Positions 1 to 20,000 of a stretch of 20,000 nucleotides of DNA are shown here, piece by piece. The stretch is from an uncultured virus (IMG/VR IMGVR_UViG_3300025018_002258) (taxonomy: Duplodnaviria; Heunggongvirae; Uroviricota; Caudoviricetes), in the IMG/VR virus record IMGVR_UViG_3300025018_002258, one strand, 5' to 3'. The position numbers were made by a program, and so were the translations under genes. Each line of letters starts with the position of its first letter. The first letter of the stretch is position 1. The notes beneath the pieces were generated by a model, which saw nothing but the letters and a program-made list of their open reading frames with translations, did no database searches and was not told where the DNA came from.

Positions 1-1
1 T

Positions 2-970
2 GAAACGGCGCGGTCGTTGTACACTTACTTCAATGACCCTGAGAATCGTACTGTCATCAACAACATGTTGGCGTCAGGAGTTAAGGTTCAAAGCGTGAAT
101 CGCAAAGGCACGGCTTTGAAGGGTTTGACCTTCGTTTTTACAGGTACTTTGGACAAGATGGACCGCAAGGCTGCTCAGGATTTGGTTGTTCAGTATGGTG
201 GTAAGTCCTCTGGTAGTGTCTCGGCCAAGGTTGATTATGTGGTCGCTGGTCCTGGCGCTGGCAGCAAACTGAAAAAAGCTCAGGGCTTGGGAGTCAAGGT
301 TATCACGGAAGATGATTTCATTGATATGCTCGGAGAAGATGAAGAAATCGAAGAGGCTGACGAATACACCGCTTTTGGAGAGGTTTTGCCTTGCTCGGTG
401 CCTGATAACGTGAAGTTCATCGAAGGCGACCTGTTGGGAAGCGATGCTCAGTTCATTGCGCATCAATGCAATTGCGTCAGCAGCACGGCCGCTCATTTGG
501 CCCGCGCTATTTTCGAGAGCTTCCCTTATTCTGACATTTACTCACCTCGGGCTGCTGTTGATAAGGAAGACCGGCCTATCGCGGGCGAAGAACCGGGTCG
601 TATTGTCATCAAAGGCAATGGAGACGATGAACGGTACGTGATCAATATCATGGGACAACTTTTCCCAGGTATGAAGCATCCCGACGGCAGCAAGGATGGT
701 AATAAGGCCCGTGAGGGTTTTTTCAAGGAAGCTCTCAGTCGTATCGTGCAAATCCCCAATCTGAAAAGTATCGCTTTTCCTTGGTGCATTGGTTGTGGTG
801 CTGCCGGTGGTGATTGGGACAAGTATTTAGAGATGTTGATGGACTTTGCAACAGAGGTCGAAGACACTGAAGTCATCATCATCAAATTGAAGCCGAAACA
901 AGCTGGGCTCACAGCCCTTGCGTTGGCAGCAGGCCAACGAAAGCCTGCCACAAATGCAGAATTGGAGTGA
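2..970 (+). CDS. ligA: 3' part of NAD-dependent DNA ligase (last HhH segment + BRCT) fused to a C-terminal macrodomain; 5'-truncated by the window edge
   Basis: Frame is open from position 2 (ETARSLYTYFNDPENR). LigA BRCT signature LKGLTFVFTGTLDKMDR...GGKSSGSVSAKVDYVVAGPGAGSKLKKAQGLGVKVITEDDF, then an acidic linker, then macrodomain motifs IEGDLL...IAHQCNC...SIAFPWCIGCGAAGGDW. Confidence 0.88.
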   Translation, partial: ETARSLYTYFNDPENRTVINNMLASGVKVQSVNRKGTALKGLTFVFTGTLDKMDRKAAQDLVVQYGGKSSGSVSAKVDYVVAGPGAGSKLKKAQGLGVKVITEDDFIDMLGEDEEIEEADEYTAFGEVLPCSVPDNVKFIEGDLLGSDAQFIAHQCNCVSSTAAHLARAIFESFPYSDIYSPRAAVDKEDRPIAGEEPGRIVIKGNGDDERYVINIMGQLFPGMKHPDGSKDGNKAREGFFKEALSRIVQIPNLKSIAFPWCIGCGAAGGDWDKYLEMLMDFATEVEDTEVIIIKLKPKQAGLTALALAAGQRKPATNAELE

Positions 971-1106
971 GAATCCTCAAGGTAAATCTATCCCTACAAC
1001 TGGTCTGGGGTAGTTGCAGCGAAAGCGAAGAGCAGGAGTGAAAGGACTCCATGAGAATTAGTAAACACCAAAGATAAGTTTTACTAAGCTCTCTAAACCA
1101 GGACTG

Positions 1107-2693
1107 ATGCAACACGATAGGGCTGGGGATTTTTACACACCTTTGCCATGGGTCGGCAAGGCTCATGAATACATCAAAAAGCACAATATGCTGACGGGTG
1201 ATATTCAGACATGGGATCCTTGCGCAGGGCAAGGCAACTTACTATTTCCACCGCAGTACACCCTCCCTCATATGATCCTGTCTACGATTCAGGATGATGA
1301 TATCAATGTACTCAAGGCTCTGAGTCTCCCAGAGGATACCCAAATCTTTCAGTGCGATTTCCTGAACACCCTTGACTACCCTCCAGAGATTAAACATCGA
1401 TTGTTACATCATAAAAACTGGCTGTTCATAATGAACCCGCCATTCATTGTCGGCAATGATCTAGGAGCATCTTTCGGTTCTGGTAGCGTCAAGACTGGAG
1501 TTTCTGATAATCTCATCAAGGACGAGATGAAAGAACTGAAGCTTCATCAGGCTTGCCAGAATACATCGACTCAGTTCATGTTCCGTATCCTGCAAATAGT
1601 TAAGGAATACGACCTGAATGCGATTGTCGGGACTTTCAGCAATGCTTCATTCCTGACAGGGATGAACTACGCCAATTTCAGAGAAGTTTGGGAAGAGGTT
1701 TTCGGTTTCCAGGGAGGATTTTGTTTCCCATCAACAGAGTTCGACGGGTTGAAAAAGAAGTGGCCGGTAGTCTTTACAGTTTGGAAGACGGGGGCACCGC
1801 CTGGGCCTGTCAGGGTTGATGTTTATGAGGGCATCAACAACATGACTGGTAAAAAAGCCTTCGTCCCAGCGGAACAACCGCTTTCCAAATGGGTTGATCG
1901 GCCGAGCAAGACAATCATTAGACCTCCAGTGAGTTCTGCGCTGACGATTCACGCGGCCAAGGGCCGCTCAGACAAAATGGCAAAGGATGCTATTGGGCAT
2001 CTGGCCTGGAACGCAAATAATGTGCGAGACGCCCATCTCGCAGCCATCTTATCGGGTCCTTCTCATTCAGGACATGGATGGAGCATCACCAAATACAACT
2101 TTTCTCAGTCAATGGTCGCATTCGCCGCCGCGAAGCTTGTCAAAGAAGACTGGCTCAACAACAGAGATGAATTCAATGTCCCAGACAACTATCATGATGA
2201 TTACGAAGAGTTTTATTACGATTCTGTCATCTATGCTCTGTTCCATTCTTCAAATCAGACAGTAAGCCTTGGAGATGTTGCATACAATGGCAAGGTTTAT
2301 GATATTCGGAACGAGTTTTTCTGGATTCCAGGAGACCATTTCGCAACATTTGATATACCAGATGATGTCAGGTCCGATATGTGGATTCCGAGGGACACTT
2401 TTGTTTCGAAGTGGGTCCATTGCAACTATAACGCGCTTTCGCAGGAGGCGCAGCGAGTCGTATCGGCCGCAACTGAAATTGTTAAGGTCTCAGCGCCATA
2501 TCGACTTGACAAGAATGTCGATATGAAGTATCAATTGGATCGTTGGGATGCTGGCTGGTATCAGATCCACCAGGGGCTTACGAAAGTCAAAAGCGCAGAA
2601 TTCGTCGAAGAATTGAACGAATTCTACCGGAACTACAGGCTGTTGGAAACCAATATGGAACGGATTCACAAAAGGTTGGGGATTTTGCCCTGA
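1107..2693 (+). CDS. Amino (probably N6-adenine) DNA methyltransferase with long C-terminal target-recognition region; no adjacent restriction nuclease
   Basis: GDFYTP, SAM-binding WDPCAGQGNLL and catalytic NPPF motifs; 528 aa. Confidence 0.8.
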   Translation: MQHDRAGDFYTPLPWVGKAHEYIKKHNMLTGDIQTWDPCAGQGNLLFPPQYTLPHMILSTIQDDDINVLKALSLPEDTQIFQCDFLNTLDYPPEIKHRLLHHKNWLFIMNPPFIVGNDLGASFGSGSVKTGVSDNLIKDEMKELKLHQACQNTSTQFMFRILQIVKEYDLNAIVGTFSNASFLTGMNYANFREVWEEVFGFQGGFCFPSTEFDGLKKKWPVVFTVWKTGAPPGPVRVDVYEGINNMTGKKAFVPAEQPLSKWVDRPSKTIIRPPVSSALTIHAAKGRSDKMAKDAIGHLAWNANNVRDAHLAAILSGPSHSGHGWSITKYNFSQSMVAFAAAKLVKEDWLNNRDEFNVPDNYHDDYEEFYYDSVIYALFHSSNQTVSLGDVAYNGKVYDIRNEFFWIPGDHFATFDIPDDVRSDMWIPRDTFVSKWVHCNYNALSQEAQRVVSAATEIVKVSAPYRLDKNVDMKYQLDRWDAGWYQIHQGLTKVKSAEFVEELNEFYRNYRLLETNMERIHKRLGILP

Positions 2694-2710
2694 CGGAAAG
2701 ACAGGTAGGA

Positions 2711-3016
2711 ATGAAAGACGAAAGCAAGGTTCTTATGAATTGTCTTGTGATCACAACGCTATCTTTGGTATCCATGACATACAAGTATGTAGCTTTAATC
2801 ACAATGAGTCCCCCGCATAATGACGCTGTGGCTGGTGATAATACAGAGGAACATTCAAAGATCCTACCATATTATCCAGAAATCGGTATGTCTCCAGAGC
2901 AAGTTGATAAGGTTTGGACTTTTGAGTGTTTAGAAGAAGCTTGCCATGTGGGAACTAATGACAATGATGTGAAATTGGTTACATACAGAGAGGGGGCAGA
3001 TCGTTTTTTTGGATGA
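2711..3016 (+). CDS. Hypothetical protein with hydrophobic N-terminus
   Basis: ATG 2711 after a purine-rich AGGTAGGA, in the 2543..3016 frame; fills the gap after the MTase. Confidence 0.55.
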   Translation: MKDESKVLMNCLVITTLSLVSMTYKYVALITMSPPHNDAVAGDNTEEHSKILPYYPEIGMSPEQVDKVWTFECLEEACHVGTNDNDVKLVTYREGADRFFG

Positions 3017-3206
3017 TATGGTTTTTGATGTTAGGCGGGGCTATAATTGGAAGAGTCTGGGCAATTTCGAAGGGGAATATACCTTACCCGAACCATGGAA
3101 GCCAAAAGAAATTCCAGATCCAGCTAAGAAGCTTGACGCGGAGCGGCTATTGGAGTATAATGGCTCCAGTGAGGAAGATGATGGGAATCAAAATCTGGCT
3201 CGATGA
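3009..3206 (+). CDS. Small hypothetical protein
   Basis: 65-aa ORF overlapping the upstream stop; exact start uncertain (TTG 3009 or ATG 3018). Confidence 0.45.
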   Translation: MDDMVFDVRRGYNWKSLGNFEGEYTLPEPWKPKEIPDPAKKLDAERLLEYNGSSEEDDGNQNLAR

Positions 3207-3235
3207 CGCTCGGGAGGCCCCCGAGGGTTGTGAAC
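3181..3235 (+). pseudogene. 5' fragment of a cyclic-phosphate-processing receiver-like gene, interrupted by the TnpB element
   Basis: GAGGA RBS at 3171-3175, then MGIKIWLDDAREAPEG, matching the family's N-terminal K(I/L)(W/F)LDDxRxxPxG motif; the frame runs into the element. Confidence 0.7.
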
Positions 3236-3346
3236 AGTTGCCATAAATTTTATAGAAATCTCATGATTCTTATGCAAATCAAGATTCTGAAAAATAGATT
3301 CCTACAGAATAAAGGAATCTTGGACTAAACCCGAGAACTAACAGCC

Positions 3347-4492
3347 ATGATCAAGGTCGAAAGACATTTCTGTAAAGGCAATCCCGAAATCATCAGGCTT
3401 TGCCATCTCTCTAAAGAACTCTACAATAAATGTAACTTCTTCATGAGAGACAACTTTTCCAAAGGAATTAGAACCCCCGATATTTCTACCTTGATCAACC
3501 TTGTCAAAGATGAGGATTGTTTCAAGAACCTGCACAATACTAAGACAGCAAAACAAACAATCAGACAATGCTTGTCGGACTGGACCAACTTCTTCAGATC
3601 TATGACTGCTTACAAAAAGAGTCCAGAAAAATTTATCAGATTCCCCAAACCACCGAAATACAAGAAAGAAATGGCACAAGTCATTTTTTACAACGAAACA
3701 ATCAGGAGAAAACCACTCAAGCAAGGAATCATTCAACCAACCAATGACTGTTTCCAGATCAAATCAGATAAACCGTTTAAACAAGTAATTATAACTCCCA
3801 AGTCCTTTGGATTTGTGATAGAAGTAAGATATGAAATCCCAGATGAACCAACCAAACCAAGAGCTAAAGGCACTTGTTCAATCGATCTTGGTGTAAACAA
3901 CTTAGCAGCGATAACTTCAGATCAGCATGATCCAATACTGATCAATGGTCGAATCGTTAAGAGTTTCAACCAATGGTTTAACAAAAATCCTAATAAGTTC
4001 AACTCAATGAAAAGATACTGGAGACTAGAGAACTACTTCCACCATGTTTCCAAGATGATTGTTGAAAACTGCAAAGCCAACAATGTTGGTACAATTATAA
4101 TTGGAAAGAATGATGGTTGGAAGAACGAAATGAACATGGGAAAGAAGAATAATCAGACATTCCAGTATATACCATTTTGCAGATTGATTCAGAAGATTCA
4201 GTATAAGGCAGAGATGGTCGGGATCAAGGTTATTTTCACAGAGGAAAGTTATACGAGCAAGGCGTCCTTCATTGATGGAGACCCATTAGATGGGTCAAAG
4301 ATTAGTGGAAAGAGGATTAATCGAGGTTTGTATAAGAGTAAAGAAGGGAAATTGATCAATGCAGATGTCAATGGATCGTTGAATATTTGCAAAAAAGTAA
4401 TCCCAAAGATTGAAGAAGATCGATGGGGCAGGAGCGTTGCCGCAACGCCCGTGGCAGTGAACCCGCTAAGCTGGTTCACTGCCCAAACATAA
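3347..4492 (+). CDS. tnpB: RNA-guided endonuclease TnpB
   Basis: N-terminal LCHLSKELYN; RuvC-I SIDLGVNN, RuvC-II region EESYTSKAS, RuvC-III INADVNGSLNI; lacks the CxxC zinc finger. Confidence 0.93.
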   Translation: MIKVERHFCKGNPEIIRLCHLSKELYNKCNFFMRDNFSKGIRTPDISTLINLVKDEDCFKNLHNTKTAKQTIRQCLSDWTNFFRSMTAYKKSPEKFIRFPKPPKYKKEMAQVIFYNETIRRKPLKQGIIQPTNDCFQIKSDKPFKQVIITPKSFGFVIEVRYEIPDEPTKPRAKGTCSIDLGVNNLAAITSDQHDPILINGRIVKSFNQWFNKNPNKFNSMKRYWRLENYFHHVSKMIVENCKANNVGTIIIGKNDGWKNEMNMGKKNNQTFQYIPFCRLIQKIQYKAEMVGIKVIFTEESYTSKASFIDGDPLDGSKISGKRINRGLYKSKEGKLINADVNGSLNICKKVIPKIEEDRWGRSVAATPVAVNPLSWFTAQT

Positions 4493-4525
4493 GGAATCTT
4501 CAGATTTATGTAGATTTTTATGAAC
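4420..4525 (+). ncRNA. Putative TnpB omegaRNA (reRNA) scaffold overlapping the tnpB 3' end; 5' boundary approximate
   Basis: Hairpins GCGTTG-ccg-CAACGC (4434-4448) and an 11-bp GGCAGTGAACC/GGTTCACTGCC (4453-4483) just inside the right end, where omegaRNAs are known to lie. Confidence 0.55.
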
Positions 4526-4725
4526 GGTATGATGTCCTATTGGCTTTGGAGCAGGCTGTTGTTGAAAACAAACTGACAAAGATCCCAGAAGTAAGGATCC
4601 ACACAACAAATGGTGCAGCCAGAAAAAGAATGGAACAAGCTCTCGAAAGTATACAATTAAAAGTCGAAGAATATAGAATAGAAGAGGAAAATCAAGAGAA
4701 TAATGGCAAGGAAAGATCTGACTGA
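4526..4725 (+). pseudogene. 3' fragment of the interrupted receiver-like gene
   Basis: YDVLLALEQAV...PEVRIHTTNGAARKRMEQAL resembles the family's C-terminal GYDVxxW...H(S/T)xNxxxRxxM motif; no start of its own. Confidence 0.7.
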
Positions 4726-5272
4726 AATCGTTGTTCTGGACCTAGAGGCAACTTGTTGGGGAACAAGAGAGGAACAAGGATCGCAACCACAAGAAATCAT
4801 CGAAGTCGGCATTTCCCGACTGCCCTTGGTAAGCCTGGAGCCAATTCGAGAAGCAGAAATCATCGTCAAACCAAGATGGAGCAAGGTGAGTGATTTCTGC
4901 GCTGGCTTGACAACTTTGACGCAAGAAGATGTTGACAAGGGAATAGATGTCTCCGAGGCACTAGACATACTTTGGAAAAGGTATGGGGCCGGATCCAAAA
5001 TGGTAGCTTGTTGGGGCACATGGGATTTCGATCATATCCATAGGGAGACCAATAGCAAGGAGTTGCAGAATCCAATCGGAAGTTTGCGAATGGATGTTAA
5101 ATCGTTTTACTCGATGGTCAGAGGGATGACCAAAGGTGTAGGGATGATGACTGCTCTTGACCAACTAGGGATAGAGCATGAAGGTACTCACCACAGAGGC
5201 GATGATGACGCACTTAATATCGCAAGAGTCTTGGCAAAGCTGCTGAAGGGCTCAAGGGAGTCCTTGCATTAA
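4703..5272 (+). CDS. DEDDh 3'-5' exonuclease (ERI1/KapD-like)
   Basis: VVLDLEATCW, QEIIEVG, WGTWD, HHRGDDDALN motifs; GAGG RBS. Confidence 0.9.
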   Translation: MARKDLTEIVVLDLEATCWGTREEQGSQPQEIIEVGISRLPLVSLEPIREAEIIVKPRWSKVSDFCAGLTTLTQEDVDKGIDVSEALDILWKRYGAGSKMVACWGTWDFDHIHRETNSKELQNPIGSLRMDVKSFYSMVRGMTKGVGMMTALDQLGIEHEGTHHRGDDDALNIARVLAKLLKGSRESLH

Positions 5273-5281
5273 AGAACAGAG

Positions 5282-5932
5282 ATGTGGACTAGAATCGGGA
5301 ACCAAAAGGACTGGTACGATTACAGGGTCGCTAACACTCCCCCTTGGGAAGTGAAGTTTGAAGGCGACCCCATTGAGTTTCCATGTCTCGTTTCGACCGA
5401 AACGCCATCTGCCGATTTGTATCGGCATTTCTTCATCTACGAGAAGGACCTGGAAGAAATGTTCTCCGTCATCAGGGGACAAAATCCAGTCGATCTTGAG
5501 GTCATCCTTGCCCCGGCTTTGACCGTTGAGGATGTCGATCACAACAATTTAGATCTGTTAGTTGATCCTGAAGAGCGTCGATTCATGGACAACCTGATTG
5601 AACTCTTCAATCGCCTCAAGGGCGAAAGGTTCCCCCACGCTCTTGAAGTCTCCGAAAAGAGTGGATTGGTTCTGGAGCGGGGCCTGGAGATTATGGTCCG
5701 GCTCATGCGGAGAGGATATGTTGGACTTGGCGTTTCCCCCCTGATCACCAGCCCAGCAGAGCAAAAGTTGTTCTCGATGCTAATGCAATATAGCTATCAG
5801 CAGAAGGCTTCGGTTTTCTCAATCGGCACCATTCAGAAGGAACTTGGTGTCCCCAGAGAGTTTTTGGCCACCTTGTTGACCAGCATGGCAGAAAAGGGCA
5901 TGATTCTCTGCAAGAACAACAGCATTTTGTGA
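5282..5932 (+). CDS. Hypothetical protein, possibly with tandem winged-helix segments at the C-terminus
   Basis: 216-aa ORF with wHTH-like endings RLMRRGYV and LTSMAEKGMI. Confidence 0.65.
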   Translation: MWTRIGNQKDWYDYRVANTPPWEVKFEGDPIEFPCLVSTETPSADLYRHFFIYEKDLEEMFSVIRGQNPVDLEVILAPALTVEDVDHNNLDLLVDPEERRFMDNLIELFNRLKGERFPHALEVSEKSGLVLERGLEIMVRLMRRGYVGLGVSPLITSPAEQKLFSMLMQYSYQQKASVFSIGTIQKELGVPREFLATLLTSMAEKGMILCKNNSIL

Positions 5933-6183
5933 CGCAACAATCGCGCCATTCCCATCGACGGACGAATGGGCCGTCAATGGGCTGGAAGCTGTGGGCCAGA
6001 TGGGAACCCACATTAGCCAGAGCTTTCAGTCCTCCCTGTTCGCCGTAAAGAAAGGTAATCCTTGGGTTAGATAGATGTTTGTGTTTTCATCGATGATGAT
6101 GATTATAAGAAAATCCAAACAACTATCCTCCCCCTCCTCCCCGAAGAAGAATACAGCTACGACGGGGCCGAGCGCGGAATCGC

Positions 6184-6212
6184 TTGACATAGCGCTTCAG
6201 AAGTGTTATAAT
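6184..6212 (+). promoter_or_regulatory. Consensus sigma70 promoter
   Basis: TTGACA (6184-6189), 17 nt, TATAAT (6207-6212). Confidence 0.85.
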
Positions 6213-6294
6213 CGTCAGGCTGGAGCGCTATATGGGCTGTTTAGCATCCTTGGCGATCCTTATCTAATAGCAAAGATCGAAGAGGCTTTTATTG

Positions 6295-7026
6295 ATGAAT
6301 GGCAAGGATGAATTCCTGCTAGATGGTTGCGACGAACAAAAGAAGAATAGCGTCCACGCAGTCATTTCAGCATATCGATCACTTTTGACTCCTATTTCGT
6401 ATGTCAGCATGCCGATAACGACTGGTAAGCTATATTACGAGGTCCTTGACAAAATGGGTTCTGTTTTGACTAAAGATCAGGTCTATGATCAGATCATTCG
6501 ACCGAACGGAGAGCGCGGATTGGACTTCGCGCAGTCCATTGAGGGGCTGCCGACGTTCCCTGTCGTGGCTCCAGCGATTTTTGAAGCCAAACAGATGCGA
6601 TGGACCGAAAGAGAATACATGTATCTCTGGTATCGCATTCTGGAAGAAAAAGCTCGCGAAATCTGGATGAGTCCGGGCTGGCAGTACAGCAACGGCTGCT
6701 CGGAAGAATTCACAAGAGCAATGAAGATTCAGTGGGATTTTGTGAGGTTGGATCCCACGACAGAAGATGAGCCATTGCCTATCCGGGCCTATGATGCTCT
6801 AGGCAATGAGCTGAACATCTACGATGGCACAAAGTTGGTGTTTGAAGCGATAGTAGATCTGAAAGATCGTGGGCACGATTGTCCAAAACTAATAGAGTGC
6901 TTACATGAATTGGTCAACTATGCTGGGGTTTATTATACCTACGGCAAAGACCAGGGGTGGGTCTGTCCGCATGAGGTTGACTACGAACAAATGGCCGCTT
7001 GGTCGGAACAAATTCGGTCTCTTTAG
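6295..7026 (+). CDS. DUF4406-like (nucleoside deoxyribosyltransferase-fold) protein
   Basis: YVSMPITTG...MSPGWQYSNGCSEE pattern; GAGG upstream; ends in TAG. Confidence 0.6.
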   Translation: MNGKDEFLLDGCDEQKKNSVHAVISAYRSLLTPISYVSMPITTGKLYYEVLDKMGSVLTKDQVYDQIIRPNGERGLDFAQSIEGLPTFPVVAPAIFEAKQMRWTEREYMYLWYRILEEKAREIWMSPGWQYSNGCSEEFTRAMKIQWDFVRLDPTTEDEPLPIRAYDALGNELNIYDGTKLVFEAIVDLKDRGHDCPKLIECLHELVNYAGVYYTYGKDQGWVCPHEVDYEQMAAWSEQIRSL

Positions 7027-7140
7027 GTCGGATAAGGGATTGAGATCCACGTTGTCACAATCAAACTTAACTGAAATCGGTAGACTATATGATGTCAGTG
7101 CAAATACCATAAAAAATGGGCAAAATATTACGGACGATAA

Positions 7141-8142
7141 ATGGATTACATAGGCTCGAAAATCAAGCTGAATGAATGGATTTTTGGAACCATCGAAAGC
7201 ATCGTTGATGAAAATGATGATCCGTTTCTGGATGCCTGTTGTGGCTCTGGCGCGGTAAGTCGCTATGCAGCAAATGAATGTTATGAGGTCATCGCCAATG
7301 ACATCATGAAGTTTGCCAGCGTCATTGCCAATGGAAGCATCGGAGTTTCAGACCCGATGCTTGTTGAAGCACGAGACCATATTCGGGCCATCGACGCCCT
7401 TGACCCCATTGAAGGGTTCTTTTTTCACAACTTCTGCGACGAATCAGACTCTCCCAGGCTCTATTTCACAGCAGCAAATGCTGGAAAGATAGACGCAGCC
7501 AGAGCTTATCTCGAATATATCCCTCCAGGAAAGCTGAAAGACTATTTGCTTTACTGCGGGATAGAAGCCCTGAGCCGCGTTTCCAACACGACAGGTGTAC
7601 AATCTGCTTTCCTGAAGAAGTTTAAAACCCGCGCTCTAAATGACTTCAGATTTAGGCTTGAAGATGTGATTCGGGGACATATATCAGGGGCTTTCAATGA
7701 AGATGTCTTGACACTTCTCACGGACCACGATCTCAAATATGACATTCTCTATCTAGATCCCCCATACAATCATCGTCAATATGGACCAAACTATCATCTT
7801 TATGAGACTTTTGTCAGGAATGACGATCCGGCAGTGAACGGATCAACAGGGCTAAGAAGTTGGCAGGAAGAATCAAAAAGTGATTTCTGTTCCAAGAAGG
7901 CTTGTTTGGAGTTTCTGAAGCAAGTGATTGGGGCCTCGACCGCCAAATGGAACTTTATTTCTTACAACTCAGACGGCATTATGACGAAAGAAGACGTGAT
8001 GGGAACCTTTGAGGGTTGTCAATGTTTCGAACAGCTCTATCGGCGCTATCGATCTGATGTTAGTGAGACAAGACAGTATAACGAAAGCGACTTGGTTGAA
8101 TACCTCTTCGCGATTCCAGGAAAAATTCCTGGAATCGCTTGA
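7141..8142 (+). CDS. D12-class DNA adenine methyltransferase (orphan)
   Basis: MDYIGSK, FLDACCGSGAVS, ANDI, YLDPPYN motifs. Confidence 0.92.
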   Translation: MDYIGSKIKLNEWIFGTIESIVDENDDPFLDACCGSGAVSRYAANECYEVIANDIMKFASVIANGSIGVSDPMLVEARDHIRAIDALDPIEGFFFHNFCDESDSPRLYFTAANAGKIDAARAYLEYIPPGKLKDYLLYCGIEALSRVSNTTGVQSAFLKKFKTRALNDFRFRLEDVIRGHISGAFNEDVLTLLTDHDLKYDILYLDPPYNHRQYGPNYHLYETFVRNDDPAVNGSTGLRSWQEESKSDFCSKKACLEFLKQVIGASTAKWNFISYNSDGIMTKEDVMGTFEGCQCFEQLYRRYRSDVSETRQYNESDLVEYLFAIPGKIPGIA

Positions 8143-8167
8143 CAGTTGGGGCGATTCGCGATATAAT
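8139..8167 (+). promoter_or_regulatory. Consensus sigma70 promoter of the Pth2-like operon, immediately preceded by a 13-bp inverted repeat (8110-8138)
   Basis: TTGACA 8139-8144, 17 nt, TATAAT 8162-8167. Confidence 0.85.
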
Positions 8168-8190
8168 TGGGGCTATAACGGAGGAAGAAC

Positions 8191-8541
8191 ATGTTGGACA
8201 GATTGTAGGACTCGAAACACTTCTTTGTTGTTGTTCGCACAGACATTCCCATAGAACAGCAACTCGTTCAAGCCATTCATGCCGCCCATGAATCCGGCAT
8301 TCACCTCTCCCCGTCGAGCGACAAGACGAATTCCGTCGTTGTCTGCGCCGTCAAATCGGAACAACAGCTTCTCAACGCTCAGGACAGAGTGGAAGCGAAT
8401 GGTATCCGAACCATTTTGTTCCGAGAACCAGATATCGGCAACGAGGCAACCGCCTTTGCAACCGAACCTATTCCAAGCGATCAACGGCACATGTTAAAAA
8501 ATCTCCAGCTTTGGAAGATGAAGGAGTTGTTGCCATGTTGA
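8191..8541 (+). CDS. Pth2-superfamily peptidyl-tRNA hydrolase-like protein with an in-frame TAG at codon 6 (readthrough required; 116 aa)
   Basis: GGAGGA 8180-8185, ATG 8191, TAG 8206-8208, then open: DSKHFFVVVRTDIPIEQQLVQAIHAAHESG...VVVCAVKSEQQLL...LFREPDIGNEATAFATEP...LQLW. Matches the Pth2 pattern (VVRxD...QxxHA...V...T(A/C)xx.P...L.L). No ATG/GTG/TTG between the TAG and the first motif. Confidence 0.8.
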
Positions 8542-8618
8542 ACGTTTTTCTTTAGGGTGGTCGTGCTCCTCCCCATTTGGCATTCTCGGATCCCCATTTG
8601 GGGCTGACATTTTGCTAA
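8535..8618 (+). CDS. Putative leader/arrest peptide MLNVFL*GGRAPPHLAFSDPHLGLTFC, with amber at codon 7 followed by a RAPP motif
   Basis: AAGGAG 8521-8526; ATG 8535 overlaps the Pth2-like gene end; TAG 8553-8555; CGT GCT CCT CCC (RAPP) 8562-8573; TAA 8616-8618. Confidence 0.6.
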
Positions 8619-8635
8619 ACAAGTAGGAGAAAAAG

Positions 8636-8983
8636 ATGGAAACCGTTAGAGAAATTCTGGACATTCTGACCGAGTGCATCAAGGAAGCTTCTGAACATCA
8701 GAAGAAAGCCAAGTGGTTGCGCCGAACCGTACATTTGCATCCAAAGCATGATGAGTGGATGGAAGAGTTGGCTGAAGTGCCGTATCGTTACGATGTCGGC
8801 ACTCGCGCCAAGTACATCTCGGCTTTGCTGGCTTTTCACCATGAAATCCGTGGTCAGAGATTTGATGGCCACGATTCTTGGAGACATGATGCCTTCCCGC
8901 ATGTCTTCAAGATGGTCTTGGATCAGTTGAGAGAAGAATTTTCCGAAACTCTCGCTCTTGTCTATGCTGATCTAGCAGCCTAA
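8636..8983 (+). CDS. Hypothetical helical protein downstream of the RAPP leader
   Basis: AGGAG RBS 8625-8629; 115-aa ORF. Confidence 0.8.
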   Translation: METVREILDILTECIKEASEHQKKAKWLRRTVHLHPKHDEWMEELAEVPYRYDVGTRAKYISALLAFHHEIRGQRFDGHDSWRHDAFPHVFKMVLDQLREEFSETLALVYADLAA

Positions 8984-8990
8984 ATCAGCC

Positions 8991-9016
8991 TGGGGAGTGG
9001 GGCAACTCACTCCCCA
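8991..9016 (+). terminator. GC-rich hairpin with GCAA tetraloop closing the Pth2-like operon (terminator or RNA-stabilising element; no U-tract)
   Basis: TGGGGAGTGGG-GCAA-CTCACTCCCCA. Confidence 0.5.
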
Positions 9017-9028
9017 ATGGAGATCACA

Positions 9029-9781
9029 ATGGAATACCAAGAAATGAAGGAAAGATTGACAAAAGCCCTAGAGGGTATGGATGTAACTGATCTGGAGAAA
9101 TTCAAAAGAGAAATATGTATAGAGCTTACAAATAGAAGAAGAATCTGGACTGATATTTTGAAAGAAAAATATGAAACTGAGGGATACTACGATTTTCGTA
9201 GTTCGATAGATTGGAAAGACGCAGATCAGAGAAACAAACTCTATGAAAAAGAGAAGGCAGCCAAGAAAGCAGCAGAAACAGCAGTAAGAGAAATCATTAG
9301 AGATTTCACCGATGTGGCATGTCAGGGAGTTTTAACGGGTGGTTCTGCTCGTTGGTGGTGGAGCAAACTGGACGATCCTGAACGACAAAATAAACCAACA
9401 GAGATCAGCGATGAAGCTAAATCGCTTTCTGGTATAATGCTAAATCATTCTTTCTGGTGGCCAAACAAAGGAAGATATTTGGATTATATCGACGTAAGAG
9501 AACATGTTGCCGCTGTCCTCCATGCAGTTAGCAATGCTGAGGATATTGTCTTAAGGGATGACAGAACGATTGAAGAAGAAATATCAATGGGTGTTTCGTC
9601 CGCTGCTGTTTATGATGGTTTCAGACGTTTCTATATGTATCGTGAGAACTTAGAGAAGGAACTATTGGACGATCATCACTGTGGTGATTGTATCAAAGTG
9701 GCTTGTAGTTGTTCTCGTTGCATTATCGACGATGCTCGGGGTTCCGCCGAGGAATTCATGAGAGAGGCAGGCTGGCTCTGA
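9029..9781 (+). CDS. Hypothetical protein with C-terminal His/Cys cluster
   Basis: GGAG before ATG 9029 (alternative start 9017); HHCGDCIKVACSCSRC. Confidence 0.75.
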   Translation: MEYQEMKERLTKALEGMDVTDLEKFKREICIELTNRRRIWTDILKEKYETEGYYDFRSSIDWKDADQRNKLYEKEKAAKKAAETAVREIIRDFTDVACQGVLTGGSARWWWSKLDDPERQNKPTEISDEAKSLSGIMLNHSFWWPNKGRYLDYIDVREHVAAVLHAVSNAEDIVLRDDRTIEEEISMGVSSAAVYDGFRRFYMYRENLEKELLDDHHCGDCIKVACSCSRCIIDDARGSAEEFMREAGWL

Positions 9782-9788
9782 AAGAATC

Positions 9789-9821
9789 ATGCTCCTTGGC
9801 TGTTCCTTAGCCAAGGAGCAT
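9789..9821 (+). promoter_or_regulatory. RBS-sequestering hairpin
   Basis: Perfect 13-bp stem ATGCTCCTTGGCT/AGCCAAGGAGCAT that contains the AAGGAG for ATG 9826. Confidence 0.65.
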
Positions 9822-9825
9822 CGAA

Positions 9826-10215
9826 ATGCGAGACTACTATAAAACGCAGCCGCCGCCTGGACTGACAGAGGTTCGACGCGAAATCTGGAGCCTTCAACTT
9901 GCCATTGATCGCCTCGGAGATGAGATTAAAGAAAAACAGCAGCAGGTTCAAGAACTGGAACGAAAGAAAGAAGCTGTTTTTGCCGACTGCAAGCATGATT
10001 GGGAAGAGAAATATACTCCTGTCCATTACGAGGGGTACAGAGTCCCCAGCGACCGCGAAATGGGGCTTGAACTTGGTGTTGACTCTAGGCCAGCAACTTA
10101 TGTTTCGGCCACGACTGAGAAGAAATGGACTCGAACCTGCAAAAAGTGTGGCAAGCAAGAAGTGACTTCCCGGACCCGAGAGGTCAAGCAGGAATTGCCA
10201 AGCTGGAATTCGTGA
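9826..10215 (+). CDS. Hypothetical coiled-coil + zinc-ribbon protein
   Basis: AAGGAG RBS; CKHDW...RTCKKCG. Confidence 0.8.
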   Translation: MRDYYKTQPPPGLTEVRREIWSLQLAIDRLGDEIKEKQQQVQELERKKEAVFADCKHDWEEKYTPVHYEGYRVPSDREMGLELGVDSRPATYVSATTEKKWTRTCKKCGKQEVTSRTREVKQELPSWNS

Positions 10216-10227
10216 GCGAATCGCCCC

Positions 10228-10256
10228 TTGACACCACCGGGCGCTCGTGCTATAAT
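10228..10256 (+). promoter_or_regulatory. Consensus sigma70 promoter with extended -10
   Basis: TTGACA 10228-10233, 17 nt, TGc-TATAAT (10251-10256). Confidence 0.85.
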
Positions 10257-10276
10257 AAGCGGTGGAGATTGGCGAG

Positions 10277-11134
10277 ATGGCCCACGAGAAAGAACCATTC
10301 ATTTCTGCGTCCCGTAGCATCGCCTTGATGTCGGGACGCAGAAGCATGATGGACAACATTCGGCTGGCAAACGTCGGAGGTTGTTCTTTTGGAACTGATG
10401 CTCTGGTCTATGAAGACCAGATTGTCGAAATCGTTGCCTCTCCGGTCAACTCTGAACTCCTGATTACTCGCAAGGCCAACGATAATGCCGTCGTGATCAT
10501 TAAGCCTGATGGCGAACTTTTGCGGTATCACGGTGAAATCGCCCACATGTATCGCCATCTGGCAAAGGTCCACAAGGTTGCCTTCCTTCGCCGACAGGGC
10601 GATCTAGCAACTTTCCTTGGCGAACGCCGAAAATCTATCAAATCTCTCGGGCTTGGGTTCGAAGAAGATGGCGTACCGCGTCCTGAGCAAATCAAACAAG
10701 ATGAAGTTCCCGAAGGCGTCACAGAGAGAACTCTGATTTTGGCCGAGTTTTCCTATGAAGAAATCGCTCCCCGTCTTGGAGATGACAAAAAGGGCGAAAT
10801 CAAATTCAAGGACGAAAAGGTGGCATACAAGCTGAACAGTCCTCGACTGATCTGCTTTAAGAACTCTCCCGTTTGTGTAGGGTGTGGTCGCGAAGGTGTG
10901 CTGTTTCGTCTGGAGTGGCCTCCGCATCACGGATCGCCACATCTCAATTTGTACTCTGAAGATGGGGAGATTATGACACATGATCATATCATCCCTCAGT
11001 CCAAGTACAAAGCAATCAAAGGATCCCTCCAGGGCCTTCATGGTCAGAGGAACTTGCAAACTATGTGTTATCTTTGCAATACCAAAAAGGCAGACACGTT
11101 GCCTGAAGGAATCGAAGAAAATAAGCACGCATGA
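10277..11134 (+). CDS. HNH endonuclease-domain protein with uncharacterised N-terminal region
   Basis: CVGCG...MTHDHIIPQSK...NLQTMCYLCNTKK. Confidence 0.8.
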   Translation: MAHEKEPFISASRSIALMSGRRSMMDNIRLANVGGCSFGTDALVYEDQIVEIVASPVNSELLITRKANDNAVVIIKPDGELLRYHGEIAHMYRHLAKVHKVAFLRRQGDLATFLGERRKSIKSLGLGFEEDGVPRPEQIKQDEVPEGVTERTLILAEFSYEEIAPRLGDDKKGEIKFKDEKVAYKLNSPRLICFKNSPVCVGCGREGVLFRLEWPPHHGSPHLNLYSEDGEIMTHDHIIPQSKYKAIKGSLQGLHGQRNLQTMCYLCNTKKADTLPEGIEENKHA

Positions 11135-11190
11135 CATATAATTGAGCTATGAGAATATGGTGTTAATGAAGCACCGAAGGAGAAACTGAA

Positions 11191-11418
11191 ATGAAGAAGA
11201 TCGCAGTAGAATCGAGTGCTCTGTCCAACGTTGGATACGACATCCCATCGGAAACTCTCTATGTGGAGTTCACCAGCGGCTCAATCTATCGCTACGCCAG
11301 CGTCCCTGCAAAGGTTATTTTGGCTATGCTTTTATCGAGCAGTGTGGGAAAGTATTTCAGTTCGTATATCCGAACTGTATACGAATTCAAAGAAGTCAAG
11401 GAATGGCCTGAGATTTAA
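11191..11418 (+). CDS. KTSC domain protein
   Basis: VESSALSNVGYD...LYVEFTSGSIYRYASVP...SSVGKYFSSYIR; AAGGAG RBS. Confidence 0.92.
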   Translation: MKKIAVESSALSNVGYDIPSETLYVEFTSGSIYRYASVPAKVILAMLLSSSVGKYFSSYIRTVYEFKEVKEWPEI

Positions 11419-11426
11419 GGCCGGAC

Positions 11427-11455
11427 TTGACAAGCGTCCGTGCCCGTGGTATAAT
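11427..11455 (+). promoter_or_regulatory. Consensus sigma70 promoter with extended -10
   Basis: TTGACA 11427-11432, 17 nt, TGg-TATAAT (11450-11455). Confidence 0.85.
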
Positions 11456-11478
11456 CCCTGGACGGAAAGGAGAGTGCC

Positions 11479-12231
11479 ATGGGCAGCATTGCCATTATCG
11501 GAGATTGCCACGGGAAATTCAAATCCTTGAATTCCATTCTGCTTCGGTTGTCCGTGGATTTTCCCGAAGTTGACACGGTGATTCAGGTCGGAGACTTCGG
11601 TTATTGGCCCAGAATCGGATCGATAGGTCATTGGCTCAACAGTCTCCGCGTTCCCGAGGGGATGACTCTTTATTGGATCGATGGCAATCACGAGGACTTC
11701 AAGGCGATGAAGAACTTTGGCATGATGGGTAAACCCAACAATCTGAAGCGTTTCAAGGATGGACAGGTTTTCTATGTCCCGCGAGGTTCTGTCCTGAACC
11801 TTGGAGGCTACAACATCTTGTTTATGGGGGGAGCAGAGTCAATCGATGCTCTTCATCGTAAAAAGGATGTGGACTGGTTTTCCGAGGAATCCATCACTGA
11901 TCAAGATGTTGCTGATGCTCTGGAGACTATTGAGGGCCAGAGCATTGACATCGTGATCTCACATGACGCTCCAAGGAGTTTCTCCCTATACAAACTTGAC
12001 CTATCAATGGCTTCAAGGATGGGATGGGACAAGTGGGAAGATCCGTCGAGAGACAAGCTGGAAACCATTCGGCAGGCCATCGAGCCTCAGCGATGGTTCT
12101 TCGGACATTACCATACGTCAATGTTCGGAGAGTTTGGGCCAGACAGTGCCTCAAAATGGCGCTGCTTGGACATCAACGAGTTCTATATATTGGAGAACAA
12201 ACATGAGATGGAAGAGACGACAGAGGACTGA
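11479..12231 (+). CDS. Calcineurin-like metallophosphoesterase
   Basis: GDCHG, VGDFG, DGNHE, SHD, FGHYH motifs. Confidence 0.92.
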   Translation: MGSIAIIGDCHGKFKSLNSILLRLSVDFPEVDTVIQVGDFGYWPRIGSIGHWLNSLRVPEGMTLYWIDGNHEDFKAMKNFGMMGKPNNLKRFKDGQVFYVPRGSVLNLGGYNILFMGGAESIDALHRKKDVDWFSEESITDQDVADALETIEGQSIDIVISHDAPRSFSLYKLDLSMASRMGWDKWEDPSRDKLETIRQAIEPQRWFFGHYHTSMFGEFGPDSASKWRCLDINEFYILENKHEMEETTED

Positions 12232-12242
12232 ACTAGAACCTG

Positions 12243-12479
12243 ATGGTTATGAAGGACCGAAGGTGGCTTTCTGTTGAAGATGTCCAGTACATTCTGGCAT
12301 CGATGATCCGTGGCTTCGAGAAGATGATTGCCCCGCAGAAGAGTTGCTGGTCAAAACCAACAACATTTTGCGGGCTTCAGTACGAAGAGACCACGAGCGA
12401 TGTTGTAGAGGCGGCTTTGACCTCTTTGATGAGGAAAAAGCTGGTCTTCATTCGCTGGCCGCATTCCTCAGAGCAATAA
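12243..12479 (+). CDS. Hypothetical protein, possibly a truncated winged-helix protein
   Basis: 78-aa ORF containing ALTSLMRKKLV. Confidence 0.45.
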   Translation: MVMKDRRWLSVEDVQYILASMIRGFEKMIAPQKSCWSKPTTFCGLQYEETTSDVVEAALTSLMRKKLVFIRWPHSSEQ

Positions 12480-12585
12480 ATGTACGGCCCGACCTGAAAG
12501 CTCAAGTGGACCAATGGCTCCTTGCTGACCAAGCTGTACGGGATGCGCCGAGCCATGTTCTGGAAAGGAATTGATCTATAATCGC

Positions 12586-12614
12586 TTGCAGTATTGGGGA
12601 CTTCCTGATATAAT
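12586..12614 (+). promoter_or_regulatory. sigma70 promoter upstream of the pseudo-tRNA
   Basis: TTGCAG, 17 nt, TGa-TATAAT (12609-12614). Confidence 0.7.
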
Positions 12615-12625
12615 GTCCTCATCGA

Positions 12626-12696
12626 CGCGGAGTGGAGCAGTCTGGTAGCTCGATGTCATATCCGGTAGGTCTCAAGTTCAAATCTTGCCTCCGCTA
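12626..12696 (+). pseudogene. Degenerate initiator-like tRNA-Met(CAT)
   Basis: CGCGGAGTGGAGCAGTCTGGTAGCTCG...TCATA...AGGTC...GTTCAAATC...CTCCGCTA resembles tRNA-fMet; the 5' strand of the anticodon stem is about 3 nt short and unpaired. Confidence 0.75.
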
Positions 12697-12698
12697 CA

Positions 12699-12980
12699 AA
12701 GGAATTTATTAGCTCACTAACAAAAGGCGAACTAATAAAAAGAAGCCGAGGCAACTATCAAGTTTGGAGATCACAGATACAAAGAAATGCAAGAAAGGTC
12801 TATACCAAGAGTAGAAAACCTAAAAAGTGTATCATATGTGGCTATGATAGGAAATATCAAGTAAGTCATGTCGAGGCTGTAGCTGCTTTTTCAGAAGAAG
12901 CCTTAGTAAGTGAGATAAATGATGTCGATAATCTTCAAGCGCTATGTCCGAATCATCATACAGAGCATGATGATTCTTAA
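12699..12980 (+). pseudogene. 5'-truncated tRNA-associated HNH endonuclease
   Basis: Start-less open frame KEFISSLTKGEL...KKCIICGYDRKYQVSHVEAV...INDVDNLQALCPNHHTEHD*. Confidence 0.75.
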
Positions 12981-12992
12981 AGGAGGAATGAA

Positions 12993-13532
12993 ATGAAAGT
13001 AACAGGATACGATCTTCGCGATGCCCTGACTCGTCTCAATAACAGGAAAACTCTTTTGCAGTCTCAGTGGGACAGCCAAACCTTTGTCTTTGAAGGTGAA
13101 GAGGGCGATCCCGATGCGGTTTTTGACCAGATTCTCGCTATTGAAAACCGCATCGTCAGGGTCCAGCTTGCTCAGGACGCATATAACCTGCTCGCCGTCG
13201 CTGTGATAGAATCACAAGACGGAACGCAAGAAATGCCTCTGGCGCAAGTCATCAAGTTCGTTGGTCCAATTCGCCGAGCGAGCAAACTCTGGCGACAATA
13301 CGCACAGGATGGCGACATGGATCCGTATTACGGCCGTCGTCGAAATCGAGCCAGGACTCGGAACGCTGAGACCGAAGAAGCTCGAAGGGTTGTTTCAGCC
13401 GAAACCTGTATGGAACGGCACGAAAGATATCAAGACCTGGAGCTTGCCTACGGCAACGCCATCGCCAAGGCGAATGCTCAAATCATTGATGTCACAAGTT
13501 TGTCCGCTTCAGACCTTCAAATGGAGGTTTGA
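12993..13532 (+). CDS. Helical hypothetical protein, tentatively DIP1984/DUF6847-like
   Basis: AAGGAGG RBS; MK..L..AL...(EGE.P)...I..AQ..YN...L......N pattern recalled for that family. Confidence 0.6.
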   Translation: MKVTGYDLRDALTRLNNRKTLLQSQWDSQTFVFEGEEGDPDAVFDQILAIENRIVRVQLAQDAYNLLAVAVIESQDGTQEMPLAQVIKFVGPIRRASKLWRQYAQDGDMDPYYGRRRNRARTRNAETEEARRVVSAETCMERHERYQDLELAYGNAIAKANAQIIDVTSLSASDLQMEV

Positions 13533-13540
13533 TTCGGGCA

Positions 13541-13722
13541 GGATGCAGAAGGAGCCAAAAGATATTACAGAATGGACCTCCCTCTCCGATAAAGGTCGGG
13601 AAAAAACGGGCAAGAGCTACCAATTGAGCGTTCTTCATGTAAAATACTCAAAGCTATGAACGCCAGATGAAGCAACCCGATTCCAAGCTTTGTACTCCTA
13701 GCTAATTGGCACTTTTGTATCC
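13541..13722 (+). ncRNA. Candidate structured non-coding RNA
   Basis: Intergenic; GGATGCAGAAG (13541-13551) pairs with CTTTTGTATCC (13712-13722), continued by GCCAA/TTGGC; internal stems present. Confidence 0.5.
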
Positions 13723-13723
13723 A

Positions 13724-13751
13724 ACGATGGGGCAGGTAACTGCCCCATCGT
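13724..13751 (+). terminator. 12-bp GNRA-capped hairpin (no U-tract)
   Basis: ACGATGGGGCAG-GTAA-CTGCCCCATCGT. Confidence 0.55.
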
Positions 13752-13772
13752 CGCATGTGGAAAGGAAAGAAA

Positions 13773-14121
13773 ATGGGACTCAGACTCTTCGGCAATAGCT
13801 CTTGCCAGTCCTGTGCTCCGACTCCAGTTCGGTCCTCTACGTTTAGGACGCTGCCAGAACCCCAACCCCTCGCATTACAGACTCAAAAAGTGGGATCAGA
13901 TCGGCAAATTTCTCATCGTCCTCGTCAACTACCCCGATTGCACCAACTATGAGGGTGATAAGGTCATGGTCTACGAGGCGACCATTGAAGATTTCGCTTC
14001 ACAGACGAAAATCGATCCCCATTTTTGCCAGTATTGCTTCTCTCCTATTGCCAGATTCAAACCAGATGATGAAGGTTGGGAAATGGCAGAGTCTTTCGCC
14101 TACGCTATGGAAGGTGATTAA
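13773..14121 (+). pseudogene. Phage hypothetical gene with an apparent +1 frameshift near 13857
   Basis: AAGGA RBS + ATG 13773 (MGLRLFGNSS...RTLP) joins NPNPSHYRL...VNYPDCTNYEGDK...IDPHFC...SPIARFKP only if one base is skipped. Confidence 0.6.
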
Positions 14122-14236
14122 AGGAAACATCCAGTGGCTTCATAAAGATGTCAATTGGATGAAAGGCAGATTCAATACGAGTGAATTGATTAGGATATGT
14201 TGCATGATAGCAGACACAGTTGGGAGCGCTGAATGA
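14114..14236 (+). pseudogene. C-terminal remnant of an HNH-like homing endonuclease
   Basis: VIKGNIQWLHKDVNWMKGRFNTSELIRIC resembles the GY.KGN(I/V)QW.HKD.N.MK tail. Confidence 0.6.
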
Positions 14237-15075
14237 TATTGGAAGCTTGTGTGGCCGATTGTTACGGCGTGGGCTTCGAGTACGCTCCGAAAGAGTTTGT
14301 TGAGAAATACAATACTCTCAAGGGATACGTCGCTCATCCTGGCTATCATAGTATCATACCTGGACATTACAGTGATGATACTCAAATGTCGCTCGCCATT
14401 GTTGAACTGATCGTTGATGAAGTCGAATGGACCACCGAGAACATTGCAGCCAAATTCGTCGAAGTTTACAAACGAGATCCCATTGATGGATATGCTCAGG
14501 GCTTCAAGGGTTTGCTCGACGAAGTTTCCAGCGGGACAGAACTATTGGAGAGGCTAGATCCCGATAGTGACAAAAGCGGCGCTGCAATGCGAGCATGGCC
14601 AATCGGTGTTTTCAAAGAAATTCCAGAGGTTCTCCAGCGAGCAGCCGTCCAGGCGCGAATAACACACAATTCCATAAACGGTGTTCGTGCGGCCTTGGTT
14701 TCTGCCCTAACTACGCACTATTTCATCTATAAAATAGGCCCAAAGGCCGAATTATTCTCTTGGCTCCAGAAATACATCAAGGCAGATTGGCTCAAGCCCT
14801 ATCGGAAGAAAGTGAATTCTAAGGGATGGATGAGCATGAGTGCGGCCTTGACAGCTTTGACGGAGTGTGATACAATGACTTCGTTGCTGGAGAGGTGCAT
14901 CGCTTTCACCGGAGACGTAGACACCGTGGCGACGATAGCTCTAGCGGCAGGATCGTGCTCAGAAGAGATTGAGCAGGACTTGCCAGCATTCTTCAAGCAA
15001 GACTTGCAAAATGGGCCATATGGAAAAGATTACATAATGGCTCTGGACAAACGACTGAGGGCCTTTCAGGGCTGA
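14233..15075 (+). CDS. ADP-ribosylglycohydrolase (DraG/ARH family)
   Basis: DCYGVGFE, YSDDTQMS, SGAAMRAWPIG, THNS, GDVDTVATIA motifs. Confidence 0.92.
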   Translation: MILEACVADCYGVGFEYAPKEFVEKYNTLKGYVAHPGYHSIIPGHYSDDTQMSLAIVELIVDEVEWTTENIAAKFVEVYKRDPIDGYAQGFKGLLDEVSSGTELLERLDPDSDKSGAAMRAWPIGVFKEIPEVLQRAAVQARITHNSINGVRAALVSALTTHYFIYKIGPKAELFSWLQKYIKADWLKPYRKKVNSKGWMSMSAALTALTECDTMTSLLERCIAFTGDVDTVATIALAAGSCSEEIEQDLPAFFKQDLQNGPYGKDYIMALDKRLRAFQG

Positions 15076-15085
15076 GGAGAAACGA

Positions 15086-15250
15086 ATGCCGTCCAATTGG
15101 GGAAACTCTCGACCACATAAGATTCCTGGGGCTACTTCTAAGCGCTTGCGTCAAGAGGGAGCCTTGGAAAGACTGCTCAAACATCCCAACCGCCGAGAAG
15201 ATCAGAATAGGGAAGTTGATATATTGCAAAGGAAGTTGGGCCGTTCATGA
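15086..15250 (+). CDS. Small basic hypothetical protein (54 aa)
   Basis: GAGGAG RBS; MPSNWGNSRPHK...LQRKLGRS*; ATGA overlap with the next gene. Confidence 0.65.
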   Translation: MPSNWGNSRPHKIPGATSKRLRQEGALERLLKHPNRREDQNREVDILQRKLGRS

Positions 15251-15429
15251 GCACTGAAAAAGAACTCAAGTTCCACCTTGAGGGGAACAGTGATTACTCT
15301 CAGAACTTCACCAGAGGAGAAGCAATCTCCGCTAGCTGGAATGGGTTCTTCAAGGGGGGGGCACTGTACTCTTCGATCTTCTGGTGGGTTATCTACTACA
15401 CTCACATGGCGAATCTTATCCCTAAATGA
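15247..15429 (+). CDS. Small hypothetical protein with hydrophobic C-terminus
   Basis: ATGA coupling to the upstream ORF. Confidence 0.55.
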   Translation: MSTEKELKFHLEGNSDYSQNFTRGEAISASWNGFFKGGALYSSIFWWVIYYTHMANLIPK

Positions 15430-15449
15430 GAGACCAGAAGACATAAGAA

Positions 15450-15632
15450 ATGCTGAATAGAGCGAAAAGACTGGCGATTTTGATGATTATCGGTTTGGCA
15501 CTATTCGTCGGTGCCATTTACGGTATCCACGTCCAGTCTTATACCATTGGGGGGTTGTGCGCACTTCCTTTGGGCATAGTCGGGTTCCTGGTTTATTCTG
15601 AATACAAGAGTAAACCAGGGAATCCTATTTGA
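15450..15632 (+). CDS. Small membrane protein with two predicted TM helices
   Basis: LAILMIIGLALFVGAIYGI and IGGLCALPLGIVGFLVY. Confidence 0.7.
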   Translation: MLNRAKRLAILMIIGLALFVGAIYGIHVQSYTIGGLCALPLGIVGFLVYSEYKSKPGNPI

Positions 15633-15642
15633 AAGGGCCGAA

Positions 15643-16368
15643 ATGAAAATCGAATTTCATAGCGATGAAAGGAAAGCCGTGGAAGCTTTGGAGCTTCCCA
15701 TTGGCACTACTTTTATTGAGTTTCGTGATCCAGATCACGAAGGCGGATTCCCACAATATCTCGCATGGTACGAAATCAACGAAGACGGTAAAATGGTCAT
15801 GACAGCCGATCTTGTTGAGAAATATCGTCGTGCTACCGATGAAGATCGAGCAATATTCAAAGACTTCACCAAGGAACAGCTTCTTGAATGGTGGGCCGTG
15901 ACATACCTCCCAGACGAAACTCCGTACTGGCAGCATGAATGCGCAGACGAACTTTGGTGGGGAAACTTTCGGCATTTGAGACATATGGGGTACTATCCCG
16001 AAACGAGACAGACATCTTTCAGTGTGTGTCTATTTCGGGATGAACCAATCGAACCACAACTAGAAGAAATCCAGATGGTTATGTCTCTGATTAAAGAAGT
16101 GACTTTGATCAAGTATTCAGACGATAAACAAGAGGCGAAGGGTAAACATCTGGGAATCTTCGAAAAGACCTGCTCAGAGTTTGGGGTTTATGAACTCCAG
16201 GTATTCGAAGATGTGGCCGAACTTATCAAGACAACCTATGGTCGGACAGAGCTTTTGAGGACTTTTGACAGCTTCGAAGAGGTCATCAAGTACATCGCTC
16301 ATTTCCATTACTATCAGCAGAAACTTGACGGTAATGATGACGATGAGGATGAAGACAGCCTTTATTGA
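15643..16368 (+). CDS. Acidic hypothetical protein
   Basis: 241-aa ORF in operon order. Confidence 0.75.
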   Translation: MKIEFHSDERKAVEALELPIGTTFIEFRDPDHEGGFPQYLAWYEINEDGKMVMTADLVEKYRRATDEDRAIFKDFTKEQLLEWWAVTYLPDETPYWQHECADELWWGNFRHLRHMGYYPETRQTSFSVCLFRDEPIEPQLEEIQMVMSLIKEVTLIKYSDDKQEAKGKHLGIFEKTCSEFGVYELQVFEDVAELIKTTYGRTELLRTFDSFEEVIKYIAHFHYYQQKLDGNDDDEDEDSLY

Positions 16369-16395
16369 TCGGAACAAAGAAAGAAGGTTAGCGTG

Positions 16396-16521
16396 ATGGA
16401 CACTTTGCCCCTTGAGACGAAGATCATCCTGGCTCAACTCGCCAGCAAGACCGGAACGACGGTGGACAAGCTCACCAGCGCTGCCGTGACCAAGCTCTTG
16501 CCTTCTGACGAAAAGATGTGA
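16396..16521 (+). CDS. Small hypothetical protein (41 aa)
   Basis: AAGG upstream; MDTLPLETKIILAQLASKTGTTVDKLTSAAVTKLLPSDEKM*; followed by a hairpin. Confidence 0.45.
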   Translation: MDTLPLETKIILAQLASKTGTTVDKLTSAAVTKLLPSDEKM

Positions 16522-16527
16522 GACCAT

Positions 16528-16564
16528 TGAAGATGGGGAGGCCCTTCGGGGTCTCCCCGCTTCA
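16528..16564 (+). terminator. Hairpin with cUUCGg tetraloop, probable terminator
   Basis: TGAAG..GGGGAGGCCC-TTCG-GGGTCTCCCC.CTTCA, then TATTT. Confidence 0.6.
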
Positions 16565-16581
16565 TATTTGAGGAGAAATCA

Positions 16582-16797
16582 ATGAAGCACATTATCAAAT
16601 TGGACAAGGAAGACATCAAGACCGGAAAGATGTTCGAAAACATTCAGATCGATTGCGCTGACGGGAACACCATCGTTGTTTTATCTCGTGATGCCGCAGA
16701 GGAGCTTCAGAAGGACCTGGAGGTTTTGCTGTCCGTCGAGGTGATTGAGGTCTCCCATGGGGACGCTGATGAAATCGGAGAAAATCACGATGACTGA
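16582..16797 (+). CDS. Hypothetical protein
   Basis: GAGGAG RBS; 71 aa. Confidence 0.75.
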   Translation: MKHIIKLDKEDIKTGKMFENIQIDCADGNTIVVLSRDAAEELQKDLEVLLSVEVIEVSHGDADEIGENHDD

Positions 16798-17035
16798 GAA
16801 AGAACAGCAAATAGTGGATGCCCTTGAGAGCTATGATGGCAAGATGGCCTTCCGAAGATGGTGGCTACCAAGACTCTATAAAAGCATGGCTCAAAAATGG
16901 TACGGAGTTGAGTTGTCGGAAAAAGAGTCTGAAGAGATAGCCGAAAAAGAATGTCAGCAGATTTACGAGAGAGACATGGATCTGGCAAACGAACTGATCG
17001 AATCTGCCTTTGAAGGAGAAGAGAATGCGGACTAA
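16790..17035 (+). CDS. Hypothetical protein
   Basis: GGAG before ATG 16790; overlaps the upstream stop. Confidence 0.7.
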   Translation: MTEKEQQIVDALESYDGKMAFRRWWLPRLYKSMAQKWYGVELSEKESEEIAEKECQQIYERDMDLANELIESAFEGEENAD

Positions 17036-17456
17036 CATTGGCATCAAAGAGGGCGGCAAGTACAAATATGACTATGACTCGGTTGATGAAGGCTTCTGCT
17101 CTATTAGTTGGGATATTAAAGGACAGAATGAAATCGTCAGAGTTGAAACCAAGATCTTCGTTACGTCTTGGGGATTAACATCCCCCCCGACACCTCTCTC
17201 TTGGGAAACGAAGATGATCACGGTAACGACATACCAGCCTCCGACGGGCAAGCTATATGATGTGAGCCATTACTATCATCGGCAGGAAATAATGGAAGAC
17301 CCCTTCCTGATGTCCCTGGCGGCTGAAGCCGAAAGCGTCCGTGCCGAAGGCGCATCCAAATTGAAGGCTGCCCAGCGAGAAGATAGCGAACTAGAACGAG
17401 TCGAGGCCAGATCTTTCCTGGAGCGCGTCAAGAAAGATCTAGAATTCTCGAAATAG
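17025..17456 (+). CDS. Hypothetical protein
   Basis: AAGGAG before ATG 17025; ends in TAG just before a promoter. Confidence 0.7.
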   Translation: MRTNIGIKEGGKYKYDYDSVDEGFCSISWDIKGQNEIVRVETKIFVTSWGLTSPPTPLSWETKMITVTTYQPPTGKLYDVSHYYHRQEIMEDPFLMSLAAEAESVRAEGASKLKAAQREDSELERVEARSFLERVKKDLEFSK

Positions 17457-17459
17457 GGC

Positions 17460-17488
17460 TTGACAGCCGAACCGAGGACTGGTATAAT
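17460..17488 (+). promoter_or_regulatory. Consensus sigma70 promoter upstream of tRNA-Glu; a second extended -10 (TGaTATAAT) lies at 17542-17550
   Basis: TTGACA 17460-17465, 17 nt, TGg-TATAAT (17483-17488). Confidence 0.85.
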
Positions 17489-17560
17489 AGGCAGTGTCAG
17501 GGAAGGAAAAGGGCCGAAGATAGTTCGGTTCCTCAAATTCCTGATATAATTGACAAACAT

Positions 17561-17643
17561 GGCGTCGTATGCAAACGGTTAAAGCGACTTGATTTTCATT
17601 CAAGTGCCATTGGGCTTTGCGGGTTCGAATCCTGTCGGCGCTA
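17561..17643 (+). tRNA. tRNA-Glu(TTC) with an unusually long variable region
   Basis: Acceptor GGCGTCG/CGGCGCT; anticodon arm CTTGA-TTTTCAT-TCAAG; T arm GCGGG-TTCGAAT-CCTGT; no encoded CCA. Confidence 0.8.
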
Positions 17644-17646
17644 TTA

Positions 17647-17682
17647 AAACCTCGCTCATCTAAGATGAGCGCGGTTTCTTTT
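17647..17682 (+). terminator. Rho-independent terminator
   Basis: AAACC.CGCTCATC-TAA-GATGAGCG.GGTTT followed by CTTTT. Confidence 0.7.
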
Positions 17683-17768
17683 CATAAGTTTGGCAGAAAT
17701 CAGTCAAGAACTCCAGTTTTGGCATACAATTAGCACAGAGAAGGTGAAGAAGTCTTCGGTGATCCTAT

Positions 17769-17850
17769 GCCGGGAATGCTCGATTGGCAGGAGCGCAAGT
17801 ATCATAAACTTGTTCATTAAGACGTGTGGGTTCGAGTCCCGCTCCCGGTA
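17769..17850 (+). tRNA. tRNA with CAT anticodon (Met or Ile2), atypical
   Basis: Acceptor GCCGGGA/TCCCGGT; D stem GCTC/GAGC; anticodon arm CAAGT-ATCATAA-ACTTG; T arm GTGGG-TTCGAGT-CCCGC; 13-nt variable region. Confidence 0.75.
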
Positions 17851-17860
17851 CTTTGGAGAC

Positions 17861-18037
17861 GTGAGAAGTAAGGGTCCGGCTGAGGGCAACAAGATCGTCG
17901 CCCAAAGCCTTGCTCAGAATCCGAACATCCTCAAGTGGCGTGAGTTGCAGAACCAACACGACGCTATCGCGAGATGGGACGGCAAGATGCCTCAGGTCAG
18001 CGGGGGGCCGATGCTGAACCTGACTCCGAACAAGTAA
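17861..18037 (+). pseudogene. C-terminal remnant of an SPFH/prohibitin-family gene
   Basis: AEGNKIVAQSL...ILKWRELQ...AIARWDGKMPQV resembles the phage band-7 protein tail; no N-terminal domain. Confidence 0.65.
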
Positions 18038-18137
18038 ACGCGACGGCAAGCCCCGGCTCTTCATTGGGCCTGGGCTTCGCCATATCCGGCCGCTCGACAG
18101 AGAATTGAAGATGGGGATGGGCAAGATCCGGGGTCAG

Positions 18138-18146
18138 TGGTATAAT
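18138..18146 (+). promoter_or_regulatory. Extended -10 promoter
   Basis: TGgTATAAT just upstream of GGAG and ATG 18164; poor -35. Confidence 0.55.
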
Positions 18147-18163
18147 GAGCGTGGAGATAGAGA

Positions 18164-18346
18164 ATGGCAGACAACAGCACAGGCGTAAGCATTACAATCT
18201 CGGCGAATTTGACGCTGGAGGAATTGGCAGACGTTCTGGTGGAGGAATTGGACACCGATTCCTTGCTGGAACTCTTTGAGGCCATCGAACAGCGGTCGGA
18301 GGAAGGTTTTGTCGAGAATCTTCGGCAGCGGCTGAAGGAAGAATAG
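18164..18346 (+). CDS. Small acidic hypothetical protein
   Basis: GGAG RBS and its own promoter. Confidence 0.7.
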   Translation: MADNSTGVSITISANLTLEELADVLVEELDTDSLLELFEAIEQRSEEGFVENLRQRLKEE

Positions 18347-18353
18347 AGCTATC

Positions 18354-18605
18354 ATGCCATCGCTATCCTTCATCGACCGTCAGGGTGAAATCAAAAAAAT
18401 CCAGGGGGATAGTTTTGTTCAAGACTATTTCGAGCTAACCGAAATAGCCAGATCGAAGGCAGAGTGGGCGGCGCGGGAGTTTTTGGACGATGATTCAGAG
18501 CAGACGATAGCAGAACTGACTAAGATTTACACCGAGAGCATGCATCGGGAACTAGGGATTAATGTCACAGACAGATTTCCTTATGATCTCGTAGAAAGGC
18601 ACTGA
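18354..18605 (+). CDS. Hypothetical protein
   Basis: 83-aa ORF in tandem. Confidence 0.65.
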   Translation: MPSLSFIDRQGEIKKIQGDSFVQDYFELTEIARSKAEWAAREFLDDDSEQTIAELTKIYTESMHRELGINVTDRFPYDLVERH

Positions 18606-18606
18606 A

Positions 18607-18924
18607 ATGCAACAATTGTGCGTCGGGCTATTCGGAACATGTGGAGGATCGACGTGGCGCAACAAGTTCATTGAGCGCTACAATAATGAAGACATCATGT
18701 TCTTCAATCCTCAAGTCGAAGAGTGGGATCCTTCAATGGCAGCCATCGAAGACTTGAAAGAGGCTGCTGCCGTTTACAATCAGATCGTCTGCCATTTTGA
18801 TTCTGTCAGTCGCAAAGTAATCCCAGAACTCTCTGATGTTGCCAAGGAATTGATCTCCGGTCAGAAGAATCCGGGAATTAGTCTCATATCTGAGACGGTA
18901 CTTGACAGTCCGGCTCCTTCGTGA
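18607..18924 (+). CDS. Nucleoside 2-deoxyribosyltransferase-like N-terminus, probably truncated or chimeric
   Basis: VGLFGTCGGSTWR...FFNPQVEEW motif; resemblance is lost after about residue 48. Confidence 0.55.
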   Translation: MQQLCVGLFGTCGGSTWRNKFIERYNNEDIMFFNPQVEEWDPSMAAIEDLKEAAAVYNQIVCHFDSVSRKVIPELSDVAKELISGQKNPGISLISETVLDSPAPS

Positions 18925-18930
18925 TATAAT
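18902..18930 (+). promoter_or_regulatory. Consensus sigma70 promoter for the tRNA-Ser pair
   Basis: TTGACA 18902-18907, 17 nt, TGa-TATAAT (18925-18930). Confidence 0.85.
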
Positions 18931-18937
18931 TGACGAT

Positions 18938-19025
18938 GGAGAAGTGACCGAGATGGCTTATGGAGCGCGACTGGAACTCGCGTGCAGTCGAAAGGCTGCC
19001 AGGGGTTCGAATCCCCTCTTCTCCG
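18938..19025 (+). tRNA. tRNA-Ser(GGA)
   Basis: Acceptor GGAGAAG/CTTCTCC, G73; anticodon arm CGCGA-CTGGAAC-TCGCG; long variable arm GCAGTC-GAAA-GGCTGC; T arm AGGGG-TTCGAAT-CCCCT. Confidence 0.95.
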
Positions 19026-19027
19026 TT

Positions 19028-19112
19028 GGAAGATTGCCAGAGTGGTAATGGGCTCGCCTCGAAAGTGATGGCCTCGGTGAAACGAGCAGAGGTTCGATTC
19101 CTCTATCTTCCG
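19028..19112 (+). tRNA. tRNA-Ser(CGA)
   Basis: Acceptor GGAAGAT/ATCTTCC, G73; loop CTCGAAA; variable arm CTCG/CGAG; T arm AGAGG-TTCGATT-CCTCT. Confidence 0.9.
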
Positions 19113-19136
19113 TCTAAATCCAGTGGAGGCATAGCT

Positions 19137-19538
19137 ATGAATAAGCTTTTCGTCATGTTGTTCTCTGTTTTGCTGGCTCTATTGCCAGCAACCGCGCAAA
19201 ATGGTCCAGAACCAGGATCGCCGACTGTGACTGCCAAAAGATACACGGTCATTCGTTTGAACTACGCATATGCTCCGGGGTTGGCGGTTTGCCTTGGTGG
19301 CCAAGGGTTGATGTACGGACAAATGGACCCTTGGGCGGGAGGCTTTGGCAATGGTTTTGGTAACAATAATCGTGGAGGCGGTTTTAGTAACGGTAGTTTT
19401 GGGGGCAATCGTGGTGGTTTTGGGAGCGATAATGATCGCGGCAATCGACGGGGCGGCTTCCAAGGTCGAAATGGATCCCGAGGACCTGGAAGAACATCTC
19501 GCGGTGGTGGTGATGGGTTCGGCCGGGGAATGAACTGA
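19137..19538 (+). CDS. Secreted protein: signal peptide plus Gly/Arg/Asn/Phe-rich low-complexity tail
   Basis: GGAGG RBS; MNKLFVMLFSVLLALLPATA-Q; GGFG/RGG repeats. Confidence 0.75.
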   Translation: MNKLFVMLFSVLLALLPATAQNGPEPGSPTVTAKRYTVIRLNYAYAPGLAVCLGGQGLMYGQMDPWAGGFGNGFGNNNRGGGFSNGSFGGNRGGFGSDNDRGNRRGGFQGRNGSRGPGRTSRGGGDGFGRGMN

Positions 19539-19546
19539 GATAGCGA

Positions 19547-20000
19547 ATGAATGGAATCTCATTAACCTCAGAAAAACCGATTTTAGAACCGGTGGATCTT
19601 GTTTTTCCGAGAGTCTTTTTATCGGTTGACAACCCGCAATTGGGGAAACTACCAAGATATCCAGGTATCTGCAATGAGTGCTTTATCGTTGCAAAGACGG
19701 GAATATCAAAGATATCCTCAGTCCAACATGGTGAGTTTCTTATCCCGACAACAGAGGCCCGAACAGCAGCCTTAAGAGGAGGACTGGAAGAAGCCATGGA
19801 AGAAGTCAGAAAACAAGAAAATAACGCCTTCCTAGATCTTCTAGAAGAGGCCACAAGGGGAATATCACCAAAATCCACGCCAGACATAAGATACGGTCAC
19901 TATTGGAGAAACCTGCTCATCAATGACAACTATCTAGGATCAATCGAAAACTGGGATATGCCAAATATCACCGTTCATGCCTCTCCCTCGGCTCCAGAAG
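19547..20000 (+). CDS. Partial hypothetical protein, possibly a diverged major-capsid-like paralog
   Basis: Open from ATG 19547 to the window end: MNGISLTSEKPILEPVDLVFPRVFLSVDNPQLGKLPRYP...EFLIPTTE...EEVRKQENNAFLDLLEEA. Confidence 0.6.
   Translation, partial: MNGISLTSEKPILEPVDLVFPRVFLSVDNPQLGKLPRYPGICNECFIVAKTGISKISSVQHGEFLIPTTEARTAALRGGLEEAMEEVRKQENNAFLDLLEEATRGISPKSTPDIRYGHYWRNLLINDNYLGSIENWDMPNITVHASPSAPE

Follow-up and report, generated by a model that had tools for sequence, protein, structure and literature searches.

Several described systems resemble the operon reported here in part. Arrest peptides such as those of SecM-secA, MifM-yidC2, and the erm leaders follow the same logic as the leader switch that we propose below. 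Closest in form are ApdA, ApdP, and SecM (RAGP), which, like the phage leader, are small co-oriented upstream open reading frames (ORFs) with an R-x-P-P core near the end. In arrest-peptide systems, as in the leader, the downstream ribosome-binding site (RBS) can also pair with the mRNA lying under or just past the stall site. An early codon that reports the activity of a factor or tRNA, and thereby sets expression, is known from prfB (RF2) and from tryptophan-type attenuation, and recoded phages (code 15, TAG = Gln; crAss-like and Lak phages, among others) carry a tRNA(CUA) that reads in-frame TAG. Short ORFs behind a Shine-Dalgarno (SD) sequence are known from phage lambda, whose bar minigenes (ATG-ATA-stop) are toxic when host peptidyl-tRNA hydrolase (Pth) is limiting; ORFs of two to three codons behind a strong SD shed peptidyl-tRNA that needs Pth. 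According to the available part of PMC12992588, RAPP and RGPP cause the most robust ribosome arrest, which EF-P does not relieve, and RSPP is partly permissive; the accessible portion of PMC10951233 gives RxPP or HxPP as the minimal motif able to stall ribosomes, with residues N-terminal to RAPP adding to the arrest. Finally, an engineered leader containing UAG (Liu, Qi, Yanofsky, and Arkin 2011) makes expression dependent on a suppressor, as reviewed in PMC6412442.

We analyzed a stretch of 20,000 nucleotides from an uncultured groundwater virus assigned to the Caudoviricetes (IMG/VR IMGVR_UViG_3300025018_002258), referred to here as the window. It contains an operon in which a promoter precedes a Pth2-fold frame, an R-A-P-P leader, a gene for a 115-residue protein, and a hairpin, the frame and the leader each being interrupted by an early in-frame TAG (gates 1 and 2; Table 1). 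Gate 1 reads ATG TTG GAC AGA TTG TAG G (8191 to 8209) and gate 2 reads ATG TTG AAC GTT TTT CTT TAG G (8535 to 8556), after which the leader continues with GGT GGT CGT GCT CCT CCC, encoding G-G-R-A-P-P. A start-codon scan of the Pth2-fold frame found no ATG, GTG, or TTG earlier than codon 60, and the ATG of gate 2 overlaps the 3' end of this frame. A preliminary description, made from the letters alone, had pointed to the consensus promoter, to two SD-led ORFs opening with ATG TTG (G/A)AC and reaching Leu-TAG-G early, and to a RAPP motif past the second stop; all of these are present where it had placed them, and RAPP belongs to a conserved R-x-P-P set. The closing hairpin that it had also listed is real but has no T-run, so it is no terminator, and it is not among the terminator-like elements listed for the window. 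Another sigma-70-type promoter site matching the consensus at 12/12 positions lies at 10228 to 10256. We think it probable that the operon holds two translated units, both made by ribosomes that must first read through an early in-frame UAG, the likeliest reader being a phage tRNA(CUA) set against host RF1.

Table 1. Position of the operon's features in the window
Feature	Position	Strand	Remark
Sigma-70-type promoter, TTGACA-17 nt-TATAAT	8139..8167	+	Consensus match 12/12
Gate 1: SD GGAGG 8180-8184, ATG 8191, codons L-D-R-L, TAG 8206-8208	8180..8208	+	
Pth2-fold domain	8209..8541	+	110 codons, in phase with gate 1, then TGA 8539-8541
Gate 2: SD GGAG, ATG 8535, five codons, TAG 8553-8555	8520..8555	+	
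Leader past gate 2: G-G, R-A-P-P (8562-8573), 14 further codons, TAA 8616-8618	8556..8618	+	
Proposed anti-SD/SD segment, first Pro codon to the next gene's SD (AGGAG 8625-8629) and ATG	8568..8638	+	
Gene for 115-aa protein, all-helical family without a name	8636..8983	+	Steady neighbor of the Pth2-like gene
G+C-rich hairpin, no T-run	8989..9016	+	-22.6 kcal/mol

This arrangement departs from each of the systems above, and no published description of a stop-gated Pth2-like/R-x-P-P operon was found in the literature. Unlike in ApdA, ApdP, and SecM, the phage motif sits past a stop codon and would be reached only upon read-through; its chain of 7 to 15 residues has no signal peptide, so that pulling-force release is not what the leader responds to, the genes behind it encode no Sec or YidC component, and the arrest is predicted. 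In contrast to recoded phages, the code is otherwise standard, TAG occurs once per unit (codons 6 and 7 in the window, 2 to 13 in relatives), and one small operon is involved rather than late genes. Whereas prfB uses a frameshift, the zero frame continues here, and the product has a Pth2 fold instead of being a stop-reading factor; unlike in attenuation, neither a terminator nor an antiterminator was found in the operon. The engineered amber switch is synthetic and acts on transcription via the tna leader, whereas the phage operon is natural and probably acts on translation. As in the lambda bar minigenes, the gates are short ORFs led by an SD, here heading a Pth-like gene, but the phage frame runs on into a conserved protein and its stop is specifically TAG.

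To see how far gate 1 extends among homologues (30 to 63% identity with the Pth2-like protein of the window), we surveyed 86 loci, window and duplicates included, corresponding to 74 distinct loci. The early in-frame stop is kept in 55 of these 74, counting as gates those sites where an SD/ATG and 1 to 12 codons lead to a TAG located 8 to 16 codons before an invariant Arg, with no ATG between. Four further loci have a TAG at the gate site, either without an upstream ATG (two loci) or with an extra downstream ATG (two loci), and one (L013) has TGA; an ordinary start is present in nine and an N-terminal fusion in five, and TAA was found at the enzyme gate in none of the 74. Cultured phages with the gate include Serratia phage BF, Cronobacter phage GAP32, and Acinetobacter phage ME3. 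An SD-like motif precedes the gated ATG in 46/55 loci, and the base following the TAG is a purine in 52/55 (A 27, G 25, C 3, T 0). In addition, a further in-frame TAG interrupts the Pth2-like domain itself in six distinct homologues; these internal TAGs sit in variable alignment columns and do not indicate the inserted residue. Window positions 7000 to 10000 gave no match in the phage collection by megablast, and a single-protein scan of prokaryote genomes returned no close relative.

The surroundings of the gated gene point to a candidate reader of the UAG. Leaving the window aside, 73 distinct loci remain, and 46 of them have a tRNA(CUA) within the examined flanks; this anticodon accounts for 58 of the 235 tRNA genes of the 73 loci, all 58 on the same strand as the gated gene. 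The next commonest anticodon occurs at 9 loci, and where a locus has a single tRNA it is CUA in 15/21 cases. Four of the five gated records examined that lack a tRNA(CUA) in the flank carry one elsewhere, among them the closest relative of the window (63% identity), in which it is placed about 7 kb upstream; none was detected in the fetched tRNA regions of record G001. All but one of the CUA tRNAs measure 72 to 79 nt, and when their amino acid identity was gauged by similarity to 348 other phage tRNAs, the nearest neighbors were scattered and of low similarity (Arg 21, Lys 8, Thr 8, and others; n = 65). For the phage itself, neither ARAGORN nor Rfam detected a tRNA(CUA) in the 20-kb window. 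The window's end had no exact match among the viral contigs and matched five metagenome contigs exactly, which added 10 kb downstream; this extension contained no tRNA (L086, L088), and nothing in the window plus these 10 kb resembled the CUA tRNAs of relatives. A suppressor tRNA, one of the triggers named in the preliminary description, failed to appear across about 30 kb of this phage.

The gates might instead sense RF1 with no phage suppressor involved, near-cognate host tRNAs reading them whenever RF1 runs short or is blocked, which would make the operon a reporter of RF1 activity; this prfB-like logic was the leading idea of the preliminary description. No stop other than UAG depends on RF1 alone, a dependence that would account for the near-exclusive use of TAG, and the lack of a tRNA(CUA) in the 30 kb of this phage and in the tRNA regions of G001 is in keeping with such a sensor. 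It is unlikely, however, given how often a tRNA(CUA) adjoins the gene family or lies elsewhere in the record, and given that in L013 both gates have switched jointly to TGA, which fits a changed private suppressor better (no suppressor tRNA was found in the 6.3 kb of that locus). Among the triggers that the preliminary description had listed, a phage tRNA(CUA) suppressor is therefore favored by its linkage at 46/73 loci and by the covariation of the stops, whereas RF1 depletion alone is less favored.

A second alternative dispenses with read-through and regards the gates as start-stop mini-ORFs of 2 to 7 codons, with re-initiation at the next codon. The codon after the enzyme gate is indeed ATT, ATC, or ATA in 16/55 loci, the leader stop is directly followed by ATG in 3/13 loci (L010, L036, and L013) and by GTG in 1/13 (L015), and mycobacteriophage IkeLoa has an annotated GTG start immediately after ATG-TAG. 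Any stop would serve for re-initiation, yet the enzyme gates use TAG 55 times, TGA once, and TAA never, even though most genes of the window end in TGA (23/33); moreover, in at least 23/55 gates, among them that of the window (GAC), the following codon is no known start. Neither the tRNA(CUA) linkage nor the internal TAGs of the six homologues would be explained, and we consider this reading quite improbable as a full account. Nevertheless, the start-like codons after four leader stops and 16 of the 55 enzyme gates mean that re-initiation could contribute.

The second gate and its motif also recur, as the preliminary description had anticipated: 13 distinct loci, window included, share the leader design. 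The motif lies 0 to 3 codons past the stop and is R-[G/A/S]-P-P in 10 loci and K-P-P in 3, with RAPP in the window and RGPP (7), RSPP (2), HKPP (1), or FKPP (2) in relatives. We searched all frames of 1.8 Mb with the pattern M-x(0-10)-stop-x(0-3)-R-[AGS]-P-P and obtained 13 matches with TAG, none with TAA, and one with TGA. Apart from one TAG match that is probably due to chance, the TAG matches come from 10 distinct leader loci, and the sole TGA match is L013, also the sole locus with a TGA enzyme gate. The codons of the motif vary synonymously (Arg CGT, CGC, AGA, or AGG; Gly GGA, GGG, or GGT; Pro all four), which argues that the peptide, not the RNA, is conserved. Between PP and the following ATG lie 45 to 63 nt in 10/12 leader loci, and the 115-aa family comes next after the leader in 12/13, the thirteenth being interrupted by a contig end. 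A stall at the motif is predicted to leave a nascent chain of about 12 residues in the window and 7 to 15 in relatives. RGPP, RAPP, RSPP, and the one HKPP fit the arrest-competent set given in the available parts of PMC12992588 and PMC10951233. Taken across loci, the comparison supports the view that both UAGs are conserved programmed gates and that selection acts on the protein encoded past each stop.

We then considered how the leader could act on the gene behind it. A stretch of 24 nt that begins with the first Pro codon pairs with the SD-AUG region of the next gene; this anti-SD/SD duplex is stronger than at least 91% of natural windows in 10/10 loci and than at least 96% of shuffles in 6/10. 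It is strong in the relatives L005, L008, L011, L015, and L014, and one leader subgroup forms a 14-pair hairpin with three compensatory pairs. In the window, the duplex (-8.5 kcal/mol) outranks 96.6% of the natural 24-nt segments of the window and is equaled by 34% of shuffles, making it weak here; in the single-sequence fold of the window (z of -0.3), the CUCC stretch has the SD of the leader itself as its partner. Single-sequence folds of two leaders were not significant (z of -0.30 and -0.47). The leader could be conceived as an RNA element only, in which a CUCC-rich anti-SD masks the RBS and the R-A-P-P peptide arises only as a consequence of those bases. CCUCC can indeed base-pair to SD sequences, and the Pro codons themselves form the 5' arm in L005, L008, and L013. 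This possibility is very improbable, since L009 encodes R-G-P-P without CCUCC (CGC GGG CCC CCG), as do L011 and L015 (AGA GGA CCG CCG), both Arg codon families are used, and the frame relative to the stop is constant in 13/13 leaders.

All of the above presupposes that the stops are real and the code is standard. The TAG at 8206 to 8208 is unaltered in contigs from the sequencing runs X3, X5, and X6, and that at 8553 to 8555 in X3, X4, X5, and X6, so the TAGs are not sequencing errors; one X6 variant has two synonymous changes (8199 and 8203) in the five-codon leader of gate 1 and retains the TAG. A window-wide scan for an SD, an ATG, a stop within 12 codons, and at least 60 open codons with no early start codon returned a single site. 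The 33 window ORFs taken as genes end with TGA (23), TAA (7), or TAG (3), the last at 7026, 17456, and 18346, as in the preliminary description. Reading TAG as sense produced no general lengthening or merging of ORFs in the window, where the in-frame TAGs in many genes that characterize code 15 were not found, and cultured relatives of the gated locus are annotated under the standard code. The two stops are neither error nor chance, the latter because the design recurs in dozens of diverged relatives and occupies a single site in the window. That TAG is reassigned genome-wide (code 15), or that the locus is a pseudogene or an assembly error, is scarcely credible: suppressor tRNAs are typical of recoded phages (in the available text of PMC13037316) and TAG is the rarest stop in the window, but ORFs are not generally extended or merged with TAG as sense, three ordinary genes terminate in TAG, the gate design occurs once, cultured relatives use the standard code, and the TAGs are kept in contigs of four other runs and in 55 diverged loci.

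The domain proposed past the first stop proved to be related to Pth2. The frame passes the Pfam family PF01981 marginally (E = 7.4e-5; 23.4 bits against a cutoff of 23), and its family profile matches solved Pth2 chains (E = 2.4e-7 and 9.8e-5); its score against the NCBIfam equivalog NF003314 is 16.6, far below the cutoff of 126. A structure model (pLDDT 89.8) was compared to the PDB with Foldseek, and the top 14 matches are all Pth2-family proteins or close structural-genomics relatives (E of 1.9e-6 to 8.4e-4; TM of 0.54 to 0.78). The phage protein is predicted to share the fold of archaeal and eukaryotic Pth2 (PF01981; 2zv3, 3erj, 1xty, and 1q7s; best TM of 0.78); the R-x-D and Q-x-x-H-A motifs, located in the first strand and helix, are likewise shared. 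It differs from Pth2 by a two-residue deletion, Gln for the Lys of G-K, and Glu-Pro-Asp for Asp-Ala-Gly. In alignments with 2zv3 and 24bt, the invariant Gln17 of the phage family takes the place of Lys in the archaeal G-K motif and Glu73 that of Asp in D-A-G, so that an acidic residue remains but no Lys. Work on the Sulfolobus Pth2 reportedly identified this Lys and Asp as the catalytic residues. Given Gln17 for Lys and Glu73 for Asp, classical Pth2 chemistry is not assured for the predicted enzyme.

The 115-aa gene behind the leader, also noticed in the preliminary description, turned out to be a steady partner of the Pth2-like gene. Its family was recovered only by a profile built from five seeds, which matched 20 distinct loci, every one directly downstream of a Pth2-like gene; at E ≤ 1e-3, 385 cluster representatives belong to the family. 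The protein alone found one relative by tblastn of the collected loci and two by a word-index protein search, and its locus searches returned the contig of L005 only, or nothing. It had no Pfam, NCBIfam, or PDB-sequence match and no PDB fold match at E ≤ 0.001, with an atlas score of 0.79, below the meaningful level. Where the third gene has no leader, it starts overlapping the stop of the gated gene or within 3 nt of it in 5/8 loci.

In the reading that we prefer, a ribosome starting at the ATG at 8191 would either stop after five residues or decode UAG and make the Pth2-fold protein. Ribosomes that pass gate 1 would probably feed the leader in part, as the ATG at 8535 overlaps the end of the Pth2-like frame. 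If gate 2 is read through as well, R-A-P-P would be met within four codons and the ribosome would stall at about 12 residues, covering some 24 nt that would otherwise be paired to the next RBS and so switching on the 115-aa protein. Output would thus be set by suppression efficiency and, for the third gene, by suppression at two successive gates. We infer that read-through takes place, that a chain this short permits stalling, which way the switch works, and what roles both proteins have. The lack of a tRNA(CUA) in 30 kb, the weak duplex of the window, and the short nascent chain count against this reading. Our guess is that the products would handle peptidyl- or aminoacyl-tRNA by-products of suppression, or the suppressor tRNA itself. 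The preliminary description had proposed a double-gated UAG switch serving translation rescue, possibly against a host shut-off; both gates are borne out by comparison, whereas the rescue role is conjectural. We also suggest, tentatively and with some doubt, that the operon is a meter by which the phage measures its own amber-suppressor tRNA, with products acting back on that tRNA. With two UAG gates in series, output would rise steeply, roughly as the square of suppression efficiency, and the second gate would feed a ribosome-arrest peptide. The Pth2-fold enzyme with its altered site and the helical protein would have as their target the suppressor tRNA itself or that tRNA carrying a peptide or an amino acid, and would thereby keep read-through at a level useful to the phage.

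To our knowledge, amber-suppressor tRNAs are frequent in large standard-code phages and no purpose has been assigned to them. In the available part of the XacN1 study, target genes of such a tRNA were sought and none was found (PMC5852040), and the RsoM2USA study, in the part available, merely notes the existence of such a tRNA (PMC8504454). An operon needing UAG read-through twice offers concrete candidate targets, and if it does measure the phage's own suppressor, these would be the first defined natural targets of suppressor tRNAs in standard-code phages. The leader, if it works as proposed, would be the first natural arrest peptide with a stop codon as its input, R-x-P-P behind a stop constituting a new type of input for arrest-peptide regulation. 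What has been engineered as an amber switch would here occur in nature, and synthetic biology would gain a compact part. Gene callers miss or shorten the gated gene: Serratia phage BF and Ralstonia phage RsoM2USA have no annotation for it, and the annotations of Cronobacter phage GAP32 and Salmonella phage Arash show it truncated.

The promoter, two gated ORFs, 115-codon gene, and hairpin that the preliminary description had placed within 8139-9016 are all present in the window. The early in-frame TAG at 8206-8208 (gate 1) heads a gene for a Pth2-like enzyme (Pth2 fold, PF01981), whose frame offers no ATG, GTG, or TTG before codon 60. A second TAG at 8553-8555 (gate 2) lies in a leader ORF upstream of the gene for a 115-aa protein. 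The hairpin lacks a T-run, and a scan of the window did not score it as a terminator. The unnamed gene at 9017-9781 (+), of about 250 aa, is listed with an ATG at 9017, at the foot of the hairpin and without a Shine-Dalgarno (SD) sequence; the ATG at 9030, with GGAG 7 nt upstream, is the likelier start.

Features of the gated operon and of selected genes in the window
Feature	Position	Strand	Detail
BRCT end of NAD-dependent ligase fused to macro domain	2-970	+	
TnpB / IS605 OrfB-type gene	3347-4492	+	PF01385 and PF07282
Perfect sigma-70-type promoter	8139-8167	+	12/12 matches
Gate 1: GGAGG then ATG TTG GAC AGA TTG TAG G	8191-8209 (ATG to G)	+	sequence
Pth2-like frame past gate 1	110 open codons to TGA 8539-8541	+	same frame as ATG 8191
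Gate 2: GGAG + ATG TTG AAC GTT TTT CTT TAG G	8535-8556	+	overlaps end of Pth2-like frame
Leader past gate 2: GGT GGT CGT GCT CCT CCC = G-G-R-A-P-P	to TAA 8616-8618	+	predicted in-frame translation
115-codon gene	8636-8983	+	ORF
Strong hairpin	8989-9016	+	-22.6 kcal/mol
HNH-domain gene	10262-11134	+	
ADP-ribosylglycohydrolase gene	14233-15075	+	

By tblastn, the 110-residue domain had matches in 46 of 50,697 phage records, mostly jumbo phages, and under many of the matches no gene is annotated. Among eight cultured phages inspected, five carry the gate 1 design, i.e., Acinetobacter ME3 (M-T-stop), Serratia BF (M-T-H-stop), Ralstonia RsoM2USA (M-L-stop), Cronobacter GAP32 (M-A-Q-stop), and Salmonella Arash (M-L-stop). 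In mycobacteriophage IkeLoa the annotated GTG start comes directly after ATG-TAG, Klebsiella K64-1 has an ordinary ATG, and in Xanthomonas XacN1 the domain is fused behind a longer N terminus. We then considered 86 loci (the best 80 of 104 relatives from an IMG/VR profile search, the window itself, and the four GenBank loci inspected first), which comprise 74 distinct cores. The early in-frame stop noted in the window recurs among these loci: 55 of the 74 cores show an ATG, 1 to 12 codons, and then TAG, with a single intervening codon in 32 of them. In these 55 loci the TAG lies 8 to 16 codons upstream of an invariant Arg with no ATG between; 52 have a purine as the base 3′ of the TAG, and in 46 the gated ATG follows an SD-like motif. 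A 3′ purine favors amber suppression in E. coli. Four more cores have TAG at the gate position and were classed otherwise, nine have an ordinary start, and five are N-terminal fusions. TGA occupies gate 1 in one core only (homologous locus L013), and TAA in none of the 74. Six distinct homologues contain a second in-frame TAG within the domain. Gate 1 is thus conserved across a family of phage genes.

The structural model of the enzyme was confident (pLDDT 89.8, pTM 0.83), and each of its 14 best PDB matches was either a Pth2-family chain or a close structural-genomics relative (best TM 0.78). Solved Pth2 proteins were also recovered in a sequence search with the family profile. The enzyme retains the R-x-D and Q-x-x-H-A motifs, but the Lys of the archaeal G-K motif is replaced by an invariant Gln17, and Asp-Ala-Gly by Glu-Pro-Asp. 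By fold and profile, it is a Pth2-superfamily protein, which may or may not share the activity of Pth2.

For gate 2, the pattern M-x(0-10)-stop-x(0-3)-R-[AGS]-P-P was searched in every frame of all loci and the window (1.8 Mb, both strands counted). It matched 13 times with TAG, never with TAA, and once with TGA. The TAG matches represent 10 distinct leader loci and one probable chance match on the opposite strand; the TGA match falls in L013, the locus with the TGA enzyme gate, and the stop type of one gate therefore covaries with that of the other. Three further loci carry M-x-TAG-I-[F/H]-K-P-P-stop, for a total of 13 distinct leaders, all with an SD, and in 8 of the 13 the leader ATG overlaps, or lies at most 7 nt from, the stop of the Pth2-like gene. 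R-A-P-P as a product of chance was dropped in view of its recurrence across distinct leaders. The motif as an anti-SD by-product was rejected, since its codons vary freely (Arg, CGT, CGC, AGA, and AGG; Gly, GGA, GGG, and GGT; Pro, all four) and R-G-P-P occurs without any CCUCC in loci L009 and L011/L015. Because of this variation and the dispensability of CCUCC, selection acts on the leader peptide, and the sequence behind the stop would therefore be translated in frame. The arrangement of a stop closely followed by an RAPP-type motif, initially seen in the window, is thus found in multiple distinct leader loci, and gate 2 is conserved at the peptide level. In locus L018, a tRNA-Cys gene (2850-2925) separates the gated R-G-P-P leader from the 115-aa homologue.

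The leader motifs found (RGPP, RAPP, RSPP, and one HKPP) match the set reported as arrest competent among published R-x-P-P arrest peptides. PMC12992588 describes an arrest that EF-P fails to relieve; RAPP and RGPP are its most robust motifs across several contexts, with RSPP partly permissive, and bacterial proteomes avoid RGPP more than any other tetrapeptide. PMC10951233 states that a minimal RxPP or HxPP can stall, with N-terminal residues modulating stalling.

The 115-aa family (profile from five seeds) occurs in 20 distinct loci, always directly 3′ of the Pth2-like gene. It is a real family, with 385 cluster representatives at E ≤ 1e-3, of which 151 remain at E ≤ 1e-10. The protein is modeled as all-helical (pLDDT 85.5) and gave no match in Pfam, NCBIfam, PDB sequences, or PDB folds. 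A gated leader precedes the gene in 12 of the 20 loci, and five of the eight leaderless loci start it overlapping, or at most 3 nt from, the stop of the gated enzyme gene; in either configuration, its translation would therefore be tied to read-through. In 10 of the 12 leader loci, 45 to 63 nt separate the end of the Pro-Pro codons from the next ATG. The 24 nt from the first Pro codon are predicted to pair with the next gene's SD-AUG region. In 10/10 loci this duplex outranks at least 91% of the natural 24-nt windows taken from that locus, and in 6/10 it beats at least 96% of composition-matched shuffles. The window's own duplex is weak (-8.5 kcal/mol, a strength that 34% of shuffles reach). 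In a three-locus subgroup, the consensus hairpin has 14 pairs, 3 with compensatory changes.

We ran ARAGORN on flanks of up to 3 kb on each side of 73 distinct loci (window excluded). Anticodon CUA, expected of an amber suppressor, was found in 58 of the 235 tRNA genes, spread over 46 loci and in every case on the strand of the Pth2-like gene; the runner-up anticodon reached 9 of the 73 loci. Where exactly one tRNA was present, it was CUA in 15 of 21 loci. tRNA(CUA) also adjoins ungated and fused forms (6/16). Five records with a gated gene and no flanking tRNA(CUA) were checked through their tRNA regions, and four proved to carry one outside the flank: Serratia BF (about 3.3 kb from the gated gene), RsoM2USA (about 13 kb), a 527-kb contig, and the contig of L008, the window's closest relative (about 7 kb upstream). 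The fifth, G001, showed none in the tRNA regions examined. Six of the flanked loci (L039, L044, L063, L065, L068, and L074) include a tmRNA gene less than 3 kb from the Pth2-like gene together with one to three copies of tRNA(CUA), a clustering that suggests a wider translation-rescue island. Four-base-anticodon tRNAs (ctag, aaac, ccgg, ttgt, gcaa, and taaa by ARAGORN) lie beside CUA tRNAs in L053 (5305-5384), L023, L024, L045, L046, and L081; L053 also has a TAA-gated mini-ORF, M-L-A-E-R-stop-R-P-P.

Comparison of the loci shows two conserved early stops of one specific type, with protein-level selection behind both; gates that co-locate with tRNA(CUA) and whose stop type covaries; a motif of the arrest type, placed a fixed short way past the second stop; and a conserved third gene, the ribosome-binding site of which can pair with mRNA at the predicted stall site. 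In the reading we favor, a suppressor tRNA, phage encoded in most relatives, would compete with RF1, and read-through of gate 1 would yield the enzyme. The leader would be started by ribosomes completing the enzyme or by fresh ones, and read-through of gate 2 would bring a ribosome onto R-A-P-P, where it would stall and free the next start site. With gates at codons 2 to 13, failed attempts would shed peptides of a few residues only. Our working guess, based entirely on the fold, the tRNA(CUA) neighborhood, and the nearby tmRNA genes, is that the two proteins recycle or control peptidyl- or aminoacyl-tRNA species made by suppression.

Sensing of RF1 without a phage suppressor likewise predicts TAG, and in the window's phage neither the 20-kb window nor the 10 kb past its end contains a tRNA(CUA), nor does the sequence searched hold anything like the relatives' suppressor tRNAs; we nevertheless regard this explanation as unlikely. 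Termination at the early stop followed by re-initiation would suit loci with a start-like codon after the stop but leaves the exclusivity of TAG, the tRNA linkage, and the internal TAGs unexplained, and it is less probable still. A leader acting purely as RNA is contradicted by the variation of the motif codons. Genome-wide recoding and sequencing error are contradicted as well, since reading TAG as sense does not merge the window's ORFs, three ordinary genes end in TAG, as the preliminary description had observed (TGA 23, TAA 7, and TAG 3 among 33 ORFs taken as genes), and contigs of other runs cover both gate TAGs unchanged, one strain variant keeping TAG despite two synonymous changes inside the five-codon leader of gate 1.

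Full-text literature searches turned up no account, in phages, of a Pth2-like gene gated by amber or of an arrest motif placed after a stop codon. The main texts of the XacN1 and RsoM2USA papers mention a suppressor tRNA and identify no target (PMC5852040, PMC8504454). The nearest engineered analogue of the gated leader is an amber-codon leader switch (reviewed in PMC6412442).

The window is phage-like, uses the standard code, and has its genes on one strand only; it also encodes an exonuclease, a Dam-type methylase, an HNH nuclease, and a phosphoesterase. The ligase BRCT-macro fusion and the separate ADP-ribosylglycohydrolase share an NAD/ADP-ribose theme. The TnpB gene sits within the replication-gene block in a low-GC stretch (0.39 versus about 0.47). 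A second perfect promoter, TTGACA-17-TATAAT with an extended -10 TG (10228-10256, +), precedes the HNH-domain gene. ARAGORN found four tRNAs at 17560-19114 (+), namely Glu-UUC (85 nt), Met-CAU (83 nt), Ser-GGA (90 nt), and Ser-CGA (88 nt), drawn with 8-bp acceptor and 6-bp anticodon stems and, for Glu and Met, with long variable arms; such shapes are odd for tRNAs of these identities. A tRNA-like element at 12626-12696 (+), missed by ARAGORN, scored 32.1 bits against a cut-off of 29 with Rfam RF00005. Its acceptor, D, and T arms are good, its anticodon arm is 2 to 3 nt too short for a 7-nt loop, and upstream, about 11 nt lie between it and the end of a promoter-like TTGCAG-17-TATAAT. The element may be a pseudo-tRNA or a decoy.

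What the first reader, a model, noticed from the sequence alone, without database searches (positions are those of the whole stretch)
8180..8541. Hidden peptidyl-tRNA-hydrolase-like gene with a stop at codon 6
Seen: absent from the ORF track because TAG 8206-8208 separates the GGAGGA/ATG from an otherwise intact 110-codon frame, with no alternative start before the VVVRTD motif. Promoter, SD and domain all look intact, unlike the decayed fragments elsewhere in the window. Known: very short minigenes (e.g. lambda bar) promote peptidyl-tRNA drop-off that requires Pth. Inference: MLDRL* could itself generate or sense the enzyme's substrate, giving feedback control. The motif variant (QQLVQAIHA...REPD) differs from canonical Pth2 (GKxAAQxxHA...DAGxT), so activity is unproven.
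Basis: partly seen in the sequence, partly recalled or inferred. Interest (0 to 1): 0.8.

Follow-up and report, generated by a model that had tools for sequence, protein, structure and literature searches.

The report
Amber-gated phage tRNA hydrolase gene
The stop codon near the start of this small phage gene is not damage: it is kept in many large phages beside a phage tRNA that reads that stop, so the enzyme is probably made only when the tRNA works.

Summary
ATG 8191, four codons, TAG 8206-8208, then 110 open codons that fold as a Pth2-type peptidyl-tRNA hydrolase (pLDDT 89.5; TM 0.72-0.79 to solved Pth2). It is not a fresh pseudogene.

I examined 160 related loci, which fall into 118 clusters at 90% identity. 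In 57 clusters there is no ordinary start codon between the nearest upstream in-frame stop and the domain. 55 of these have an in-frame ATG at most 12 codons upstream of the stop. That stop is TAG in 51, TAA in 3 and TGA in 1.

A suppressor tRNA lies in the fetched locus in 91 of 118 clusters, on the same strand in 90 of 91. Its anticodon follows the stop type: TAG with CUA, TAA with UUA, TGA with UCA.

Four whole phage genomes carrying the gene use TAG as an ordinary stop. Cultured jumbo phages (ME3, BF, GAP32, RsoM2USA) show the same arrangement, and the gene is truncated or missing in their annotation.

Best reading: suppressor-tRNA-dependent read-through gates synthesis of a divergent Pth2-like enzyme. 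The window's own variant lacks the tRNA that a 96% identical sister contig carries 1.07 kb upstream. I found no paper describing this arrangement.

The parts
8139..8167 (+). sigma-70-type promoter-like site, TTGACA-17 nt-TATAAT
   Evidence: 12 of 12 consensus matches; the same sequence is kept in sister contig L112 (printout)
8180..8185 (+). Shine-Dalgarno-like GGAGGA, 5 nt before the ATG
   Evidence: read directly
8191..8205 (+). five-codon leader ATG TTG GAC AGA TTG (MLDRL)
   Evidence: L112 has two synonymous changes and no amino-acid change in the leader.
8206..8208 (+). in-frame amber codon TAG followed by G; the proposed read-through (gating) site
   Evidence: Conserved in relatives. No variant is listed at this place in four other runs.
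8209..8541 (+). 110-codon Pth2-fold domain plus TGA stop
   Evidence: Pfam PF01981. A profile of the family matches solved Pth2 chains. AlphaFold2 model pLDDT 89.5. The best Foldseek matches are Pth2 structures, TM 0.72-0.79. dN/dS against L112 is 0.156.
7037..7131 (+). 95 nt with no counterpart in the sister contig. It stands where L112 carries 2.8 kb holding two ORFs and the tRNA(CUA).
   Evidence: The window-type junction is bridged by contigs of runs X3 and X4, and a second form that joins 7037 to 7132 occurs in X3.
7132..7136 (+). GGACG, identical to the last 5 nt of the tRNA(CUA) of L112. It marks the breakpoint just before the methyltransferase ATG at 7141.

Best explanation
The gene encodes a divergent Pth2-fold tRNA-ester hydrolase. 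Its synthesis is gated by a programmed in-frame amber codon. Ribosomes start at ATG 8191 and meet TAG after five codons. They make the enzyme only if an amber-suppressor tRNA (anticodon CUA) reads that TAG; otherwise they release a pentapeptide. In this phage family the suppressor is phage-encoded and usually sits on the same strand within a few hundred bases of the gene, so the two genes form a module.

Shown here: the conserved layout, the linkage to the tRNA, the match between stop type and anticodon, the standard genetic code of four whole genomes carrying the gene, the Pth2 fold, and purifying selection on the frame after the TAG.

Inferred: that the tRNA is charged and actually reads the leader stop, and what the enzyme does. 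My best guess for its role is that it deals with tRNA esters produced by suppression. It could clear peptidyl-tRNA from ribosomes that read through stops, or it could limit the pool of charged suppressor. Either way, gating matches enzyme supply to suppressor activity.

In the window's own variant the neighbouring tRNA is absent. Here the gene is silent unless a suppressor lies elsewhere in the genome.
For: 1. Conserved layout. 160 loci (80 kept of 160 confirmed viral hits; 80 kept of 421 confirmed metagenome hits) form 118 clusters at 90% identity. One search judged 112 of them; six with stops inside the domain or an odd layout were set aside. In 57 there is no ATG, GTG or TTG between the nearest upstream in-frame stop and the domain, and 55 of these 57 have an in-frame ATG at most 12 codons upstream. 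By stop type this is TAG 51 of 51, TAA 3 of 3 and TGA 1 of 3.

2. Linkage to a suppressor tRNA. A suppressor tRNA lies in the fetched locus in 91 of 118 clusters. It is on the same strand in 90 of 91 and within 500 bp in 65 of 91. It is the tRNA nearest the gene in 85 of 101 clusters with any tRNA, and in 25 of 29 loci with five or more tRNAs.

3. Stop type follows anticodon, in the strict set of 55 clusters. TAG goes with CUA in 43, UUA in 1 and none in 7. TAA goes with UUA in 1 and none in 2. TGA goes with UCA in 1.

4. This is not genome-wide recoding. In four whole phage contigs, TAG ends 163 of 471, 37 of 160, 28 of 146 and 24 of 266 open frames of 150 aa or more, and the frames stay open only briefly after the TAG, as after TAA and TGA. 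In one of these contigs (G002) the only tRNA is the CUA tRNA, 729 bp upstream of the gene. In the complete 395 kb genome, only two genes fit the pattern ATG-short leader-TAG with a ribosome-binding site, and one is this gene.

5. Sequence context. The base after the stop is A in 46, G in 20, C in 5 and T in 0 of 71 clusters, while T makes up 19% of first codon positions in these genes.

6. Selection and age. dN/dS is 0.156 for the post-TAG frame against L112, compared with 0.134 for the neighbouring methyltransferase. The window sits in a clade of 23 clusters, all interrupted, with 97% support. The interrupted state needs 12 changes on the tree, against 33.6 for shuffled labels.

7. Cultured phages. 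Acinetobacter phage ME3 has MT*IHE with a CUA tRNA about 430 bp upstream. Serratia phage BF has MTH*ND with a CUA tRNA 3.3 kb downstream. GAP32 has MAQ*NE with a suppressor tRNA 3.1 kb downstream. RsoM2USA has ML*IS with a CUA tRNA 13 kb away.

8. Fold.
Against: - The window has no tRNA(CUA). ARAGORN finds four tRNAs (Glu, Met and two Ser), and Rfam adds one degenerate initiator-like element.
- One complete phage genome (G008, 360 kb, with terminal repeats) has the TAG-interrupted gene but no canonical CUA tRNA among 48 ARAGORN tRNAs. Seven further tRNA-like hits found only by Rfam could not be typed.
- 7 of the 51 strict TAG clusters show no suppressor in the fetched locus. For one of these, a CUA tRNA lies 5.7 kb away.
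- There is no direct evidence of read-through: no proteomic or RNA data.
- The codon after the stop is ATT in 32 of 71 clusters. That would also fit re-initiation at a near-cognate start.
- The suppressor tRNAs are heterogeneous: 73 of 97 have G1:C72, and base 73 is A in 48, U in 26, G in 20 and C in 3. Their amino-acid identity and their charging in the host are unknown.
- The residue aligned with the canonical Pth2 loop lysine is Gln, so hydrolase activity is unproven.
Confidence: 0.72

Rival explanations
1. Recent nonsense pseudogene: a chance TAG killed a once-normal gene.
For: In this window the gene has no suppressor tRNA nearby, and gene callers skip it.
Against: The same layout occurs in 55 clusters down to about 30% identity. 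The sister contig keeps the TAG and has synonymous changes in the leader. dN/dS is 0.156. The stop is TAG in 51 of the 55 strict cases, even in AT-rich genomes where TAA is the usual stop (215 TAA against 24 TAG in G008).
Confidence: 0.03
2. The phage reads TAG as an amino acid throughout its genome (a code-15-type reassignment), so the TAG here is just a sense codon.
For: Some distant relatives do carry TAG inside the domain (L037, L049, L054 and L061; also L153 and L161). These loci fit recoded phages. Only part of the window's genome is visible.
Against: Four whole genomes carrying the gene use TAG as a normal stop. In the 20 kb window, reading TAG as Gln does not join ORFs into longer genes other than this one in any convincing way, and the gene at 6292-7026 ends in TAG. 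Sense-codon use would not explain why TAG is fixed at one N-terminal position while the surrounding leader residues vary.
Confidence: 0.08
3. The tiny ATG-x-TAG frame is a coupling uORF. Ribosomes terminate at the TAG and re-initiate at the next codon, often ATT, so no suppressor is needed.
For: The codon after the stop is ATT in 32 of 71 clusters. It is a canonical or near-cognate start in 39 of 71.
Against: In the window the next codons are GAC TCG AAA CAC TTC TTT GTT GTT GTT, none of them a start or near-cognate start. The second commonest following codon, GTA (9 of 71), is not a start. This idea does not explain the restriction to TAG, the adjacent CUA tRNA, or the TAA-UUA and TGA-UCA pairings.
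Confidence: 0.07
4. One reading: the short leader acts like a lambda bar minigene, producing peptidyl-tRNA drop-off that the enzyme senses or clears, which gives feedback.
For: Leaders are very short, two codons in 38 of 71 clusters. From general knowledge (recalled, not from a call), two- to few-codon minigenes promote drop-off.
Against: There is no route from drop-off to translation of the downstream frame. The model does not predict TAG specificity or the linked suppressor tRNA. I could not test it with these tools.
Confidence: 0.07

Closest known systems
Pth2 peptidyl-tRNA hydrolases of archaea and eukaryotes (Pfam PF01981; solved structures 2zv3, 3erj, 1wn2, 1q7s, 1xty). Their presence in jumbo phages was noted by Iyer et al. 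2021 (PMC7824862; passages read).
   Same: The alpha/beta fold is the same (TM 0.72-0.79). A profile of the family matches solved Pth2 sequences at E 2.9e-7. The R-x-D-L strand, the Q..HA helix motif and an acidic residue at the DAG aspartate position are shared.
   Different: The GKGK loop is two residues shorter, and Gln stands where the loop lysine aligns. An invariant F-R-E-P-D motif replaces R-D-A-G. The gene carries an N-terminal in-frame stop and is linked to a suppressor tRNA. Neither feature appears in the passages of that paper that hold 'PTH2' or 'peptidyl-tRNA hydrolase', and the word 'suppressor' does not occur in its main text.
Stop-codon-recoded phages that use suppressor tRNAs (TAG read as Gln, code 15). 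Passages read in PMC10879173 and PMC11210395. Borges et al. 2022 is recalled only and was not held.
   Same: A phage-encoded tRNA(CUA) allows translation of phage genes that contain in-frame TAG.
   Different: Here four whole genomes otherwise use TAG as an ordinary stop. The in-frame TAG is confined to one conserved position at the start of one small gene next to the tRNA, not spread over late genes.
prfB (release factor 2) autoregulation through an early in-frame stop codon (established knowledge, recalled)
   Same: An early in-frame stop in a translation-related gene makes the gene's own synthesis depend on how the cell treats that stop.
   Different: prfB needs a +1 frameshift, and its product acts directly on the stop. 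Here the frame is unchanged, decoding is by a tRNA, and whether the product acts on the suppression pathway is unknown.
Orphan amber suppressor tRNAs of standard-code jumbo phages, for example Xanthomonas phage XacN1 (PMC5852040; passages read)
   Same: These are large phages with the standard code that carry tRNA(CUA). XacN1 also has a homologue of this gene.
   Different: The XacN1 authors could not find any gene targeted by the suppressors. In relatives such as ME3, BF, GAP32 and RsoM2USA, the TAG-interrupted Pth2-like gene is an obvious candidate target. XacN1's own copy is uninterrupted and fused to a longer N-terminal part.

Membership tests
Pth2 peptidyl-tRNA hydrolase (PF01981) | Sequence match to the family model above its curated cut-off | tested here: met
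   23.4 bits against a cut-off of 23 (marginal); a profile of the family matches seven solved Pth2 sequences, the best at E 2.9e-7.
Pth2 peptidyl-tRNA hydrolase (PF01981) | Pth2 alpha/beta fold | tested here: met
   pLDDT 89.5, pTM 0.83; of the 14 matches at E <= 0.001, 13 are Pth2 chains and one (2gax) is a protein of unknown function; TM 0.72-0.79 for the best.
Pth2 peptidyl-tRNA hydrolase (PF01981) | Lysine of the G-K-G-K loop after strand 1 (its catalytic role is recalled from work on Sulfolobus Pth2, not from a call) | tested here: not met
   alignment: the loop is two residues shorter, and Gln (Q17 of the post-TAG protein) aligns with the lysine.
Pth2 peptidyl-tRNA hydrolase (PF01981) | Acidic residue of the D-A-G motif | tested here: inconclusive
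   E73 of the invariant F-R-E-P-D aligns with the Asp. D75 is also invariant. This is a conservative change of unknown effect.
Pth2 peptidyl-tRNA hydrolase (PF01981) | Hydrolysis of peptidyl-tRNA | not testable with these tools
   Needs an enzyme assay.
Suppressor-tRNA-dependent phage genes (recoded-phage type) | In-frame stop inside a conserved, selected reading frame | tested here: met
Suppressor-tRNA-dependent phage genes (recoded-phage type) | A matching suppressor tRNA encoded by the same phage | tested here: inconclusive
   Met in the sister contig L112 and in 91 of 118 clusters. Not met within the 20 kb window. The rest of the genome could not be fetched.
Suppressor-tRNA-dependent phage genes (recoded-phage type) | Genome-wide reassignment of the stop codon | tested here: not met
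   four whole genomes carrying the gene use TAG as a normal stop. The window shows no general TAG read-through.
Minigene of the lambda bar type | Stand-alone ORF of two to a few codons whose expression depletes tRNA when Pth is limiting | not testable with these tools
   The leader is short (5 codons here; 2 codons in 38 of 71 clusters). However, it is followed in frame by a conserved gene. Toxicity cannot be tested here.

The most novel reading that the evidence does not exclude
The suppressor tRNA and the stop-gated Pth2-like enzyme form a self-contained two-gene control loop in phages that otherwise use the standard code. The enzyme is made in proportion to suppressor activity. It then acts back on the suppression pathway, either by deacylating or recycling the suppressor tRNA or by clearing the peptidyl-tRNA that read-through creates. 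This would set how much UAG read-through the infected cell experiences. If true, it would give the long-unexplained 'orphan' suppressor tRNAs of jumbo phages both a dedicated target gene and a built-in governor.
Probability: 0.3. Interest if true: 0.9.

Novelty: new variant of a known kind. Interest (0 to 1): 0.85.

Why it matters
Large phages with the standard genetic code often carry amber-suppressor tRNAs, and nobody has found a target gene for them. The XacN1 paper says so explicitly (PMC5852040). This finding points to a concrete, conserved target: a small Pth2-like gene beside the tRNA whose only route to expression is read-through of an N-terminal stop.

The gene has been missed or truncated in the annotation of well-known cultured jumbo phages. 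The idea can therefore be tested directly with a reporter and with mass spectrometry.

It also offers a natural, compact 'suppression sensor', and a possible regulator of stop-codon read-through during infection.

Tried and rejected
- The whole genome of the window is not held. The records behind L111 and L112 are not searchable. I therefore could not look for a tRNA(CUA) beyond the window.
- An exact 48-base search of viral contigs found nothing. A distant blastn of 7000-10000 against cultured phages found nothing.
- phmmer of the single protein against solved structures found nothing. Only the family profile did.
- A crude comparison of ORF coverage under alternative codes did not discriminate between codes. 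I replaced it with the test of how far frames stay open after each stop type.
- I tried to infer the amino-acid identity of the suppressor tRNAs by blastn against other phage tRNAs. It gave only short T-arm matches and no answer. Acceptor-stem statistics show the tRNAs are heterogeneous.
- An Rfam scan of 20 loci, looking for a ribozyme between the tRNA and the gene, gave only tRNA hits at gathering score.
- PHROGs gave two families of unknown function.
- Earlier findings of this scan held nothing on this sequence, and only one unrelated note on a crAss-like suppressor tRNA.
- No RNA holder was listed among the sequencing runs, so I make no statement on expression.
- Borges et al. 2022 on stop-codon recoding is not held. 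I cannot say whether it or its supplements mention this gene.
- My first, loose 'interrupted' class wrongly included ordinary genes with their own ATG (L146, L152, L178). The strict counts are the ones to use.

Full report
**1. The observation**

GGAGGA lies at 8180-8185. ATG 8191 is followed by TTG GAC AGA TTG, then TAG 8206-8208. After the TAG come 110 open codons to TGA 8539-8541. No ATG, GTG or TTG lies in frame between the TAG and the first beta strand (FFVVVRTD); the next one is 60 codons downstream.

A full-consensus promoter-like site lies just upstream: TTGACA, 17 nt, TATAAT at 8139-8167, 12 of 12 matches.

The window looks like part of a large phage. It has many small same-strand genes, four tRNA genes, a TnpB-type gene, a D12 adenine methyltransferase, a BRCT-macro protein, an ADP-ribosylglycohydrolase, an HNH protein and a metallophosphoesterase.

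**2. What the frame encodes**

The post-TAG protein matches Pfam PTH2 at the cut-off: 23.4 bits against 23, E 7.4e-5. The single sequence found no solved structure. A profile of 17 relatives matched seven solved Pth2 sequences, the best being 2zv3 at E 2.9e-7.

An AlphaFold2 model built on a 66-sequence alignment is confident (pLDDT 89.5, pTM 0.83). Of its 14 Foldseek matches at E <= 0.001, 13 are Pth2 chains and one (2gax) is a protein of unknown function. The best have TM 0.72-0.79 (2zv3, 3erj, 1wn2, 1q7s, 1xty).

The active site is altered. In the profile alignment the G-K-G-K loop is two residues shorter, and Gln aligns with the loop lysine. The invariant motif F-R-E-P-D replaces R-D-A-G, with E73 on the aspartate position. 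The catalytic role of that lysine and aspartate is recalled from work on Sulfolobus Pth2 and comes from no call.

A profile search of 1.84 billion representative proteins found 2794 at E <= 1e-10, so the family is large. PHROGs lists it as of unknown function.

**3. The stop is conserved**

I fetched 80 viral loci (the best of 160 confirmed hits) and 80 metagenome loci (the best of 421). All 160 hold the motif. They form 118 clusters at 90% identity.

One search judged 112 clusters; six with stops inside the domain or an odd layout were set aside. In 57 there is no ordinary start codon between the nearest upstream in-frame stop and the domain. 55 of these 57 have an in-frame ATG at most 12 codons upstream of that stop. 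By stop type this is TAG 51 of 51, TAA 3 of 3 and TGA 1 of 3.

My earlier, looser rule counted 71 clusters. It wrongly included a few ordinary genes with their own ATG (L146, L152, L178).

The leaders are tiny, ATG plus one codon in 38 of 71 clusters.

On a tree built without the leader columns, the interrupted state needs 12 changes, against 33.6 for shuffled labels (0 of 500 shuffles as low). The window lies in a clade of 23 clusters, all interrupted, with 97% support and long branches.

A sister contig from the same collection (L112, 96% identical in this region) keeps the TAG. It has two synonymous changes and no amino-acid change in the leader. dN/dS for the post-TAG frame is 0.156, like the neighbouring methyltransferase at 0.134.

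Contigs from four other groundwater or aquifer runs cover the TAG, and no difference is listed there.

Taken together, a recent pseudogene is excluded.

**4. A suppressor tRNA travels with the gene**

ARAGORN finds a tRNA with anticodon CTA in most loci. It labels this tRNA 'Pyl' from the anticodon alone.

- By cluster, 91 of 118 have a suppressor tRNA in the fetched DNA.
- 90 of these 91 are on the strand of the gene.
- 65 of 91 lie within 500 bp and 85 of 91 within 1500 bp.
- 43 are upstream (median 82 bp) and 48 downstream (median 370 bp).

This is not just the effect of sitting in a tRNA cluster. The nearest tRNA is a suppressor in 85 of 101 clusters with any tRNA, and in 25 of 29 loci with five or more tRNAs. 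Suppressors make up only 95 of the 465 tRNAs seen.

The stop type follows the anticodon. In the strict set of 55 clusters:

| Leader stop | CUA | UUA | UCA | none found |
|---|---|---|---|---|
| TAG | 43 | 1 | 0 | 7 |
| TAA | 0 | 1 | 0 | 2 |
| TGA | 0 | 0 | 1 | 0 |

The single TAA-UUA case is L137, whose only tRNA ends 80 nt before the stop. The single TGA-UCA case is L160. A UUA anticodon can also read UAG by wobble (general knowledge).

Relatives without the leader stop are also linked to a CUA tRNA: 29 of the 43 clusters classed 'continuous'. The tie between protein and tRNA therefore goes deeper than the gating.

**5. These phages use the standard code**

I rebuilt four whole contigs carrying the gene. 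TAG ends 163 of 471, 37 of 160, 28 of 146 and 24 of 266 open frames of 150 aa or more. After the TAG the frames stay open only briefly, as after TAA and TGA.

In the complete 395 kb genome (G005), only two genes fit the pattern 'ATG, short leader, TAG, long frame with no other start, ribosome-binding site', and one is this gene. TAA and TGA give one and three such cases, so there is no excess.

In G002 (183 kb) the only tRNA is the CUA tRNA, 729 bp upstream of the gene.

A few distant relatives do carry TAG inside the domain (L037, L049, L054 and L061, L153, L161). These probably come from truly recoded phages.

**6. Context**

The base after the stop is A in 46, G in 20, C in 5 and T in 0 of 71 clusters, although T is 19% of first codon positions in these genes. 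From memory of the E. coli literature on amber suppression, a purine after UAG favours suppressor tRNA over release factor.

The next codon is ATT in 32 of 71 clusters. This keeps a re-initiation model alive for some members, but not for the window, where the following codons are GAC TCG AAA CAC and so on.

The suppressor tRNAs are heterogeneous. 73 of 97 have G1:C72, and base 73 is A in 48, U in 26, G in 20 and C in 3. 18 of the 19 phage tRNA-Gln in the same data have U1:A72 or A1:U72. The inserted amino acid is unknown and may differ between phages. That would be tolerable in a variable leader.

**7. Cultured phages**

A tblastn search of 50,697 phage records found 46 with a homologue.

| Phage | Leader and stop | Suppressor tRNA | GenBank annotation of the gene |
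|---|---|---|---|
| Acinetobacter phage ME3 | MT*IHE | CUA tRNA about 430 bp upstream | starts inside strand 1 |
| Serratia phage BF | MTH*ND | CUA tRNA 3.3 kb downstream | none |
| Cronobacter phage GAP32 | MAQ*NE | 'Sup-tRNA' 3.1 kb downstream | truncated |
| Ralstonia phage RsoM2USA | ML*IS | CUA tRNA 13 kb away, same strand | none |

XacN1, RaK2 and mycobacteriophage Cane17 have uninterrupted copies, and Cane17 has a CUA tRNA 250 bp downstream.

The XacN1 paper states that no target of its CUA suppressors could be found (PMC5852040; passages read). Iyer et al. 2021 note Pth2 in jumbo phages and suggest ribosome rescue. The passages I read that hold 'PTH2' mention no leader stop, and the word 'suppressor' does not occur in the main text (PMC7824862).

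Eight full-text searches found no paper describing a stop-interrupted Pth2-like gene beside a suppressor tRNA. Borges et al. 2022 is not held, so I cannot vouch for it or its supplements.

**8. The window's own variant**

L111 is the window's own DNA (99.99% identity over 17,780 nt). L112 is the sister contig. It carries the tRNA(CUA) at 6951-7025, 5 nt before the methyltransferase ATG and 1.07 kb upstream of the gene.

The window lacks L112:4188-7020, a 2.8 kb stretch holding a 412-aa ORF, a 548-aa ORF and the tRNA. In its place the window has 95 unrelated bases (7037-7131). Similarity resumes at GGACG, the last five bases of the tRNA.

The tRNA-less junction is real. Contigs of runs X3 and X4 bridge it. 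In X3 a second form that joins 7037 to 7132 coexists at similar depth, 9.8 against 11.2.

Neither ARAGORN nor Rfam finds a CUA tRNA anywhere in the 20 kb window. I could not fetch the rest of the genome. In the closest viral relative (L001) the CUA tRNA lies about 7 kb from the gene, so a distant copy is possible here too.

**9. Counter-examples**

G008 is a complete 360 kb genome with the interrupted gene. It has no canonical CUA tRNA among 48 ARAGORN tRNAs. Seven odd tRNA-like hits found only by Rfam could not be typed, and one contains UUUUCUAAA in a possible nine-base loop, which is speculative.

Seven of the 51 strict TAG clusters show no suppressor in the DNA fetched.

**10. Verdict**

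The gene is an intact member of a large, divergent Pth2-fold family of big phages, and its early stop is a conserved device.

The best-supported mechanism is read-through by a phage suppressor tRNA, which ties enzyme synthesis to suppressor activity (confidence about 0.7). What the enzyme does is inferred, not shown.

The arrangement is a new variant of suppressor-dependent phage gene expression. It gives the orphan suppressor tRNAs of standard-code jumbo phages a testable target.

Noticed in passing
window 12626-12696 (+): A tRNA-like element (Rfam tRNA, 32.1 bits) that ARAGORN misses. Its acceptor, D and T arms resemble a bacterial initiator tRNA (a C1-U72 mismatch and a CAU in the anticodon region), but the anticodon arm is about three bases short. 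A TATAAT-like box lies just upstream. It sits inside the block shared with L112.
   Followed up: partly
window 17560-17644 and 17769-17851 (+): tRNA-Glu(UUC) and tRNA-Met(CAU) are 85 and 83 nt long, with 10-12 extra bases in the variable region (Rfam alignments). This is unusual for these isotypes.
   Followed up: no
window 3230-4528: A TnpB/IS605 OrfB-type gene (3347-4492; Pfam OrfB_IS605 plus the Cas12f1-like TNB domain) lies in a segment absent from the sister contig L112. This looks like a recent mobile-element insertion.
   Followed up: partly
L112:4055-6940: The cassette that carries the tRNA(CUA) in the sister contig also holds a 412-aa ORF and a 548-aa ORF. The window keeps only the first ~44 codons of the 412-aa ORF (window 6905-7153). 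The function of the cassette was not examined.
   Followed up: no
L011:3925-4300, L120:8732-9083, L123:14303-14648: Phage-encoded tmRNA genes lie close to the suppressor tRNA and the Pth2-like gene in several relatives. This fits a group of genes that deal with stalled or read-through ribosomes.
   Followed up: no
G008 (contig of L040), for example 165405-165493, 164972-165051 and 169734-169822: Seven tRNA-like hits found by Rfam but not by ARAGORN. Some have what looks like an anticodon arm in the place of the D arm, plus a long extra arm. One holds UUUUCUAAA. Their nature is unknown.
   Followed up: partly
window 2-970 and 14233-15075: The C-terminal part of a protein with BRCT and macro domains (its start lies beyond the window), and a separate ADP-ribosylglycohydrolase. 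These suggest that the phage handles ADP-ribose marks.
   Followed up: no
L007:5267-5341; L020:3654-3726; L043:2512-2584 and related loci: ARAGORN reports tRNA-like genes with four-base or two-base anticodons (aaac, ggaa, gc) a few hundred bases to 2 kb downstream of the Pth2-like gene in several relatives.
   Followed up: no
GenBank records KY630187 (BF), MG752970 (RsoM2USA), JN882285 (GAP32), KU935715 (ME3): The Pth2-like gene is unannotated in BF and RsoM2USA. In GAP32 and ME3 it is annotated from a start inside the domain. The cause is the leader TAG.
   Followed up: yes
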